64,000 bases of DNA from positions 1 through 64,000 of the forward strand of contig OY970309.1 of the NCBI GenBank assembly GCA_963716395.1, given 5' to 3'. Positions 1 to 64,000 of the stretch are shown piece after piece; position 1 is the first letter of the stretch, and each line of letters begins with the position of its first letter. The notes under the pieces are model-generated. The model ran no database searches, was not told where the DNA came from, and saw only the letters and a program-made list of their open reading frames with translations. The stretch is from an uncultured Fibrobacteria bacterium (GTDB lineage: Bacteria; Fibrobacterota; Fibrobacteria; UBA11236). Position numbers and translations under genes: made by a program.

Positions 1-84
1 AAATAAATACAAGCACCATTTTTTTGGTGAGGTGCCCAAACGTACAACCCTATTTTTGAATTGGGTTAAACGTATGTTTTGCAC

Positions 85-334
85 GCATAACGCCGCGCTG
101 AGCCGCGAACCCGAACGGGTTTGCGGAGAAGTGGCGGCGGTAGATGAGTTGAGCCGAGCGGGCGCTCGCAGCATTGAAAATCGAGCGCAGCGAGATTTTC
201 GAGCCTGCGAGCAAGGTTTGGCGTGCGGTTCGCGGAAGGCGGCGAGCTTGCGAGCGGTTGCTTTCCGCGAACCCCGCCAAACCGCCCCCGAGGCTCCCCG
301 GCGAGGGTTCGCCGGTTCGAGCGCGTTGTTATGT
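85..334 (-). repeat. attC site, giant 250-bp type (belongs to family A cassette 328-610)
   Basis: GCATAAC...GTTATGT. Outer arms pair (CGCGCT/AGCGCG, GAGCC/GGTTC, GCGAACCC/GGGTTCGC) with unpaired G and C on the + (bottom) strand. Confidence 0.88.
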
Positions 335-603
335 TGAAACGGGTAGACCATGTTTTATTTTCATATTAATTGAAATATCGTTATTGAGCGCGAAATTATC
401 TGTTTTAAATGGGACCGAGGCAAAATAATTGGAGCCGCAAATTGAATTGGTTTTGTTTCGCTTCATATCGTTATATCGTAAATCTGGGCGCGGGGCTTTG
501 TATTTACATTGTCATTATTTGGTTTTAATAGCAACGGGCAGATCATTGAACGGCAAAACTCTGACCCAATTGCGTGACCACGAAGAGTTAGTCTGGGTTT
601 GCA

Positions 604-853
604 ACATAACGCCGCGCTGAGCCGCGAACCCGAACGGGTTTGCGGAGAAGTGGCGGCGGTAGACGAGTTGAGCCGAGCGGGCGCTCGCAGCATTGAAAAT
701 CGAGCGCAGTGAGATTTTCGAGCCTGCGAGCAAGGTTTGGCGTGCGGTTCGCGGAAGGCGGCGAGCTTGCGAGCGGTTGCTTTCCGCGAACCCCGCCAAA
801 CCGCCCCCGAGGCTCCCCGCCGAGGGTTCGCCGGTTCGAGCGCGTTGTTCTAC
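604..853 (-). repeat. attC site, giant 250-bp type
   Basis: ACATAAC...GTTCTAC, near-identical to 85-334. Confidence 0.88.
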
Positions 854-1119
854 AGATGCATTTATTATTCATTGATCGCGCCGATTTAATTGAATTTAAA
901 TTTTTTAATCGCTCTGCTGTCAAAAATTGGGTAGCAACTCGAATTGGTTTTCCCGGCGCGTTTCTGAGAAAAGGCTTTAAATAGCACGAAATGATTTGGC
1001 TTTTGCATTTGCGCCGTGCCCACGCATTACACCTTTTAATTGAGCGAATTTATTTTTGTAGTTGAGTTAACTTCATTAATGGTAATGCCAGTTCTCAATA
1101 ATCACGGCGCCATAATACT

Positions 1120-1369
1120 GTAGAACGCCGCGCTGAGCCGCGAACCCGAACGGGTTTGCGGAGAAGTGGCGGCGGTAGACGAGTTGAGCCGAGCGGGCGC
1201 TCGCAGCATTGAAAATCGAGCGCAGCGAGATTTTCGAGCCTGCGAGCAAGGTTTGGCGTGCGGTTCGCGGAAGGCGGCGAGCTTGCGAGCGGTTGCTTTC
1301 CGCGAACCCCGCCAAACCGCCCCCGAGGCTCCCCGCCGAGGGTTCGCCGGTTCGAGCGCGTTGTTCTAC
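1120..1369 (-). repeat. attC site, giant 250-bp type
   Basis: GTAGAAC...GTTCTAC, near-identical copy. Confidence 0.88.
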
Positions 1370-1610
1370 AGATGCATTCATTTTCGCGCCGGTTTAATAT
1401 TTTTTCCTGACTAAAGGTAATCATAAGATCAAATTGGTTTTCCCGGCGCGCTTCTGAGTGAATGCTTTAAATAGCACGAAACTGATTTGGTTTTTGCATT
1501 TGCGACGTGCCCGCGCATTACACTTCATCAGTGAGCACATTGATCTTTGTAGTTGAGATGAACTCAATCCAAGCATTACCCACTCTCAGTAAGCACGGCG
1601 CCATAATACT

Positions 1611-1860
1611 GTAGAACGCCGCGCTGAGCCGCGAACCCGAACGGGTTTGCGGAGAAGTGGCGGCGGTAGACGAGTTGAGCCGAGCGGGCGCTCGCAGCAT
1701 TGAAAATCGAGCGCAGCGAGATTTTCGAGCCTGCGAGCAAGGTTTGGCGTGCGGTTCGCGGAAGGCGGCGAGCTTGCGAGCGGTTGCTTTCCGCGAACCC
1801 CGCCAAACCGCCCCCGAGGCTCCCCGCCGAGGGTTCGCCGGTTCGAGCGCGTTGTTCTAC
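1611..1860 (-). repeat. attC site, giant 250-bp type
   Basis: GTAGAAC...GTTCTAC, near-identical copy. Confidence 0.88.
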
Positions 1861-2104
1861 AGATGCATTCATTGTTCGCGCCGGTTTAATATTTTTTCCT
1901 GACTAAAGGTAATCATAAGATCAAATTGGTTTTCCCGGCGCGCTTCTGAGTGAATGCTTTAAATAGCACGAACTGATTTGGTTTTTGCATTTGCGACGTG
2001 CCCACGCATTACACCTTTATAATTGAGCGACATTAATTTTTGTAGTTGAGTTAACTTCAATTAATGGTAATGCCAGTTCTCAATAATCACGGCGCCATAA
2101 TACT

Positions 2105-2253
2105 GTAGAACGCGCGCGCTGAGCCGCAAGGCGTCGAGCGGGGTGGAAACCCCGCGGTCGGCGCGCTAGATTGCGTTGAGCCGAACGGTTGATCGCGAAG
2201 AACAGCCAAACGGCGTGACGACAACGCGAGACGGTTCGAGCGGCTTGTTATAC
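2105..2253 (-). repeat. attC site, shorter divergent 149-bp type (belongs to cassette 2247-2760)
   Basis: GTAGAAC...GTTATAC. Shares outer arms (GCGCTGAGCCGC...GGTTCGAGCG) with the giant type but lacks its two large internal hairpins. Confidence 0.75.
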
Positions 2254-2760
2254 AATTTTTTTCAGTGAGCATTTTTTAGAATTGTATATTATATTGCCGA
2301 ACCGCATTCACATTTCCACTAACTCGCACCAATTTGCATAGTCCAGTTCCAACTATTCGGGATCTCAACAGGTTCGACCCGGAAACTATATTTAATGCCT
2401 CTGTTATTGCCGATCTAAGCATTTCGCATGTGTTCGCAGATCACATTCATTGAAATAGCGCTTTATTTTAAAATATTTTCCAATCAATATTTAAATCAAT
2501 CGCGAGTCAAAATATTTCGCCTTGGTTGCCAATATTCTGATTTTTGTCTTGAATCTAGCATTGAATCACTATTGGTTCCGAACTATGACAGTGATTTCAT
2601 GGCACTCGGGATTTCCTGTTTTCATCTTCAAATTAGCGGTCGCAACGATTCTTTGGTCGCCACCACATCATCTTTTGATAGCATTTCAAGGATATCAATT
2701 TTATCTTTGAAATGTAAATATCGATTATCAAGGTACTACGTTATTTTTCATTCGTATAAC
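2247..2760 (-). pseudogene. Unique ~510-bp cassette with a broken, gene-like AT-rich sequence
   Basis: GTTATAC...GTATAAC ends, with an ATG right after the core on the minus strand. Protein-like stretches (e.g. YLDNRYLHFKDKIDILEMLSKDDVVATKESLRPLI) are interrupted by frame changes and stops. Confidence 0.45.
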
Positions 2761-3015
2761 GCCGCGCTGAGCCGCGAACCCGAACGGGTTTGCGGAGAAG
2801 TGGCGGCGGTAAGATGAATTACGAGCCGAGCGGGCGCTCGCAGCGATTGAAAATCGTAGCGCAGCGAGAATATTTCGAGCCTGCGAGCAAGGTTTGGCGT
2901 GCGGTTCGCGGAAGGCGTGCGAGCTTGCGAGCGGTTGCTTTCCGCGAACCCCGCCAAACCGCCCCCGAGGCTCGCTCGCCGTTTAGGGTTCGCCGGTTCG
3001 AGCGCGTTGTTCTAC
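2754..3015 (-). repeat. attC site, giant type with many small indels (262 bp)
   Basis: GTATAAC...GTTCTAC; same sequence as the other copies with scattered 1-3 nt insertions. Confidence 0.82.
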
Positions 3016-3256
3016 AGATGCATTCATTGTTCGCGCCGGTTTAATATTTTTTCCTGACTAAAGGTAATCATAAGATCAAATTGGTTTTCCCGGCGCGCTT
3101 CTGAGTGAATGCTTTAAATAGCACGAACTGATTTGGTTTTTGCATTTGCGACGTGCCCGCGCATTGCACTTCATCAGCGAGTACATTGATCTTTGTGGTT
3201 GAGATGAACTCAATTTGAGCATTACCCACTCTCAGTAAGCACGGCGCCATAATTCT

Positions 3257-3506
3257 GTAGAACGCCGCGCTGAGCCGCGAACCCGAACGGGTTTGCGGAG
3301 AAGTGGCGGCGGTAGACGAGTTGAGCCGAGCGGGCGCTCGCAGCATTGAAAATCGAGCGCAGCGAGATTTTCGAGCCTGCGAGCAAGGTTTGGCGTGCGG
3401 TTCGCGGAAGGCGGCGAGCTTGCGAGCGGTTGCTTTCCGCGAACCCCGCCAAACCGCCCCCGAGGCTCCCCGCCGAGGGTTCGCCGGTTCGAGCGCGTTG
3501 TTCTAC
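3257..3506 (-). repeat. attC site, giant 250-bp type
   Basis: GTAGAAC...GTTCTAC. Confidence 0.88.
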
Positions 3507-3774
3507 AGATGCATTTATTATTCATTGATCGCGCCGATTTAATTGAATTTAATTTTTTAATCGCTCTGACTGTCAAGGTAATTAGGTAGCAACTCGAATT
3601 GGTTTTCCCGGCGCGTTTCTGAGTAAATGCTTTAAATAGCACGAAATGATTTGGCTTTTGCATTTGCGCCGTGCCCACGCATTACACCTTTTAATTGAGC
3701 GAATTGATTTTTGTAGTTGAGTTAACTTCATTAATGGTAATGCCAGTTCTCAATAATCACGGCGCCATAATACT

Positions 3775-4024
3775 GTAGAACGCCGCGCTGAGCCGCGAAC
3801 CCGAACGGGTTCGCGGAGAAGTGGCGGCGGTAGACGAGTTGAGCCGAGCGGGCGCTCGCAGCATTGAAAATCGAGCGCAGCGAGATTTTCGAGCCTGCGA
3901 GCAAGGTTTGGCGTGCGGTTCGCGGAAGGCGGCGAGCTTGCGAGCGGTTGCTTTCCGCGAACCCCGCCAAACCGCCCCCGAGGCTCCCCGCCGAGGGTTC
4001 GCCGGTTCGAGCGCGTTGTTCTAC
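3775..4024 (-). repeat. attC site, giant 250-bp type
   Basis: GTAGAAC...GTTCTAC. Confidence 0.88.
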
Positions 4025-4265
4025 AGATGCATTCATTGTTCGCGCCGGTTTAATATTTTTTCCTGACTAAAGGTAATCATAAGATCAAATTGGTTTTCCC
4101 GGCGCGCTTCTGAGTGAATGCTTTAAATAGCACGAACTGATTTGGTTTTTGCATTTGCGACGTGCCCGCGCATTGCACTTCATCAGCGAGCACATTGATC
4201 TTTGTGGTTGAGATGAACTCAATTTGAGCATTACCCACTCTCAGTAAGCACGGCGCCATAATTCT

Positions 4266-4515
4266 GTAGAACGCCGCGCTGAGCCGCGAACCCGAACGGG
4301 TTTGCGGAGAAGTGGCGGCGGTAGACGAGTTGAGCCGAGCGGGCGCTCGCAGCATTGAAAATCGAACGCAGCGAGATTTTCGAGCCTGCGAGCAAGGTTT
4401 GGCGTGCGGTTCGCGGAAGGCGGCGAGCTTGCGAGCGGTTGCTTTCCGCGAACCCCGCCAAACCGCCCCCGAGGCTCCCCGCCGAGGGTTCGCCGGTTCG
4501 AGCGCGTTGTTCTAC
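4266..4515 (-). repeat. attC site, giant 250-bp type
   Basis: GTAGAAC...GTTCTAC. Confidence 0.88.
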
Positions 4516-4781
4516 AGATGCATTTATTATTCATTGATCGCGCCGATTTAATTGAATTTAAATTTTTTAATCGCTCTGCTGTCAAAAATTGGGTAGCAAC
4601 TCGAATTGGTTTTCCCGGCGCGTTTCTGAGAAAAGGCTTTAAATAGCACGAAATGATTTGGCTTTTGCATTTGCGCCGTGCCCACGCATTACACCTTTTA
4701 ATTGAGCGAATTTATTTTTGTAGTTGAGTTAACTTCATTAATGGTAATGCCAGTTCTCAATAATCACGGCGCCATAATACT

Positions 4782-5031
4782 GTAGAACGCCGCGCTGAGC
4801 CGCGAACCCGAACGGGTTTGCGGAGAAGTGGCGGCGGTAGATGAGTTGAGCCGAGCGGGCGCTCGCAGCATTGAAAATCGAGCGCAGCGAGATTTTCGAG
4901 CCTGCGAGCAAGGTTTGGCGTGCGGTTCGCGGAAGGCGGCGAGCTTGCGAGCGGTTGCTTTCCGCGAACCCCGCCAAACCGCCCCCGAGGCTCCCCGGTG
5001 AGGGTTCGCCGGTTCGAGCGCGTTGTTATGT
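4782..5031 (-). repeat. attC site, giant 250-bp type
   Basis: GTAGAAC...GTTATGT. Confidence 0.88.
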
Positions 5032-5301
5032 TGAAACGGGTAGACCATGTTTTATTTTCATATTAATTGAAATATCGTTATTGAGCGAGAAATTATCTGT
5101 TTTAAATGGGACCGAGGCAAAATAATTGGAGCCGCAATATTGAATTGGTTTTGTTTCGCTTCATATCGTTATATCGTAAATCTGGGCGCGGGGCTTTGTA
5201 TTTACATTGTATTTATTTGGTTTTAATAGCAACGGGCAGATCGTTGAACGGCAAAACTCTAACCCAATTGCTTGACCGCGAAGAGTTAGTCTGGGTTTGC
5301 A

Positions 5302-5551
5302 ACATAACGCCGCGCTGAGCCGCGAACCCGAACGGGTTTGCGGAGAAGTGGCGGCGGTAGATGAGTTGAGCCGAGCGGGCGCTCGCAGCATTGAAAATCG
5401 AGCGCAGTGAGATTTTCGAGCCTGCGAGCAAGGTTTGGCGTGCGGTTCGCGGAAGGCGGCGAGCTTGCGAGCGGTTGCTTTCCGCGAACCCCGCCAAACC
5501 GCCCCCGAGGCTCCCCGCCGAGGGTTCGCCGGTTCGAGCGCGTTGTTCTAC
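5302..5551 (-). repeat. attC site, giant 250-bp type
   Basis: ACATAAC...GTTCTAC. Confidence 0.88.
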
Positions 5552-5814
5552 AGATGCATTTATTATTCATTGATCGCGCCGGTTTAATAATTTATTTTTT
5601 ACTCTGACTTCAAAGGTAATTGAGTAGCAGATCAAATTGGTTTTCCCGGCGCGCTTCTGAGTGAATGCTTTAAATAGCACGAACTGATTTGGCTTTTGCA
5701 TTTGCGCCGTGCCCACGCATTACACCTTTATAATTGAGCGAATTGATTTTTGTAGTTGAGTTGAACTTCATTAATGGCAATGCCAGTTCTCAATAATCAC
5801 GGCGCCATAATACT

Positions 5815-6064
5815 GTAGAACGCCGCGCTGAGCCGCGAACCCGAACGGGTTTGCGGAGAAGTGGCGGCGGTAGATGAGTTGAGCCGAGCGGGCGCTCGCA
5901 GCATTGAAAATCGAGCGCAGCGAGATTTTCGAGCCTGCGAGCAAGGTTTGGCGTGCGGTTCGCGGAAGGCGGCGAGCTTGCGAGCGGTTGCTTTCCGCGA
6001 ACCCCGCCAAACCGCCCCCGAGGCTCCCCGGTGAGGGTTCGCCGGTTCGAGCGCGTTGTTATGT
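5815..6064 (-). repeat. attC site, giant 250-bp type
   Basis: GTAGAAC...GTTATGT. Confidence 0.88.
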
Positions 6065-6333
6065 TGAAACGGGTAGACCATGTTTTATTTTCATTTTAAT
6101 TGAAATATCGTTATTGAGCGAGAAATTATCTGTTTTAAATGGGACCGAGGCAAAATAATTGGAGCCGCAAATTGAATTGGTTTTGTTTCGCTTCACATCG
6201 TTATATCGTAAATCTGGGCGCGGGGCTTTGTATTTACATTGTTTTTATTTGGTTTTAATAGCAACGGGCAGATCGTTGAACGGCAAAACCCTAACCCACT
6301 TGCTTGACCGCGAAGAGTTAGTCTGGGTTTGCA

Positions 6334-6583
6334 ACATAACGCCGCGCTGAGCCGCGAACCCGAACGGGTTTGCGGAGAAGTGGCGGCGGTAGATGAGTTG
6401 AGCCGAGCGGGCGCTCGCAGCATTGAAAATCGAGCGCAGCGAGATTTTCGAGCCTGCGAGCAAGGTTTGGCGTGCGGTTCGCGGAAGGCGGCGAGCTTGC
6501 GAGCGGTTGCTTTCCGCGAACCCCGCCAAACCGCCCCCGAGGCTCCCCGGCGAGGGTTCGCCGGTTCGAGCGCGTTGTTATGT
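6334..6583 (-). repeat. attC site, giant 250-bp type (first cassette after attI)
   Basis: ACATAAC...GTTATGT. Confidence 0.88.
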
Positions 6584-6852
6584 TGAAACGGGTAGACCAT
6601 GTTTTATTTTCATATTAATTGAAATATCGTTATTGAGCGCGAAATTATCTGTTTTAAATGGGACCGAGGCAAAATAATTGGAGCCGCAAATTGAATTGGT
6701 TTTGTTTCGCTTCACATCGTTATATCGTAAATCTGGGCGCGGGGCTTTGTATTTACATTGTCTTTATTTGGTTTTAATAGCAACGGGCAGATCATTGAAC
6801 GGCAAAACTCTAACCCACTTGCTTGACCGCGAAGAGTTAGTCTGGGTTTGCA

Positions 6853-6875
6853 ACATAACGATCTTATTAACCATT
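6853..6875 (-). other. Putative attI site
   Basis: The last cassette ends in CAACATAAC but is followed by unique sequence instead of an attC. The minus strand reads GGTTAATA-AGATC-GTTATGT (G/TT crossover), located 5' of the integrase. Confidence 0.7.
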
Positions 6876-7460
6876 TCCAATGTTCATCTGTTCCAGTTGC
6901 AAGGTCCTAAGTATAAGCCTCAAATTATTCCCACATTCCCGCTTTTTACAAGCTCTCGGCTCCTTATCCTGTTTCCATTAAACATCCTCAAATTTGAATC
7001 AAATGGATCCAGTCGCTGTTGGTCAAAGGTTCAGGAAGCATAGCCAATCATGCCTTAAAAGGGAAATTTGAAGGCCTGATTTGCTCGACAAAAACGTTCA
7101 GAAGCTTGGCCGCTTATATTAACCACCTCCATCTTTAACCTGTCTTGGATTTTTTTCGGATTCTTGGCTTCGATCCATTTTCATTCTTGGACAGCGAGAA
7201 TGTGCCCGGAATCACATCTTCTTTTTTGCGAAGTCGATATCCTTTGGCCTTCAACGCGGTGAAGGGAATGGAAATTATGCAGCGGAAAAATGCTAGGTCA
7301 GGCAGAACCCAATTCAACGGAAATTTTCCGGAAAAAGGCGGAACGAAACTAAGAACCTCGGCGAACCCCCGCGAGCTGCCAAGCGGTAAAGGCGAGGTCT
7401 TGTCTTTACCGCGTTATCGAAGGGAAATTCACTTCTCAACGCAAATACAAGTCCATCATT

Positions 7461-9008
7461 TTGACCAAGCTTCGGTGGTTTGAAATGAATTCGAGACCTT
7501 CGACCCGGGTATCTCTTGCAATCCGGCTGGGCAATAAGAAAAAACATGAGGAACTCATTATCCGGGTGGTGATTAAACTTGCGCGTACCTCGGTCCGGAA
7601 ACGCGGCAATGGAATTTGGCTTTTTGCCGGACACGTATCCGAAGGCGTCGGGCCTTTTGATCAGGATATTTATCAACAGCTACGCGACAAATTTCAACGG
7701 GCTTTGGAAGTCAATAAATCGATTTCAAAAGGTTCTGTCCCATATTATCACAAATGGGCTCGTGATTATTTAACGTGGTGCGACTACCAAAAATCGGATC
7801 CGCGTCGGTACGAAAGCATCGATTTTTTTTTGCTTTCAATGTGGGATTCTGGGCATAAGGGAATTGATTTGCGACAGGCCAACGATGCGATTCAAATTCT
7901 GTTTCGCTTGCTGGCTGCACCGGATGAGAAGCCTCCCGAAAAGCTCGGCGAAGAGTCTTCGATGCCAATCCAAAAACCCATCGCTTTGCCCGAAGTTGCG
8001 CAGGAGAAAACCTCTATTCCGCGGCAAAATCCCAGCGGCCTTGAACCGGCCAATTGGACCGAGGCTTGGGAAAGCCTGGAAAGGGAAATCAAATGGCGGC
8101 ATTATTCGCGCAAAACTTTGAAGGCCTACCGACATTGGTCGGAAAGGTTTTGCGAATTCGTGAATCATAAGCCACCGGTCAGCGTGAGTGCGTCGGATGC
8201 CAAGGCCTTTCTCGCGCATTTGGCATTGCGGAAAGCGGTTTCGGCGGCGACCCAGGATCAGGCGTTCAACGCCTTGCGGTTTTTCTTCATCCATGCGCTG
8301 CACAAGGATTACGGCGGCCTCTCCGATACACCCCGTGCGCGCAAGCGGCCCGCAGTTCCCACCACCTTGGGGCGCGACGAGGTGGCGCGACTGCTGGCGC
8401 GGCTTTCCGCGCCGCATGATTTGGTGTCGGCCATGCTGTATGGCTGCGGGTTGCGGCTATCGGAGGCCATCGGGTTGCGCGTGCAGGATCTCGACTTTGC
8501 CTCGGCCCATGTCTTGGTGCAATTCGGCAAGCGGGGTAAGAGCCGGGCGGTGCCCTTGCCGACCCGCCTCAAAGATCGTCTTTCAGCCCATCTGGAATTG
8601 GTGCACCGTGGGCATGCAAAGGATCTCGCACAAGGTTATGACGGGGTCTTTTTGCCTGAGGATTTGGGAAAGAAATATCCGGGGGCGGCCAAGGAATGGC
8701 CCTGGCAGTGGGTTTTTCCAGCGCAGCACCTGGTCGCGGTACCGGAGACCGGGCAACATCGACGTTACCATGTGCACGAAAGCGGTGTGCAGCACGCCAT
8801 TCGCCAGGCGGTGGCAGGATTAGGCTTTTCCCAACGGGTATCGGCCCACACTTTGCGCCACAGTTATGCCACGCATCTGCTGCAAGCGGGCTACGACATC
8901 CGCACCATCCAGACCTTGCTGGGGCATTCCGACGTGAAGACCACCATGATTTACACCCAGGCCATGCGCCCCACGCCGCGGCGCGCAATCAGCCCCATGG
9001 ATTTATGA
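7461..9008 (+). CDS. intI: Integron integrase A with N-terminal extension (start uncertain: TTG 7461, ATG 7485 or later)
   Basis: Tyrosine-recombinase residues YGCGLR, K, HTLRHSYATH, LGH and TTMIY, plus the integron-specific insertion (KYPGAAKEWPWQWVFP...RRYHVHES). Confidence 0.93.
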   Translation: MTKLRWFEMNSRPSTRVSLAIRLGNKKKHEELIIRVVIKLARTSVRKRGNGIWLFAGHVSEGVGPFDQDIYQQLRDKFQRALEVNKSISKGSVPYYHKWARDYLTWCDYQKSDPRRYESIDFFLLSMWDSGHKGIDLRQANDAIQILFRLLAAPDEKPPEKLGEESSMPIQKPIALPEVAQEKTSIPRQNPSGLEPANWTEAWESLEREIKWRHYSRKTLKAYRHWSERFCEFVNHKPPVSVSASDAKAFLAHLALRKAVSAATQDQAFNALRFFFIHALHKDYGGLSDTPRARKRPAVPTTLGRDEVARLLARLSAPHDLVSAMLYGCGLRLSEAIGLRVQDLDFASAHVLVQFGKRGKSRAVPLPTRLKDRLSAHLELVHRGHAKDLAQGYDGVFLPEDLGKKYPGAAKEWPWQWVFPAQHLVAVPETGQHRRYHVHESGVQHAIRQAVAGLGFSQRVSAHTLRHSYATHLLQAGYDIRTIQTLLGHSDVKTTMIYTQAMRPTPRRAISPMDL

Positions 9009-10360
9009 GCGGTAAGGAGTCGTTCCCGGCCGAGGAGGTTTGTCCGGCGCCGGCATTTATTTTTTCGGAATCCGGCGCCGCGTTGACGCCGGATGCATCC
9101 GGATTGAGGGATATGGAAAACGGTTTGTTCGCCCAGGCGGAACGCGATTTTGCCGCGGAGTTGGAGCGCGATGCGGCCGTTCCGTCGCATCATCGGCCTC
9201 ACTATACAAGGTGGTTGTCGGCCTTTTTGGAAAACTGCCGCGAACTGGAAATTCCGCCCGCAGAAGCCGGCGCCTGGGAAGGGTTTGAAAACCGGATGCG
9301 CCAAAACACCCGGCCTGAATTTCAGATCGCGCAGGCCCGCCGGGCCGTGGAAAAGTTTTTGGGCATGGCTCCCGCAACTCCCCCGCCGGCCGAATCCGAA
9401 ACGCCGCAGGATTGGCCTTCGGCGTTCGCGGCCCTGACCGCGGCCATTCGCCTGCGCAATTATTCGGAGAAAACGCTGAAGTCCTACCAGCATTGGGTGC
9501 GCGGCTTCTGCGGCTTTTGCAAAAGATCGGTGGCTGAAATCGCCTCGCCCCACGCCAAGGATTATTTGACGCATCTGGCCGTGGACCGCCAGGTATCGGG
9601 TTCGACGCAGAACCAGGCCTTCTCGGCGCTGTTGTTTTTCTTCACCGTCGTGCTGCAGCGCGAGTTAAAGAACATGCAGGACACGCCGCGCGCCAAGCGC
9701 CGCGAAAACGTGCCCACGGTGTTGAGCCGCGAAGAGGTGCGGACCGTGCTCTCGGGGTTGCGGCCGCCGTTCGACCTGTTCGCGCGCCTGTTGTACGGAT
9801 GCGGCTTGCGGCTGCAAGAGGCGCTTTCGTTGCGCGTGCAGGATCTCGATCTCGATGCCGGATTGCTGGTGGCGTTCAACACCAAGGGTTCGAAAAGCCG
9901 CCGCCTGCCTTTGCCCGAGAGCTTGCGTCCGGAGCTGGGCGCGCATCTCGCCGCGGTGCGCGGTCTGTTTGCGCAGGACTTGGCCCTGGGGTTCGCCGGC
10001 GTCTTTCTGCCCGCCGCGCTGGAAAAAAAATATCCGGCCGCGGCCACGGAGTGGCCCTGGCAATGGGTTTTTCCCGCCGGGCAATTGACGCCCGTGGAAG
10101 GCGGCGGCCTACGGCGTTATCACCTGCATGAAACCCGCGTGCAAAAAGAAATGCAGGCCGCGGTGCGCGCCGCCGGCCTTTCCAAACGGGCCACGGCGCA
10201 TACTTTGCGGCATAGCTACGCCACGCATTTGCTGCAAATGGGCTATGATATCCGCACCGTGCAGGAATTGTTGGGGCACCACGATGTGACCACGACCATG
10301 GTGTATACGCATGCCGTGCAAACCCTGGCGGGAAAAATCGTCAGCCCCTTGGACCTTTGA
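9005..10360 (+). CDS. intI: Integron integrase B with N-terminal extension (start ATG 9005 overlapping the stop of integrase A, or ATG 9113 after GAGGG)
   Basis: YGCGLR, HTLRHSYATH, LGH, TTMVY; KYPAAATEWPWQWVFP...RRYHLHETRVQK integron insertion. Confidence 0.93.
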   Translation: MSGKESFPAEEVCPAPAFIFSESGAALTPDASGLRDMENGLFAQAERDFAAELERDAAVPSHHRPHYTRWLSAFLENCRELEIPPAEAGAWEGFENRMRQNTRPEFQIAQARRAVEKFLGMAPATPPPAESETPQDWPSAFAALTAAIRLRNYSEKTLKSYQHWVRGFCGFCKRSVAEIASPHAKDYLTHLAVDRQVSGSTQNQAFSALLFFFTVVLQRELKNMQDTPRAKRRENVPTVLSREEVRTVLSGLRPPFDLFARLLYGCGLRLQEALSLRVQDLDLDAGLLVAFNTKGSKSRRLPLPESLRPELGAHLAAVRGLFAQDLALGFAGVFLPAALEKKYPAAATEWPWQWVFPAGQLTPVEGGGLRRYHLHETRVQKEMQAAVRAAGLSKRATAHTLRHSYATHLLQMGYDIRTVQELLGHHDVTTTMVYTHAVQTLAGKIVSPLDL

Positions 10361-10668
10361 GGGGATCCGGCTTCGCGCGCTGAACCCATCTATTTGGCGG
10401 AAGCAAAAAGGCGCAGACGCGCAAAGCGAGTGCGAATACGGCTGGAAAACCGGTCACCCGAGGAGGCTGGCTGCAAACCTGCCGCGCACGGGAAATCGCC
10501 CCCTGGGGAGGATTTTGGGAGATTGAGACTATGTCTTGATCTTTTGCGGCGCAGAGTCTATGATTGTTTTGTCGGGTCGAACCGGCCGAGGTGGATAGCA
10601 GGAAAAAACGGAAATAGCGATAGAGCCAGCAACAGGTTTAGAAATGCAGATGAAGCAACGAGGAAGCC

Positions 10669-10956
10669 ATGGTTAAAATCACCCCGCGCGGAATTTCCGC
10701 TGCGTTTCCCGGGATCCTCGCCGCCGGCAGCTTGTTGACCTTGGATCGTCTGCCCCGCGGCCTGCGCGCCATCATCCACCGGCTGGAAACCGACGGATCG
10801 CTTAAGACCCATTTGCTCGAACTTGGATTCGTGCCCGGAAGCCCCGTGTCGTTCCTGATGAGCACCCCGTTTGGGGATCCGAACGTCTACGCGCTGCGCG
10901 GAACGTCTTTCGCGCTCCGGAAAAACGAAGCCCGATGCGTGGTCGTGACGATTTAG
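10669..10956 (+). CDS. feoA: Ferrous iron transport protein A
   Basis: LLELGFVPG...PFGDP...LRGTSFALRKNEA FeoA signature, upstream of feoB. Confidence 0.88.
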   Translation: MVKITPRGISAAFPGILAAGSLLTLDRLPRGLRAIIHRLETDGSLKTHLLELGFVPGSPVSFLMSTPFGDPNVYALRGTSFALRKNEARCVVVTI

Positions 10957-12872
10957 CCTCCCTTCCCCTGGTCGCCTTGGTGGGCGCCGCCAACTCCGGC
11001 AAGACCACCTTATTCAACCTCATCACCGCCTCGCATTACGACACGGTGAATTATCCGGGGTCGACGGTGGAATTCACCTTGGGCGAGGCGGCGCGTTTGC
11101 CCGGCTTTCCCTGCCGGGTCATGGATACGCCGGGGCTTTCGAGCCTAGCGGCCGTGAGCCCCGATGAACGGGTCACGGTGAACGCCCTGTTCGACGGCAC
11201 GCATCGCCCCGATCTGGTGGTATGCGTGGTCGACGGCAACCAGCTTTCGCGCCATCTCTATCTCGCGCGCCAATTGCAGGCGGTCGGCTTCGCCGTGGCC
11301 GTGGCCGTCACCATGCAGGATCGCCTGCGCAGCCGCGGTTTGCAACTCCATGTGGATCGGCTGTCCGAATTGATCGACTGCCCGGTGCTGGCCCTCGATC
11401 CCCGGCAGCGCACGGCGCTGAAACCCCTCGAAGCCATGCTGATCCGGACCCGGCAGGCGGCCGGCGATCGCGCCTGCCCCGAAGCCGAAAGCCTGCGGCG
11501 CACGGTGGCGACGTTCGATGAGGAACGCATCGAACAGGTTTTCCGCGCCCTGGATGCGGTGGAAAAGATCGCGGTGCAACCCGCCGGTCCCCCGGGAGCG
11601 GCGCCGCCAACCCGCACGCCGTTTTCCGTCGACCGCATTTTGCTGCACCCGGTGCTGGGTCTAGTGCTGTTCCTGCTCGTGATGACGGCCATCTTCACGT
11701 CGATCTTCTGGCTGGCCGCGCCCTTTATGAATGCGATTGATGCCGGTTTCGGCTGGGCTATTTCGGCCCTAAAAACCCATCTCCCCGCCACGTGGGCCAC
11801 GGATTTTCTCGCCGACGGCCTCATCGGCGGCATCGGGGCCGTGGCGGTCTACGTGCCGCAAATCCTGATCCTGTTCGTGGCCATGGGCTATCTCGAAGAC
11901 TCCGGGTATCTGGCGCGCGGCGCGGCGTTGGTGGACAAGCCCCTTTCCAAAATCGGCCTGAACGGCAAGTCGTTCGTACCGTTACTTTCGGGTTACGCTT
12001 GCGCCATCCCCGCCATGATGGCAGCGCGCACCATTTCCAACCGCGCCGAGCGCAACCTGACCTTGCTCGTCATTCCCATGATGAGCTGCAGCGCGCGGCT
12101 GCCCATCTACACCTTGCTGCTGGCGTTTCTCCTGCCGCAGAACAAACCCTGGATCGGCGGCCTGGCGCTGACCGGGCTGTATGTGCTGGGCATGGTGCTG
12201 GGCGCCATCATTTCCACCGTGGCCTCGCGCTTCATCCGCAGCGGGGAGGCGTCGCGCTTCATCCTGGAATTGCCCGCCATGAAAAGGCCCGTGTTCCGCG
12301 TGGTGTTGTCTTCGACCTACCACAAAACCATGGTCTACGCGCGCAAGGCGGGCCTGGCCATCGTGATCATCTCCTCGGCCCTGTGGGTTTTGACCCATAC
12401 GCCTTCCCCGCACATGACCGGCCCCGACCCCGACTACGTGACCCTGTCGCATTCCTATGCCGCCGACATCGGGCATGTCATCGAGCCCATCACCCGGCCC
12501 ATGGGGCTGGATTGGCGCGGCGGCGTGGCCCTGATTTGCGGCACGGCGGCCCGCGAGGTTTTCGTCAGCGCCCTGGCCCTGGCCTACCGTGTGCACGGGG
12601 AAAAAGACAAGGGCCTGACCGGCCACCTGCTGGCGGCCATGCCGTCCCTGCGCTTCGAAGACACGGGGCAGCGCATTTTCACCACGGCTTCGAGTCTGGG
12701 GCTGCTGGTGTTTTACATCATCGCCCTGCAATGCTTCGCCACCGTGGCCGTGGCGCGGCATGAAATGGGATCGTGGAAGCTGGCCATCGGGCAGTTGGTT
12801 TTGTTTACCGGCACGGCCTATGCATTGGCGGTGGCCACCGTACAGGGCTTGCGGGCCCTGGGAGTGGCCTGA
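10935..12872 (+). CDS. feoB: Ferrous iron transport protein B
   Basis: GAANSGKTT, NYPGSTVE and DTPG GTPase motifs; LEDSGY..R, GYACAIP and MSCSARLP membrane motifs. Confidence 0.95.
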   Translation: MRGRDDLASLPLVALVGAANSGKTTLFNLITASHYDTVNYPGSTVEFTLGEAARLPGFPCRVMDTPGLSSLAAVSPDERVTVNALFDGTHRPDLVVCVVDGNQLSRHLYLARQLQAVGFAVAVAVTMQDRLRSRGLQLHVDRLSELIDCPVLALDPRQRTALKPLEAMLIRTRQAAGDRACPEAESLRRTVATFDEERIEQVFRALDAVEKIAVQPAGPPGAAPPTRTPFSVDRILLHPVLGLVLFLLVMTAIFTSIFWLAAPFMNAIDAGFGWAISALKTHLPATWATDFLADGLIGGIGAVAVYVPQILILFVAMGYLEDSGYLARGAALVDKPLSKIGLNGKSFVPLLSGYACAIPAMMAARTISNRAERNLTLLVIPMMSCSARLPIYTLLLAFLLPQNKPWIGGLALTGLYVLGMVLGAIISTVASRFIRSGEASRFILELPAMKRPVFRVVLSSTYHKTMVYARKAGLAIVIISSALWVLTHTPSPHMTGPDPDYVTLSHSYAADIGHVIEPITRPMGLDWRGGVALICGTAAREVFVSALALAYRVHGEKDKGLTGHLLAAMPSLRFEDTGQRIFTTASSLGLLVFYIIALQCFATVAVARHEMGSWKLAIGQLVLFTGTAYALAVATVQGLRALGVA

Positions 12873-13185
12873 CCCGCTGGCCGGGAGTTCCCGGGAGCGG
12901 CGCGTAACCACCCCATTTTATCACCATGTTATATGGTTGATACCTCGGACGCGTCCGCGGGTGAATTTCCGCCGGCGGTGTAACCGACGCGGGATTCGGC
13001 CCGCTTGCGCCCCGCGCATTTCCGCTCCGGCCTTCTTGGCGACACGTTTGCGACAGAATACACACCTGGGAACATTTCGCGCTCCGCATGCATTGACGGC
13101 ACTCCGCACAGAATCAAAATTTCAACCGCTCACACGGCCTTCACGCAACCCAGGTTCGTGAAATCCCGCTTTGGGTAACCTAGGC

Positions 13186-14235
13186 ATGACGTCCGGCTTC
13201 CAGCCCAAGTTCACGATTACCCACCGCATCGTGGCGGCGCTCAGCAATTTCGATCGGCTCAAAGGCTTTCTCGAAGGCGCGGCTTTTCTGCCGGAGCGGG
13301 TGCGGGAAACGCGGCAGCGCGCCTGGGTGCGCCAGGCCCACCATACCACCCGCCCCGAAGGCACACCGCTTTCCCTGGAACAGGCCGCGCGCTTGTGGGA
13401 AGGCGAAACCCTGCCCGAAGCCGATGCGCGCGCCGCCCGCGAATTATTGAATTACCGCGAAGCCTTCCGCCTCGGCATTGACCGGGCCCGGGCGGGAACA
13501 CCCGTCGGCGCAGAGTTGTTCCGCGACTTGCACCGCCTGCTGATGCAAGACCTGCCCGAAACCACGGGCCGCATCGGCGCCTACCGGCGCGTGCAGAACT
13601 ATGTGGTGGACGCGCAATCGGGTCTTAATTTGTTCACCCCGCCGCCTCCGGACGGGGTGCCGGACCTCATGGAAGACCTGGTGCATTGGTTGAACCACAC
13701 TCCGGAAATCCATGCCGTGTTGGTGGCCGGCATTGCAAAATTCCGGCTGAACTACATTCACCCCTTCCGCGACGGCAATGGGCGCCTAGCCCGCCTGTTT
13801 TCCCTGCTGTGGCTGCAGCGCTGCGGCTATGACGTGCGCCGGATGGTCTTGCTGGGCGAACGCTACGATCGCGATCGCGGCGCCGCCTATGCGGTCATCA
13901 CCCGGGCCGAACAAAACGGGCAGGACCTCACCGAATGGCTGGAATTTTTCACCGAAGGCTTGGGCTCGCAATTGCAGGAAATGAAAGACTATTGGAACGC
14001 GTCGGCGCGCGTCGACCAGTTGCGGCGCGAGCATCTGTTGTCGGCGCGCCAGGCGGGCGCCCTGGAACTTATCTGGAAAAACCACGCGATGAATATCCGC
14101 CAATACGAAGCGGTGCATCCGGGCGTGAGCCGGCGATCCCTGCAACGGGATTTGAAAAAACTGGTGGAGATCGGTTTGCTGCAGGTGGAAGGCGGCACCC
14201 ATCAAACCGTCTACCGATGGAAAAATTCCGCCTGA
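13186..14235 (+). CDS. Fic family protein with C-terminal HTH
   Basis: HPFRDGNGRLAR catalytic motif; N-terminal TTRPEG inhibitory-type motif; SRRSLQRDLKKLVE HTH. Confidence 0.9.
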   Translation: MTSGFQPKFTITHRIVAALSNFDRLKGFLEGAAFLPERVRETRQRAWVRQAHHTTRPEGTPLSLEQAARLWEGETLPEADARAARELLNYREAFRLGIDRARAGTPVGAELFRDLHRLLMQDLPETTGRIGAYRRVQNYVVDAQSGLNLFTPPPPDGVPDLMEDLVHWLNHTPEIHAVLVAGIAKFRLNYIHPFRDGNGRLARLFSLLWLQRCGYDVRRMVLLGERYDRDRGAAYAVITRAEQNGQDLTEWLEFFTEGLGSQLQEMKDYWNASARVDQLRREHLLSARQAGALELIWKNHAMNIRQYEAVHPGVSRRSLQRDLKKLVEIGLLQVEGGTHQTVYRWKNSA

Positions 14236-14736
14236 GTACATCGAATTTTGTCCACCCCGGTTTAGCCTGATTTTTACGTCATATTCGCGACAGAGTTAAT
14301 TTTTGATTCGTAACAAATTATTTCCAGGCAATATTTTCAAGTCATGATTTTAAATTGCTTAGGGTGGGAAATAGGAATTCTTTTGCCGGCTCCTGCTCCC
14401 ATGGAATGCCACGCCTCCCAACTCGACGACGCAGTCGTAAGCCGCCGGCCACCGGACGAGAAAACCGTTTTTCTCCGGACTCTACCAATTTATATGGTGA
14501 ATTGAATTCGCGACTTGACACCTTTTCGTGGGGAAATGTAACGGGCAAAATCACAACACGTTTTTTAGGGAGTTTTAATCCAATTATTGCAAGTATTTTT
14601 CATTCCGCTAATTTCAACCCATTTGCCCCGGTGCGTTTTTCCCGTTTGCCACGGCGGATGATTTAATGCCTTTTGAGGTTGTAGATCCGGCGAAAAATAT
14701 TACACGCGGAGAGATGCGAGAAGTACGGAGCCTTAG

Positions 14737-15981
14737 ATGATTGAATCCGCCTTCGACCAGGCCGATCACGCCCTGAACATCACCGACGCCCAAGGCGTGC
14801 TGGTGCGCGTCAACCAAGCCTATCTTCGCCTGTACAAATTTTCTGCGGCCGACGAAGTGCTGGGAAAGACCCAACGCGTCATCCGTTCGCCGCATACGCC
14901 CGACGGCACCTACAAGGACATGTGGGAGACCATCACCGCGGGCCACGTCTGGCGCGGCGAGCTGACCAACTGTACCAAAGACGGCAGCGACGTATTTATC
15001 CATTTGACGATTTCGCCCATCCGCAAAGAAGGCCGCATCGTGGGCTATATGGGACTGTCGCTGGATCGCTCGCAGCAAATGCTGTTGGAGCGCCAGCTCT
15101 TTCATGCCAGCAAGCTGGCCATTCTGGGAACCTTGGGCGCGGGCCTGGCGCATGAATTGAACAATCCTTTGTCGTCGGTGCTGCTCGACGGGGAATTCCT
15201 GCGCGATACTTCCGAAGCGCTACCGGTATCCGAGGATCGACGGCATGAAATGCAACGCGCGGCCGACGCCGTGATCCGCGGCGTGGAGCGCATGCGGCGC
15301 GTACTCAAACATTTTCTTGATTACGCCAAGCAGGAGCCGTCGGCTTCGGTTTCGAGCTTCGCCTTCAAGGAAATGTTGGACGACACCATGCTCCTCATCG
15401 AAGGCCAGTTGCTGGCTCGCGACATCAAGATTCAGGTCGATGCCGATCCCGGCATCTGGATTTCCGGAAACCGCACACAATTGGAGTCGGTGCTCCATAA
15501 TCTGCTGACCAATTCGCGCGACGCCTTTGGAGAGAACGCGCAAACCGACCGAAAAATTTCGATTACCCTGCGCGGTGAAGAAAGCCGCGGCCGCATGATG
15601 TTGGAATACCGCGACAACGCGGGCGGCATCGTCGAAGAACTGATTCCCCGCATCTTCGAGCCTTTTTTCTCCACCAAAGGCGGCGACAACAGCGGCCTGG
15701 GCCTGGCTTTGAGCCGGAAAATCGTGCGCGAACACGGCGGCGATATCGAATGCGAGTCCGGGCAGGGCGAATCGCGGTTTCGCGTGTGGTTGCCGGCCAC
15801 GGCTTTTGTCAAAGCGGCAAGGCCGACCGCGCCCCCGGTGGAAACGGGCAATGCACCAAAAATCAAGGTGCTGACCCCCATTCGGCCCCGTCTTTCGCGG
15901 CGTGATTTGGGTTATACCAACCCACGGCCGGGCAAAAAGCCAGATCCGCCTTCTGACAAAAAGTCAGATTCGGACTTTTAA
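14737..15981 (+). CDS. PAS-domain sensor histidine kinase
   Basis: PAS (VWRGELTNCTKDG), AHELNNPL H-box, NLLTNSRDA, DNAGGI, FFSTK, GLGL. Confidence 0.92.
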   Translation: MIESAFDQADHALNITDAQGVLVRVNQAYLRLYKFSAADEVLGKTQRVIRSPHTPDGTYKDMWETITAGHVWRGELTNCTKDGSDVFIHLTISPIRKEGRIVGYMGLSLDRSQQMLLERQLFHASKLAILGTLGAGLAHELNNPLSSVLLDGEFLRDTSEALPVSEDRRHEMQRAADAVIRGVERMRRVLKHFLDYAKQEPSASVSSFAFKEMLDDTMLLIEGQLLARDIKIQVDADPGIWISGNRTQLESVLHNLLTNSRDAFGENAQTDRKISITLRGEESRGRMMLEYRDNAGGIVEELIPRIFEPFFSTKGGDNSGLGLALSRKIVREHGGDIECESGQGESRFRVWLPATAFVKAARPTAPPVETGNAPKIKVLTPIRPRLSRRDLGYTNPRPGKKPDPPSDKKSDSDF

Positions 15982-16070
15982 TTCTGCGTCAAGTTCGCGA
16001 CGGCGAAACGCCGATCAACGCGTCACCTTTGATTTTGGGGTCGACTTGCCATCGATGCAACGATGCCGGT

Positions 16071-16086
16071 TTGGCATATCCTTTGC
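16071..16086 (+). promoter_or_regulatory. Putative sigma-54 (-24/-12) promoter
   Basis: TTGGCATATCCTTTGC (GG-N10-GC), followed by AGAGGAGG and ATG at 16121. Confidence 0.55.
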
Positions 16087-16120
16087 GCTTCTTTGGAATC
16101 GTATCTGTAGAGGAGGCACC

Positions 16121-16317
16121 ATGAATCGTATCGATGAATTCAGCGACTGGCAAAGACTGGCCGAGTGGGTGGAACCCCAAGAGGTGATGGCGTTGATTCC
16201 CAAATCCCAGCGGGCAGCGATGTATATGTCGGTTATGGGTAAAGACGAATGGGGCCAGCCCAAATTTCGTTCCGACGCCAACCCATGGCGCGGAAGAACC
16301 CCATGGCGCGGAAGTAA
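16121..16317 (+). CDS. Small hypothetical protein (3' end uncertain; as assembled it reads on to 16624)
   Basis: Strong RBS, MNRIDEFSDWQRLAEWVEPQEVM...; an out-of-frame TAA at 16315 sits just before the next RBS. Confidence 0.4.
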
Positions 16318-16329
16318 AGGGAGGATCGC

Positions 16330-16971
16330 ATGCGCAGAGAAGGCTCTCCCCATCATCAAGGCCAGGTCGGCAAGGCGCGCGGTAAAACCCGGCATACGGC
16401 GCATCACGATCTCGGACATCCGCAGCGGACGCCTCAAACGGTTTCGCAAAAGCCTCCCGAGCGGGATGAAAAGCAAAAGCCCCGCTCGGGGAGCAAGCCC
16501 TCCGGCGAAGAGGAAAAACATCGCGACGCAATTGATCGGCCGGGGAAGAAAGCCTCCGCAGCGGAATTTGCTTTTGTGGATTCTTCTCCGCTGCCCGAGT
16601 TCGGGCACGACACCTTTGTGTTGACGCGCCGGAATCTCACGGAATTATTCGCCTATTGGGAGATTTCTCCCGCACGCCTGATTGCCGGCGAGGCGAAAAA
16701 ACGGGCGGGGGAAGAATACGCCGAAGTCATTCGTTTGAGCTGGCCGCCTGCCAGTTTGTTCGCGGTGAATTTTTCATTTTTCCCGATAGCATTCCACACC
16801 CGACGCAGCGCTTTGCGCGTTCCCTTCGAAGGCTTGGCGTATCAAGCCGAAATCGGCTGGCTCGGCAGCCAGGGCGATTTCATTCCGGTGCTGGCTTCAA
16901 ACCGCTCCGACGCGGCCGCGCGCCCGTTTCCCTTTCAACTGGCGGGTTCTTCTCAATTCGTCTTTCTTTGA
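16330..16971 (+). CDS. DUF4912-like protein
   Basis: GGAGGA RBS; LPEFGHDTFVLTRRNLTELFAYWEIS and YQAEIGW resemble DUF4912. Confidence 0.65.
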   Translation: MRREGSPHHQGQVGKARGKTRHTAHHDLGHPQRTPQTVSQKPPERDEKQKPRSGSKPSGEEEKHRDAIDRPGKKASAAEFAFVDSSPLPEFGHDTFVLTRRNLTELFAYWEISPARLIAGEAKKRAGEEYAEVIRLSWPPASLFAVNFSFFPIAFHTRRSALRVPFEGLAYQAEIGWLGSQGDFIPVLASNRSDAAARPFPFQLAGSSQFVFL

Positions 16972-18548
16972 TCGCTTTCGTCGGCTCCGGCCCCGTTTTC
17001 TCCGGTTTCAAGACGCAGCATGCGGGCGTCGACGTCGGCCAGCAACTTTTCCTGCGCGGCCTGGCTAAGTATGCCATGGTGAAAGGCGTCATTTGCCACG
17101 TCTTTTTCGACTTGCAGCAGATGCTTGCTGGCCCAAAGCCGTTCTTCACCGCGAAGCTGACCGGGGTCGAGCGGTAATTTCTTCAGCCCCTCGGAATTGT
17201 TTTCCACTCTTTGTTCATACTCGCGGCGCAGGCCGGCCAGCACTTCGGCATCGGCGAAGGGGTCGCGCGCCATGTGTTCGAGTTCGGTCAACGCGGCCTG
17301 GGCTGCATTCAAGCGGGCGCGCATGAGGGCATAGGCGGCGCGATCCTGACTCCCTTGCACGATGCCCAGACGCCGCAGCACCGGAGACATGGTCAATCCA
17401 TGGATCAGGATGGAAAGGATGACGACCCCGAAGGTGATGGAAACCAGAAAATCGCGGTGGGGAAAGTCGCCCGGCAGACTGAGCACCAGGACCATGGGGA
17501 TGGCGCCGCGCAACCCGCCCCAGGAGAGCAAGACGGACCAGGTCCAGGGAATGCGCTCCCGCGTGCCGCGCAAAAGAAAAGAGGCGCCGAACACGACCAG
17601 GGCCCGGCAGCCCGTGACCACGAAATAGGCGACGAGAATGGATCGCCAGGAGTCGAGCAGATCGCGCACCTGCACTTCGAGGCCGATGAGCAGGAAGACG
17701 ATGGAATTCAAGGCAAAGGCGACGTACTCCCAAAATTTTTCCACGGCGACGCGGGTCGACGGCGACATGCCGACGCGGGCGCCGTAGTTTCCGCAAATCA
17801 TGCCCGCCGACACGGCGGCAATCACCCCGGAGTAAAGAAAACGCTCGGCGATCAGGAAGGAGCCGTAGGCGGCGATGGTGGTGAGGGTGATCTCGATCAT
17901 CGGGTCATCCACCTGCTTGATGATTTGCGAAACGGCCATGCCCACGCCCAATCCAATCAGCGCGCCGATGCCGACGATTTTGACGAAATCCAGGGCCAGG
18001 GCCGCAGGCGTGGACATGGTTCCGTTGACCAGCCCCAGGCAGAGGGCGAAGAAGACGATGGCGGTGCCGTCGTTGAGCAGGCTTTCGCCTTCGAGCAATA
18101 CAGCCAGGCGCTGCGGAACTCCCAGGTGCTTGAAGATGGCGACCACGGCGATGGGATCGGTGGCGGAGATGAGCGCCCCGAATACCAAGGCGTACTTCCA
18201 GGAAAAATCCGCGGTGAAGTGCAGCAGGTTGACGGCCGGCGTCAAAATCAGGGCGGTCAAAACAATCGCCGCCACCACGCCGGGTATGGCCAGCGAGGTG
18301 ATGGCCAGCCGGTTGCGCCAGAATTGCGTGAACTCGATATGAAAGGCGGCCTCGAAGACCAGGCCCGGCAACAAAACGTGGAACAGCAGGGCCTGGGTGA
18401 GGTGGGGCGCCTGAAAGACATGCAATACCCCCAGCCCCAATCCGGTTAACACCAAGGCGACGGTATAGGGAATGGCCAGACGCTGCACGATGATGGCCAC
18501 GGCGGTGGCCACCACGAACAGCAGGATGTAAACGGTTTCTTTTTCCAT
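16953..18548 (-). CDS. Na+/H+ antiporter, CPA1 family
   Basis: ATDPIAV, EGESLLNDG and WGGLRGA motifs; many TM helices. Confidence 0.93.
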   Translation of the reverse strand: MEKETVYILLFVVATAVAIIVQRLAIPYTVALVLTGLGLGVLHVFQAPHLTQALLFHVLLPGLVFEAAFHIEFTQFWRNRLAITSLAIPGVVAAIVLTALILTPAVNLLHFTADFSWKYALVFGALISATDPIAVVAIFKHLGVPQRLAVLLEGESLLNDGTAIVFFALCLGLVNGTMSTPAALALDFVKIVGIGALIGLGVGMAVSQIIKQVDDPMIEITLTTIAAYGSFLIAERFLYSGVIAAVSAGMICGNYGARVGMSPSTRVAVEKFWEYVAFALNSIVFLLIGLEVQVRDLLDSWRSILVAYFVVTGCRALVVFGASFLLRGTRERIPWTWSVLLSWGGLRGAIPMVLVLSLPGDFPHRDFLVSITFGVVILSILIHGLTMSPVLRRLGIVQGSQDRAAYALMRARLNAAQAALTELEHMARDPFADAEVLAGLRREYEQRVENNSEGLKKLPLDPGQLRGEERLWASKHLLQVEKDVANDAFHHGILSQAAQEKLLADVDARMLRLETGENGAGADESDQRKTN

Positions 18549-18768
18549 GCGCGAAAGCGGATTCGACCCCGAACGGTCATCCCTTTATAGCAACTTTACC
18601 CCCGCAGAATGTCCGGGGCGATGGGGCGGAGATATGCCGATGCGATCTGCCGACGCGAGGCCGCGGGCAAATGGGATTCGAACCGGGGAGGCACCGCACC
18701 GGCGCAGGTCCCAACCCCGATGGCAGGCGCGGCAGGCGATGTGGAGCCCGATGCGGAGCCGGCGGCGA

Positions 18769-19691
18769 TCAGGCCGGCTTTTTGAGATCGGGTTCCGTAT
18801 TCTTCCGGGCGTTTTCCTGCCCCAGCCCCATGGTCAACGCCGTGACCCCGGCCAGCCCGCCGAGTTGCATGGTTTCGACGGCCGTACTCGGAACGATCAC
18901 GATGGTGGCGTTCTCTTTCAAGCCTTCATACAACATGTTCATGGCCCGCAAATGAAAAGCGACGGGATTTTGATCGTAGCTTTTGGCCGCTTCGGCGAAT
19001 TTCTCCGCCACCTGCCGTTCGGAGTCTCCCAAAATCACGCGGGCTTGACGCTCTCTTTCCGCCTGGGCCTGCATCGACATCGCATCTTCCAGCGCGGAGG
19101 GATTAAGACGTCTTTCACCTCGACGGAAATCACATTGATGCCCCAGGGTTCGGTGCGTTCATCGATGATCTTCTGCAGCATGCTGCTGATGTGGTCCCGG
19201 CCTTCCAGCATGTCCGAAAGCATAGTTTTGCCGATCACGTCGCGCAGCGCGGTTTGCGAGGCCCAGCGGATGGCGGTTTGATAGTTTTCCACGTCCAGAG
19301 CCGCTTTTTTCGGATCCAAGACCTTCCAAAACAAAACCGCGTCCACATCCACCGGCACCGTGTCCTTGGTGAGGGTTTTTTCCGCCTTGAAACCGGTGGT
19401 GATGACGCGGGTGTCGATCCAATACGGAATGGCGTCGAGGATGGGAATTATGAAAAACAGCCCCGGCCCCCGCAGGGAATGGAATCGGCCCAAACGCAAG
19501 ATCACCGCCCGACTCCACTGATCGGCGACCTGAATGGAAGAGGCGACAAGCATGGCGATCAGGAAGGCGCCGATCCCGATCCCGAGGGATTCCAGGTTGG
19601 AGGCGACGCCGTGTCGGGCGTAAATCCATGCCGCTCCCAGGCCGAGGATCACAAAAAAAATCAGGACGGCAAAGGACCGGTTCTGTTTCAT
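18769..19691 (-). pseudogene. SPFH/slipin (stomatin-like) protein split by a single-base frameshift near 19095
   Basis: TLTKDTVPVDVDAV...QTALRDVIG...VEVKDVLIP continues in another frame as (ALEDA)MSMQAQAERERQAR; possibly a sequencing error. Confidence 0.85.
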
Positions 19692-20145
19692 GGTTATGAC
19701 CTCCGTGTCTTGCTCTGGCATAAAATCCGTTTTGGTGGCGTTGTTCATCATTGGGCGGTTCATTTTTAGCTCCTCTTCAGGATTTCCAGGTGGATTTCAT
19801 TCGGTCACTGGTCACGGGGAGATTTGCCAGCGCTTTTGGCCATCGCTTTTGCGGTTTCGCTTCCCCGTCTTGGCCATCGCCCCGCGGCAGGAAGCGGCCG
19901 AAAATCACGAACCCGGTTCTTATCACTAAGGTTACGGTAACTTGTATAGGACGCACGAACAGAACACCGACATCGATCCGCCCGGTTTTAAGGTCGCAGG
20001 CTTCGGCCATGGATCTCCCCCGTGAGTTCCTTTTTCCCGCGCAAGGCCGGTGCCAAACCGTTTTTCACCGGATTGGTTTGAATTCACGGAAAGGCGGCGC
20101 CGCCGAAAAAACCGCCTTGCCAATCTGGCGTGTCCGGTTTGCTTG

Positions 20146-20847
20146 TCAATCCCCCGCCTCGTCGTCTTTGAAATCCTCTTTCCCCGCTTCGCGGCGGGCC
20201 GCCTTCTCCAGCAGCGCGCGAATTTGCCGATCCGCCAGCGGCGGGAAGTCGGAATACCATTCCCCCACCGCCGCGAAATCCTCGGGAGCCATGAGATCGA
20301 GGGCTTCATCCGCCTGGGAGCGCACGGCCTCCAGGGTCGCGCGTTCGGCCACGGGTACGCCCACGACCAGGCGTTCGGGCCGGGCCAGCCGCAGGGCCCG
20401 TAACACCCAAGGCAACAGACTTCCCGGCGGCAGGCCTTCATCGACCACGATGAGGACCCGGCCGAAAAATCCGGTGGCGCCGGCGCCGTAAATCGTGGCC
20501 TGTTTTTCCAACTCGGATCGGCTGATCGTTTCGGCTTCCACCGCTTTTTCCTGCACCTGGGCGGCGAGCAGGGCTTCGGGATGCACATAGCGCAGACCGC
20601 CCGAAATCGCGACGCCTACGGCAGCCGCGGAATTTTGCGGCGCGGTGAGCGGGCGCACGAGCAAGGGGCGCAAAGGCAGATACAACACTTCGGCCACCTC
20701 GTTCGCCACGGCCATGCCTCCCGGCGTCAGGCCCAGCACCAAAGCGTCGGCATGCCGCTCGTATTTTTTCAGGCGCCGCCCCAATTGCTGGCCGGCGTCC
20801 ACGCGATCCAGAAATCCGCGTCCATGGGTTTTCGCATTCCAATTCAT
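20146..20847 (-). CDS. Phosphoribosyltransferase-like protein
   Basis: FLDRVDAGQQLG, VGVPVA, AVGEWYSDF; GAGGAG RBS; PRPP motif degenerate. Confidence 0.8.
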   Translation of the reverse strand: MNWNAKTHGRGFLDRVDAGQQLGRRLKKYERHADALVLGLTPGGMAVANEVAEVLYLPLRPLLVRPLTAPQNSAAAVGVAISGGLRYVHPEALLAAQVQEKAVEAETISRSELEKQATIYGAGATGFFGRVLIVVDEGLPPGSLLPWVLRALRLARPERLVVGVPVAERATLEAVRSQADEALDLMAPEDFAAVGEWYSDFPPLADRQIRALLEKAARREAGKEDFKDDEAGD

Positions 20848-21093
20848 GGCTTTTCTCCTCGGTGCTTTATCAACCTTTAGCAATAATCGCAGCAAGATTC
20901 GGGCGCAGGTTCGGCGCCGAAGCGGCTCCAAAACGGCCCCCCAAATGCGCCGGAAAACGGCACTTTTGGCGTGCGATTTGGCACCGTGTCAATGGGCGCA
21001 AAAGCGCCTTGACTTCTTGTCAAGCGATGCAGTCATTCCGGTTACAGCGTCGACGGCTTTGCGTGAATTTGAACGGCAGACGCACCTTCGGAT

Positions 21094-21109
21094 TGGGCAC
21101 GCGCTTTGC
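21094..21109 (+). promoter_or_regulatory. Putative sigma-54 promoter
   Basis: TGGGCACGCGCTTTGC (GG-N10-GC) upstream of the hemerythrin gene; upstream palindrome CTTGAC-N5-GTCAAG near 21008-21024. Confidence 0.4.
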
Positions 21110-21251
21110 GCACTTATTGCAGCATGATCCGCAAGGATCGGTTTCGCGGCGAGGCGACGCCGTGAAAGGGAGAGCCCGGCCTGGGTAACCTGGAAGTAAC
21201 GCTCCGGGTTGCCGGTCGGGGCTCCCGCACGCTTCATCTCGGGAGCAGAGC

Positions 21252-22064
21252 ATGGAATTTTCCGACCCTATCTATCCCGGAACCTCCGCCTTGACGGTGC
21301 TGCGCTATCGGCCCATCGCCATGGCCGTGTTCGAAAAATACGGCCTCGATCCCTGGCAAAATCCCGACGTCTCCATTGCGGATTTGTGCAGCCGCCACGG
21401 CTTCGCCTGGTCCCGCTTCGACGCCGATTTGGAGGCGCTGTGCGTGCCGCCGAAAGACACCGACTGGAAGGCGCACCCGATTTACCAGTTGCTGGATTTT
21501 CTACGCCAGGAGCACCGCGAATTCGAACACGGTTATTTGCCGGCCATTCGCTATGCCGAAGATTTGGAAGGCCGCCGCGGCACCCGCATGGCCTTATTGC
21601 ATTCGCTGGGCCGCCTGTGGCCGGAATTCCGAGCCGGCCTGCTCGAGCATTTGCGCGAAGAAGAAGAACTCCTTTTTCCCCGCATTCTCCGCCATGGCCA
21701 TGCCCTGCGCACGGGGCGCTTCGATGCCCGTCTGCAGGGCAAGTCGCTACGCCCTTTTGTGGCTGCGCATCTGCTGAAGAACGAAAACCGACTCATCGCC
21801 GATTTGGGCCGGCTGCGCAACACCATTGCGGCCGAAGGCAATGCGGCTGCGCCAGCGCCGTCGGGACATTTGCTGCCGCTGCTGTCGGAATTTCACGATC
21901 GGCTGGAAGCGCATGCGCGTTTGGAGGCGGAGGATCTTTATCCCCGTGCTTTGGAAAACGAACAGAAACTGTTCGGCCGCGAAGCCGCGAAGGCCGCGGA
22001 CGGGGCGCAGGAAGCAGCGGCACAACCGCACTCCGAATCCGAATGGAAAGGGGTAGCGGCTTGA
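21252..22064 (+). CDS. Hemerythrin-domain protein, Ric/YtfE-like
   Basis: ScdA_N-like start (AVFEKYGLD...SIADLC); EH, HLREEEELLFP and HARLEAEDLYP hemerythrin motifs. Confidence 0.75.
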   Translation: MEFSDPIYPGTSALTVLRYRPIAMAVFEKYGLDPWQNPDVSIADLCSRHGFAWSRFDADLEALCVPPKDTDWKAHPIYQLLDFLRQEHREFEHGYLPAIRYAEDLEGRRGTRMALLHSLGRLWPEFRAGLLEHLREEEELLFPRILRHGHALRTGRFDARLQGKSLRPFVAAHLLKNENRLIADLGRLRNTIAAEGNAAAPAPSGHLLPLLSEFHDRLEAHARLEAEDLYPRALENEQKLFGREAAKAADGAQEAAAQPHSESEWKGVAA

Positions 22065-22118
22065 AAACCATCTGAACGTCTTTAGGGCGAACCTTTCACT
22101 TTAATCAGGAGATGCCGC

Positions 22119-22391
22119 ATGAAAGCATTGAAAGTCCTTTCAAAAAAATCGCCCGGAGATTCCAATAGCGCCCCGTAGGTGGTACTGTCTTCACCATTCG
22201 AGACCTTATGGGAAAACCCGTTGCAACTCGCGTCGCGGCAATTCGGGGTGGGCGATTATTTTTGTCTGTTTCAATTGGGCGAGGAGTATGACCGCGACCG
22301 GATCAACGCCAAACTCGATCTCGGCGTGCTGACGGTGACCATTCCCAAGCGCGAAGACGCCAAGCCCAAACGCATCGCCATTCAGGCCTGA
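22119..22391 (+). pseudogene. Truncated Hsp20/alpha-crystallin gene
   Basis: AGGAG RBS and ATG at 22119, in-frame TAG at 22176; C-terminal INAKLDLGVLTVTIPKREDAKPKRIAI. Confidence 0.7.
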
Positions 22392-22452
22392 ATCCGCGCG
22401 GGGCGGCCCGAGTTTTGCGCTAAATTGGATATTCAGGAAGCGAGGTCATCGA

Positions 22453-22986
22453 ATGCTAAAAATTCAGGAATCATCGAATGTGAAGAAAAGCGGTTGGATC
22501 GGCGCCGCCTTACTGACGGGCGTAACCGCCCTGTTTACCTTGGGTTTCAGCGACAGCGCCAAGCCCGCAACGCCGGCTGCGCTTCCCGATCATCCGACGG
22601 CGGTGCACATTCTCGTGCTTGACAAGCATGACACCGACGTTACGAAACACATCGAGGTGGTGCCGCTGCCGGAGCACACCCGGCTGAAGCCCGGTTTGCT
22701 GTATCCGGATTCGCTGAAAGGCCGCATTCAAGGACAAACCTTTTTGTGGCAACGCGGCGATCTGGTTCCGGACACGACCCATGCCGGCGCAAAAACCCAA
22801 GACCAAAAAACCGTGGCGGCCTTTCGGGTTTATTGGAAACAGGTAGAGAATACCGAAGGGTACGACGAATTCCGGAACCAGATACAACAAGGCACCAATG
22901 TCGACAAATCCTGGATTCCCAAAGTGTTTTACTTCGACTCTTCTTTGGCGGTGATCCCCGGCTACCTGTTTATACGCTTCAAGTGA
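22453..22986 (+). CDS. Hypothetical exported protein
   Basis: Signal-peptide-like N-terminus and genome-like codon usage. Confidence 0.6.
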   Translation: MLKIQESSNVKKSGWIGAALLTGVTALFTLGFSDSAKPATPAALPDHPTAVHILVLDKHDTDVTKHIEVVPLPEHTRLKPGLLYPDSLKGRIQGQTFLWQRGDLVPDTTHAGAKTQDQKTVAAFRVYWKQVENTEGYDEFRNQIQQGTNVDKSWIPKVFYFDSSLAVIPGYLFIRFK

Positions 22987-23063
22987 CGGGCCGGCGCAGG
23001 ACGCCAGCCGCGGTGGGGGCCGTCCGCGGTACGGCCTAAAATCAAACCCGCAGGAGGAAAAGG

Positions 23064-23405
23064 ATGGATGCGAAAAAAACGTCCACGACATTCGACGTTC
23101 CGGGATACAAAATCAAAGAAAATCTCGGCATGGTGCGCGGGCTCGTGGTTCGCTCCCGCTCGGTGATCGGGAATCTGGGAGCGGCCTGGCAGATTTTGTT
23201 CGGGGGAAATATCACCTTGCTCACGTCTTTATGCGAAAAGGCCCGGAAAGACGCGTTTCAGAAATTGATGGAGCATGCGGCGGATTTGGGTGCGGACGGG
23301 ATTGTCGGCCTTCGCTACGACGCCACCGAAGTGATGGGCGGGGTTACGGAAGTGCTGTGCTATGGGACGGCGGTCAAGCTGGAAAAGATTTCCGTACCCG
23401 ATTAG
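23064..23405 (+). CDS. YbjQ/UPF0145 family protein
   Basis: LGMVRGLVVRSR...GADGIVGLRYD...EVLCYGTAV. Confidence 0.92.
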   Translation: MDAKKTSTTFDVPGYKIKENLGMVRGLVVRSRSVIGNLGAAWQILFGGNITLLTSLCEKARKDAFQKLMEHAADLGADGIVGLRYDATEVMGGVTEVLCYGTAVKLEKISVPD

Positions 23406-23418
23406 CATTTTTACCCGC

Positions 23419-23784
23419 ATGCCAACCACGGTCATAAAATCCTTTGGATTCGAATCGGCGCATTTTCTGCCCGGTGTGCCGCCCGAGCACAAATGCCGCC
23501 GCCTGCACGGCCACAGCTTTCGCTGCGAGGTGCAAGTGAGTGGTCCCGTGGATCCGGCTACCGGGTTCGTGATCGATTTCGCCGATATCACCGCGGCCTG
23601 CGAGCCGCTGCGCCGGGCGCTGGATCACCGCTTTCTCAACCAGGACGTGCCGGGGCTGGAAAATCCCACTTCGGAACATATCGCCCAATGGATTTGGGAT
23701 CGCCTCAAGCCGGCCTTGCCCGGCCTCACCGCCGTGGTGTTGCACGAGACCTGCACGGCCCGCTGCGAGTACCGGGGAGGTTAA
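23419..23784 (+). CDS. queD: 6-carboxy-5,6,7,8-tetrahydropterin synthase
   Basis: FESAHFL, CRRLHGHS, LDHRFLN, NPTSE, ET motifs. Confidence 0.93.
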   Translation: MPTTVIKSFGFESAHFLPGVPPEHKCRRLHGHSFRCEVQVSGPVDPATGFVIDFADITAACEPLRRALDHRFLNQDVPGLENPTSEHIAQWIWDRLKPALPGLTAVVLHETCTARCEYRGG

Positions 23785-25064
23785 CCCCGCAAAAATTCCC
23801 GCAGCACCGCGCTGACGGCCGCCGGGTCGTCGGCGCCGCACATTTCGCGGGCGCTGTGCATGGAAAGCATGGGGGCACCGATGTCGACGGCCGCCATGCC
23901 GAGTTGCGCGCTCAGGCCCGGACCCACCGTGGTGCCGCAGCCCAGGTCGGATCGGGTGAGAAAATTCTGCACCGCAACGCCGGCGCGGCGGGCATAGCCC
24001 AGAAAGCGGGCGGCGGTTTCGCCGTCGGTGGCATAGCGCTGGCCGGCATTGGCCTTGAGCACCACGCCTCGGTTCATGAGGGGAAAATGGCCGGGCTCAT
24101 GCCGGTCGGCGTAATTCGGATGCAGGGCATGGGCCATGTCGGCCGACACCAGCATCGAGCGCGACAGCAGCGCCAGCCAGGCCGGACGATCCAATCCCAA
24201 GGCGCGGGCGACGCGCTCCAAAGCCGCGGGCAGAAAGTTCGACTCGGCCCCCTGCGCCGACACACTGCCCACCTCTTCGTGATCGAAAAGGGCGATGACC
24301 TGCACCGCCTGCCCGTCCGTCGGCGCCGCCAAAAAGGCCGCGAGCGCGGCCTGGCACATGGCCAGGTTGTCGAGCCGGCCCGCGTAGATAAAGGCGTCGT
24401 CGAGCCCGCCGTAACGCGCCGGTGACAGGTCGTACAGGCACAGATCAAAAGCCAGGTCGGCGAACAGGGTGCCAGCCGCCGCGGCCAAAGCCGCTTCCAG
24501 CGCGGTGCCGTCGGCCAGGCCCGTGATGGGCACCAGATGTTTCTGGGCGTTAAGGATCAACCCCTGCTCGTTCACGCTGCGGTCAAGGTGGATGGCCAGT
24601 TGCGGAATGCGCAGGGGTTGATCTTCCAGCCGCACCAGACGCGGCGAAGGCGCGGCGGCGTCGACGGTACAGACGCGGCCGGCCAGGCCCAGATCGCGGT
24701 CGAGCCATGAGTTGTACAAGGCGCCGCCATACACTTCGACCCCCCATTGCCGGTAACCGAAGGCCGGCTCGGGAGGCCGGGGTTTGAGCCGCAGGCCGGG
24801 GCTGTCGGTATGCGCGACCACGACGTGAAACGGCAAGGGCCGCGCCGGGTCGAAGCCCGCGGGCACGCGCACGGCCAAAACCGAGCTGCCGCGGCGCAGG
24901 CACTGCAGCGCTTCCCCGGGCCCGAGTCTCCACGGTTCGGATTCGGAGCGCGCGCCGATGCCCGCTTGCGCCAGGCGCTGCGAGGCCGCGGCCACGGCAT
25001 GCCAAGGCGACGGGCTTTGCTGCAGAAATTCGATCAGCGCATCGGCGGCGACATTTTTCGCCAT
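23781..25064 (-). CDS. M18 family aspartyl aminopeptidase
   Basis: AHTDSP, RLDNL, DHEEVGS, SADMAHA, LSMHSARE. Confidence 0.93.
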   Translation of the reverse strand: MAKNVAADALIEFLQQSPSPWHAVAAASQRLAQAGIGARSESEPWRLGPGEALQCLRRGSSVLAVRVPAGFDPARPLPFHVVVAHTDSPGLRLKPRPPEPAFGYRQWGVEVYGGALYNSWLDRDLGLAGRVCTVDAAAPSPRLVRLEDQPLRIPQLAIHLDRSVNEQGLILNAQKHLVPITGLADGTALEAALAAAAGTLFADLAFDLCLYDLSPARYGGLDDAFIYAGRLDNLAMCQAALAAFLAAPTDGQAVQVIALFDHEEVGSVSAQGAESNFLPAALERVARALGLDRPAWLALLSRSMLVSADMAHALHPNYADRHEPGHFPLMNRGVVLKANAGQRYATDGETAARFLGYARRAGVAVQNFLTRSDLGCGTTVGPGLSAQLGMAAVDIGAPMLSMHSAREMCGADDPAAVSAVLREFLRG

Positions 25065-25067
25065 GAG

Positions 25068-25742
25068 TTATCCCCCTTCCGCAGCCGCTAAAACCGTGGG
25101 CAAGCGCCGCAGGCTTTCGTAAAAGTAGGCCGAGCAGGCGTAGGCGTAGGGGACCAGCCAGATCAGGGCCACGCCCAAAGTGAGCAGGGAGAGCAGAAAC
25201 AATCCGAACAGCCAGCAATGCAGCACCACCAATTCCAGGCGATGCCCGTACATCATGTCGCGGCTTTTCTGCAACGCCTCGACGGCGCTGAGCTCGGGGT
25301 GATCAGCCAGTACGAAAAACACCTGGGAATAGTTAAGCATCCACACTACGGCGGGTACGACGAGCAGCAGGGTTCCGAGCACAATCCAGAACAGGAGCAA
25401 AAAGAACGCCGCCATGTTGCGGCCCATGCGATCGAGCCCTTGCAGCAAATGCTCCCAATCGGGCCGGGTTTCGCGCTCGGCCGCGAGCGCGAACGCGCTG
25501 GTGCCCACATAGAACGGGCCGGAAACGATCATGCTCAGCAGCGGCCCCAGCTTGGGCTCGGCGCCCAGCACGCCCTGGCACAAAAACGCGATCCACATCA
25601 CCAGCAGATACCGGCCCCACCGCCCGCGCAGGCTGTCGCGGGCGGCGCGCAGGATCTCGCGGCCGGTGGGCATGACGCCCACTCGCTGGACGGGAGCAGG
25701 GTCGCCGGAAGCCTCGGGCTCCGCTTCGACGAAATCCGTCAC
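25068..25742 (-). CDS. DUF975 family membrane protein
   Basis: LLVVPAVVWMLNYSQ...SRDMMYGH...LLTLGVALIWLVPY. Confidence 0.8.
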   Translation of the reverse strand: MTDFVEAEPEASGDPAPVQRVGVMPTGREILRAARDSLRGRWGRYLLVMWIAFLCQGVLGAEPKLGPLLSMIVSGPFYVGTSAFALAAERETRPDWEHLLQGLDRMGRNMAAFFLLLFWIVLGTLLLVVPAVVWMLNYSQVFFVLADHPELSAVEALQKSRDMMYGHRLELVVLHCWLFGLFLLSLLTLGVALIWLVPYAYACSAYFYESLRRLPTVLAAAEGG

Positions 25743-25746
25743 CCCG

Positions 25747-26550
25747 TCAGTCCTTGCCCTCTTGGCCTTCCGCCATGCCCATGGAGCGTTTGGTATAGCC
25801 CGCGGGAACTTCGAACTCCGACGCGTCGATGGCCTGATTCTTCACCAGTTTCACCTCCATGCGCGAATCGGGCGTACCGGCGCTGTCGAGCGACTCGGAA
25901 CGCACGGGCCAGCCGCCCATCTTATCCGCGAGCTTGAAGTAGCGATCAAAGCCGCGATTTTTGGAAACGCCGCTGAAAAGTCCCACCCGCTTGAACACGT
26001 CGAAATCCTCGCGCTTGATGTTCAAGGTCGAGAAGGGAACCACCCAGGCGAGGCTGGCTTTCTTGCCGTTCAGGTAAACGGCATATTCGGTGGCATTCCA
26101 ACTCCCCACCTGACCGGAGCCGATTTTCTTGAACTCGAGTTGGTCCAGCGAATCTTGATCGTCGCCCCCCATGCGGCCCTGCATCATCTTTTCCATGGCG
26201 GCGCGCCGGTCCGGCGGCAGGTTTTTCATGGCCTCTTCCATTTGCGCCTTGGCCTGATTCAGCCGGGCGCGGGCGCGTTCCATGTCGGCGCGGGTGATTT
26301 CGACATAGCTCTTCTTGTCGGGGTCGAGCAGGTACATGGCTTTTTGATCGTCGCGGTAAATGAAGTAATGATTTTCGTCGCGCTGAGGATTTTCCGACCA
26401 CATGCGCAGGCGATCCTTTTCGACCAACACATGCTCGAGCCGGGGCGGGACCTTTTCCATCAAATTCTGAACTTGAATGTCGAGCACAACACCGGCGGAA
26501 GCCATGGAAATGCACGCCATGGCGAACACCGTAATTTTCATGGTATTCAT
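25747..26550 (-). CDS. Exported DUF4412-like protein
   Basis: Signal peptide; YLLDPDKKSY and FEVPAGY motifs; AGGAGG RBS. Confidence 0.7.
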   Translation of the reverse strand: MNTMKITVFAMACISMASAGVVLDIQVQNLMEKVPPRLEHVLVEKDRLRMWSENPQRDENHYFIYRDDQKAMYLLDPDKKSYVEITRADMERARARLNQAKAQMEEAMKNLPPDRRAAMEKMMQGRMGGDDQDSLDQLEFKKIGSGQVGSWNATEYAVYLNGKKASLAWVVPFSTLNIKREDFDVFKRVGLFSGVSKNRGFDRYFKLADKMGGWPVRSESLDSAGTPDSRMEVKLVKNQAIDASEFEVPAGYTKRSMGMAEGQEGKD

Positions 26551-26634
26551 GGAAACCTCCTGAACGAAAAAGTTAAATCCCGCGGACGCGGCGAAAGTAT
26601 CCATATTTCGAGTCACTTGGGGGGGCGGAGTTCT

Positions 26635-28677
26635 ATGCGAAATATCCAATCGGATCGTTCCAGGGCGCGCTTAGTCGTATGCACGTTGGGGATTTTCTTG
26701 TTGGCTTCGAACCTACGGGCCGATGCCGGGAATCTCGCCGAAGACGGCGGCTACGGCGTTTTCCGCTTGCAATCTGCGGAACTCCCCGAGCACACCATGC
26801 TGGGTATTTCGCTTTACAACCGCCTGCTCAATATGAATACCTCGGTCGATGCCCTGAATTCGCTGCTGCAAGGGCCGACGGTGACGCCGCCCGGCAGCCA
26901 GCCTTCGGCGGCGCAATTGTGGGCCCTGAACAATGTTCTGGCCGCGAGCATTTCCACCCATCGCTTCTTCGAATTCCATGTGGCGGTTCCCCTCTACTAT
27001 CAGGATTTGGTGTATCAGAACAACGGTCAAAGCGAAGAGACTCAGAACTACACCGTGGGGGATGTTCGCTATCTGCTGAAACTGGCCATGCCCGTCGGCA
27101 ATGCGACCTCGCCGTTGTCGGCCGCCCTTCTGGCCGGAGGCAGCGCGCCGACTTCGCAAACCGGTTCCATTCCGGTTCCCACGCGGCTGGAATATGCGCC
27201 CGAAAACACGAGTGTTTTGAAATCGGGCGGATCGCGCGCGTCGGGGGATCACCGCGACGATTGGGAAATCGGCGGGGCCCTGACCCTCGACTTCGAGCAC
27301 AGCGCCATGCCCTTGCCCGTGGCCATTCACGTCAACGCCCTGGGCCGCAAGACCAGCGCCTTCACGCCCGAGGATAGCGATTTCTACGACGTCATGGCCG
27401 TGGGCGCGGGTTTCGAAGGCAAGGTGTCGGAATACGTCTCGCTGCTGGGCGAATACTGGCATGAAAACCTGCTCGATAATACGCCGACCTATGACCCCCA
27501 ACTCAACGAATTGACCGTCGGCCTCGGCTTTCACACGCCGGTCGGGCTTTCGGTGCTGCTCGGCAGCGGATTTGCGCTGTTCAACCACAGCCTCATCCCC
27601 ACCGGCTATTTCAACTCCGACGGCGCGGATGAATACAACTTCAACGCGCGCCCGTCGCCCAATGCCCAGATCATTCTGGCCATCACCTATACCGGCGTCT
27701 TGAGCAATCTGGATCGGGATCATGACGGCATTCCCGACGACAAAGACAAATGCCCCGACGTGCCGGGCGTGGCCCAATTCGCCGGCTGCCCCAATCCCGA
27801 TCAAGATGGCGACAAGATCTGCGACCCCTGGGTGGGCAAAGCGGGCCTCAGCGATTACTTCTCCAACATTTGCAAAGACATCGACAAATGCCCCACGGTA
27901 CCCGGCTTGGCGAAATATCAGGGTTGCCCCATGCCCGACAAAGACGGCGACGGCGTTCCCGACGATCAGGATAAATGTCCCGACGTGCCCGGTCTGGCCA
28001 AATTCGGCGGCTGCCCCAATCCCGACAAAGACAGCGACGGCGTTTGTGATCCGTGGGTGACGCAGAACGGTTTGAGCACGTACTTCGCCAACATCTGCAC
28101 CGGCATCGACAAATGCCCCGACGATCCCGAAGACAAAGACGGCTTCGAGGACGAAGACGGCTGTCCCGATCCCGACAACGACAAAGACGGCATTTGCGAT
28201 CCCTGGGTGGCCGAGAAAGGCCTGAGCGCCAAGTATGCTTCGGTATGCAAAGGCTCGGACAAATGTCCCAATCAGCCGGAAACCTTCAACGGCTACCAGG
28301 ATGAAGACGGATGCCCCGACGTCGCCCCGGTACAGCAGAAAACCCTGATTCTGCACGGCGTCAATTTCGAAACCGGCAAGTCGACCCTGCTACCCGAATC
28401 GTTCCCGATTCTCGACGACATCGCGGCCCAGCTCAAGGCCGCGCCCGACATCAAGGTCGAGGTTTCGGGCCATACCGACAATGTCGGCGGATATCAATAC
28501 AACATGAATCTCTCGCGCTCCCGCGCCCAAAGCGTGGCCGACTACCTGATCCAAAAAGGCGTGGCATCCGACCGCCTCAAGGTGGCGGGGTATGGGTTTA
28601 CCAAACCCATCGCCTCCAACCATACGGCCGAAGGGCGTTTGCAGAACCGCCGCGTGGAGTTCAACCGCATCCAATAA
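26635..28677 (+). CDS. OmpA family outer-membrane protein with thrombospondin type-3-like Ca-binding repeats
   Basis: Repeated DxDxDGxPDxxDKCP; C-terminal VEVSGHTD...LSRSRA...NRRVEF; beta-barrel-like N-terminal half. Confidence 0.92.
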   Translation: MRNIQSDRSRARLVVCTLGIFLLASNLRADAGNLAEDGGYGVFRLQSAELPEHTMLGISLYNRLLNMNTSVDALNSLLQGPTVTPPGSQPSAAQLWALNNVLAASISTHRFFEFHVAVPLYYQDLVYQNNGQSEETQNYTVGDVRYLLKLAMPVGNATSPLSAALLAGGSAPTSQTGSIPVPTRLEYAPENTSVLKSGGSRASGDHRDDWEIGGALTLDFEHSAMPLPVAIHVNALGRKTSAFTPEDSDFYDVMAVGAGFEGKVSEYVSLLGEYWHENLLDNTPTYDPQLNELTVGLGFHTPVGLSVLLGSGFALFNHSLIPTGYFNSDGADEYNFNARPSPNAQIILAITYTGVLSNLDRDHDGIPDDKDKCPDVPGVAQFAGCPNPDQDGDKICDPWVGKAGLSDYFSNICKDIDKCPTVPGLAKYQGCPMPDKDGDGVPDDQDKCPDVPGLAKFGGCPNPDKDSDGVCDPWVTQNGLSTYFANICTGIDKCPDDPEDKDGFEDEDGCPDPDNDKDGICDPWVAEKGLSAKYASVCKGSDKCPNQPETFNGYQDEDGCPDVAPVQQKTLILHGVNFETGKSTLLPESFPILDDIAAQLKAAPDIKVEVSGHTDNVGGYQYNMNLSRSRAQSVADYLIQKGVASDRLKVAGYGFTKPIASNHTAEGRLQNRRVEFNRIQ

Positions 28678-28774
28678 TTTCTTTCCCGCCCCGGAATTTT
28701 TCCTCCGCCGCCGGTCGCCGTGACCGGCGTCACACTTGCCTTCACCATTCTGCGCGGCCGCCGTCCAAGCCGCG

Positions 28775-29791
28775 ATGCGTATCCTGGTTCTGTGTTGCCT
28801 GGGGTGGATGGCGGCTGCGGCCGCGGATTCGCTGACCTTTGCCGCGCCGCCCCAAGCGCGCCGGTTCGCCGACGGCGCGGTGGAGTGGAGCGCCGATCTG
28901 CTTTGTCCCGATCCCGATGCCGTGCCGGGAACCTTTCTGGCTTTTGCCTGGGATGCGGATCTCGACGGCCGCCCCGACAGCGGCTGGGACACCACCCGGC
29001 CGGCGGTGCAGGATTGCCGGAACGGCCGGCTGACGGTGGCGCGCACCTTTTTTCCCCCGGGTCCGGCGCTGTTGTATGCGGAATTGGGGGCATCGGGCCG
29101 GGTGGCGCAAGTCGAGACCACCTTGGCCGGTACGGCGGGATCGCTGCTGGCCATCCGGCGTTTTTGCGCGCGGCCGGAAAACGGCGAACCCGAATGGGTG
29201 GTGATCGCCAATAACGCCGCGGTGCCGGTGCGGCTGGATCAGGTGTCGTTGCAGGGGCATGCGGTCGGCTCCGGGGTTCTGGAGGCGGGCGCCGCGCTGG
29301 CTTTGGGGCCCGACTCGGCGGGCATGGCGCGCTGGATTCCGGGATGGCCGGCGCGCCTTCTCTCGCCCTGGGCGGCCCTGCGTAACTCTGGTGATACGGT
29401 ACGAGTCGCCTTTGCGGGCGGCTTGGTGCTGGACAGCGCGGTGTACTGGGAATCGCAGCGCGAGCCGCGCGAAGCCTGCGCCGACGCGGCGCCGGCCGCC
29501 GCCGGTTTCGGATTCGATCTGCAGATCGCCGCCACGCGCTGGCGAACGGCGGATGGACCGCTGCCCATCACGGTGACGGCTCCGCCCTCGGCCCGCTTCG
29601 CCTTGTGGGCCTACGACCTCGATGGCCGCCCGCTGTGCCCGGTGGCGCGCGACGCCGCGGGGCCGACGCAACTTTCCTGGTCGGCGGCCTCGTGCCCCGC
29701 CCTTCCCCGCCGCGGCGGCGCGGTGCTGCTGCAATTGCAACCCGACGGCGCGCCGCCCTTGCGCCGCCTGGTTTTGCTGCAAAGCCCATGA
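28775..29791 (+). CDS. Hypothetical exported protein (lamin-tail-like segment, C-terminal YDLDGR motif)
   Basis: Signal peptide; PEWVVIAN and LRNSGDTV lamin-tail-like motifs. Confidence 0.55.
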   Translation: MRILVLCCLGWMAAAAADSLTFAAPPQARRFADGAVEWSADLLCPDPDAVPGTFLAFAWDADLDGRPDSGWDTTRPAVQDCRNGRLTVARTFFPPGPALLYAELGASGRVAQVETTLAGTAGSLLAIRRFCARPENGEPEWVVIANNAAVPVRLDQVSLQGHAVGSGVLEAGAALALGPDSAGMARWIPGWPARLLSPWAALRNSGDTVRVAFAGGLVLDSAVYWESQREPREACADAAPAAAGFGFDLQIAATRWRTADGPLPITVTAPPSARFALWAYDLDGRPLCPVARDAAGPTQLSWSAASCPALPRRGGAVLLQLQPDGAPPLRRLVLLQSP

Positions 29792-30609
29792 GTCGAAAGC
29801 CGCCATTTTGGTTTTGCCTGATCCTCGGCGGGGCCTGGAATTTGGGATGCGCCGGCGCCTTGCCCGACCTGGCCTTTGCCGGCCCTTACGGAGCCACCGA
29901 CGGAGCCGGCGCGATTGTGGGCTGGGATCGCAACGGCATGGATGTGAATCCGGCGGCCTATGATCCGCGCCATTTTGGCTTGGCCGCGGCGGAATACTCG
30001 CCCTTCGACTTGCCCGGAGTGAACGTGGGGGAAGTCGAGGCCGCGGCCGATGCCGCCGCCTGGGGTGCCGGGTTGGCGTACCGCGCCGCCGCTTTCGGTT
30101 CCGACGGGTATGCCCAGGCCGTGCAATTGCAATCCGCGGTCGGCCTGCGGCGCTTCGGCGCCGCAGGCGTGTCGCTGCGCGCGCAAAGCGATGCTTGGGA
30201 CCCGCATCCGCTCTTCAATCTCTCGGCCGGCCTGTTGTGGAAACCGCTGCGCTCCGTCACCGCCGGCATCACGACGCAATCGCGTTACGGCCAAGGCCGG
30301 CTGGAGACCCAGGCCGGATTCGGGGCTGGTTGCACCTGGACGCCCTGGCGGCAATTTCCGGGCGGCCGCGCTGCGCTCGAAGCCGGTTTCGACCCAATGC
30401 GGGGATGGAGCGCCCGCGTGGGTGCCGCCTTGCGCTTGCATGCACGGCTCATGCTATACGCCGGCTGGTCGCCGGCCCTATGGACCTGGGCGCTGGGCGT
30501 CGCCTTTCAAATCGGGGATTGGCAGGGCTTTCACGCCTTGCGCCGACATTCCGTTTTGGGAGCCACGAACTTGGAAGGCCTGCGTATGGAGCGCCCGTGG
30601 CGCCCTTGA
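29788..30609 (+). CDS. Hypothetical outer-membrane beta-barrel protein (PorV/PorQ-like)
   Basis: ATGA overlap with the upstream gene; NPAA motif and alternating hydrophobic strands. Confidence 0.5.
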   Translation: MSRKPPFWFCLILGGAWNLGCAGALPDLAFAGPYGATDGAGAIVGWDRNGMDVNPAAYDPRHFGLAAAEYSPFDLPGVNVGEVEAAADAAAWGAGLAYRAAAFGSDGYAQAVQLQSAVGLRRFGAAGVSLRAQSDAWDPHPLFNLSAGLLWKPLRSVTAGITTQSRYGQGRLETQAGFGAGCTWTPWRQFPGGRAALEAGFDPMRGWSARVGAALRLHARLMLYAGWSPALWTWALGVAFQIGDWQGFHALRRHSVLGATNLEGLRMERPWRP

Positions 30610-30642
30610 CGGCGCCCATTCCCAAGCCCGACAATTCGGAAC

Positions 30643-31836
30643 ATGATTTGCATGCCGCTGCCCGACGTCAGACCGGGAATGGTTTTGGCGAAATCCATCG
30701 TGGGAGATCAAGGAGATCTGTTGCTGGCGGCCGGCTTCGTGGTCAACGAGCGCGTGCTGGAGAAAATGCAGGATTTGGGGCTAAACGCCTGCTGGATTTT
30801 CGAAGAGGGCACCGAAGCCGTGATGCCCGAAGAAGCCGTCAATGAACAACTCGCCTTGCAGGCGCGCACCACCCTGAAGGAAAACGCCGACCTGCTGCGC
30901 GAAGCCCTGGACGTGGGCGAGGTGACTTTGGAAAACGTGGAGAAGGCGCTCAACACGGGCGCGCATTTTCACAACATCGTTCCGGTGGACAAATTCAAAA
31001 ATGTGGTGCGCGAAATCCTGGAAGCGCTGATGAAGCAAGAGCCGGTGACCGTCAATCTCAATTCCCTACGCACCAAAAGCGGATATCTCTACCAGCATAG
31101 TCTGGATGTGAGCATCACCGCCATCATCGTGGCGCAAACCCTCAAGTACAGCAAGCGCGAGATCGAAGAATTGGCCCTGGGATGCTTGCTGATGGATACC
31201 GGCTTGGTGCTGCTCGGCGACGCCTTGCTGGCGAAAACCGGGCCCCTGACCGAGGCAGAAAGAAATCTCTACCAAGGCCATACCACCTTGGGCTATGCCA
31301 TCCTGCGGAAAAACGAACACATTCCCCTGACGAGCGCGCATGTCGCGTTTCAACATCACGAACGGCAGGACGGCAAAGGTTTTCCGCGCCGCTTGACCGG
31401 CGACAACCGCCTGCCCTTGCGCAACCTGGCGGTGGAGAAAGGGCGTATCCATCGCTATGCCGAAATCGCGGCGACGGCCGACGCTTATGTTTCCATGATC
31501 GCGCCCCGGCCCGGAACCTTGGCCGCTTTGGCTCCCAACGAAGCCGTCAAAAACCTGCTGCTGGCTGCGGGAACCAGACTCAACCAAGCCGTGGTGCATA
31601 CCCTGGTGCGGCTGATTCCCATTTATCCGGTGGGATCCAAGGTGGTGGTGATCAGGGATCAAGTGCGCCGTCGGCTCGTGGGTTACACCGGCGTGGTGGC
31701 CAAATACCGCACCGAGCAACCAGGGCGACCGTTGATATTGCTGCTTTACGATCGCGACCGCAGAAAGCTGACAAAACCCATGCCATTGGATCTTTTGGAG
31801 GACTACGGCATCGGAATTCAATATGCCGTCGGCTAG
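30643..31836 (+). CDS. HD-GYP domain protein (degenerate HD)
   Basis: PGMVLAK N-domain, YQHSLDV, QHHERQDGKGFP, ADAY. Confidence 0.85.
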   Translation: MICMPLPDVRPGMVLAKSIVGDQGDLLLAAGFVVNERVLEKMQDLGLNACWIFEEGTEAVMPEEAVNEQLALQARTTLKENADLLREALDVGEVTLENVEKALNTGAHFHNIVPVDKFKNVVREILEALMKQEPVTVNLNSLRTKSGYLYQHSLDVSITAIIVAQTLKYSKREIEELALGCLLMDTGLVLLGDALLAKTGPLTEAERNLYQGHTTLGYAILRKNEHIPLTSAHVAFQHHERQDGKGFPRRLTGDNRLPLRNLAVEKGRIHRYAEIAATADAYVSMIAPRPGTLAALAPNEAVKNLLLAAGTRLNQAVVHTLVRLIPIYPVGSKVVVIRDQVRRRLVGYTGVVAKYRTEQPGRPLILLLYDRDRRKLTKPMPLDLLEDYGIGIQYAVG

Positions 31837-31951
31837 ACCGGGATAAAAAGACCTGCGGGCGACCGCCGCCGAATTGAGTGCGAGCCTCCGTCGTTTTTCG
31901 GCCCGTAAGGAGCTATTTATTCTAACGGACTGGCGGAGGTGGAATCATCCC

Positions 31952-32842
31952 GTGATCATTGGTAACGCGGTGGATTCGTTTCTTTCGCACCTAGCGGAAG
32001 CGCGCGGCGCATCTCCGCATACCGTCGCGGCCTATCGCCGCGATCTCACTCCGCTCTTGCGCTATCTCGACGAGCACGGCCAACGCGAAATGGCGGCTGA
32101 CGATTTGAATCCTTCGCTGCTGCAGGGATTTTTGCTGGCGCGGGCCGCGACCGGTCTGAAAGCGTCGAGCCAAGGGCGTTGCGTGGCCTGTTTGAAAAGC
32201 TTCGGAAATTTTTTGCAGGCCTGCGGCGCGGCGGCGCACAACCCCGCGCGACGTTTGCGCTTTCCCAAAAAGGCCGCGAAGCTGGCTTCGGTGGCGGGCG
32301 AAGGACTTTTGGCCGAAGCCTTGCAACCGGATCCCGATTCCGATTCCTTTCTGGAGCGCCGCGATCTGCTGTGCCTGGAATTGTTGTACGGTTCCGGATT
32401 GCGCCTGGCCGAAACGCTGGGCCTGAAATGGTCGGATTGCACGGTCGACAGCGTGCGGGTTCTGGGAAAAGGCCGCAAGACCCGTACCGTTCCCATGACG
32501 CGAACCGCGGCGGCGGCTCTGGAGGTATATCGCAGCGCCTGCGCGGAAGAGGGTTTAGCGCCCACCGGCCCGTTGCTGGTGAACCGTCGCGGCCGGCCGC
32601 TGGGCCGGCGCACTTTACAGCGCCGCGTCGAGGCGCGCTTGCGCGCCCACGGCCGCCACGGCCAGGCTTCGCCCCATATTCTGCGGCATTCCTTCGCCAC
32701 TCATTTGCTGGACCAAGGGGCGGATTTGCTGGCCGTGAAAGAGATGCTGGGGCATGCCTCCTTGTCGACCACCCAGAAATACACGCACGTTTCGGTGCAA
32801 CGGCTCAAACAGGTGATGGCGCAGGCCCATTCCCGGGCCTGA
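31952..32842 (+). CDS. xerC: Tyrosine recombinase XerC-like
   Basis: SPHTVAAYRRDL, LYGSGLR, GKGRKTR, SPHILRHSFATHLL, LGHASLSTTQKYT; no integron insertion. Confidence 0.85.
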   Translation: MIIGNAVDSFLSHLAEARGASPHTVAAYRRDLTPLLRYLDEHGQREMAADDLNPSLLQGFLLARAATGLKASSQGRCVACLKSFGNFLQACGAAAHNPARRLRFPKKAAKLASVAGEGLLAEALQPDPDSDSFLERRDLLCLELLYGSGLRLAETLGLKWSDCTVDSVRVLGKGRKTRTVPMTRTAAAALEVYRSACAEEGLAPTGPLLVNRRGRPLGRRTLQRRVEARLRAHGRHGQASPHILRHSFATHLLDQGADLLAVKEMLGHASLSTTQKYTHVSVQRLKQVMAQAHSRA

Positions 32843-32857
32843 TCATGGGATAATGAA

Positions 32858-35149
32858 ATGGCCGCGCGCAAACGAGTCAACATGGCCAAGCTGAAAAAAC
32901 ACGCCCCCAGCGCCCGCTCCAAGCGGCCGGTCAAAACCGGTTCGGCCAAAACCCGCCCGACCAAATCCGGGGTGGATTCCGCCGCGGTGCGCGCCATGGA
33001 AAATTGGCTGCACGGCAATTTCCGCACCTTGGCCGAGTTGCTCCCCGAACGCCTCATGTTCAAAGACCGGGAAAGTCGCTTTCTCTGGGCCAACCGGGCC
33101 GCTTTGATAATCCTGGGCGCCCGGGATCTTGCCGAGGTCTGCGGGAAAACCGATCACGATTTTTTCCAGGTCGATCACGCCGAGCACGCGCGCGCCGACG
33201 AGCTGGAGGTGCTGACCACGGGCGTCCCCATTCTCGACCGCGTGGAAGAAGATTACGATCGCCACGGCAACAAACACTGGATTCAAACCACCCGCATTCC
33301 CCTGCGCGACCGCCGCCAGCACATCGTCGGCCTGTTCGTAATGGTGCGCGACTTGACCGACCTGAAGCAGGTGCAGGAATCCTACGAGCGCGAGAGTTCG
33401 TTTTTGCGCGCCTTGCTCGACAACATGCCCGACGCGGTGTATTTCAAAGACACGCAAAGCCGATTTCTGCGCGTGAGCAGCTTTATCCACCTGGAAGGCA
33501 TGAAATCCCCCGAAGAGGTGATCGGAAAAACCGACTTCGATTATTTCACCCATGACCATGCCCAGGAAGCCTTCGACGACGAACAGCGCATTATCGCCAC
33601 GCAGCGGCCCCTGATCGACAAAATCGAACGCGAAACCTATCCCAACAAACCCGACACCTGGGTGTCGACCACCAAGGTTCCCATCTTCGACAAGAACGGC
33701 GAGGTGACGGGCATCGTGGGCATCTCGCGCGACGTCACCGAGCGCTTCAAGGCCGAAGAGGCGGTGCGCAAAGCCAAGGAGGAACTCGAGGTGCGGGTGC
33801 AGGAGCGCACCGCGGCGCTGATGGAGGAGATCAAACAGCATTTGCGCACGGAAAAAGCCTTGCGCGAAGGCGAACGCAAGTTGCAGGAATCCAATGCGCG
33901 GCTGGGCACGCGCGTGGAGCAATTGAACTTCCTCAACGCCACGGCGCATCAGCTCACCCACTTCATTTCCCGCGGCGATTTGCTGCCGGCCATCGTCACG
34001 GCCTTTTCCCAAAGCCGCCCCGGAGTCGAAGTCGCGCTGCTCGAACTGATCGACGGCGATTTCAAAGTGCAGGCCTGCACGCCGGGCTTGAGCGCCGGCA
34101 GCGGAAAAATCCATTGCGCATCGTTGGCAACCGTGCTGCACGACGGCAAGAATGAAGCGCAACTGGTTCCCGATCTGCGCGCCGACCCGCGTCTGGCCTC
34201 GCTGGCGTTGCCGGAATATATCGCCTGCCTGCAAATTCCCTTGTGCGTCGAAGATCGCGCCGTGGCCCAGATTCAGATTTTCGGGGACCTTGAATTCGCC
34301 CTGTGGTATGCGCAGGAAAACGTGGTGATTCAAACCCTGGCGGCGCAGGCGGCGGTCAGCCTTTCCAACGCCAACAATTTCCTCAGCCTGGAAGCGCGCG
34401 CCCGCGTCGAAAGCGAACTGGCCGTGGCGCAGAATATCCAAAAGCGCTTTACGCCCGTGCATAACCCCGCCATTCCCCGCGTCTCCATGAAGGGCGTTTA
34501 CTTTCCCGCCTACGAAGTGGGCGGCGATTATCTCGATTATTTCCGCACCGACCGTGGCGACTGGGTCATCGTGATCGCCGACGTAAGCGGCAAGGGCATT
34601 CCCGCCGCTTTGGTCATGACCATGCTGCGCAGCACCATCCGCGCCGAAGCGCGCTATGAGAAAACCGCCAAGCGCCTGTTGTGCTCGGTCAACGACATGA
34701 TGGCCAAGGATCTGGACGATCGCTCCTTCATCACCGCTTCGTGCTTGGTGATCAACGCCGAAGGCACGCACATGACCTATGCGCGCGCCGGGCATCCCCC
34801 GCTGCTCGTGCGCCATGCGCACAACGGACGCCAACCCATTCCCTTAAGCCCGCGCGGCCTGGCCCTGGGCATGGCCGACAGCGGTGTGTTCGCCGACTTA
34901 CTGGAAGAGATCGACGTGCCGTTGCAGGCCGGCGACGCCTTCGTGCTTTACACCGACGGCTTGACCGAAGCCATGAACCCGGAACGCAGCATGTACGGCA
35001 CGCGGCGGTTACAGTCGTTGCTGGCGCGCGAAGCCTCGGTTTCGCCGGAAATTCTGGTGCGCCATATTCTGGACGACGTGCGCGATTTCACCCGGAATGC
35101 GCCCTCGCACGACGACTTGACCATGCTGGTATTCGAAGTCGAGAAGTAG
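32858..35149 (+). CDS. PAS-PAS-GAF-SpoIIE (PP2C-type) phosphatase
   Basis: Two PAS domains (GKTDHDFF, GKTDFDYF); VGGDYLD, ADVSGKG, AGHPP, YTDGLTE, DDLT. Confidence 0.93.
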   Translation: MAARKRVNMAKLKKHAPSARSKRPVKTGSAKTRPTKSGVDSAAVRAMENWLHGNFRTLAELLPERLMFKDRESRFLWANRAALIILGARDLAEVCGKTDHDFFQVDHAEHARADELEVLTTGVPILDRVEEDYDRHGNKHWIQTTRIPLRDRRQHIVGLFVMVRDLTDLKQVQESYERESSFLRALLDNMPDAVYFKDTQSRFLRVSSFIHLEGMKSPEEVIGKTDFDYFTHDHAQEAFDDEQRIIATQRPLIDKIERETYPNKPDTWVSTTKVPIFDKNGEVTGIVGISRDVTERFKAEEAVRKAKEELEVRVQERTAALMEEIKQHLRTEKALREGERKLQESNARLGTRVEQLNFLNATAHQLTHFISRGDLLPAIVTAFSQSRPGVEVALLELIDGDFKVQACTPGLSAGSGKIHCASLATVLHDGKNEAQLVPDLRADPRLASLALPEYIACLQIPLCVEDRAVAQIQIFGDLEFALWYAQENVVIQTLAAQAAVSLSNANNFLSLEARARVESELAVAQNIQKRFTPVHNPAIPRVSMKGVYFPAYEVGGDYLDYFRTDRGDWVIVIADVSGKGIPAALVMTMLRSTIRAEARYEKTAKRLLCSVNDMMAKDLDDRSFITASCLVINAEGTHMTYARAGHPPLLVRHAHNGRQPIPLSPRGLALGMADSGVFADLLEEIDVPLQAGDAFVLYTDGLTEAMNPERSMYGTRRLQSLLAREASVSPEILVRHILDDVRDFTRNAPSHDDLTMLVFEVEK

Positions 35150-35198
35150 CGGCGGCCGCGCCCAGGCCGCACTCCGGCGGCCGCAGGCGGCCGAGGTT

Positions 35199-36314
35199 TC
35201 ACAGGCGGACGGTTTCCCCCAGTTCGCAAGAACGCTGCGCGGCCAGCACGATGCGCAAACTCTCGCGGGCGCTGCGATGGTTGGCGCGCAAGTCGGCACG
35301 CCCGGAAATCGCCTCCCGGAAAAAACCCTGCGCCCGCGCGCACAGCGCGGATAAAGAAGGCTCTTCGGGAATCGTCCAGCTTTCCTCGACCCGCCGGCCC
35401 GATCCGTCCGTGTCGATGCGGTGCCGCACCAAAGTCGAAGCGCTGCCGTCGGGACTCCGCAGCAGGCTGACCGCACCCCGCGGACCCGTGGCCTCCTGGA
35501 GCCGGCGCAGGCCCGAACCGATCATGGGGCCCCAACCCGATTCAAACCAGCCCACCGACCCATCGGCGAACACGATTTGCACTTGGCCGTAATTATCATG
35601 CCGGAGACTTTCGTCTAGGCGGGCACCCACGGCATGCACCCGCAGCGGCGCGGCGCCCGTAAGCCGACCCATGAGGTCGACGTAATGCACGCCGCAATCG
35701 ACCAGCGAAGAAGCCGAGGCCAACAGACGCCGATGCCTTTCCCAATCCGGGCCTGCGCTGGGTTGATTCACGGCCATGCGCATCACCAACGGCCGGCCCA
35801 ACGCTTCGCCCAGTTCCAGAAATTTCTGTTGCGCGGGATGGTGGTGCAGCAGATACCCCACCATCAACTGACGCCCGACTTCGCCCGCCGCGACCAAAAC
35901 GTCTTCCGCTGCGCGCAGGGTCAAGGCCAGGGGTTTTTCCACATAGACATGCGCCCCGGCGCGCAAGGCGCGCAGGGCCAACTCGGCATGGGTGTCGGAA
36001 TGGGTGCTGATGCACACGGCGTCGGGCCGCGTTACCCGCAGCGCGGTCTCCAGGTCGTCGAACAAGGCCGGGGCGCCGCCCAGCCGCCGCGCCAGGCGTT
36101 CGCGGCTGCCGTCTTTGCGGCTGACGAGGCCGGCGATGCGAAAGCCCGCGCTCTCATTCTGAAACGCCAGGGCGTGGGCCGTGCCCATGCGTCCGCAGCC
36201 GACCAGCAAGACGCGCAGGTCGGGGATGCCGACCGCTGGTGCGGCCCCGAACGCATGATCCTCCGAGGATGGTAGTGGTGCCGCGGCGTTTTGATTCAGG
36301 GGTGAGTTCTCCAT
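35199..36314 (-). CDS. Gfo/Idh/MocA oxidoreductase
   Basis: GCGRMG, HVYVEKPLA, DCGVHYVD. Confidence 0.9.
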   Translation of the reverse strand: MENSPLNQNAAAPLPSSEDHAFGAAPAVGIPDLRVLLVGCGRMGTAHALAFQNESAGFRIAGLVSRKDGSRERLARRLGGAPALFDDLETALRVTRPDAVCISTHSDTHAELALRALRAGAHVYVEKPLALTLRAAEDVLVAAGEVGRQLMVGYLLHHHPAQQKFLELGEALGRPLVMRMAVNQPSAGPDWERHRRLLASASSLVDCGVHYVDLMGRLTGAAPLRVHAVGARLDESLRHDNYGQVQIVFADGSVGWFESGWGPMIGSGLRRLQEATGPRGAVSLLRSPDGSASTLVRHRIDTDGSGRRVEESWTIPEEPSLSALCARAQGFFREAISGRADLRANHRSARESLRIVLAAQRSCELGETVRL

Positions 36315-36468
36315 CGGAAAAGCGGCGAACTTCAGCCCTTCAAAAGATAGCCGTGCGGCGGCCACCCGATTCCGTTCGCTGCGCGGAACTGCAACGATAT
36401 TACGGGAATGATTCTGCGAATGCTTTTCGGCTCAACGCGGATGGCATCGCATCCGCCCGTGCCGGAGC

Positions 36469-38187
36469 TTACTCCGGAATCCAGCGATACTGCAAGGCCC
36501 CGTGCTGCATGCTGGCCGGGAAGGAGAAGGATTCGCCGGGCCGCAAATTCCGTTTTTCCCAAACCTTGCGCCCCATCAAATCGAACACTTCGAAGGCCTG
36601 CATGCCGCTGGGCACCAGCACCGGAGCGTTCGCGCCCAGGTTCACCACCCAACCCGTGGGCCGGGTCACGTAATGCGTGGCGGGATTGAGGTACAGACCG
36701 GTGGGGGTTTCGAGTTTGGGCGTGGCCGGATGGCAGGTCCCGGTATAGGTGATCTTGACGATGCTGGTGTTCTGATCGAAGGCGAAGTAACCGGCGCTGC
36801 CGTAATTGATAACGTACATGGCGCCATCCGGACCCATTTGCACGTCGAGGGGTGCGTAAAAATTGAAATTGGAAAAAATGCGCTGCGCGCTACCGATCAA
36901 ACTCTGGCCGGTGCTGTCGGGCGTCAGCACCTGCATCTGGCTGCTGCTCCAGTCGGCGACGAACCACTTACGCGTAAAATGCGGGGGAAATTTGATGGAA
37001 TCTTGCAAATCGCCGTCATAGCGGTAGAGCGGGCCGGTGATGGCGCAGGATTGGTTGTACCCGTAAATGGCGGGCTGGGCCGGCGGCAGAGTGGGCAGGC
37101 CCGTATTCCATTTCGAAGTGTTGGTCGGCGCGGCCGGATTTTTATTTCCGGCCAGTACGATATTGTTGCCCGAGGGGTCGCGGCCCGCGAAATACGGCCA
37201 GCCCATGAAACCGGGCTTGGTGGCCAAATCATATTCCTCGGTATGGGTGCCATATCCATCCGGGCCCACGTCGCCCCACAACACCCAGCGCCGCACGGGA
37301 TCGAGCTGCAGGCTGTAGGGATTGCGCTCGCCTTTGAGATAAACTTCGGGCGCGACCTTGCTGGTGTCGGCGTATTGCGTATTGCCCGTTTGCTGATAGA
37401 AGTAGTCGCCGAAATTTCCCGGCGGAATGCTGTAGCCTCTGGCCGAGCTGTCGGGGTGGATACGCAAAATGCTGCCGCGCAGACCATGCGTATCGCTGGC
37501 GCCCCACTCTTCGCTTTCATCTTTATCGGATTCATTGATGCCCTGGCTGGTGCCGCCGTCGGTGCCGGTATTGGCGCCCACGCCGATCCACAAGTCGCCG
37601 TAGTCGTCGAAGGCCATGGCACCGCCCGTGTGGCAGCAATATTCGCGCTGCTCCGGAATTTCCAAAATGATTTTTTCCGCCCCCAAGGTGTTGTTCGCCA
37701 AGGTGAAGCGCGAGATGCGGAACACGGATTTGGCCGCGGGAGAGTAATACACGTACACATAGCCATTGGTTTTGAAATTGGGATCCAGGGCGATGCCGGT
37801 GGCGCCATCCTCGAGGTTGCTGTTGATGCTGCCGCTGCCGGTCAAAGGACCGCGGAACGTGGGCAAGGTGATGAGGGTTTGCACGGTGTTGGAGGCTGCC
37901 AGATACCGTTTGACGTCGCCGGCAACCGTGGTCATGGTGCCTGTGCCGTGGCCCCGTTCCACATAATAGATGTCGACATGTCCCTGCGCGTCCATATCGA
38001 AGGCCATGTGAATCGGTTCGGCCAGATTCGCGTCCGGCGGCGAACCGTTGCGGATCAAAGTGGTCATTTTAAAATCGTTTTGGGTGACATCGGGGCAACC
38101 GGTCCAAGTCCAGGTTTGGGCGTGCACCGAGGCAGCCAATCCACAACCCAAGATCAGGGCGCCCAGCTTGAATTTGATCTGCATCAT
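36469..38187 (-). CDS. Exported PQQ-dependent glucose/sorbosone dehydrogenase-family protein
   Basis: GIALDPNF..NGYVYVYY, CCHTGG, GSILRI, RNPY, GDVGPD, GWPY; C-terminal FDLMGRKV. Confidence 0.85.
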   Translation of the reverse strand: MMQIKFKLGALILGCGLAASVHAQTWTWTGCPDVTQNDFKMTTLIRNGSPPDANLAEPIHMAFDMDAQGHVDIYYVERGHGTGTMTTVAGDVKRYLAASNTVQTLITLPTFRGPLTGSGSINSNLEDGATGIALDPNFKTNGYVYVYYSPAAKSVFRISRFTLANNTLGAEKIILEIPEQREYCCHTGGAMAFDDYGDLWIGVGANTGTDGGTSQGINESDKDESEEWGASDTHGLRGSILRIHPDSSARGYSIPPGNFGDYFYQQTGNTQYADTSKVAPEVYLKGERNPYSLQLDPVRRWVLWGDVGPDGYGTHTEEYDLATKPGFMGWPYFAGRDPSGNNIVLAGNKNPAAPTNTSKWNTGLPTLPPAQPAIYGYNQSCAITGPLYRYDGDLQDSIKFPPHFTRKWFVADWSSSQMQVLTPDSTGQSLIGSAQRIFSNFNFYAPLDVQMGPDGAMYVINYGSAGYFAFDQNTSIVKITYTGTCHPATPKLETPTGLYLNPATHYVTRPTGWVVNLGANAPVLVPSGMQAFEVFDLMGRKVWEKRNLRPGESFSFPASMQHGALQYRWIPE

Positions 38188-38330
38188 GGCCTCCATCCCT
38201 TATTGGTTGCGCATTATCCCTTCCCGGTTTGGAACCTGGCATCGAGGGTAAAAATGGGCGGCCCCGTGTTTGCATCGGAGCCTTTGGGATTGTCATCCGC
38301 TTCGGCCGCGTCAGCCGACTCAGCCTTCGC

Positions 38331-38432
38331 GGTTCGACATCCCTCGGCAGGCTCGGGAACCAAGCTCACCGGCCGATAAGGGGTCGGCAGATAACGTTCG
38401 GCATTCCTCAGCAGGCGTCGGGACCGGGCTCA
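38331..38432. repeat. Two degenerate nested REP-like palindromes
   Basis: GGTTCGACA-TCCCTCGGCAGGCTCGGGA-ACCAAGCTCACC and a degenerate second copy at 38396-38432 in an intergenic region. Confidence 0.4.
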
Positions 38433-38496
38433 GGCTTCGTCGGCCGGGGGCCCGAGCATAACTGAGCTTGACTGAACTTGAATTCGTTACGCGAAA

Positions 38497-41400
38497 TTAC
38501 CGCGACAGCACCAGGATATTTCTGAGCGAAGTTTGCTGTCCCGGTCCGGGCGCGCCGTTGGCCGCATCCCAACTGGCGGTGACGCTGTAGAAATACACCC
38601 CGTTGGCCAGGCGCTGGCCCCAGGCGTCGGTGCCATTCCAGGGCAAACCGTCCGAGGGCGCGTTGGGAAACTCGCGCACCAGATGGCCGTTCTGATCGAA
38701 GATGCGCAGATCGAAGGTGACGCGATCGACATTGGCCGCGGTCAAGGCCTGGCCCTGATCCTGCGGCAGGGTGGTCGAGAAATAAAACACCGTGCCGCTG
38801 CGCTTCACGGGATTGGGGGCGTTGAACACCTTGACGAAGCGCAGCACCGAATCGGCCGTAACTTCGAGGTTCACCTGGCGCTGGCTCAGGTTGCCGAAGC
38901 CATCGCGCGCCGTGACCTTGAGCAGATGATCGCCCGGCGTCATTTCGTTCTGCAGCAAAGAGACCTGAAAGGTTTTCTGATACAGGCCGTCCAGCGTGGG
39001 GTTGGGATGGTAAGGGTCGAAGGCTCCGACCAACTCCACCGTGGTGCCTTCGTCGGGCCCGTCGCCCGACATCACGCCGCCGCTATCCGACACTTCGATT
39101 TGCAGGCAATAGGGCAGCGAGATCTTCACCTGCGCGGGAAAATCCACGTCGCCGCTTTCCTTGGTATTGCAGCCGGTGAGGATGATGGCGGGGCCGGTGG
39201 AACTTTGGCTTACGGCGCAGGCCGTGCTTCCCGCAGCCGTGCCCAGAATATGCAGGCCGGTGACGGCGCGGCTGGCTTCGAGCGGCTGCTGGGCGTCCCA
39301 GGCGAACACCTGCAATTTGGCGGCCGAGTCGCCGAAGGGCACCTGCTTGGGCAGGAGAAAATCCATGGAAAAGGCGTGGTTTTGATAGGCCACCGTGCGC
39401 TCGAACAGAATCGGGCCATGCTTGATCTCATACTGGGTTGTAACACCGGGATTGGGGAACGAGTCGAGAATGTCGGAACCGACGAGGCGCAGATGCACAA
39501 AACCGCTGCCGCTGCCGCCCTGGATGGTGCCGGTGAAAGAACCGCATTCCAAAGCCTGCAAGGTATCGGGTACGTTACCCAAGGTGATTCCCAAGGGGTT
39601 TCGATGCAGCAGCAGGGCCGGATCGCCGAGGAGGCCGTACTTCTGCTGATTTTCATACAGCCCGGGCCCCACATAATTCTTCGCCTGCTGCAGCGCCATG
39701 CCGATGGAGGTTACCGCCGTGGCCGTGTCTGGCGGGAACACCCGCGCCAACCAGGCTGCGGCTAAATTCTCGTTATCGCCGGGATAGGATTCGCGGGTGG
39801 CGCCCAGGCCGGCGATGGCGCCATCGTCTTTTTGCCGCACGAATTGCTCGTTCATGCCGTCGTCGAGGATTTTGTCGAAGCGGCCCACGGTGCAACTGAA
39901 CTCGGCCACCATGAAGGGCATGCCGCTGTTGTGCATGCGCGAGAGGGCGTCGTTGGTTTGCAGCAGCACTTCGTCGGTCCACTGGTTGTAAGCGCCATGG
40001 CCCATGAAGGTGACGAGCAGCGAACCCTGGTTCATCCAGTCGATCAGCGTCTGGGTGGCTTCGGGCTTGAGCTGCGCGGCGTTGAAGGGGTAATCCAATT
40101 CGTACACCTTCTCTGCACGGATTCCCGGTTCGGCGGTGGAAACCGTGCGCGCCAAATCTTCGCTTTGATTGGTGTGGTTCGGCACGGGATCCGCCTGTCC
40201 GCGTTGGGTCACATCGTCGGCGGTCAGGGTGATGCGGCCCCGCCAATCGCCACTCGTGCCGGGATCTTCATAGGCCGAGAGCTTGTTCACATAGGCCTGG
40301 GCCTGATCGGCGGTTTGCACGGAAATGCGCCCCAAAGCCACGTCCAGCATGCCGTTGCTCCACTGCGCCGACGGGTCCAACACACCGTAATAATTGTCGG
40401 TGCACATGGGGTTCGACCAGGGACTGGTATAGGTGGTTTCCAGAGGGTCGCGATTGAAAGGCGGAATGAAATTCGGCAGCGAGTTGGTGAGCGAAGCATT
40501 GCGGATGTTGCGGTAGTCGTAATGGCCGTCGCCGAACAGCACCACGTATTGCAGGTTGCCCGGCCCGCCCGACGCGCCCCAATGCCACAGCGCCCAGGCC
40601 AGAAGATCGCGGATAGCCGACGGCGACAGCCGTCCGCTCGACCAGTCGCGGTAGATGTCTTCGGTGCGCACCACCGCTGTGACATAGGGCTCGGGACGTT
40701 TGGAATCGGAGCGGTAGGCAGCCAAGGCCAAGGCCTGCGTTAGCAGCGCCTGCGGCGCCACGATCAGATATTGCGGATTGATGCCATCGCCGGTCCAAAG
40801 GTTCTGGATCACGCCGCTATTCGTCGGCTGCGCATCCACCGCCAAATCGGTATCCCCCACCGTTCTTGGGCTCTGGTACAAGTAGTAGAAGACATCGGCG
40901 CCTGCGCTGTCGCTGAAAATCCCGTCGCTCCCGGAGTTTTGTACGAGCAACCATTTGCTCGCCACCCCGTTCTCGATTTTCAAACATTGCACTCCGGCCC
41001 CGCTCTGCACCTGATACGCGATGCGCCGGCCCGTGGCCGCCGGAAACACGCAGCGGCTTTGATTCGACCAAGCCACCTGGCGCAGGTAACGCACGGTATA
41101 CCCGTCGAAGCGTTCATTGGCACCGCTCCAGACCACGCTGTCCAGGCCTAATTGGTTTCCGCTATTCCCGCTTAATGGAGGTTCGATGGACCAGACGCCG
41201 GGTATTCCCGGCGTCGTGTCCTGAGGCAATAGTTTTCCCCGGCTCCAGATTTGAAAAGCGCTTTGCTGCGCCGTGAAAGCAAACATGCCGATCCGCACCG
41301 AATCGCCCGCATAGCCCGGCAGCGAATCCACCGTGGCGCTGGACAGTTGACCCGCGGTCAGGGTCAAAGCCGGCGGAGGCGAGGTGGTGCAGTTGCCCCG

Positions 41401-42624
41401 CCAAAACCAGTACCATTCGAATCCGGTTTCATCATCGACCCGGCCCGAGGGGTCGCATGAGCCCGTGGCCACGTCGCGTTCGGCATGCAGATAAAACGGC
41501 GCCGTGCTTACCGGGCTGCCCGGGGCCGGCGTCGAATCCACCGCCAGGCGCAAGGGCGGCGTCGCGCCCACCCCGCCTCCGCTCCAATCCAGGTAGTAGT
41601 AGTTGTCGAACGAGTACGGGTTGATGCTGAACTGCCATTGCACCGCCCCCTGCGCCCCGGAGATGGGTTCCCACACGCTCGTGCCGTGGCCGTAAAACAC
41701 GATGCGGTCGCCGGCGTCAAAGGTGCCGTTGCGGTTGTTGTCGTCCACTTCGATGGGGATTTCACGCAAGGTGGGCGGCAGCGCCGTGCTGTCCATGTCG
41801 GTGCGCAAGGTGTCGTTCGGGCCCGCATACAGGCGCAAATTGTCGATGCGAACACCGACTAATTGTTGCGGCAGGGCAGCCGCCGCGGTCTCATAGCTCA
41901 AGGCGTACATCCCGTCTTCGCCCACACCGTCGATTTGCTTGTCGCCGACATGGATCTTGAGCAGCACATTGCCCAGGGTGTATTGCGCCCGCGCCGATTT
42001 GGGCAGGGCCTGGGGTCGCGGGAAGGCCGTCAAGTACGCCCCGCCCACGGGGTTTTTCACCCCGGCTTTTTGCAGCCACGCCTCCACCCCGGCATGGGGC
42101 CGCGCCCCCGCGCCGGAAAAACTCACGCGCACCCGAAAGCGCCGGAGCAAATGCACCGAGTTGCCGTCATAGGTGCCCAGGGAAACGCCCACGTTACGCA
42201 GGAGCAGGCCGCGGTAATGCAACAGCGAAGACACTTGGGTCTGCAAATTGCCCGCCGCGGAAAAAAGCGACGCGTCTTTGGCAGCCTCAGGCTTTTGCGG
42301 CGTGAGCCAATGCGGCACCCCGGCCAGGCCGCCGGGAACGGGCAGATCCGTCCACGCTTCGGGTTCGATGGATACCGCGGGAGCGTTTGGGCCCCCGGCC
42401 ACCTCGAAACGGTACCAGGGCAGATCCGGCGCCCCGGTTTGCTCCGCGTTGGGAAAGCCCCCGGCCAGCACACGCTGCCCACCCAGCCCCGTCACCAGAT
42501 GGTATTCCGGTACCGTAACCTCCAACACCAATTGCGACGGACTATCCGTCAACACGCTCTCATGCCCGACGACCGGATACGCTCCGGCCATGAGAACAAT
42601 TCCCAAAACTTTTTTGCCGGGCAC
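38497..42624 (-). CDS. PorU-like C25 (gingipain-family) protein with C-terminal FlgD-like Ig domain
   Basis: FYGHG, LFGDGHYDYR, DVALGR, FMGHG (His), FSCTVGRFD (Cys), LLGDP, NAPNP, LANGVYFY. Confidence 0.85.
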   Translation of the reverse strand: MPGKKVLGIVLMAGAYPVVGHESVLTDSPSQLVLEVTVPEYHLVTGLGGQRVLAGGFPNAEQTGAPDLPWYRFEVAGGPNAPAVSIEPEAWTDLPVPGGLAGVPHWLTPQKPEAAKDASLFSAAGNLQTQVSSLLHYRGLLLRNVGVSLGTYDGNSVHLLRRFRVRVSFSGAGARPHAGVEAWLQKAGVKNPVGGAYLTAFPRPQALPKSARAQYTLGNVLLKIHVGDKQIDGVGEDGMYALSYETAAAALPQQLVGVRIDNLRLYAGPNDTLRTDMDSTALPPTLREIPIEVDDNNRNGTFDAGDRIVFYGHGTSVWEPISGAQGAVQWQFSINPYSFDNYYYLDWSGGGVGATPPLRLAVDSTPAPGSPVSTAPFYLHAERDVATGSCDPSGRVDDETGFEWYWFWRGNCTTSPPPALTLTAGQLSSATVDSLPGYAGDSVRIGMFAFTAQQSAFQIWSRGKLLPQDTTPGIPGVWSIEPPLSGNSGNQLGLDSVVWSGANERFDGYTVRYLRQVAWSNQSRCVFPAATGRRIAYQVQSGAGVQCLKIENGVASKWLLVQNSGSDGIFSDSAGADVFYYLYQSPRTVGDTDLAVDAQPTNSGVIQNLWTGDGINPQYLIVAPQALLTQALALAAYRSDSKRPEPYVTAVVRTEDIYRDWSSGRLSPSAIRDLLAWALWHWGASGGPGNLQYVVLFGDGHYDYRNIRNASLTNSLPNFIPPFNRDPLETTYTSPWSNPMCTDNYYGVLDPSAQWSNGMLDVALGRISVQTADQAQAYVNKLSAYEDPGTSGDWRGRITLTADDVTQRGQADPVPNHTNQSEDLARTVSTAEPGIRAEKVYELDYPFNAAQLKPEATQTLIDWMNQGSLLVTFMGHGAYNQWTDEVLLQTNDALSRMHNSGMPFMVAEFSCTVGRFDKILDDGMNEQFVRQKDDGAIAGLGATRESYPGDNENLAAAWLARVFPPDTATAVTSIGMALQQAKNYVGPGLYENQQKYGLLGDPALLLHRNPLGITLGNVPDTLQALECGSFTGTIQGGSGSGFVHLRLVGSDILDSFPNPGVTTQYEIKHGPILFERTVAYQNHAFSMDFLLPKQVPFGDSAAKLQVFAWDAQQPLEASRAVTGLHILGTAAGSTACAVSQSSTGPAIILTGCNTKESGDVDFPAQVKISLPYCLQIEVSDSGGVMSGDGPDEGTTVELVGAFDPYHPNPTLDGLYQKTFQVSLLQNEMTPGDHLLKVTARDGFGNLSQRQVNLEVTADSVLRFVKVFNAPNPVKRSGTVFYFSTTLPQDQGQALTAANVDRVTFDLRIFDQNGHLVREFPNAPSDGLPWNGTDAWGQRLANGVYFYSVTASWDAANGAPGPGQQTSLRNILVLSR

Positions 42625-42808
42625 CGGGGCAAGTTACAAAGGTGGTTCGTCGATTTCCCGCGCGAAAACCGACCGCTACCGCAGCCACGAGGAAATGGCG
42701 CTCTTCGAAAAAAAAACGCAACCGGGAATTCACCCGGTTGCGTCGCTGCGAACCCTGATCAGAGCAAGCGGCCTGTTTGCTTATCGCGCTTGCCTCGCTT
42801 AACTCGCT

Positions 42809-44536
42809 TTATTCGCCTTCGATGCGGACCACGTCGCCGATGGTCGTGCTCTTGGGTTGATGTGCGGCCAGGTAATTGCGCCACTCCGCGTCTTCTTTGT
42901 TCTTGAAATAATCGATCACGCTCAAGTTCATCTTGCGCGCGTTGACGTCGATTTCGGTGACCACGGCCGGTACCACGTCGTCGACCTTGAACGAGTCGGA
43001 AGGGTGCTTGATCGATTCCGAGGTGAGCTTGGAAGTGGGGATGAACCCTTCGACGCCGTTGCCCAGTTCGACCACCACGCCGCGATCGAGCAGGCGCACG
43101 ATTTTCGCCTTGACGTCTTTGCCGGCCGGATACTCCGAGGGCACGTTGTCCCAGGGATCTTCGAGCAAATGTTTCATCGACAGGGAAATGCGGCGCTTCT
43201 CCTTGTCGATGGCCAGCACGATGCATTCCACCTTGTCGCCCTTTTTAAAGACTTCGGAGGGATGGTTGATCTTCTTGGTCCAGGACATGTCGGAAACGTG
43301 GATCAATCCGTCGACGCCTTCTTTGAGTTCGATGAAAGCCCCGAACGCCGCCAGGTTGCGGATTTCGCCGGTGACCTTGGAACCGACCGGAAGCTCGTCT
43401 TCGATATGCGACCAGGGGTCGGGCTGAACCTGCTTGAGCCCCAGGGAGATCTTTTCGTTTTCGGGATCGAGCTTGAGCACCACGGCTTCGATTTCCTGGC
43501 CCACCTGCACCAATTGCGAAGGGTGCTTGATGTGCTGGGTCCATGACATTTCGGAAATGTGCACCAAGCCTTCGACGCCCTCGGCGATTTCGACGAACAC
43601 CCCGTAGTCGGTGAGCGAAACCACCTTGCCCTTGACACGCGTGCCTTCGGGATATTTCGCGGCCACGTCTTCCCAGGGATGCTTGGCCAATTGTTTCATG
43701 CCCAGCGAGATGCGCTCTTTCTTTTCATTGAAGTCGAGCACCACCACCTTGACGCGATCGCCGAGCTTCACCATTTCGCTGGGGTGGCTGACGCGGCCCC
43801 ACGACATGTCGGTGATGTGCAGCAGGCCGTCGACGCCGCCGAGATCGATGAAGGCGCCGAAGTCGGTGATGTTCTTGACCACGCCTTCGCGGATTTGGCC
43901 TTTCTCCAAAGTGTCGATGATTTCGCCGCGCATCTTGGAGCGCTCCTGTTCGAGCACCACGCGCCGCGACACCACGATGTTGCGCCGGATTTTGTTGACC
44001 TTGATGACCTTGAAATCCATCTTCTGCCCGAGCAGGGCGTCGAGATCGGGAACCTGGCGCAAGTCGATTTGCGATCCGGGCAGAAAGGCCTCAATGCCGA
44101 ACAGATCGACCACCACGCCGCCCTTGATGCGGCGGGTGATGGTGCCGTTGACGATCTCCTCTTTTTCAAAGGCTTCGCGGATGCGTTCCCACACGCGCAT
44201 GAAATCGGCGCGCTGTTTGGAAAGAATGATTTGGCCGTCCTGGTTTTCGACCTGTTCGAGGTACACGTCGATGACGCGGCCGACGTGCAATTCTTCCGGA
44301 TCCTTGAACTCCGAAATCGGGATGACGCCATCGGATTTGAACTTGATGTCGACGAACACTTCGCTGTCGGTGACGCGCACTACCGTGCCTTTGACGATGC
44401 TGCCTTCGGCGTAGCCCATCAAGGTCGCGTCGTATTGCTGTTGCAGTTGTTTGCGCGCTTCGTCGCCGAGGCGATCCTCTTCGGTGGCGAAATCGCGCAG
44501 GTCTTCTTCGGTTCCGTACAGGAGTTTCTGGGTCAT
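42809..44536 (-). CDS. rpsA: 30S ribosomal protein S1
   Basis: Multiple S1 repeats (VKNITDFGAFIDLGGVDGLLHITDMSW). Confidence 0.98.
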   Translation of the reverse strand: MTQKLLYGTEEDLRDFATEEDRLGDEARKQLQQQYDATLMGYAEGSIVKGTVVRVTDSEVFVDIKFKSDGVIPISEFKDPEELHVGRVIDVYLEQVENQDGQIILSKQRADFMRVWERIREAFEKEEIVNGTITRRIKGGVVVDLFGIEAFLPGSQIDLRQVPDLDALLGQKMDFKVIKVNKIRRNIVVSRRVVLEQERSKMRGEIIDTLEKGQIREGVVKNITDFGAFIDLGGVDGLLHITDMSWGRVSHPSEMVKLGDRVKVVVLDFNEKKERISLGMKQLAKHPWEDVAAKYPEGTRVKGKVVSLTDYGVFVEIAEGVEGLVHISEMSWTQHIKHPSQLVQVGQEIEAVVLKLDPENEKISLGLKQVQPDPWSHIEDELPVGSKVTGEIRNLAAFGAFIELKEGVDGLIHVSDMSWTKKINHPSEVFKKGDKVECIVLAIDKEKRRISLSMKHLLEDPWDNVPSEYPAGKDVKAKIVRLLDRGVVVELGNGVEGFIPTSKLTSESIKHPSDSFKVDDVVPAVVTEIDVNARKMNLSVIDYFKNKEDAEWRNYLAAHQPKSTTIGDVVRIEGE

Positions 44537-44593
44537 GGGAGTGGGGCGGAAAACGGGTTAATCCCCGGGACATTCGGGAAAAGCTGTTTCGGC

Positions 44594-45271
44594 CTAGGTG
44601 CTGACGGAGGCGCCGGGACGGCTTTTCCGGACAAGCTGAGTAAGCATAGCAACTTGCTGCTCCAAGGTGGAGTCGCTGGTGTCGATGACCACGGCGTCTT
44701 CGGCTTGTTTCAACGGGCTGTTGGCCCGAGCCGAATCCTTGGCGTCGCGGTCTTGCAGGTTGCGCAGAATGCCGTCGAAATCGGCGGGCAGGCCTGCGGC
44801 CGCCAATTCGGCGGCGCGGCGGCGGGCCCGGATCTCGGGGCGCGCCGTGAGAAAAAACTTCCAGGGTGCGTCGGGAAACACCACGGTGCCGATGTCGCGG
44901 CCTTCGACCACGCTGGGGTGCGACAGACCCAAGGCCCGCTGCTGGCGCACCAAGGCCCGGCGCACCGCGGGCGGCTGGCAATACTCCGAAACCGCGGCCG
45001 TCACTTCGCGGTCACGGATAGCCGCGGGCAGGGTTTGTCCGTTCACCCGCAAGCCGGCGTCTGCGCCGAAGGTGAATTGCAGCGCTTCGGCCAGGCGCCC
45101 CAACTCTTCCGCCTGCGCGACCTGCAACCCGGCTTGCAAGGCGGCATAGGTCAACATGCGGTACATGGCGCCGGTGTCGACATGGCGGTACTCCAAAGCC
45201 CGGGCCAGCAATCGGGCCGTGCTGCTTTTTCCCGATCCGCTGATGCCGTCGATGGCGATGACTGAAATCAT
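44594..45271 (-). CDS. cmk: Cytidylate kinase
   Basis: IAIDGISGSGKSS, DTGAMYR, EGRDIGTVVFPDA; adjacent to rpsA. Confidence 0.96.
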   Translation of the reverse strand: MISVIAIDGISGSGKSSTARLLARALEYRHVDTGAMYRMLTYAALQAGLQVAQAEELGRLAEALQFTFGADAGLRVNGQTLPAAIRDREVTAAVSEYCQPPAVRRALVRQQRALGLSHPSVVEGRDIGTVVFPDAPWKFFLTARPEIRARRRAAELAAAGLPADFDGILRNLQDRDAKDSARANSPLKQAEDAVVIDTSDSTLEQQVAMLTQLVRKSRPGASVST

Positions 45272-45366
45272 AAGGCGGCTTTTCCGGCCACAGCCGGGGA
45301 CGAAAAGTTAACCAAGGAACGGCCGCATTGGGCTTTTTGCGGATGGTATAATCAGCCGTATTTAAA

Positions 45367-46134
45367 ATGCGGACTCCGGGTTTTTCTTCAGGCTTTCGGT
45401 CCCGCTTGGCGGTGGCCGTGCTGGCGGCAAGCTGGCTTGGCACCGGATTTTTTTGCGCTCCGGGCGGTTCTCCGGCGGGATTGCCGGGGGTTTTCATCGA
45501 TACTTTGCGCCTGGAATTGCTGGACCCGGCCCAGGGTTCACCCGGCGCGCATGTGGCCTGGAGCGCGCCCTCCGCCGCGATCAGTTCGCTTGAATTGTAC
45601 CAAAGCCTGCGATCCGACTCGCTGGGCGCACCGGTGCTCACCGGCATTCCGCCGGCTCCGGCTTCGGTCGACGTGGCCCTGCCCGATTCGTCGCCGCCGT
45701 TCACGGTGTATTTCGCCCTGCGGGCCGTGCAGGTCGATCCCACGGGAGAAAAAAACTACAGCGACACCCTGGAGTTGGATTCGTTGCTGATCACCGCGCC
45801 GCCGGGCATCTACCAGCCGGCCAACGGCGACACGCTCACGGGACGTACCGCGCCGGTTTCGGTCTTGATCGGCAGCGATCCGGGTGCGACCTTGCGGCAA
45901 GCCTGGTACGAAGACGAGGATACGGGATGGGCGATGGCGCTCGATACCTGCCTGCCCCGCTCCGATTGCCTGACGCCGCTGTTCGGTACCAATCTCGTCA
46001 CCGACACCATCGAACTGGCTCCGGCGCCGGCCGGCGGGATCCACGAATTATTCTGCGTGCTGACCACCGAGGTCATTTCCACCAGCCGCGGACTCCGGCA
46101 ATCGCTGGGATGTTCGCGCTTTACGCGGCAATGA
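45367..46134 (+). CDS. Hypothetical exported protein
   Basis: Hydrophobic leader; ATGA overlap with the downstream C25 gene. Confidence 0.6.
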   Translation: MRTPGFSSGFRSRLAVAVLAASWLGTGFFCAPGGSPAGLPGVFIDTLRLELLDPAQGSPGAHVAWSAPSAAISSLELYQSLRSDSLGAPVLTGIPPAPASVDVALPDSSPPFTVYFALRAVQVDPTGEKNYSDTLELDSLLITAPPGIYQPANGDTLTGRTAPVSVLIGSDPGATLRQAWYEDEDTGWAMALDTCLPRSDCLTPLFGTNLVTDTIELAPAPAGGIHELFCVLTTEVISTSRGLRQSLGCSRFTRQ

Positions 46135-49100
46135 AGCGACTGCTCGGCATTGCGGCCTTGCTGCTCGGCGGGGCCGGACCCGCGGCGGCGGATCTCACGG
46201 CCTGGTCCTGGCAGGCGGGCGCTTCCCCGACCTTGACCTTGGAATGGAACGCCTTGGGGCGCACGGTACCGGATACGGTGACGGCCACTTTGGCCGTGCC
46301 GCCGGGCTGCACCCAAGTCTCGGCCCAGGTCGTGCCGATGGCGGAGTGGAAAACCCCCTTGCCGGTCACGGCCACGGTCTCCGGCGTTCCCCGGTTCAGC
46401 CATCCCCTGACTTTTCGCGACGTGACCTTGGCCACCTTGCATTGGCTGCCGGTGGCGCCGGGCGCGGGCGGCCTGCACTTGCTGACGCAGGCGAAACTTA
46501 TCGTGCATTTTCAGGTCTCGGCGCCGCCGCCCAAAGCCTTTGCCGGCGCCGCCGGCGAGCCCGCCGAACGGCTGCTGGCCGCCTGGGTGGTGAATTACGA
46601 TCAATCACGCGACTTTCGCTTCAACGCCGCCGGCGCCTTGCCGCTGGTGGCGGCCTCCGACAGCGGTCTGCCGCCCATCCGGCTGGCGGTGTTCACCCAA
46701 ACCGACGATATCGCCGTTCTCACTTTCGATTCTCTGCGCCGGGCCGGTGTGCCCGTGGCGCAAATCGACCCGCATCAATTCCGGCTGTTCCGCCTGGGCC
46801 GCGAGGTGCCCCTCTACGTGGAGAACGAAGCCAGCGGCCATTTCCAAAGCGGGGATTACCTCGAGTTCATCGGCACCCACGCGCCGGGCCAGAACACCTA
46901 CTTGTCGCCGTATACCACCGAAGCCGAGTTCACCCTGGTGTGGAACACCGGCCGCCCGGGCCTACGGGCGCCCGCAGTCCCGGTGGTTCCGCGCGCAACC
47001 AATCCCGTGCCCGCCCCGCCGTTTCAAACCACGGCGCATGTGGAGCAAGACAACGTCATTCTGCGCATCGGCAGTACCGCTGCGGCCGACATCACCGATC
47101 TCGGCAGCCAGGTTTCCGAAGAGGCGTTGAGCGACTTCTGGTACTGGCAACGCATGGGCGTCAACAACGACGCCGTCAACGTCTCCTTCGATCTGCCGTT
47201 TACGCCGGCCTTCAACCCGAACGGCGCGGCGCCCACCGCCACGGCCACCGCCTCCATCGAGCTCAAGGGCATCACCGACGACATCAACGCCAATCCCGAT
47301 CACCATCTGCGCTTCCTGCTCAACGGCACGGACATCTCCCTCGTGAACGGCGTGCGCAGCGACGCGATTTGGGACGGGCAGGCCGCCTACCAATGGACCT
47401 CGCCGCCGTTGCCCCTCAGCGCGTTCAAGCCGGGCGCCAATGTGCTGACCTTGGTGCGCGTCAACGATTTGCTGGAAAACAACGGGCAACCGGTACAGAA
47501 CCAGGACGCCTACCTCAATTATCTGGACTTCACCCTCACGGCCGCGTACGCCGCGGTGCACGACCAACTGCATTTCTCCAACACCTTCGCCGACAGCCTG
47601 GGCCTCCAGCATTTCCGGCTCACGGGATTCTCTTCGCCCGATCTCAGCCTGTGGGATACGCGCGGCCGCAAGCTGGTGGGCTTTGCCACGCGCGCCGGCG
47701 CGGGCGGTACCCAAGTCGATTTCGAGGATTCGCTCGTCACCGCGGTGAGTTATATCGCGGTCACGGCGGCGGCACGGGAAACGCCGCGGCTGGAATTGGA
47801 CACGGTGCCGGATTTGCTGTACCCATCCGCAGGTGCCGACGAGATCATCGTCACCCATCGCTCCCTGTACGGCCAGGCGCTCGACTCGCTGGTGGCCCAG
47901 CGGACCAAGCAGGGCCTGCGCGTCAAAGTGGTCGACATCTACCACGTCAACCAGACCTTCGGCGACGGCTCCACCAATCCCGAGGCCGTCAAAAACTTCG
48001 CGCAATGGGCCTATGACCATTGGCCGCGGCCCGCGCCCACCTATCTGTTGCTGCTGGGCGGGACTTCGGATTGGTTCGACAAGCTGGCGGGCATTTACCA
48101 GCGCAACCTGGTGCCCACCCATCTCGTCGACATCCGCGGCTGGGGCATCGCGGCCGATGACGATTATTTCGGCCAGGTGGCGGGCGACGACGCCATCAGC
48201 GACATGCTGGTGGGGCGCTTGCCCGTGTCGACGCCGGCCGAGTTGTCGCAGGTGGTACACAAAATGCTGCGGCTGGAGCAGCGTCCGCCGGGTGCCTGGC
48301 AGAACAAGACCTTTTTCGTCGGCGGCTACGAGCAGACCTTCACCGACGGCCAGAACCTGTTGCAGTCGGTGGCCGCGGGCGAAAACCGCCCACCCGAACG
48401 CCTGGATCTCTTTACGGGTTCTCCGTATTACGCCGCGCCCGGCCGGCGACCGGATTTTTACCGCCAACTCGACTCGGCCTTCGACTTCGTGGGCTTCTTC
48501 GGCCATGGCGGTGGTTCGGTTTGGTCGGATGACGGCATTCTGACGTTGGATGCACTGGATCAGGACAGCCTGCGCGGCGACTACCCCGTGCCCCTGGTGT
48601 CCTCGATCACCTGCCTCACCGGTTATTTCGAAGACGTGGCCGAACGCTCGCTGGGCGAAGAGATGATCAAGCGGCCCGCCAACGGCGCCGCGGGTTTTTA
48701 CGGCGCGGCCGGCTACATCTCCAGCGCCGCGGGCCAGGTGCTGGCGGCCGAAATGTTTCGCGCGGCCACGCAGCCCGGCACGCTTTCGCTCGGTGGCATC
48801 GTCCAGGAGGCCGAAACCCGCGTGATGCTGGAGACGGGATCGAGCTTTCTGCCCATTCTCGCCGAGTTCAATCTGCTGGGCGATCCGGCCATGCCCTATG
48901 CCTATGCGCCGCTGTCGGGGTCGCTCAACGCGTCTCCGCAAGTGCTGGGCGCCACCCGTAGCTTGCAAGTGACAGGGGATGCGCTGGCCGTCACCTCCGG
49001 TCAAGGGCTGGCGTCGCTGCTCATCGGCGATTCGCTGGCCACCGTGCAACCCGTGACGGTGTCGGGAGGGAAAGTGCAAACTGCGTTCACTTTGCCCGAC

Positions 49101-50861
49101 ACGTTGCCCATCTTCGAGCAGGGCAAGGCCATTCTGCACGTGTGGGACGACAGCCATGCGGCCGTGTATACGGCCGCGTACTCGGGGCTCGACTGGATGA
49201 TCGATTCGCTGCGTTTGCAGCCCGCGAATCCCCAGCCCGGCGATTCGGTGCGGGTGCTGTTCACCTTGCGCGCGGATCGTTCCTATCAAACCGCGGCCGG
49301 CGTGCTGTTGTATTCGGTGTCGGGGCAGGACGACGCCGGCGATTTTCCCGCCGACAACCAGGTGGTGCTGGTCAACACCGCCGGGAACGACTATGCGACG
49401 TCGCGACCCTTCGCCGTTCCCTTTCCGCCGCCCAGCGACACCTTGCTGTTGCAAATCAACCTGGCCGTCCGCCTCAACCTGGCGGATTCGAACGGCGCGG
49501 CGTTGCCGCCGGTGAGCAGCCGCACCTACTCCTTTCCCCTGGTGCCGCTGGCGCGGCTGACCTTGATGGCGCCGGCCTTCGATCTGCCCGTGCAGGATTC
49601 GCTGGGCGTGTGGGTGCGGTATCGCAACGACGGCCTGGGAAGCAACGGCCAGGCGCACATGCGCTTGACGGCCGACCCCAACGGCGCGGCGCCCTGGTCG
49701 GACAGCGCCGACCTCGCTAAGGGACTCAAGCTGGGCCAAATCGATTCGGTCTTTCTGCCTTTTCCCGATTCGGCGGCGCATCTGCCATTGCGCGCCGTGA
49801 TCGTAGCCGACAATCCCGCCGAAGCCAGCCCCACGGCCGCGGTGCAGGATACCGCCTTCGGCCTCTGGACCGCACTGCTGTCCCGGACCACCGACAGTCT
49901 GGCTCCATGGCCGCAAGGTCCGGTGCTGCGCCTGGCCGCGGCGGGAGCGCGGCGCATCTTCGCCGGGGAAAACGGCCCGGTCAATTTTTCCCCGCCGCTG
50001 TCCGCCGTCGACACCTCGGCCTTCGCGCATACGGCCTTTTATCTCGCCACGCGCGCGCCGTCGGCCGGGGCCTTGGTGCTGCAACCGCCGGCCGTATTGG
50101 CCGCCGACAGCGCCAGCGGCGCCCCGGCGGCCTGGCATTACGCGGTTCAGCCCAGTGGCCCCTGGCTGCGCGTCGACACCGCCACAAATACCGGCCCGAC
50201 CGTGCTCTACGCCGACGGCTATTACGGATACTTCCGCAACTCGGATCACATCGCCCCCGTGATCAGCTTCCACAGCCGCGGCCAGAATCTGTTGCCCGAC
50301 GACTACATTCCCCGGAACACGCCGGTGGAGATTCTGCTGGAAGATCCATCCGGCATCGATTTAACGTTGCGCAAGCCCCGGCTCGTTTCCGAAGGCTTGC
50401 CGGTGGACAGCGCTTCGGTGGTGATCGAAACCTCGGGCGGGTTTCCCACTTTGGCGCGCCTGCAATTCCAGCCACCGCAAACCGAGCAGGACTCGGTGCT
50501 GGTGCTGGCCTATGATGCGGCGGGCAACGAAGCCCGGCAGAGCTTTTCGTTTCGCGTGGGCGAGGCGCTGGCCATCCGCAATCTGGGCGGCTACCCCAAC
50601 CCCTTCGCCGACACCACCATCTTCGCCTATGAACTCACCGATTACTGCGACCAGGTGACCCTGCGCGTTTACTCGCGCGCCGGCCGCACCGTGCGCACGC
50701 TGTATGATTACCGCGCCGTGGGCTACCGCGAAGTGGTGTGGGACGGCCGCGCCGACGACGGGCAGCCCATCGCCAACGGCCTGTATTTTCTCAAGGCCAC
50801 GGCGCGCAGCGGCGACCGCGAAGCCACGGCCACCTTCAAGCTGTTCAAAAAGAAATACTGA
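46131..50861 (+). CDS. Large C25 (gingipain-family) protein with C-terminal FlgD-like domain
   Basis: YLLLLG, DDDYF, LVGRLP, FFGHG (His), ITCLTGYF (Cys), LLGDP, YPNPF, WDGRADDGQPIANGLYF. Confidence 0.85.
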   Translation: MKRLLGIAALLLGGAGPAAADLTAWSWQAGASPTLTLEWNALGRTVPDTVTATLAVPPGCTQVSAQVVPMAEWKTPLPVTATVSGVPRFSHPLTFRDVTLATLHWLPVAPGAGGLHLLTQAKLIVHFQVSAPPPKAFAGAAGEPAERLLAAWVVNYDQSRDFRFNAAGALPLVAASDSGLPPIRLAVFTQTDDIAVLTFDSLRRAGVPVAQIDPHQFRLFRLGREVPLYVENEASGHFQSGDYLEFIGTHAPGQNTYLSPYTTEAEFTLVWNTGRPGLRAPAVPVVPRATNPVPAPPFQTTAHVEQDNVILRIGSTAAADITDLGSQVSEEALSDFWYWQRMGVNNDAVNVSFDLPFTPAFNPNGAAPTATATASIELKGITDDINANPDHHLRFLLNGTDISLVNGVRSDAIWDGQAAYQWTSPPLPLSAFKPGANVLTLVRVNDLLENNGQPVQNQDAYLNYLDFTLTAAYAAVHDQLHFSNTFADSLGLQHFRLTGFSSPDLSLWDTRGRKLVGFATRAGAGGTQVDFEDSLVTAVSYIAVTAAARETPRLELDTVPDLLYPSAGADEIIVTHRSLYGQALDSLVAQRTKQGLRVKVVDIYHVNQTFGDGSTNPEAVKNFAQWAYDHWPRPAPTYLLLLGGTSDWFDKLAGIYQRNLVPTHLVDIRGWGIAADDDYFGQVAGDDAISDMLVGRLPVSTPAELSQVVHKMLRLEQRPPGAWQNKTFFVGGYEQTFTDGQNLLQSVAAGENRPPERLDLFTGSPYYAAPGRRPDFYRQLDSAFDFVGFFGHGGGSVWSDDGILTLDALDQDSLRGDYPVPLVSSITCLTGYFEDVAERSLGEEMIKRPANGAAGFYGAAGYISSAAGQVLAAEMFRAATQPGTLSLGGIVQEAETRVMLETGSSFLPILAEFNLLGDPAMPYAYAPLSGSLNASPQVLGATRSLQVTGDALAVTSGQGLASLLIGDSLATVQPVTVSGGKVQTAFTLPDTLPIFEQGKAILHVWDDSHAAVYTAAYSGLDWMIDSLRLQPANPQPGDSVRVLFTLRADRSYQTAAGVLLYSVSGQDDAGDFPADNQVVLVNTAGNDYATSRPFAVPFPPPSDTLLLQINLAVRLNLADSNGAALPPVSSRTYSFPLVPLARLTLMAPAFDLPVQDSLGVWVRYRNDGLGSNGQAHMRLTADPNGAAPWSDSADLAKGLKLGQIDSVFLPFPDSAAHLPLRAVIVADNPAEASPTAAVQDTAFGLWTALLSRTTDSLAPWPQGPVLRLAAAGARRIFAGENGPVNFSPPLSAVDTSAFAHTAFYLATRAPSAGALVLQPPAVLAADSASGAPAAWHYAVQPSGPWLRVDTATNTGPTVLYADGYYGYFRNSDHIAPVISFHSRGQNLLPDDYIPRNTPVEILLEDPSGIDLTLRKPRLVSEGLPVDSASVVIETSGGFPTLARLQFQPPQTEQDSVLVLAYDAAGNEARQSFSFRVGEALAIRNLGGYPNPFADTTIFAYELTDYCDQVTLRVYSRAGRTVRTLYDYRAVGYREVVWDGRADDGQPIANGLYFLKATARSGDREATATFKLFKKKY

Positions 50862-50867
50862 GCGGAT

Positions 50868-51938
50868 TTATTTCCGCCGCCGCCAATGCAAATCGGCGGC
50901 CACGGCACCAATCAAAATAGTGCCTTTGATGATGGGCTGCCAAAAGGCTTCGGTATCGAGCAGGCTCATGCCGTTGTCGAGCGTGGCCATCACCGCCGCG
51001 CCCAGCAGGGCGCCCCAGACGCTGCCGCGGCCGCCGAACAGGGAGGTGCCGCCAATCACCGCCGCGGCAATGGCGTCGAGTTCGAGCATCTTGCCGCCGT
51101 CCGAAGAGGCGGCGCCTACGCGGGCGGTGAGCACCACGCCGGCCAGCGCCGAGACCGCGCCCATGATGGTGAAGACGGCGATGATGCGTCGGTTGATGGG
51201 AATGCCGGCATAGAATGCCGCGTCGCGGTTGCCACCGATGGCGTAGAGCTGGCGCCCGAAGGCCGTATGTTCGGCGATGACCCAGAAGCCGGCCGCCAGC
51301 AAAAGCATCAAGAGCACGGGCAGCGGCAAGCCCTGGTACGCATTGAACAAAGCCGCAAGTCCCAAAGAGGCCGCGGTCATGGCCCCCCACAACCAGCGGT
51401 TTCTGCTGCGCACCGCCCGCCCCAGGCATAGGACGGCGCCGGCGCCGCCCAATCCCCAGGTGGTGGATCGGGACAAAAACTTTTGTCCGATGATGAGGAA
51501 CGGATCGGGGGGAACGATGGCCACGCCTTTGGTCAACCCAAGCAGCATGCCTTGAAAGACGAGCATGCCGCCCAAGGTCACGATGAATGAGGGCACGCCC
51601 CACAGCGCGACGATCAGCCCCTGTCCGCAACCGAGCGCCGCGCCCAGCAGCAGGGCCAACGCGATGGCGGGCACCACGCCCAATCCGATCTGGGTGCAGC
51701 CCATGGCGGCCACGGCGCCGCACAGGCCGGCCAGCGAGCCGGGCGACAAATCGATTTGCGCGGCCACGATGACCAACACCATGCCGGTGGAGGCGATGGC
51801 GGTAACCGCCATTTGCCGCGACAACAGGGCCAGATTGCGCGGGCTGAGAAAAATGCCGTCGGTGGTCAGGGCGAAGACGGCCCATACCAGCAACAGGGCG
51901 CCGAGCATGCCCAGGGTTTGCCAATTGACCTTACCCAT
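50868..51938 (-). CDS. xylH: Xylose-type sugar ABC transporter permease
   Basis: FLSPRNL, IDLS, VPSFIVTLGGML, ELDAIAAAVIGGTS. Confidence 0.88.
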   Translation of the reverse strand: MGKVNWQTLGMLGALLLVWAVFALTTDGIFLSPRNLALLSRQMAVTAIASTGMVLVIVAAQIDLSPGSLAGLCGAVAAMGCTQIGLGVVPAIALALLLGAALGCGQGLIVALWGVPSFIVTLGGMLVFQGMLLGLTKGVAIVPPDPFLIIGQKFLSRSTTWGLGGAGAVLCLGRAVRSRNRWLWGAMTAASLGLAALFNAYQGLPLPVLLMLLLAAGFWVIAEHTAFGRQLYAIGGNRDAAFYAGIPINRRIIAVFTIMGAVSALAGVVLTARVGAASSDGGKMLELDAIAAAVIGGTSLFGGRGSVWGALLGAAVMATLDNGMSLLDTEAFWQPIIKGTILIGAVAADLHWRRRK

Positions 51939-51945
51939 ATTTTCC

Positions 51946-53478
51946 TTACCCCGAAGTGGCCGCGTGCATCACGGCCTCCTGGCTGAATTGTGCGCGCTTC
52001 AACATCGCCGTTTGCCGGCCGCCGCTCAACACCATGAGGCGATGGCAGAGACCCAACAATTCGGGCAAATCCGAAGAGGCCACAAGCACGCTCAAGCCCC
52101 GGGCGGCCAGGCCGCGGATCAGGGCGTGGATCTCCGCTTTGGCGCCCACGTCGATGCCGCGCGTGGGTTCGTCGAGCAACAGCACCGCGGGGTTGGCCTG
52201 CAGCCACTTGGCGAGGACGATTTTCTGTTGGTTGCCGCCCGACAGACTGCCGGCTTCGACATCGAGGCCGGCAGCCTTTACTTGCAGGCTTTGGGCCCGC
52301 TCCGACGTTTGCCGCCGCAGGGCCGGCCAGTTCAGGAAACCCCAACGTTGAAAGTCGGCCAAGGTGGCCAGGGCGATGTTCTCGTGCAAGCTCGCGGAGA
52401 GCACTAGGCCCTGGCCCTTGCAATCCTCGCTGACCAAGGCGATGCCGGCCGACAAGGCTTCGCGCGGATGGCGAAACGGCGCGCGCCAGGGGCGTGCGTC
52501 GCGGCGCAAGCGGCCCGTGTTGCGGCTGCGGGCCGCACCGAACAGGCTGCTCAGCAAGGCGGTGCGTCCCGAGCCCATGAGCCCGGCCACGCCGAGGATT
52601 TCCCCGGAATGCAATTCGAAATGGATTTCTTCCACCGCAAAGCGGCCGGGAAGGGTCGGATGCGCAAGCGACCAATGCTCGACGGCCAAAACCGGCGCCG
52701 CGGAGGGCGAAACCGGCGACGGCGCCGCCGCCGCGTCTTCGGCCAGGTCGCGGCCCACCATGGCGGCCACGACGGCGGCGCGCGTCCACGCGGCGACTGG
52801 GCCCGTGCCCACCGATTTCCCGTCGCGCAATACGGTGATGGTGCCGGCGATGGCGAATACCTCTTCCAGCCGGTGGCTGACGTAAAGGCAAGCGACGCCT
52901 TGATCCACCAGAGCGCGCACGAGCGCGAGCAGGCGGGCGGCGTCCACCGCCGTCAGGGCGGCAGTGGGCTCGTCGAGAATCAGCACCCGGGCCTGCTTGT
53001 CGAGGGCCTTGGCGATTTCCACCAATTGCTGCCGCCCCACGCTGAGCGTGCCCACGGGCGTTTCCGGGGCGGCGTCGAGGCCGACCCGCCGCAACGCGGC
53101 GGCGCAGCGCCTTTGCATTTCCGCCTTGTGCAACCAAACCCAGCGGCTGAGTTCGCGGCCCAGGAACATGTTTTCGGCGATGGAGAGCTCCGGGACCAAA
53201 GCCAATTCCTGCGCCACCAAGGCGATGCCCGCGGCGTCGGCGTCGGCCGGAGAGTGCATGCGCAAGGGACGTCCCTCGCAGGTTAACTCGCCGCCGTAGC
53301 TGCCGCAGGGGTGGCAGCCGGCCAGGATTTTGAGCAAAGTGCTTTTGCCCGCGCCGTTTTCCCCGCACAGGGCGTGCACCTCGCCGGCGCACACGGTCAA
53401 ATCCACGCCGGCCAGGGCCAGCACGCCGGGGAATTGTTTGGTGAGCTGCCGCGCCTGCAGCCGGTGCGAGGACGTCAC
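51946..53478 (-). CDS. xylG: Sugar ABC transporter ATP-binding protein
   Basis: GENGAGKS, LDEPT (twice), LSGGNQQK; GTG start. Confidence 0.88.
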   Translation of the reverse strand: MTSSHRLQARQLTKQFPGVLALAGVDLTVCAGEVHALCGENGAGKSTLLKILAGCHPCGSYGGELTCEGRPLRMHSPADADAAGIALVAQELALVPELSIAENMFLGRELSRWVWLHKAEMQRRCAAALRRVGLDAAPETPVGTLSVGRQQLVEIAKALDKQARVLILDEPTAALTAVDAARLLALVRALVDQGVACLYVSHRLEEVFAIAGTITVLRDGKSVGTGPVAAWTRAAVVAAMVGRDLAEDAAAAPSPVSPSAAPVLAVEHWSLAHPTLPGRFAVEEIHFELHSGEILGVAGLMGSGRTALLSSLFGAARSRNTGRLRRDARPWRAPFRHPREALSAGIALVSEDCKGQGLVLSASLHENIALATLADFQRWGFLNWPALRRQTSERAQSLQVKAAGLDVEAGSLSGGNQQKIVLAKWLQANPAVLLLDEPTRGIDVGAKAEIHALIRGLAARGLSVLVASSDLPELLGLCHRLMVLSGGRQTAMLKRAQFSQEAVMHAATSG

Positions 53479-53485
53479 GGCCAGG

Positions 53486-54532
53486 TTACGGCTTCGCGGT
53501 CGCGGCGGAGTCGGACGCGTTCTTGGCCGCGTTCTTATAGACGTCGGCGCGCTGCTGGAATCCGTCGGCGATGATGGTGGAGTCGAGGTTGCTTTTGTCC
53601 ACGACTTTGGGGACGAGCAGGATGCTGGGCACCTCGATTTTGCCGTTGGGCACCGCGGTGGTGGCTTCGTCGATCGGCTCTCCTTTCGCCAGCCGCACTG
53701 CAAGATCGGCGGCCTTGTCGGCCTCGGCGGTGAGCGGCTTATAAATGGTCATGCTTTGTGTCCCCTCCACGATGCGCTGGCAGGCCGCGAGATCGGCGTC
53801 TTGCCCGGTGACCAACACCTTGCCCGCCAACTTCTGCTCGGCCAGGGCCTGGATGGCGCCACCGGCCAGGCCGTCATTCGACGCCAGCACCGCATCGACG
53901 TGGTTGCCGGAGCGCGTCAGAGCGTTTTCCATGATCTTCAGCCCCTCCACCGGCAGCCAATCCTTGGCCCATTGGTCGCTGACGATTTTGATGTCGCCGC
54001 GATCGATATAGGGTTGCAACACCTGGAATTGCCCTTGGCGGAACAAAGTGGCGTTGTTGTCGGAGGGCGCGCCTTCGATAACCACGTAATTGCCCTTGGG
54101 TTTGCGCTGCACTAGGTATTCGGCCTGACGGGCGCCGACGCCGACGGCGTCGAAGGAGACATAAAGATCCACATCGCTGTTCAAAATCAGGCGATCATAG
54201 GCGATCACCTTGGCCCCCGCCTTGTGGGCCGAGGCGACGATGGTGGCCGCCGCCGCGCCGTTGTGCGGAATCACCACCAGCACTTTGACGCCTTGGGTGA
54301 GCAGGTTTTCGGCCTGGGAATTCATGCGCGCATCGCTGCCGTCGGCCACCTGCACCAGCACCTTGGCGCCCAATTGCGCGCACCGTTTTACGAAGGCCTC
54401 CCGATCATGCTGCCAGCGCTCGATTTGCAGCGTGTCCATCAAGAGTCCGATTTTCGGAGTTTTGTTTTTGGGGCTGCAACCCAGCAAACAGGCCAGCAGG
54501 CACAGCGTCAGAATTTTCCATCGCGGGGGCAT
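53486..54532 (-). CDS. xylF: D-xylose ABC transporter substrate-binding lipoprotein
   Basis: LLGC lipobox; ERWQHD, AYDRLI, SDNNA, GQDADLAA. Confidence 0.88.
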   Translation of the reverse strand: MPPRWKILTLCLLACLLGCSPKNKTPKIGLLMDTLQIERWQHDREAFVKRCAQLGAKVLVQVADGSDARMNSQAENLLTQGVKVLVVIPHNGAAAATIVASAHKAGAKVIAYDRLILNSDVDLYVSFDAVGVGARQAEYLVQRKPKGNYVVIEGAPSDNNATLFRQGQFQVLQPYIDRGDIKIVSDQWAKDWLPVEGLKIMENALTRSGNHVDAVLASNDGLAGGAIQALAEQKLAGKVLVTGQDADLAACQRIVEGTQSMTIYKPLTAEADKAADLAVRLAKGEPIDEATTAVPNGKIEVPSILLVPKVVDKSNLDSTIIADGFQQRADVYKNAAKNASDSAATAKP

Positions 54533-54772
54533 CGATTACCTCTTTTTCGTGAAACCTTCTGCGCCAAGCGCAAAATTTGGAAGGTGGAAAAAGTTAATAA
54601 ATCGACCTCGACCCTCGCCTGGCGAAGCCAGGGCACATCGCTTCCCGCTGCGAATCGGCAGGAACCTCGTGCGCACAGACGCCCCGTTGGCCGGTGACGC
54701 CGATCACAGTTCGCGCTGCGGTCAAAGGGTTACCTTTTTTAGGGAACTCTGTAACCGGACGTCGGAGGCAAC

Positions 54773-56491
54773 ATGGGCAAACCCGCGGCGCGATTGACCG
54801 ACAGCACAGCGCATGGCGGCCTGGTCACCGGCCCGGGCTGCCCGACCGTACTCATCGGCAAAATGCCGGCCGCCACCATGGGCGACATGCACGTTTGCCC
54901 CATGCTGACCCCGGGCGTGCCGCCCATTCCCCATGTGGGCGGGCCCATCACCTTGGGCAGCACCGGCGTATTCATCGGCAAGAAACCCGCGGCGCGCTTG
55001 GGCGATATGTGCGTGTGTGTAGGTCCGCCCTCGACCATCATCATGGGATGCATGACCGTGCTCATCGGCGAGGTGGGCAGCGGCTCGCAGGCCGCCAGCG
55101 CGGCCTCGGCATTAGCGGCGCAAGCGGCTAAAGCCACGGGCCCCAAGTCTTTGAAAGCGGGAGATCCTCCGCCGGTGCCGGAAGTGGCCACGGAAAACCA
55201 CGTCATCGACTGCGAATTCACCGACGCGGCGGGCAAACCCTTGGCCGGCGTGGGCTATCGCATCAAAGACCCCAACGGAATGGAAATCGCGGGCGGCAGC
55301 ACGGTGGAAGGCAAAGGGTATCATCCGGGTTACGCCAAAGCCGGGAGCTTCGAGATTCACGTTTTGTCGCTGAAGAACGCCAAGTGGAAGAAGAGCAAGG
55401 TGAAGATGGGCGAGGCCGCCGAGTTTTCGGTAGAAGCCGACTTGTTCGGAGACCACCCCGAAGTGTATGTGAACATCTACCAGTGCCGGGGCGGCCTGCG
55501 GCGCTGGGTGGCCAGCCAGGTGTTGCCGGTAAAAGGCGGCAAGGCCGAAGGCAAATGGCAGCCGAGTTATGAAGAACTGGGGGTCGAAGAAAATGACGCG
55601 GACGCGGCCGACGCTACGGATGCGGCGCCCCCGACCTATTCGGATCCGGCCACCTATGAATTCGTGTGCGATGGCAACGGCGTCATCGCGTTATCGGATG
55701 ACATGCATTTTGTCGACGACCTGGAGATCGAGTTGTTGGACGCGAAGAACAAGGGTGTTCCGAATGCGGATTACGAAGTGGAGTTCCCCAGCGGCGAGGT
55801 GAAGAAAGGAAAATTGGACGGAAGCGGGAAGGCGAAGCTGACGGAGGTCGAGCCGAGCCATGTGCAGATTCGATTTCCGGGCGAGGACAAGAAGCAGAAG
55901 GAGAGGAAGAAAAAGACAAATTCAGGCATGGCGAATGGGAGTCACGTTTCTGAATCCTCATCTGAGCATCATAAAGACAATTCGAAACAAGAAAATGCCA
56001 ACTTGCCCGGCCCTCTAAAATCTCAGATCACTTTCCTTTTCCCCCTGAAACATCGTCCCGAATTGAGTTATAAAACAGGACATCGCTATTTTGGAGCGGA
56101 CCGGAATAACGGGGCGAGGCTTCACGCGGGATGCGATCTAATCGTTCCTGCCGGAATAGAAATTCGGGCCGTCACCGACGGAATAGTGATCCAATTCTAT
56201 CCATTCTATGAAGGAACTTGGTGTCTTGAAGTCGATCACGGTTCTTTCACGGCAAGGTACAGTGAAGTAGATTCAAAGTTTCCCGAAGGCATCAAAAAGA
56301 GTGCGGCCGTCAAACGAGGTCAAATCATCGCTTGGGTTGGATTGATGGCATCAGGCAGCCATATGTTGCACTTTGAACTTTACAACAAAAATGCGAATGG
56401 CCAGTTGACTCAGCGAACCAACAAACCGTTTCAGCGAAGGTCGGATTTGGCGAATCCGACAAAAAGTTTGGATGAAGCCGTGATGGAGTAG
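54773..56491 (+). CDS. PAAR-domain polymorphic effector with C-terminal M23 peptidase
   Basis: KPAARLTD / MPAATMGD / KPAARLGD PAAR repeats; HAGCDL (HxxxD) and HMLHFE M23 motifs. Confidence 0.88.
   Translation: MGKPAARLTDSTAHGGLVTGPGCPTVLIGKMPAATMGDMHVCPMLTPGVPPIPHVGGPITLGSTGVFIGKKPAARLGDMCVCVGPPSTIIMGCMTVLIGEVGSGSQAASAASALAAQAAKATGPKSLKAGDPPPVPEVATENHVIDCEFTDAAGKPLAGVGYRIKDPNGMEIAGGSTVEGKGYHPGYAKAGSFEIHVLSLKNAKWKKSKVKMGEAAEFSVEADLFGDHPEVYVNIYQCRGGLRRWVASQVLPVKGGKAEGKWQPSYEELGVEENDADAADATDAAPPTYSDPATYEFVCDGNGVIALSDDMHFVDDLEIELLDAKNKGVPNADYEVEFPSGEVKKGKLDGSGKAKLTEVEPSHVQIRFPGEDKKQKERKKKTNSGMANGSHVSESSSEHHKDNSKQENANLPGPLKSQITFLFPLKHRPELSYKTGHRYFGADRNNGARLHAGCDLIVPAGIEIRAVTDGIVIQFYPFYEGTWCLEVDHGSFTARYSEVDSKFPEGIKKSAAVKRGQIIAWVGLMASGSHMLHFELYNKNANGQLTQRTNKPFQRRSDLANPTKSLDEAVME
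55741..55863 (+). repeat. 123-bp direct repeat, copy 1 (toxin junction)
   Basis: Identical to 57906-58028. Confidence 0.92.
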
Positions 56492-56493
56492 AA

Positions 56494-57087
56494 ATGAAAA
56501 TCAGAAAATCCACCTCAATTTTTTATTCGGCTACATTGGCGCTTATGACGGTTACGTTTGCAATTTCGGCCTGCAAAAAAAAAGATGAGAATCCAAATGC
56601 GCAATCACAATCCACTTCTTCGCTAGTGCAACGGTCCGAACGGGTACCGGCGATGTTCGATACGATTGGCCATGCGCTTGCAATTGATATCAACGGTGAT
56701 GGACTAACTGATACCATCAAATCCGTGCACGTTCAGGCCCCAGAAAAAATCAAGAGCACATTTTCGTTGACCATCCCTGAAAAAGCGGATTTGGCGGAAG
56801 CCGACACATTCTCGAATTGGGGCTTGCTCGTATTGCTTGGAGATACCAATTCACCTAGAAAAAAGGACAGCCTGTTCTTTCCGGGCATTGCAGGCGTCAT
56901 TTATGATCAGGGGGATCCCGACATTGTTCGGGCTGACACTTCGTCCAATATGGAAATGCAAAAATTGAAGAAAGCGGGAATTCGCATGATGGTTTCTTTG
57001 TTCACCCAGTCAGGCGCTTCCATTTATTTGTATGAAACCCAAGGAAAATACAGGGTTTACTGGCCTTCGGAAGAGTCAGGAGATTGA
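56494..57087 (+). CDS. Putative immunity lipoprotein
   Basis: ISAC lipobox; starts 2 nt after the toxin stop; lower GC. Confidence 0.65.
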   Translation: MKIRKSTSIFYSATLALMTVTFAISACKKKDENPNAQSQSTSSLVQRSERVPAMFDTIGHALAIDINGDGLTDTIKSVHVQAPEKIKSTFSLTIPEKADLAEADTFSNWGLLVLLGDTNSPRKKDSLFFPGIAGVIYDQGDPDIVRADTSSNMEMQKLKKAGIRMMVSLFTQSGASIYLYETQGKYRVYWPSEESGD

Positions 57088-57368
57088 GAGGAATCCGATT
57101 TATCAAATGAATCGGCTGTTTAGCATCTCCGTTTTGACATGTACCGCCTGTAAATTCGGCTCCCGCCAAACCGAAGGTAACCGCGGTGTTTCGGCTGCAC
57201 CCGACTCCGTCACCTTGCGTTACGGCGCTCCCGCCTCTCCTTCTTCAGGGAAAAACATGTTCAATATATTATTAACTATGTCTAAATATCAATGAAATGG
57301 TTAGTATGTACGGAGAAGGGATTTGCTCAACCCTACATCGTATTTGGATTCGGCTACGGATACCTGAA

Positions 57369-57881
57369 ATGGACTTAAAATGGTCAAGTACCAAAAAATT
57401 GATTGTGAGTTTGATTCTGGCTCACTTCAAGGTTTTGGCAACACCAGAATATTCAGTCCGAGTGATTTCAAAGCCGGAAGCGACTAAATTGATTCGAAAA
57501 CTTGATGGCGATGGGAAGCTGAGTCAGTGGGAGAATAGTCGTGGACTCTCAAAACATCCGGAATTTTATTATCAAGAATTCGGAAGAATAGATAGCATTG
57601 GTATATCTTACTTAATTTTTATAAAAAAACCTCAAAACAATCGAGATTCAAGTATCGTACTTGATGTAATCAGATTAAAATCAAAAAAACTCACCTACAT
57701 TGATATCACACACTGCACTTTTGCACCCTTCGATCCTGACAATGTTCCGACATTAGTTACGAATAAAACAGGAACGCCAATGATCTTATCCGCTTGGGTC
57801 GGTGATCCAATAACAGGAAAATTCGTTGCGGTTCCAAAGAATACCGTAAGTTGCAACTTTGACGAGAGTGACGAAGAATAA
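57369..57881 (+). CDS. Hypothetical low-GC protein, putative orphan immunity protein
   Basis: AT-rich ORF with hydrophobic leader inside the toxin locus. Confidence 0.5.
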   Translation: MDLKWSSTKKLIVSLILAHFKVLATPEYSVRVISKPEATKLIRKLDGDGKLSQWENSRGLSKHPEFYYQEFGRIDSIGISYLIFIKKPQNNRDSSIVLDVIRLKSKKLTYIDITHCTFAPFDPDNVPTLVTNKTGTPMILSAWVGDPITGKFVAVPKNTVSCNFDESDEE

Positions 57882-58602
57882 CGAATTGAAGATCAAGTTA
57901 CAGGTCGCGAAGAACAAGGGTGTTCCGAATGCGGATTACGAAGTGGAGTTCCCCAGCGGCGAGGTGAAGAAAGGAAAATTGGACGGAAGCGGGAAGGCGA
58001 AGCTGACGGAGGTCGAGCCGAGCCATGTCAAGATTCGGTTTCCGGGAGAGGATGCGAAGCAGAAGGAAAAGGAGAAGGCGGAGGGAGGTGGGTCGGGAGA
58101 CTCATCACAATCTACGGAGAGCGGAAAGAGCAGTGTTGAAGCGGAAAAAAGGGGAGGTAATAATTCAAGCGCAACTGACACGGAGCATAATTGTATTTCG
58201 TTTCAGGATGGAACTAGTATTACAGCAGAGGCTAAATTATGGGTTGGGGTGCCCTATCTAACCGGAGGGGAAGATAAAGATGGGGCGGATTGTTCAGGAA
58301 GCGTTTTTGGGATATACAGAGACGCGGGTTTTCCTTTTCCTCGAGTCGGTTCCTATGACTTTCCGTCGTTAAAAAATTTCCAGCTTGCCCCCGATAATAT
58401 TCCGCAAGCGGGCGATGTTGGTTATTGGCCTGGACATTTAATGATATATGATTCAGAAGCGGGCCTTACCTCTAAGCATGAACAGGCCAATGGCTGGTCT
58501 GCATCTCATCCAGGTGGGACGCCCTTCAATACCGCGAGATTCCAATGGTTTGACGATCATTATCAAACACAAGTAAGATGGTATCGCTATTTAAAGAAAT
58601 AA
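57859..58602 (+). CDS. Orphan toxin C-terminal module: junction repeat plus NlpC/P60 peptidoglycan hydrolase
   Basis: Repeats KNKGVPNADYEVEFPSGEVKKGKLDGSGKAKLTEVEPSHV; WVGVPY..GG, DCSG, GDV, GH; no convincing start or RBS. Confidence 0.8.
   Translation: MTRVTKNNELKIKLQVAKNKGVPNADYEVEFPSGEVKKGKLDGSGKAKLTEVEPSHVKIRFPGEDAKQKEKEKAEGGGSGDSSQSTESGKSSVEAEKRGGNNSSATDTEHNCISFQDGTSITAEAKLWVGVPYLTGGEDKDGADCSGSVFGIYRDAGFPFPRVGSYDFPSLKNFQLAPDNIPQAGDVGYWPGHLMIYDSEAGLTSKHEQANGWSASHPGGTPFNTARFQWFDDHYQTQVRWYRYLKK
57906..58028 (+). repeat. 123-bp direct repeat, copy 2
   Basis: Identical to 55741-55863. Confidence 0.92.
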
Positions 58603-58604
58603 GT

Positions 58605-59330
58605 ATGAGATCTTCTCTAATTCCGTACAGATACTATTGGAATCAGCGAACTCTGCTTTTCGTCTTAGCAATTTCGCTTGTTAGTTTTGAATGCACTTTT
58701 GCAGGCAATTCACTAATTCCAGGAGATTATATCAGTCAAGAATATCTTGATAACTTGAGGTCAACATTTTCGCCAATGGCGGCCAACAAATTAGGTCATT
58801 TACAATCTCTAAAAATCATTTCCACGGATCAAAAATTATTCCTCCAAACCATTTATGACTTCAATGAAGGGGGGCAGAAATACCAAGTTTTAAATGATGA
58901 CTCGGTCCACTTAATTGAAGGAAAAGGCCTCAACCCATCGTTTAAAAAAATCGACTCGGCGACGATAGTATTTACTTTTGGCGATTTGCCCAAAAAAACA
59001 TTTAATTATACCGCGCATCTTGAACAAATTGTTGGCAGCATTTGTCTCTCAGGCGAGTATAAGAATTCAGCGAATCAAAAACTTTCGTTTTATCCAAATG
59101 GGACATGGTGTTTCAAAAACAAAACCAATCCTTTTAAAATAGGCATGTTTTATCCACCGAGTTTCAGGTTGGATTACTTCATAACGGACACGGGTGAGGT
59201 CGGATTTAAAAGGGTGAAAGATACGCTTCAACTGTTTAACACTATCGGGGGTTCATTGTTCGAAGATGGAAAGATTGATCTTGATCATCCTGAAGTGTTT
59301 TTAAGATTGAGCCCGGCTTCAAATAATTAA
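58605..59330 (+). CDS. Putative immunity protein for the NlpC/P60 module
   Basis: Starts 2 nt after the orphan stop; signal-peptide-like; AT-rich. Confidence 0.6.
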   Translation: MRSSLIPYRYYWNQRTLLFVLAISLVSFECTFAGNSLIPGDYISQEYLDNLRSTFSPMAANKLGHLQSLKIISTDQKLFLQTIYDFNEGGQKYQVLNDDSVHLIEGKGLNPSFKKIDSATIVFTFGDLPKKTFNYTAHLEQIVGSICLSGEYKNSANQKLSFYPNGTWCFKNKTNPFKIGMFYPPSFRLDYFITDTGEVGFKRVKDTLQLFNTIGGSLFEDGKIDLDHPEVFLRLSPASNN

Positions 59331-59479
59331 AACATCCTTGATGCGGGTTCCGGTCCTCAATCCGGCCCGAGACCGGTGCAGCGTCGCGCATGCGCGCACT
59401 CTCGGACCGCCGGAGAAAAATTCATTCGCCCCGATATCCGTCCAAGATTCCCGGCCCGTAAGGGTATCTTTACACCCCT

Positions 59480-60211
59480 ATGGAGGTTACAACGCCGGAT
59501 GCGCCACTGGCTCCGGGCCTGTACTTGGTCGCCACACCCATCGGGCATCTCGAAGACATCACCTTGCGCGCCTTGCGGGTGCTGAAAACCTGCGACCGCA
59601 TCTGGGCCGAAGATACGCGGCATTCGCGCATTCTGCTCGATCATTACGCCATCCGCAAACCGCTGGAGCCCTACCATGACTTCAACAAAGAACGCGTGAC
59701 GCCGGGATATTTACAGCGCCTGCGCGACGGCGAAGCTGTGGCCCTGATTTGCGACGCGGGAACCCCGGGCATTGCCGACCCGGCCTTCAACTTGGTCAAA
59801 GCGGCTTTGGCGCAAGACATCGCCGTAATTCCCGTGCCCGGCCCTTCGGCCTTGATGGCGGCGCTCACCGCGTCGGGCCTGCCCACCGACCGCTTCGCCT
59901 TTGAAAATTTTCCGCCGAAAAAATCGGCGCAGCGCATCCATAAGCTCGAAGCGTTGCGGGCCAAATGGGGCGAAGGCGAAAACCATGCTCCGACTTTGGC
60001 CTTCTTCGTCACTCCCCACCAGGTGGCGGCTTTTCTCGCCGAGATCGCGGCGGTGTTCGGACCCGATCTGTACGTGGTGGCGGCGCGCGAGTTGACCAAG
60101 AAATTCGAGGAGTTCCGCCGCGGCCCAGTGGCGGAATTGCGCAGTCATTTCGAAACCCATCCACCGCGAGGAGAGTTCACCTTGCTCTTTCATCCGCAGA
60201 ACAAGAGGTGA
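59480..60211 (+). CDS. rsmI: 16S rRNA C1402 2'-O-methyltransferase
   Basis: LYLVATPIGHLEDITLRA, AEDTR, DAGTPGIADP, ARELTKKFEE. Confidence 0.95.
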   Translation: MEVTTPDAPLAPGLYLVATPIGHLEDITLRALRVLKTCDRIWAEDTRHSRILLDHYAIRKPLEPYHDFNKERVTPGYLQRLRDGEAVALICDAGTPGIADPAFNLVKAALAQDIAVIPVPGPSALMAALTASGLPTDRFAFENFPPKKSAQRIHKLEALRAKWGEGENHAPTLAFFVTPHQVAAFLAEIAAVFGPDLYVVAARELTKKFEEFRRGPVAELRSHFETHPPRGEFTLLFHPQNKR

Positions 60212-60213
60212 AC

Positions 60214-61812
60214 GTGAACGATTCCTCCGCGGGCGGCGGCCGCCGCGCGGCTTCGGTTTTGAGCTGGTGCGAAAACCATCCCCGTCTCAGCATCGCGCTG
60301 TGCTCGCTCCTGTGGGGATTCTGCTACCCGCCTTTCCCCTTCGGGCTCCTGGCCTTCGTCGTGCTGGTCCCGGCCTTCGCCGTGACTTCGAAGTTACGTC
60401 CGCGGCAAGCCTTCTCCGCCTATTTCGTCGGCGGCCTGTTGTACAACATCGTGATGTACTGGTGGATTTACAACGTCATCAAGGTGGGTCCGGCCCTGGC
60501 CATCGGTGGCGGCCTCATCCTGCTCATTCTTTTCCTCTCGCTTTTCAACGGCCTCATCGGATTGGGTTTTCGCCTGGCGCTGCGCCACCGCCTGCTGTTG
60601 GCCACCTTTCCCTTCGCCTGGGCCGGGCTCGAAGCCGCGCGTGCCTGGGGCGAAATGTCTTTTCCCTGGAACGATTTCGGATACACGCTCGGGCATAGCT
60701 TGCCGCTCATCCAAAGCGTGGCCTGGGTGGGAATTTACGGATTGTCCTTGCTGCTGGTCGCGGCCAATCTTTGCGGCCTGCAGGCCTGGCGTTCGCAAGG
60801 AACAAGACGCGCGCTGTGGCTGACGGCCTGGGTCGCGATTCCGCTGGCTTTGGCCCTGCAGGGCATCGCCACCTTGCGGCAACCGCATCCGGACTCGCCG
60901 TCGCTGGACATCAGCTTGGTGCAACCCGCCATTCCCCAAACCAAAAAATGGAATGAAACGTATTTCAGCGAGGTCATGGCCAAAACCTTCCGCACCCTCG
61001 ACGGACCGAAGGGCGACCTGGCCCCGGTGCTGGGTTCGGATCTGGTGGTGTTCGCCGAAACTGCCGTGCCCGACTTTCTCCGCAGCCGACCCGAGATCAT
61101 CGATTCGCTGTCGCGGCGCGCCCTGCTGCTGCACGCCCCGATTCTGGTGGGCGCCCTCGACTTCGTGCGCCAACGCAAGCCGTGGTCGGAATACCGTTTT
61201 TACAACGCGGCCTTTTTATTCCGCCCCGAAACCGGGTCCAAGGTCGAGCAATACAACAAAATGCGGTTGGTGCCGTTCAGCGAAAAACTCCCGTTCGAAA
61301 AAATCTTTCCCATTCTCAATTACGTGCATCTGGGCGAAGGCGATTTCAGTCCCGGCGACGGCTACCGCATTTGGGGCGGCCGCATCCGGTACGCCCCGTC
61401 GATCTGCTATGAAGTCATCTATCCCGACTTCGTGCGCCAAGCCAAGCGGGCCGGGGCGCAATTCCTGGTGAACATCACCAACGACAGTTGGTTCGGGCGC
61501 AGCAACGGGCCCTATCAGCACGCCAACATCGCGCGCTTCCGCGCCGTCGAGGCGGGGCTGCCCATCGCGCGCTGCGCCAACAGCGGCGTCAGCGTATTCT
61601 ACGACGCCTGGGGCCGCGATTTGGGGCACACGCGCCTCATGGACAGCACCGTCTTGCGCCGCCGCTTGCCGGTGCCGCACCGCGATACCTTTTACCAGGC
61701 GCATGGCGGCGCCCTCGACCATTTCTATCTGGCCGCGCTGGCGCTGTGGATGGCCGCGGCGGCCGGCCTGAACCTGCGGCGCGCTTCCGCCGGAACTAGG
61801 GGCCGCGCATGA
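60214..61812 (+). CDS. lnt: Apolipoprotein N-acyltransferase
   Basis: FPW, VQP, AETA, YNKMRLVPFSE, ICYE, NDSWFG, RAVE, CANSG. Confidence 0.94.
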   Translation: MNDSSAGGGRRAASVLSWCENHPRLSIALCSLLWGFCYPPFPFGLLAFVVLVPAFAVTSKLRPRQAFSAYFVGGLLYNIVMYWWIYNVIKVGPALAIGGGLILLILFLSLFNGLIGLGFRLALRHRLLLATFPFAWAGLEAARAWGEMSFPWNDFGYTLGHSLPLIQSVAWVGIYGLSLLLVAANLCGLQAWRSQGTRRALWLTAWVAIPLALALQGIATLRQPHPDSPSLDISLVQPAIPQTKKWNETYFSEVMAKTFRTLDGPKGDLAPVLGSDLVVFAETAVPDFLRSRPEIIDSLSRRALLLHAPILVGALDFVRQRKPWSEYRFYNAAFLFRPETGSKVEQYNKMRLVPFSEKLPFEKIFPILNYVHLGEGDFSPGDGYRIWGGRIRYAPSICYEVIYPDFVRQAKRAGAQFLVNITNDSWFGRSNGPYQHANIARFRAVEAGLPIARCANSGVSVFYDAWGRDLGHTRLMDSTVLRRRLPVPHRDTFYQAHGGALDHFYLAALALWMAAAAGLNLRRASAGTRGRA

Positions 61813-62525
61813 AAAAAGCCTGGCCCACGATCGCGATCCTGCTGCTGGTCTTCGCCGGCATCTTGATTTGGCAGTTTGCCATTCCCCCATTCAACGCGCT
61901 GTTTCTCGCCCTCACCCGCCTGCGCGACCAGGCCGGCTGGGCCGGGGGGCTGTTGTATGTGCTGACCGTGGCCGTGGCCGAGGTGCTGCTGCTCCCGGGT
62001 TTCTTTCTGACCGTGGGCGCGGGGTATTTGTTCGGCGCCGTCAAAGGCACGCTGTTATTTGTGATGAGCGAAACACTCGGAGCGTGCTTGGCCTTCGGCA
62101 TCGCCCGGCATTTCTTCGGCGCGCGCATGCGCGACTATTTCCGTAAGCACCCGAAATTCGCGCGGGTGAACCGCGCCTTGGCGCTGGAAGGCTGGAAATT
62201 CATCGCCTTGACGCGTATGACGCCGCTGTTTCCCTTCAAGCTTTCCAATTACTTCTTCGGGGCCGCCGACTTCGGGTTCCACGATTTTTTCTGGGGAACC
62301 CTGCTCGGCATCATGCCTTTCTCGGTCACCTTGGTGTATCTGGGTTCGTTGGCCACCAATTGGGGTTCGCTGGCGTCCGGTCCGCCTCACTCCGCCGCCT
62401 GGAAAATCGCCGCGGTAAGCCTGGGGGTAATCGCGGTGGCGGGGCTGGCCTTCATCGGCCGGCATGCCGCTCGGCGCCTGCAGGGAAAGCTTCCGCCCGA
62501 GGACGAGCCCTCCGTCGATTCTTGA
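61809..62525 (+). CDS. TVP38/TMEM64 (DedA-like) membrane protein
   Basis: GYLFG, ALTRMTPLFPF, NYFFG. Confidence 0.88.
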   Translation: MKKAWPTIAILLLVFAGILIWQFAIPPFNALFLALTRLRDQAGWAGGLLYVLTVAVAEVLLLPGFFLTVGAGYLFGAVKGTLLFVMSETLGACLAFGIARHFFGARMRDYFRKHPKFARVNRALALEGWKFIALTRMTPLFPFKLSNYFFGAADFGFHDFFWGTLLGIMPFSVTLVYLGSLATNWGSLASGPPHSAAWKIAAVSLGVIAVAGLAFIGRHAARRLQGKLPPEDEPSVDS

Positions 62526-62532
62526 GATGCCG

Positions 62533-62637
62533 TCAGTGCGCGTGATTCAGGGCGATGATGAGGATTGTGAATGCACCTACCACCCCAACCACCGCCACGA
62601 TAACCGAAAAACCGACTAGAATTTTATCCGCCCTCAT
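62533..62637 (-). CDS. Candidate 34-aa single-TM small protein
   Basis: MRADKILVGFSVIVAVVGVVGAFTILIIALNHAH*, preceded by AAGGTGA. Confidence 0.5.
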   Translation of the reverse strand: MRADKILVGFSVIVAVVGVVGAFTILIIALNHAH

Positions 62638-62999
62638 AGAGGATTCACCTTTGCTGGTTGATGCGAACGCGCAGCAATTGCTCGTTCGATTTTTTTCCAA
62701 GCCAATTCAGCAACCATCTTCTGATGAGGTGCCTGCTGATTATTCTCGACTTCAGTCCTAGCAATTTTAAGCACTGACCGGGAATTTTAGCAAAGTCGCC
62801 GCCGAATTAAAAGCTGCCGCGTATTCCAGCGCTTCCAACCCGGCAGATTTCGCTTCGGCCATCCGGCCATAGCGAAATTAAGCCGGCCGCACTCTTGTGT
62901 CTCGGAAATGCGGAATTCCCCATTGCTTGAACTCGGTTCCAAATCGGTAGATCTCTTTCGGCGACGCCTAGACGCCCATTTGAAGATTGAAACCGTGGC

Positions 63000-63449
63000 T
63001 CATTTTTTCATCTCCTCCGCCTGAAGGGCCGCTTTGACCTTGGCCACGTCCGTGCCTTTTCCGGCCCCCTCGTAATGCGAGAGGTCTTCGTCGATTCCCA
63101 CCAAGCGGAAGCATTGACCTCCCGGCGCCTGGAAAAAAAGGTGTGGGGCCGGCACTTCCAGCTTTCTCGCGAGACCGGAGGCGAGAATTTTTCGGCCCAT
63201 CTCCGCGACATCGTCGGATTTGATCTCCAGCCAGATCGATCGTGCGGTCCGTATGAACTCGCCGGCATCGGGGACATCGCCATAGAGAAACACGATGAAA
63301 AAATTTTCTTCCAGGCGCAGGAAGTCCCGATCCGGTTCGGACTTCATGATCCTTCCGCCCAGAACTTCGCAATAAAATTTGTGAATTCCGTCGCGATCCT
63401 GGCGTGGAACCAGAACCGACGCATGATTTCCAAAAATCGCTTGTGCCAT
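63000..63449 (-). CDS. VOC/glyoxalase-like protein
   Basis: NHASVLV, FYCEVLGG, FFQAPGGQCFRLV; AAGGAG RBS. Confidence 0.75.
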   Translation of the reverse strand: MAQAIFGNHASVLVPRQDRDGIHKFYCEVLGGRIMKSEPDRDFLRLEENFFIVFLYGDVPDAGEFIRTARSIWLEIKSDDVAEMGRKILASGLARKLEVPAPHLFFQAPGGQCFRLVGIDEDLSHYEGAGKGTDVAKVKAALQAEEMKK

Positions 63450-63451
63450 GG

Positions 63452-63928
63452 TTACTCCTTTTGGAAGGGGGTGTTTTCCGAGGAAAAGGGTTTGGGCAGA
63501 ACACTGGAGCCGGTTTCCAGCAGGGACTTCAGATTGGAGAGGACCATCGGCCAGGCCGCGGACACCGCCACAATGAATTGCGAGGGTTCCCGCGCATGGG
63601 TATGGGTGAGGCGCAGCCGAACCGCCGGACCATCACCTTCCAACTCCACCGTGCACAGCGACTCGCCTTCGGCCTTGAGTTCGGGCTTGTCCTGATGCCG
63701 CCAGCGGATCAACAACCGCCGCGGCGGCTCGGCCGCGACGATCTCGCCGGTGTCGGTGATGCGCCCATCCGGGTACGCCAAGTGCCACGAAGAACCCGGC
63801 GTCCACCGGCTTTCGCAGTGAACGCCGAACCAATACTTCTTCATCAACTCGCCGTCGGTCAACGCCGCCCACAGCGTCTCCGGCGTGGTGCGCACGTAGG
63901 TTACGTAGACAAAGGCCGATTGCGGCAT
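63452..63928 (-). CDS. SRPBCC/AHSA1-like protein
   Basis: YVRTTPETLWAALTD, EPPRRL, WPMVLSNLKSLLETG. Confidence 0.9.
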   Translation of the reverse strand: MPQSAFVYVTYVRTTPETLWAALTDGELMKKYWFGVHCESRWTPGSSWHLAYPDGRITDTGEIVAAEPPRRLLIRWRHQDKPELKAEGESLCTVELEGDGPAVRLRLTHTHAREPSQFIVAVSAAWPMVLSNLKSLLETGSSVLPKPFSSENTPFQKE

Positions 63929-64000
63929 CGGGTGGGTACCTCCGTGATTAGGGTTTCTCCGGCGGATGCGCCTCTTCCCAGCGGTATTGCTTCCGCGAAC

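Follow-up and report, generated by a model that had tools for sequence, protein, structure and literature searches.

Integron integrases (IntI) are typically ~320–340 aa long and carry a single N-terminal SAM-like domain. The attC sites on which integrons are built have a described size range of 57–141 bp and in sedentary integrons are mostly 120–129 nt; of 30 sedentary integrons, 25 have their attC bottom strands on the leading-strand template (PMC5371416). In Vibrio arrays, paralogous non-coding cassettes are reported to account for 6–49% of cassettes, with one family present in 45 copies (PMC1382264), and in Treponema integrons attC sites vary from 63–68 to 115–132 bp within one clade, with the long sites 92–96% identical to one another (PMC3607928). 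Here we analyze an integron from an uncultured soil bacterium with a 3.75-Mb genome, located in a 64,000-nt window (the whole stretch of DNA that was analyzed) with a cassette array at positions 1–6858 and integrases at 7461–10360.

The locus resembles the integrons of Vibrio, including the V. cholerae superintegron with VCR and the V. vulnificus arrays, in combining IntI and attI with a long array of near-identical, species-specific and branched attC sites, in holding many paralogous non-coding cassettes as described for Vibrio (PMC1382264), and in presenting attC bottom strands on the leading-strand template as described for sedentary integrons (PMC5371416). It differs from them in attC sites of 246–258 nt, far from the length reported for sedentary integrons (PMC5371416), in a lack of any recognizable gene in 13 of 13 visible cassettes, and in tandem intI genes that each encode an extra N-terminal domain. 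As in Treponema, attC length is spread widely within the clade, here from 64 to 258 nt across the lineage, whereas the maximum reported for Treponema is 132 bp and the cassettes there carry genes (PMC3607928). Both integrases share catalytic residues and the IntI-specific insert with V. cholerae VchIntIA, solved in complex with a folded attC bottom strand (PDB 2a3v), but have ~100–190 additional N-terminal residues forming a second SAM-like bundle and linker with no counterpart in the solved protein. The side-by-side arrangement of two paralogous tyrosine recombinases also recalls XerC/XerD and Tn554-type tandem recombinases, although both partners here are bona fide IntI, and a need for both or a hetero-complex of the two would be hypothetical. 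We read the locus as a sedentary chromosomal integron with a canonical mode of action, dominated by ORF-less cassettes that are most likely selfish passengers, and assign this reading a probability of roughly 0.65.

An array of cassettes from two families

The visible array consists of 13 complete cassettes, as the earlier note had counted, and one further cassette cut by the contig start, all upstream of the integrases. Twelve of the 13 complete cassettes come from two families, A (four copies) and B (eight copies), each with a long attC, and attC sites recur with a start-to-start spacing of 491–649 nt. The contig start (window position 1) falls inside the array, and the array is therefore probably longer than its visible part; gene-bearing cassettes may lie beyond it. 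The features of the locus are as follows.

1–90, minus strand: partial distal cassette with unique cargo ending ...GCACGCATAA, unlike families A and B and single copy in the genome
91–609, minus strand: cassette 1, family A cargo (328–610) and 246-nt attC (87–332)
610–1125, minus strand: cassette 2, family B1 cargo (847–1126) and 246-nt attC (606–851)
1126–1616, minus strand: cassette 3, family B2 cargo (1363–1617) and 246-nt attC (1122–1367)
1617–2110, minus strand: cassette 4, family B mosaic (B1/B2) cargo (1854–2111) and 246-nt attC (1613–1858)
2111–2759, minus strand: cassette 5, unique 514-nt cargo (2247–2760) and distinct 145-nt attC (2107–2251)
2760–3262, minus strand: cassette 6, family B2 cargo (3009–3263) and 258-nt attC variant (2756–3013)
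3263–3780, minus strand: cassette 7, family B1 cargo and 246-nt attC (3259–3504)
3781–4271, minus strand: cassette 8, family B2 cargo and 246-nt attC (3777–4022)
4272–4787, minus strand: cassette 9, family B1 cargo and 246-nt attC (4268–4513)
4788–5307, minus strand: cassette 10, family A cargo and 246-nt attC (4784–5029)
5308–5820, minus strand: cassette 11, family B1-like mosaic cargo and 246-nt attC (5304–5549)
5821–6339, minus strand: cassette 12, family A cargo and 246-nt attC (5817–6062)
6340–6858, minus strand: cassette 13, adjoining attI, family A cargo (6577–6859) and 246-nt attC (6336–6581)
6859–6930, minus strand: putative attI, junction fixed at 6858/6859 by reading the sequence, probable extent toward intI
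6924–6951, minus strand: candidate Pc promoter pointing into the array, TTGTAA-16 nt-AATAAT, one consensus match at 9/12 positions
7485–9008, plus strand: intI-A (alternative start TTG 7461), with an extra four-helix domain at ~7659–7934 followed by canonical IntI
9005–10360, plus strand: intI-B, ATG overlapping the intI-A stop (ATGA), with an extra N-terminal domain at ~9116–9391

All cassettes lie on the minus strand in one orientation leading away from intI, and the plus strand is the recombinogenic bottom strand. This orientation follows from the array ending in cargo and from attC variants that track the cargo on their right. The sequence at the intI-side end is cargo with no attC (...GCAACATAA/C GATCTTATTAACC, with the slash marking the array edge), the attC variant CCCCGG[C/T]GAGGG has family A cargo to its right in 4/4 cases, the variant CCCCGCCGAGGG has family B cargo to its right in 7/7 cases, and the unique cargo of cassette 5 has a unique 145-nt attC on its left. 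The putative attI proposed in the earlier note can be placed by the junction at 6858/6859, which alone defines it and which leaves a long gap of ~600 bp to the first possible start of intI-A.

A genome-wide search found 13 occurrences of the attC arms in the 3.75-Mb genome, a recurrence far beyond chance. Rather than being scattered genome-wide and unlinked to intI, the outcome against which the earlier note had warned, all 13 copies lie within the array beside intI. The neighboring genes encode FeoB, Fic, a histidine kinase and a Na/H exchanger, a chromosomal context. By GC skew, replication starts at about 1.16 Mb and ends at about 3.24 Mb, which puts the attC bottom strands on the leading-strand template. 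The chromosomal setting, the homogeneity of the attC sites and this strand placement together identify a sedentary chromosomal integron.

Oversized attC sites with canonical features

Of the 13 attC sites, eleven measure 246 nt, one measures 258 nt (2756–3013) and one 145 nt (2107–2251). All exceed the described range, the long ones at about twice its upper limit. The ~250-bp attC attributed earlier to each of the twelve family A and B cassettes is thus borne out at 246–258 nt. The eleven 246-nt sites vary in 6 of 242 columns, and attC identity is 98.3–100%. Inverse core/core sites (R'' ...AAC, R' GTT...) are present in 13/13 attC, with pairing of up to 9 bp beside a site's own cargo. The predicted plus-strand fold contains a GCGCT/AGCGC L box with a 2–3-nt unpaired spacer; its 3′ arm bears an extrahelical G, followed 7–8 nt downstream by an unpaired TT, and an arrangement of extrahelical G and unpaired T is described as a mark of attC bottom strands (Bouvier 2009, PMC2727003). 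The DNA fold z-score is −6.0, and pfold for R and L pairing, by our own calculation, is 0.34–0.92 across the 12 long attC. According to these models the giant attC sites carry every canonical feature, and their excess length lies in the branched terminal structure alone. IntI-A or IntI-B would be the enzyme acting on the 246-nt sites; no recombination product, whether circle or empty site, was seen.

Cassette cargo lacks conserved genes

Family A cargo (four copies) is 283–284 nt long and family B cargo (eight copies) 255–282 nt, and the remaining cargo is one unique 514-nt segment and the partial one at 1–91. No ORF of ≥15 aa is common to all copies of family A or to all copies of family B, and the indels that separate family B copies have lengths not divisible by three, upholding the earlier description of twelve cassettes from two families with no conserved ORF. 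Pfam has no match for four long ORFs that extend into attC sites, and the unique cargo of cassette 5 has a longest minus-strand ORF of 48 aa and a plus-strand 129-aa ORF (2428–2817) without a Pfam match. One ORF per cassette, mostly promoterless, is the usual rule, and here 0 of 13 complete cassettes have a conserved or family-assignable ORF. A search of the cargo against Rfam returned no match at E ≤ 1, and no homologue was found in 38 related genomes. Cargo GC content is 35–43% compared to 60% for the genome.

The cassettes could instead be functional modules with a selected copy number, for example because they stabilize the array or promote transcription across it. Family A would then be a small cassette of toxin-antitoxin-like or membrane-peptide type that brings its own promoters, and family B a small structured RNA or a DNA element bound by protein. 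We consider this unlikely. Family A contains a plus-strand 39-aa ORF (MGPRQ...IYIVIIWF) with a hydrophobic tail that is intact in 3/4 copies and shows synonymous changes (GTC, GTA, GTT) at its most variable codon, but the ORF is frameshifted in the remaining copy, is antisense to the cassette direction and has no Shine-Dalgarno sequence. Promoter-like hexamers occur on both strands in every family A copy, but they match at 9/12 positions, lie in AT-rich DNA and trace back to just three sites, and family A RNA folds no better than shuffles (z +1.0, +1.9). In family B, a ~90-nt core is much better kept than its flanks and a hairpin is retained with one compensatory change, which hints at function beyond pure selfishness; RNA fold z-scores are −2.1 and −2.3, with two compensatory pairs per strand. 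With no more than three or four different sequence types in each family, covariation has little power. Promoter or integron-serving roles for non-coding cassettes are raised in Boucher 2006 (PMC1382264), but the empty Rfam and Pfam searches and the lack of a homologue in the 38 related genomes weigh against such roles here.

A second alternative is that the array is a relic on which the integrases no longer act, and that copy number changes through homologous recombination or replication slippage between long identical repeats. In keeping with this, positions 3009–4020 and 4018–5027 form a tandem two-cassette duplication of 1,010 bp at 99% identity, family B cargo ranges from 71 to 100% identity with B1/B2 mosaics, attC sites are homogenized, and placement of bottom strands on the leading-strand template limits folding. 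Yet the two intI genes are intact and translationally coupled, attC geometry is fully retained with high predicted pfold, and A and B cassettes are intermingled, not sorted into pure blocks. Loose ends of metagenome contigs also place the same attC beside other, unfamiliar cargo, which speaks weakly against a relic, as the pieces come from one study and possibly from the unassembled part of this same array. A relic of this kind appears distinctly improbable.

Tandem integrases with an extra N-terminal domain

The longest ORFs at the locus (7461–9008 and 8696–10360) underlie the integrase lengths of 515 and 554 aa given in the earlier note. IntI-A may indeed be 515 aa from TTG 7461, or 507 aa from ATG 7485, but IntI-B most likely starts at ATG 9005, giving 451 aa. 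Both proteins score well above the 265-bit cut-off of TIGR02249 (the NCBIfam integron integrase model, which includes the IntI-specific insert), at 343.3 bits for IntI-A and 363.1 bits for IntI-B, match Pfam PF00589 and PF13495, and contain the motif KYPxAxxEWPWQWVFP. The catalytic set R232, K257/K260, H362, R365, H388 and Y397 is invariant in a 14-sequence alignment including IntI-A and IntI-B. An AlphaFold model of IntI-B (pLDDT 86) has V. cholerae IntIA (PDB 2a3v) as its best structural match (E 2.8e-25, TM 0.80, 38% identity over 317 columns). Both proteins are integron integrases, as the earlier note had recognized in calling them tandem and intact. IntI-A and IntI-B are only 44% identical, and are therefore old paralogues.

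Each integrase exceeds the typical IntI length and carries an extra SAM-like domain, in agreement with the extended integrases noted earlier. This N-terminal extension is a diverged SAM-like domain in addition to the usual one (PF13495 E 3.4e-4, under the cut-off), predicted with confidence as a four-helix bundle of the DNA-binding SAM-like type. The extension is kept in 13 of 14 other IntI open frames from related genomes and defines a subfamily of at least 635 clusters at E ≤ 1e-10 in a 1.84-billion-protein library; 9 of 10 full-length matches tested score as IntI above the TIGR02249 cut-off. In relatives bearing the extension, attC sites measure 64 nt (same genus) and 141–208 nt (same family). 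Cassette ORFs were listed for two of the related arrays, G008 (64-nt attC) and G014, and in both they are 125–441 aa long and lie in the expected orientation. Tandem IntI–IntI pairs occur elsewhere in the congener G002 and at 3 of 80 metagenome loci. G002 has the same gene order as the window, with an A-like intI upstream and a B-clade intI downstream.

These distributions bear on the possibility of a specialized two-recombinase system, in which an XerC/XerD-like heterotetramer would use the extra domains to grip oversized attC sites and amplify non-coding modules. Translational coupling of the genes through the ATGA overlap, retention of all catalytic residues in both old paralogues, the gene order shared with G002 and the predicted DNA-binding type of the extra domain would all fit such a system. 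Against it, the extension co-occurs with attC of 64–208 nt and, in both examined arrays, with ORF-bearing cassettes; the downstream IntI of G002 has no extension; and orthology of the two pairs is modestly supported, with tree support of 86/82 for the B clade (window and G002 pairs) and no resolved grouping on the A side. The three metagenomic tandem pairs showed no match to the extension at E ≤ 1e-5, and no long repeats were seen upstream of them. We regard a specialized system as very unlikely. The occurrence of the extension in relatives with 64–208-nt attC, with ORF-bearing cassettes in the two arrays examined, and of tandem pairs elsewhere suggests that the extra domain and tandem intI are lineage traits and not adaptations to giant attC sites, contrary to the proposal that the integrases had adapted to oversized sites. 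The companion proposal that the system shuffles non-coding modules instead of capturing genes is likewise unsupported, given the ORFs in the G008 and G014 cassettes and the non-coding cassettes reported from Vibrio (PMC1382264).

Copy number in short-read data

The multi-copy state of attC is also seen outside the assembly. Among short-read contigs of soil run X1, a 212-nt attC piece has a depth of 63 compared to 9–32 for cargo pieces, with no contig on the integrase region; the short-read runs may include the sample from which the genome came. Expansion of a few units by the assembler would fit a contig start inside the array, where the assembler did struggle, and the 100% identity of some copies, but is exceedingly improbable given this excess depth and the structured differences among copies (A, B1, B2, mosaics, the unique cassette, the 258-nt site and cargo-linked attC variants).

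A known kind of integron in a new combination

In the sedentary integron that we favor, IntI would excise a cassette by attC × attC recombination of folded single strands, and the excised cassette would be reinserted at attI, at 6858/6859. The 246–258-nt sites would be ordinary attC in which the variable terminal structure has grown into a ~200-nt branched domain. Two families of short, AT-rich, ORF-less cassettes would have come to dominate the array, with A and B cassettes multiplying because they carry very well-folding attC. Homologous recombination probably added copies too, as near-identical 246-nt repeats every ~500 bp invite gene conversion and unequal crossing-over of the RecA type; the homogenized attC sites, the B1/B2 mosaics and the tandem two-cassette duplication fit this. 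In this reading the cassettes are most likely selfish passengers that may have side functions as promoters or small RNAs, and a new kind of system built for their sake would not be needed. The earlier description of an atypical integron, perhaps a distinct system, therefore holds for an integron with atypical features, while canonical attC sites, a lineage-wide extension, tandem intI elsewhere and the Vibrio precedent argue against a distinct system. The combination of twin intI genes, giant attC sites and a gene-less array is new, and the underlying kind of element, an integron, is already known.

Integron array architecture

The stretch comprises the initial 64 kb of one 3.75-Mb contig (59.8% GC) and opens with a repeat array at bases 1–6859, followed by two integron integrase genes, intI-A upstream and intI-B downstream. 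We delimited 13 GC-rich elements in the array (63–67% GC) by the pattern of their repeat ends, separated by AT-rich cargo (35–43% GC), the part of a cassette that lies between attC sites.

Features of the array and of the integrase genes (attC ends set by the repeat-end pattern; integrase entries are longest ORFs)
1–6859, attC sites of 246 nt, 11 copies
2107–2251, attC site of 145 nt, one copy
2756–3013, attC site of 258 nt, one copy
1–91, partial unique cargo, interrupted by the contig start
Array, family A cargo, 4 copies of 283–284 nt
Array, family B cargo, 8 copies of 255–282 nt, comprising subtypes B1 and B2 and two mosaics
Array, unique cargo, one copy of 514 nt
7461–9008, plus strand, intI-A open frame
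8696–10360, plus strand, intI-B open frame

The earlier note had described 12 long attC sites and two repeated cargo families lacking a conserved ORF, and this description stands: the long sites measure 246–258 nt, and no ORF of at least 15 aa is kept across all copies of either family A (four copies) or family B (eight copies). The cassettes lie on the minus strand and point away from the intI genes, a placement on which three independent lines agree. The intI-facing end of the array at 6858/6859 is cargo and not attC; each attC variant is linked to the cargo at its right, CCCCGG[C/T]GAGGG with family A in 4/4 cases and CCCCGCCGAGGG with family B in 7/7, and the unique 145-nt site stands left of the unique cargo; and the predicted fold places the extrahelical G on the plus strand, which makes the plus strand the bottom strand. 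Together these lines define cassettes of 491–649 bp, about half of which is attC. From GC skew across the whole genome, the origin maps to about 1.16 Mb and the terminus to about 3.24 Mb, which makes the plus strand at the array the leading-strand template; PMC5371416 reports this bottom-strand placement for 25 of 30 sedentary chromosomal integrons. A putative attI is placed by junction 6858/6859 alone, and a promoter-like site at 6951–6924, recognized by its match to the consensus, is directed into the array. The interval between this junction and the earliest intI-A start (6860–7460, ~600 bp) is long for an attI–intI interval, and two ORFs within it had no match in Pfam.

Each repeat begins ...AAC and finishes GTT..., and folding of the plus strand predicts an R stem of 9 bp when the site has its own cargo as flank, 2 unpaired bases per side between the R and L stems, an L stem of 6 bp (CGCGCT/AGCGCG), one unpaired G on the 3′ arm with an unpaired TT 7–8 nt downstream, and a branched domain of ~200 nt. 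This predicted fold matches the layout that Bouvier et al. (PMC2727003) describe for attC bottom strands, in which L″ has an extrahelical G, a T follows 6–8 nt downstream, the central spacer is unpaired and terminal structures vary from 3 nt to branched forms. The attC fold is far more stable than its shuffles (z −5.96; 0 of 200 equally good), and under DNA parameters and a constraint that we defined ourselves, the R and L pairs form in 0.34–0.92 of the ensemble for the 12 long sites. The 145-nt site has the arms common to the long sites and a different interior. By these predictions the array sites agree with attC in every structural criterion that could be tested; the sole departure is length, which lies outside the customary range, given as 57–141 bp in PMC5371416. 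The long sites are nearly twice the 141-bp maximum published there.

Two coupled integrases with an N-terminal extension

Both integrases are intact, as originally claimed: IntI-A and IntI-B score 343.3 and 363.1 bits against the NCBIfam integron integrase model TIGR02249 (curated cut-off 265), contain the IntI-specific WPWQWVFP region and keep the full catalytic set R-K-H-R-H-Y, all six columns of which are invariant across an alignment of 14 sequences with both proteins among them. An AlphaFold model of IntI-B (mean pLDDT 86) has Vibrio cholerae IntIA (2a3v) as its top match in the PDB (E 2.8e-25, TM 0.80 on target, 38% identity). IntI-B most likely starts at ATG 9005 (451 aa), in an ATGA overlap with the stop codon of intI-A, and IntI-A starts at TTG 7461 (515 aa) or ATG 7485 (507 aa). 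The two proteins share 44% identity and are old paralogues, not the product of a recent duplication. The part of intI-A encoding its N-terminal extension (7461–8000) has 45–48% GC and the remainder of both genes ~60%, which suggests that the segment has had another history or is under another constraint.

Both integrases carry ~90 conserved residues ahead of the usual SAM-like domain, and a variable linker joins the two parts. The block is present in both window integrases and in 13 of 14 other IntI open frames from related genomes, the one without it being the downstream integrase of the congener G002. In the IntI-B model the extension forms four helices (residues 2–84, pLDDT 85–92), and a disordered linker separates it from the canonical four-helix domain downstream. 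The IntI-A extension has a weak sub-threshold Pfam match to PF13495 (E 3.4e-4, profile positions 1–78 of 85), which is also the family of the usual SAM-like domain, and this match together with the four-helix model argues that the extension is a diverged duplicate of the core-binding domain. Because tblastn with the N-terminal extensions against 160 fetched loci gave no match at E ≤ 1e-5, finding further examples needed a profile search, which returned 635 cluster representatives at E ≤ 1e-10 and 2,665 at E ≤ 0.001 among 1.84 billion. The extension stands at or near the N-terminus in the best 150 matches listed, and nine of ten full-length matches tested are IntI above the cut-off.

Integrases and attC sites in relatives

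Of 41 genomes, 40 of them relatives and one the genome of the window, 18 encode an IntI above the cut-off. The contig is broken 1–4.5 kb upstream of intI in most of the relatives, and attC lengths come from assembled arrays only: 64 nt in the congener G008, 141–167 nt in G014 and G019, and ~208 nt in G021. Cassettes of G008 and G014, the two arrays with ORFs listed, hold ORFs of 125–441 aa in the expected orientation. Extended integrases therefore also serve ordinary gene cassettes and short sites, and their occurrence with sites of 64–208 nt does not bear out the suggestion that these integrases are adapted to oversized attC.

G002 likewise has a tandem intI pair, in which the upstream gene is extended and the downstream gene, 68 nt away, is of canonical length and groups with IntI-B (support 86/82). 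Among the 80 metagenome loci nearest to IntI-B, three (L136, L140 and L194) have tandem IntI–IntI pairs with both members above the cut-off, against 0 of 80 diverse genome loci; the regions upstream of the three metagenomic pairs showed no attC array. At L140, five tandem 28-nt repeats (CCTGCTCTTCGC.CC.GCCGGACCTGA) occupy 1064–1231 directly upstream of the pair. At four metagenome loci (L125, L121, L149 and L194), integron platforms pair recombinases in another way, with a shorter Xer-like tyrosine recombinase adjoining the IntI gene on the same strand and scoring 179–193 bits, under the IntI cut-off. In the literature covered, main texts outside subscription journals, we found no description of tandem intI, of N-terminally extended IntI or of attC longer than 200 bp.

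Cargo content and occurrence

The main rival explanation of the array gives its ORF-less cassettes a regulatory or stabilising role. In family B a ~90-nt core is kept, as is a hairpin of two parts that shows one compensatory change, and its folds reach a z of about −2.2; family B copies differ by indels of 1, 2, 4, 6, 7 and 9 nt, and RNA folds of family A are no more stable than shuffles. A plus-strand 39-aa ORF with a hydrophobic tail is intact in three of four family A copies, with a synonymous change at its most variable codon and promoter-like hexamers upstream; it runs antisense to the cassettes, lacks a ribosome-binding site and carries a frameshift in the remaining copy. Each family comprises three or four sequence types only, which limits the power of these ORF and hairpin hints. 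Rfam searches of 1–12000 (E ≤ 1) gave no match, nor did Pfam searches of four long ORFs that cross attC sites.

In the window's own genome, the attC arms and the cargo of families A and B have 0 copies beyond the array. Neither attC nor cargo occurred in 38 other genomes of the order, many of which are fragmented MAGs, where repeats frequently go unassembled; the array also has no similarity to the intI loci of relatives, and an exact search of metagenome_contigs with a 23-nt attC arm gave 0 matches. Pieces of the stretch are present in only four public runs, all from one soil-metagenome study, at shares of 0.06–0.18, and no RNA dataset with such pieces is listed. In short-read contigs from one of these runs a 212-nt attC piece has a depth of 63 versus 9–32 for cargo pieces, which supports a real multi-copy state. 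Five contigs run from attC or cargo into sequence absent from the window, a hint of further cassette types. However, the source sample may be among these runs, and the unassembled part of the same array may account for the additional pieces. Most of 6941–10400 is uncovered and without joints in these contigs, which has no bearing on expression or absence.

Beyond the intI genes the window carries ordinary chromosomal genes encoding FeoB, a Fic protein, a PAS histidine kinase, a Na/H exchanger and an M18 peptidase. The Fic/DOC-family gene lies at 13171–14235, 2.8 kb downstream of intI-B. At the far end of the contig (~3751800–3754783), an IS21-type transposase gene is split by a group II intron that is itself truncated by the contig end. 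The minus strand there carries an ORF for a reverse transcriptase as well as a domain V-like sequence. Thus both ends of the contig stop in repeated or mobile DNA.

Probable origin of the array

Given the canonical platform and sites, we take as the basic mechanism that IntI would excise cassettes by attC × attC recombination and reinsert them by attC × attI recombination. The locus appears to work as a sedentary chromosomal integron does and agrees with one in the membership criteria that could be tested, and the proposal of a distinct system is not supported. Copy number is probably also driven by homologous recombination and gene conversion among the long repeats: attC sites are 98.3–100% identical and family B cargo, with its mosaics, 71–100%, and a 1010-bp two-cassette block is tandemly duplicated at 99% identity, an asymmetry and a duplication that, as sequence patterns, point to such exchange. 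The simplest account of the array content is that short ORF-less cassettes with very good attC overgrew its visible part. A selfish option has been proposed for paralogous non-coding cassettes of Vibrio by Boucher et al. (PMC1382264), and it is the simplest account for this array too.

The locus stands apart in joining four features: attC sites almost double the longest published, no recognisable gene in any of the 13 visible cassettes, two coupled intI paralogues and an additional N-terminal domain. The coupled genes and the extra domain are lineage-wide or recurrent, and are therefore not tied to giant attC or to a gene-less array. With a probability of roughly one in seven, and so as an improbable reading, the lineage may use a two-subunit recombinase formed by the translationally coupled IntI-A and IntI-B, both carrying an additional predicted DNA-binding domain. 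On the same reading, the 250-nt branched attC and its ~250 bp of cargo without an ORF may propagate themselves as an 'attC-first' element, a gene-free integron parasite. If true, this reading would offer a handle on the birth of attC sites and cassettes and on the limit to attC size, and default integron finders, which cap attC size, would class such loci as integrase-only.

The usual integron detection program has a default attC size limit of 200 nt. At ~250 nt, and with a fold predicted to be strongly recombinogenic, the array sites extend the accepted range of 57–141 bp and lie above this limit, so integrons of this kind would be under-counted. The extended IntI subfamily, with hundreds of clusters, and the recurrent coupled IntI pairs provide leads on how integrases read their sites. 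An array devoid of recognisable genes takes the puzzle of non-coding cassettes, raised for Vibrio, to an extreme, and provides a small, clean system for asking whether non-coding cassettes are selfish.

Follow-up and report, generated by a model that had tools for sequence, protein, structure and literature searches.

A 64,000-nt stretch of DNA from an uncultured Fibrobacteria bacterium (GCA_963716395.1 OY970309.1:1-64000), hereafter the window, opens with an array of long repeats and spacers (positions 1–6850), adjoined by two integrase genes (7461–10360, + strand) that are transcribed away from the array (Table 1). Integron integrases are tyrosine recombinases with an IntI-specific additional domain. 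Both ORFs match the integron integrase family TIGR02249 with 343 and 363 bits (cut-off 265), covering profile positions 3–313 and 5–313 of 315. The start codon of intI-1 is uncertain (TTG at 7461 or ATG at 7485), and the ATG of intI-2 overlaps the intI-1 stop codon (ATGA). The two proteins share an N-terminal extension of ~200 aa, which in IntI-1 contains a second PF13495-type stretch. On the − strand, the array/attI junction reads ...GATCG|TTATGTTG, with the boundary at 6850/6851. At its other end, the cassette array may extend beyond the start of the window.

Table 1. Features of the array and the adjoining integrase genes, in window coordinates.
Feature	Position	Strand	Remarks
End of further cassette	1..84	−	Cut by contig start
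attC 1	85..334	− (top strand); + (recombining bottom strand)	250 bp
A-type cassette body	335..603	−	ORF-less, AT-rich; ends GTTATGTTG...CAACATAAC
A-type cassette body, other copies	5032–5301, 6065–6333, 6584–6850
attC 2	604..853	−	250 bp
B-type cassette body	854..1119	−	ORF-less; ends GTTCTACAG...CTGTAGAAC
B-type cassette body, other copies	3507–3774, 4516–4781, 5552–5814
attC 3 (reference copy)	1120..1369	−	250 bp
attC 3, R box	1120–1126/1363–1369
attC 3, L box	1129–1134/1355–1360
attC 3, bulged G	1354
attC 3, hairpin H1	1199–1247
attC 3, hairpin H2	1250–1318
C-type cassette body	1370..1610	−	ORF-less; B-related
C-type cassette body, other copies	3016–3256, 4025–4265
attC 4	1611..1860	−	250 bp
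B/C mosaic cassette body	1861–2104
13th attC	2105..2253	−	149 bp; missing from the initial annotation; same R/L arms, interior different and shorter
Unique 500-bp cassette body	2254..2753	−	Ends GTTATAC...GTATAAC; no clear ORF
attC 5	2754..3015	−	262 bp; indel-rich, 94% identity to 250-bp form
attC 6	3257..3506	−	250 bp
attC 7	3775..4024	−	250 bp
attC 8	4266..4515	−	250 bp
attC 9	4782..5031	−	250 bp
attC 10	5302..5551	−	250 bp
attC 11	5815..6064	−	250 bp
attC 12 (of attI-proximal cassette)	6334..6583	−	250 bp
attI and promoter region	about 6851..7460
intI-1, integron integrase	7461..9008	+	N-terminal extension of ~200 aa
intI-2, integron integrase	9005..10360	+	451 aa

A 33-nt repeat core occurs 12 times in the window, always on the + strand, from position 89 to 6370, and is not expected by chance (0/100 shuffles). 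With attC length counted from the start of the xxxxAAC box to the end of the GTTxxxx box, 11 copies measure exactly 250 bp and the remaining one 262 bp, spanning 85–6583; these are the lengths given by the initial annotation. AAC and GTT are present in all 12 sites, which are 94–100% identical to one another and are not independent, as only three or four cassette families are represented. No overlapping contig of four soil runs contains the 12 bases by which the 262-bp copy is longer, so this copy may be decayed or carry assembly errors.

Within the R boxes of the 12 sites, AAC and GTT alone are fixed and the other bases follow the spacer. Complementary ends are specific to each spacer type (GTTATGTTG/CAACATAAC, GTTCTACAG/CTGTAGAAC and GTTATAC/GTATAAC), hybrid R boxes are found at junctions of unlike cassettes, and the cassette boundary falls at G|TT, with complementary ends for every cassette. 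As read from the sequences, attC-internal variants go together with the right-hand spacer in 4/4 A-type and 8/8 B/C-type cases, which is the expectation from whole-cassette movement. The four variable R-box bases (e.g. GTAG, ACAT) depart from RYYY/RRRY, and the RYYYAAC/GTTRRRY consensus is matched at AAC/GTT alone; published descriptions of attC sites call only these triplets conserved (PMC5371416, PMC4889954).

Folding of both strands as ssDNA revealed the architecture of the repeat. The two long interior hairpins quoted by the initial annotation are present in the sequence and form in the minimum-energy fold of either strand, with z-scores of −6.35 (+) and −5.05 (−) and 0/200 shuffles folding equally well. 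The + strand fold consists of a 7-bp R stem, a 2 × 2 unpaired spacer, and a 6-bp L stem, followed on the 3′ arm by an unpaired G (1354 in the copy at 1120–1369). Beyond the bulged G lie five pairs, a second extra base 6–7 nt on, and seven further pairs, which lead to a variable terminal structure of ~190 nt in which a short GGGC/GCCC stem surrounds the self-folding hairpins H1 and H2. This arrangement of the R/L arms is the standard layout recognised by integron integrases. The attC hallmarks first proposed for these repeats (AAC/GTT cores, an R/L outer stem, and a bulged G on the + strand) and their branched, multi-hairpin terminal structure are supported. Because the bulged G lies on its 3′ arm, the + strand is the bottom strand, an assignment that also agrees with the position of the integrases and with the ORF direction of cassettes in a second array described below. 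The + strand fold is more stable than the − strand fold in 22/22 distinct sites, and the + strand contains 92 G versus 74 C.

The pairs of the L box are invariant in 19/19 sites, and the predicted pairing probability of the L box and AAC/GTT ranges from 0.32 to 0.87 across the 12 window sites. Four of these (85–334, 4782–5031, 5815–6064, and 6334–6583, the last with an interior identical to that of the first) adopt a competing minimum-energy fold of the interior, in which a local hairpin forms in the 5′ arm and the R/L stem is lost; the R/L stem is also absent from the minimum-energy fold of the 149-bp site. Shuffling the interior leaves the predicted R/L pairing probability at a median of 0.734 (100 shuffles) versus 0.736 for the native sequence, and therefore the hairpins are unnecessary for folding at equilibrium. 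An alignment of 19 distinct sites was tested against a structure derived from one of its own members. Both partners change in 14 of 83 pairs, mainly in a few diverged sites of one other contig; shuffles average 5.4 (0/500 as high), and sliding the partners by 1–3 columns gives 0–5. Judging from these sequences, diverged members retain both hairpins by compensatory changes, as in the replacement of GGTTTGGCG/CGCCAAACC by GATTTGGCG/CGCCAAATC.

The second array with the same attC family lies on a public MAG contig (CAVQGK010000002.1, G061:C2; hereafter the G061 array) and consists of 13 sites with the same arms. Twelve of them measure 148, 202, 213, 234, 235, 247, 250 (four), 251, and 290 bp; the 13th, a terminal site, was extracted as 254 bp and is missing the AAC box, so that AAC and GTT are found in 12/13. 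Its cassettes follow the rule of complementary ends seen in the window, with the additional pairs GTTGAAC/GTTCAAC, GTTAGCC/GGCTAAC, GTTGTGC/GCACAAC, and GTTATAT/ATATAAC. The array includes ordinary gene cassettes: in six, the ORF ends 0–43 nt before the attC on the strand equivalent to the − strand of the window, and two of the six look like toxin-antitoxin pairs on reading their sequences. Cassettes common to the two assemblies are 90–98% identical and have different neighbours in G061, whose flanking genes are unrelated to the genome of the window. An integron integrase was not found in G061 (best match E of 7e-10 over 58 residues), and misbinning or chimerism of the contig is possible. The 250-bp form is joined to other flanks in contigs from 4/4 soil runs aligned to the site; soil-run contigs aligned over 2090–3030 contain no joints.

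The length of an attC is a description of known sites and not a mechanistic requirement. Published ranges are 57–141 bp (PMC5371416) and 55–141 nt with loops of 14–102 nt (PMC7370490), and the terminal structures of the IntegronFinder training set are described as 20–100 nt (PMC4889954). At 250 and 262 bp in the window and 202–290 bp in the G061 array, the sites fall outside the published 55–141 bp, with 250 bp almost twice the maximum, in keeping with the earlier claim that they far exceed the usual attC size. The initial annotation had also placed them above a 200-bp default cut-off of IntegronFinder. The default of the --max-attc-size option is 200, and arrays with sites this long may escape integron searches run with standard settings. 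The existence of the size option itself is borne out by a paper that set it to 300 (PMC13616975).

We consider it probable that positions 1–10360 of the window form a sedentary chromosomal integron, whose 250-bp attC sites have a lineage-specific, expanded interior and would recombine through the bottom strand as usual. Two translationally coupled integron-integrase genes are read rightwards, with attI at about 6851–7460, and the cassette array runs leftwards on the − strand to the contig edge, the 250-bp repeats being the attC sites of its cassettes. Recombination would use the bottom strand in its folded form and cross over at G|TT. The interior would represent an enlargement of the terminal structure particular to this lineage, built of palindromic modules and not a captured genomic repeat; its tolerance may stem from the self-pairing of each module, which keeps the long R/L stem available. 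The multiple copies of three ORF-less cassettes may reflect either integrase action or homologous exchange between near-identical 250-bp sites; homologous recombination could have produced these duplications.

A different reading, possible but rather unlikely, is that the repeats derive from attC sites on which the integrases no longer act, and that they grew in a satellite-like manner by unequal homologous recombination, carrying ORF-less spacers along. The near-identity of the 12 sites, the presence of only three repeated spacer families without a convincing ORF, the B/C mosaic spacer, which is expected from homologous exchange, and the lack of joints in the soil-run contigs are all consistent with such growth. 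However, both integrase genes are full-length matches above the family cut-off, the same cassettes have different neighbours in G061, the 250-bp site sits on other flanks in the soil contigs, and the linkage of attC variants to the right-hand spacer holds throughout (4/4 and 8/8). Satellite-like growth and whole-cassette movement are mutually compatible processes.

The interior could also have a function of its own, either docking the additional N-terminal domain of the integrases (cf. the arm sites of lambda integrase) or acting at the RNA level between cassettes as a terminator, insulator, or processing signal; we regard such a function as improbable. Invariant blocks (GAGCGGGCGC, TTGCGAGC, and CCCCCGA) persist even in the 202- and 213-bp members, the H1 loop is conserved as GAGCG(C/A)AGCGA, and GCGAGC/GCTCGC occurs four times per 250 nt in the site versus 0.56 per kb genome-wide, although two of the four copies simply correspond to the opposite strands of the H1 stem. 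The extension of both integrases, with the second PF13495-type stretch in IntI-1, would suit a docking role. Yet extended integrase frames of 410–598 aa occur in 31/32 matches from other genomes of the class, and the attC sites of inspectable relatives with extended integrases measure from about 60 bp (G008) to 137–164 bp (G014), indicating that extended integrases are not tied to long sites. Searched with a covariance model of the interior, 0/150 other genomes of the class contained it, Rfam yielded no match to window positions 1–12000 (E up to 1), and terminator-like matches are confined to the outer arms, with none at the interior hairpins. It is decidedly improbable that the interior serves as an additional, arm-type platform to which the duplicated N-terminal SAM-like domain of these Fibrobacterota integrases binds, which would make the integron a two-point (arm plus core) recombination system resembling that of phage lambda; the modules named for such a platform are GAGCGGGCGC, the H1 loop GAGCGNAGCGA, the repeated GCGAGC, and CCCCCGA, and the long attC would then carry regulatory or directional information.

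The initial annotation had suggested that REP-like hairpins were captured inside an attC. In the 3.75-Mb genome, all copies of the interior lie within the 12 attC sites, and the best partial matches elsewhere are 13–24 nt (E ≥ 0.12); in two pattern scans covering 185,579 species genomes, the interior turned up in the G061 array only. Because there is no copy of the interior outside attC sites, and with none in the 150 other class genomes, REP-like capture is not supported. A REP- or MITE-type dispersed repeat was likewise rejected as the identity of the interior, since dispersed copies are lacking (12/12 inside the array, 0/150 elsewhere in the class). The insertion of a REP-like or MITE-like palindromic element into an ordinary attC, with that single site then copied, would account for the modular interior and for the H2 length variants with replaced tips (234, 235, 247, and 290 bp), but is very improbable given these searches, and the two-hairpin interior of relatives at 137–164 bp points to gradual growth. 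The probability that the array is an artefact of long-read metagenome assembly, a collapsed or concatenated repeat, is negligible: the window does begin at a contig end, its opposite contig end falls within a group II intron, and the 12 scattered extra bases of the 262-bp copy lack short-read contig support, but the same 250-bp unit and cassettes recur in an independent assembly and among the contigs from four soil runs, and the copies differ at linked positions and in their neighbours.

The proposed sedentary integron has clear counterparts among known systems. A branched terminal structure has been described for the VCR sites of Vibrio (PMC2727003, PMC12614218), which likewise form a chromosomal array of highly homogeneous attC sites and share the long R/L stem with bottom-strand extrahelical bases, the symmetrical unpaired spacer, and the large branched terminal structure (PMC2727003, PMC5371416, PMC12614218). 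Vibrio arrays contain toxin-antitoxin cassettes, as do, apparently, those of G061. In contrast, VCRs are described as about 120–129 bp with a 65-nt branched terminal structure, whereas the sites here are 250 bp (202–290 bp in G061) with ~190 nt of terminal structure and two long GC-rich hairpins; the host is a soil Fibrobacterota and not Vibrio, two tandem integrases carry N-terminal extensions, and most window cassettes are ORF-less. The novelty is one of size, the branched terminal structure being already known from the Vibrio repeats. Classical attC sites (59-base elements such as attCaadA7) have the same AAC/GTT triplets, R/L boxes, bulged G marking the bottom strand, and crossover at G|TT, with the last six bases of the core going with the next cassette; the sites here are two to four times longer, their terminal structure measures ~190 nt versus 3 to about 100 nt, and the RYYY/RRRY parts of the core are poorly matched. 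The attC sites of G014, from the same family, display AAC, two unpaired bases, a 6-bp L box, a bulged G, a further stem, and a two-hairpin interior, but are 137–164 bp and have no interior sequence in common with the attC family of the window.

Rfam presumably includes the DUF1874 motif, and if it does, the Rfam search implies that positions 1–12000 contain no match to this motif. The DUF1874 motif is a multi-stem structure that recurs in consecutive intergenic regions and is proposed by its authors to be a possible unusual attC with structure beyond a simple hairpin (Weinberg et al. 2017, PMC5737381). In that description, the authors saw no adjoining integrase (PMC5737381), whereas integrases and attC hallmarks are present here.

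Long attC sites would leave the understanding of how integrons work unchanged. The sharing of one attC family and of cassettes between assemblies with unrelated flanks fits cassette movement between distant hosts. The main detection tools were trained, as described, on loops of at most about 100 nt (PMC4889954), and surveys of integrons in soil metagenomes may undercount such arrays if a length limit is applied. Natural sites of 250–290 bp, with a folded interior of about 190–230 nt, suggest that the ssDNA recombination substrate can far exceed its assumed size, and the natural length series on the same arms (148, 202, 213, 234/235, 247, 250/251, and 290 bp) offers material for studying the influence of terminal-structure size and shape on folding, strand choice, and recombination.

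The 250-bp repeats are well supported as putative attC sites in every structural criterion tested. They lie in the initial 64 kb of a one-contig genome of 3.75 Mb (G000), where a 33-nt repeat core occurs in 12 copies, all on the + strand, between positions 89 and 6370, with none predicted by chance. With the xxxxAAC and GTTxxxx boxes taken as the two ends, 11 sites are exactly 250 bp long and one is 262 bp, bearing out the lengths read in the initial annotation. AT-rich spacers 241-270 bp long separate the sites, except at one broader gap that contains additional elements. Within this gap, a 13th attC of 149 bp, with the outer arms of the 250-bp sites and a different interior, adjoins a unique 500-bp spacer. 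Searching the genome itself (3.75 Mb) returned no copy of the 250-bp sequence beyond the array. The two contig ends of G000 do not meet; the genome is thus left unclosed, and more of the array may lie beyond window position 1. The far contig end breaks off inside a group II intron reverse-transcriptase gene with a YADD motif, and this intron sits within an IS21-type transposase gene.

Two ORFs immediately to the right of the array, intI-1 and intI-2, match TIGR02249 (integron integrase) over its full length, with scores of 343 and 363 bits (curated cut-off 265). The two are 42% identical, and the intI-2 ATG overlaps the intI-1 stop codon in an ATGA. Both genes point away from the array in the usual divergent layout, and the nearest integrase relative among public genomes is likewise in a Fibrobacterota MAG. 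In each protein, ~200 residues precede the usual N-terminal SAM-like domain, and the extension of intI-1 includes a second PF13495 stretch (Pfam). The array ends facing the integrases with CAACATAA, after which a C and then unrelated sequence follow; read on the - strand, GATCG is continued by TTATGTTG, a junction of the attI type whose crossover follows the G.

The R/L-box stem with an unpaired G that had been predicted for the + strand is found in the ssDNA fold of the reference copy. Specifically, the R stem of the + strand has 7 bp and the L stem 6 bp; between them lies a 2x2 unpaired spacer with GC facing TT, and the unpaired G is on the 3' arm beyond the L stem. Past this bulged G come five pairs, an asymmetric loop with one extra 3'-arm base, and seven further pairs. 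In known attC sites, the 3' arm of the bottom strand, called R''-L'', is described as carrying the extra bases: a conserved G plus another base 6-8 nt from it (PMC2727003). Since the extrahelical bases of the + strand lie on the same arm, the + strand is the bottom strand. Three further lines agree with this assignment. The integrases are located on the side that it predicts. The + strand fold is the stabler one in 22 of 22 distinct sites, and the + strand is G-richer (92 G versus 74 C), both features being reported for bottom strands in PMC5371416. Finally, in a second array, contig G061:C2, six cassettes bear ORFs stopping 0-43 nt ahead of their own attC on the strand equivalent to the window - strand.

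The interior consists of two long hairpins, H1 and H2, enclosed by two stems, a short one of GGGC/GCCC and one of GAGCC/GGCTC. Folding both strands, as the initial annotation had proposed, places H1 and H2 in the minimum-energy fold of either one, with fold z-scores of -6.35 and -5.05 for the two strands and a fold as stable in 0 of 200 shuffles. The predicted pairing probability of the L box and AAC/GTT ranges from 0.32 to 0.87 across the 12 window sites. For the interiors of 4 of these 12, the minimum-energy fold is a competing one, in which a local hairpin of the 5' arm (CCGCGAACCC/GGGTTTGCGG) forms and the R/L stem is absent; the 149-bp site folded in its array context also has a minimum-energy structure without the R/L stem. 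Large terminal structures are reported to be able to promote non-recombinogenic folds (PMC5371416). Self-stapling, in which the hairpins would promote the R/L stem, gains no support from equilibrium folding: with the arms kept and the interior shuffled, the native pairing probability of 0.736 compares with a median of 0.734 over 100 shuffles. The outer stem of ~25 bp forms at equilibrium irrespective of the interior, and the hairpins are therefore unnecessary for folding by that measure.

The branched structure is conserved among diverged sites. A MAFFT alignment of 19 distinct sites (202-290 bp), partly wrong for the two most diverged, was compared with the centroid fold of one copy, giving 96.3% paired cells. 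Both-side changes occur in 14 of 83 pairs, counted among close relatives whose diverged members all come from one contig and on a structure taken from one member; shuffles average 5.4 and reach 14 in 0 of 500, and sliding the partners by 1-3 columns leaves 0-5. At the H2 base, the 250-bp form has GGTTTGGCG/CGCCAAACC and the 213-bp form GATTTGGCG/CGCCAAATC; in the 234/235-, 247- and 290-bp forms, the H2 tip is swapped for different sequences that also pair with themselves. Past the L box, the 213-bp site has CATTTGCGGGT/ACCTGCAAATG as its outer stem, and the 202-bp site has CATTCGTGTGT/ACACGCGAATG. Other blocks stay unchanged even in diverged members, namely GAGCGGGCGC, TTGCGAGC, CCCCCGA, and the H1 loop. 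The motif GCGAGC/GCTCGC occurs four times per 250 nt versus 0.56 times per kb genome-wide, two of the four being both strands of one stem.

The cassette ends carry the signature of integron cassettes. Only AAC and GTT are constant in the R boxes, the remaining bases follow the spacer, and an attC between unlike spacers has a hybrid, badly matched R box. Spacer-linked ends and hybrid boxes point to a crossover between the G and the TT, by the classical argument for integron cassettes that Hall, Brookes and Stokes are said to have made in 1991. Twelve of the 13 complete cassette bodies belong to the AT-rich 241-270 bp class and lack an ORF of at least 60 aa. These ORF-less bodies fall into three families (A, B, and C) of three to five copies each, with one B/C mosaic, and the A-type has a 45-aa frame at its attC-proximal end that is intact in three of four copies and frameshifted in one. 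All three families recur in G061:C2 at 90-98% identity. These bodies might carry a promoter or encode a small RNA or a small peptide.

Coordinates and boundary sequences of the features discussed
Feature	Contig	Positions	Detail
Reference 250-bp copy	OY970309.1	1120-1369	+ strand folded
Hairpin H1	250-bp site	80-128	site positions
Hairpin H2	250-bp site	131-199	site positions
149-bp attC	OY970309.1	2105-2253	
262-bp copy	OY970309.1	2754-3015	
Complete cassette bodies	OY970309.1	335-6850	
B/C mosaic body	OY970309.1	1861-2104	
Unique spacer	OY970309.1	2254-2753	start GTTATAC, end GTATAAC
A-type spacers	OY970309.1		start GTTATGTTG, end CAACATAAC
B- and C-type spacers	OY970309.1		start GTTCTACAG, end CTGTAGAAC
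Array end	OY970309.1	6850	attI-type junction
intI-1	OY970309.1	7461-9008	+ strand
intI-2	OY970309.1	9005-10360	+ strand, if ATG is the start
Far contig end	G000 (L013)	9215-10000	group II intron
Shared insertion sequence	G000	1859883-1860998	
Shared insertion sequence	CAVQGK010000002.1 (L056)	356-1471, 7172-8284	two copies inside the G061 array
Second array, 13 sites	CAVQGK010000002.1	2092-17386	
Distal-most attC of second array	CAVQGK010000002.1	17133-17386	extracted as 254 bp
Hairpin elements of G030	L078	1-400, 2815-3195	~380 nt each

Twelve extra bases, scattered along the 262-bp copy, set it apart from the 250-bp form. In contigs of four soil runs from one study, compared over window 2090-3030, the 250-bp form is present in 4 of 4 runs, and every contig covering the copy lacks all 12 bases. 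The 262-bp copy has thus either decayed or been poorly polished in the assembly. In the soil contigs, the 250-bp form is attached to different flanks that begin within the R box, no recombination joints are reported over this interval, and the unique cassette has zero coverage.

Related sites were sought by a pattern scan for the two arms 190-220 nt apart in 185,579 species genomes, a collection from which G000 itself may be absent. Among the 19 stretches returned, only eight are true sites, all on CAVQGK010000002.1 (G061:C2), a contig labelled as an uncultured Chloroflexia MAG; a second scan of genome contigs, using the 5' arm and the conserved GAGCGGGCGC block, gave 80 stretches, the real ones again from this contig alone. 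Eleven metagenome-contig stretches with arms 190-220 nt apart proved on inspection to be unrelated GC-rich sequence. The 13 sites of G061:C2 share the arms of the 250-bp sites and measure 148, 202, 213, 234, 235, 247, 250 (four), 251, and 290 bp, plus a terminal site. Every new cassette has its own complementary R-box ends; some bear ORFs, and two of these look like toxin-antitoxin pairs. The distal-most attC is missing its AAC box, and array-type sequence stops precisely at the expected crossover point, giving way to GC-rich chromosomal DNA. No integron integrase was found in G061 (best match E 7e-10 across 58 residues), and the contig starts ~2 kb from the proximal array end. Outside the array, only 2 of 13 ORFs of at least 200 aa have even a weak match in G000, which suggests an unrelated host, provided that the contig is neither misbinned nor chimeric. 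G000 and G061:C2 have in common a 1.1-kb insertion sequence that is 99.9-100% identical; together with the unrelated flanks, this fits DNA passing recently between distant hosts, or else misbinning or chimerism of the contig.

Known attC sites are reported to span 57-141 bp, with terminal structures ranging from three unpaired bases to the complex branched structures of VCRs (PMC5371416). The VCR 2/1 site has a branched terminal structure of 65 nt (PMC2727003), and symmetrical spacers and a mismatch bubble are described for Vibrio sites (PMC12614218). A branched terminal structure is already known, and the size is the new point. The --max-attc-size option of IntegronFinder has a default of 200. 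A value of 300 is used in one paper (PMC13616975), the IntegronFinder model was built on sites with 20-100-nt terminal structures (PMC4889954), and HattCI-based pipelines deal with sites of 55-141 nt and loops of 14-102 nt (PMC7370490). No report of an attC above 200 bp was found in the main texts of openly accessible papers. Weinberg et al. proposed the multi-stem DUF1874 motif as a possible unusual attC (PMC5737381); no Rfam family matches window 1-12000 at E up to 1. Scans with sigma-70 and terminator consensuses gave nothing interpretable for the host phylum. An accessory function of the interior is possible but not likely.

The initial annotation suggested that REP-like hairpins were captured inside an attC. 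The interior is absent from the genome outside the 12 sites (best other matches 13-24 nt, E at least 0.12), and a covariance model built on the 146-nt interior has no match among 150 further genomes from the class, many of these fragmented MAGs; capture of a dispersed REP or MITE is therefore not supported. A BLAST search of 60 related genomes with the 250-bp site yielded two partial hits near E 1e-3 and no true match. Integron integrases above the family cut-off are common in the lineage (26 of 61 genomes, G000 included), and the open frames of the lineage integrases are mostly 430-600 aa; the N-terminal extension is thus a lineage trait. Extended frames (410-598 aa) are seen in 31 of 32 integrase matches in other genomes of the class.

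In related genomes, the contig usually stops within ~2 kb of intI, and attC lengths are compared for assembled arrays only. Among integrase relatives in other phyla, two (L015 and L017) show no repeated attC, and a third (L019) has apparently ordinary sites of about 90-100 bp. In G030, of the same family as G000, an integron array contains two hairpin elements with GCCTAAC...GTTAGGC or GTTGCGC boxes 276-288 nt apart and pairing that extends ~60 nt outside the boxes; they may represent another very long type of attC or an insertion of some other element into the array. The attC sites of G008, a relative in the same genus, are ~60 bp long, and G014, a relative in the same family, has four, of 137, 139, 157, and 164 bp. 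The G014 sites share the arm design of the 250-bp site, including the bulged G, and their interior is also two-hairpin. Because the assembled lineage arrays vary from ~60 to 164 bp and the G014 sites are already two-hairpin, we interpret the 250-bp site as the upper size extreme of a tendency towards branched attC sites in this lineage, with an integrase extension that does not track attC length.
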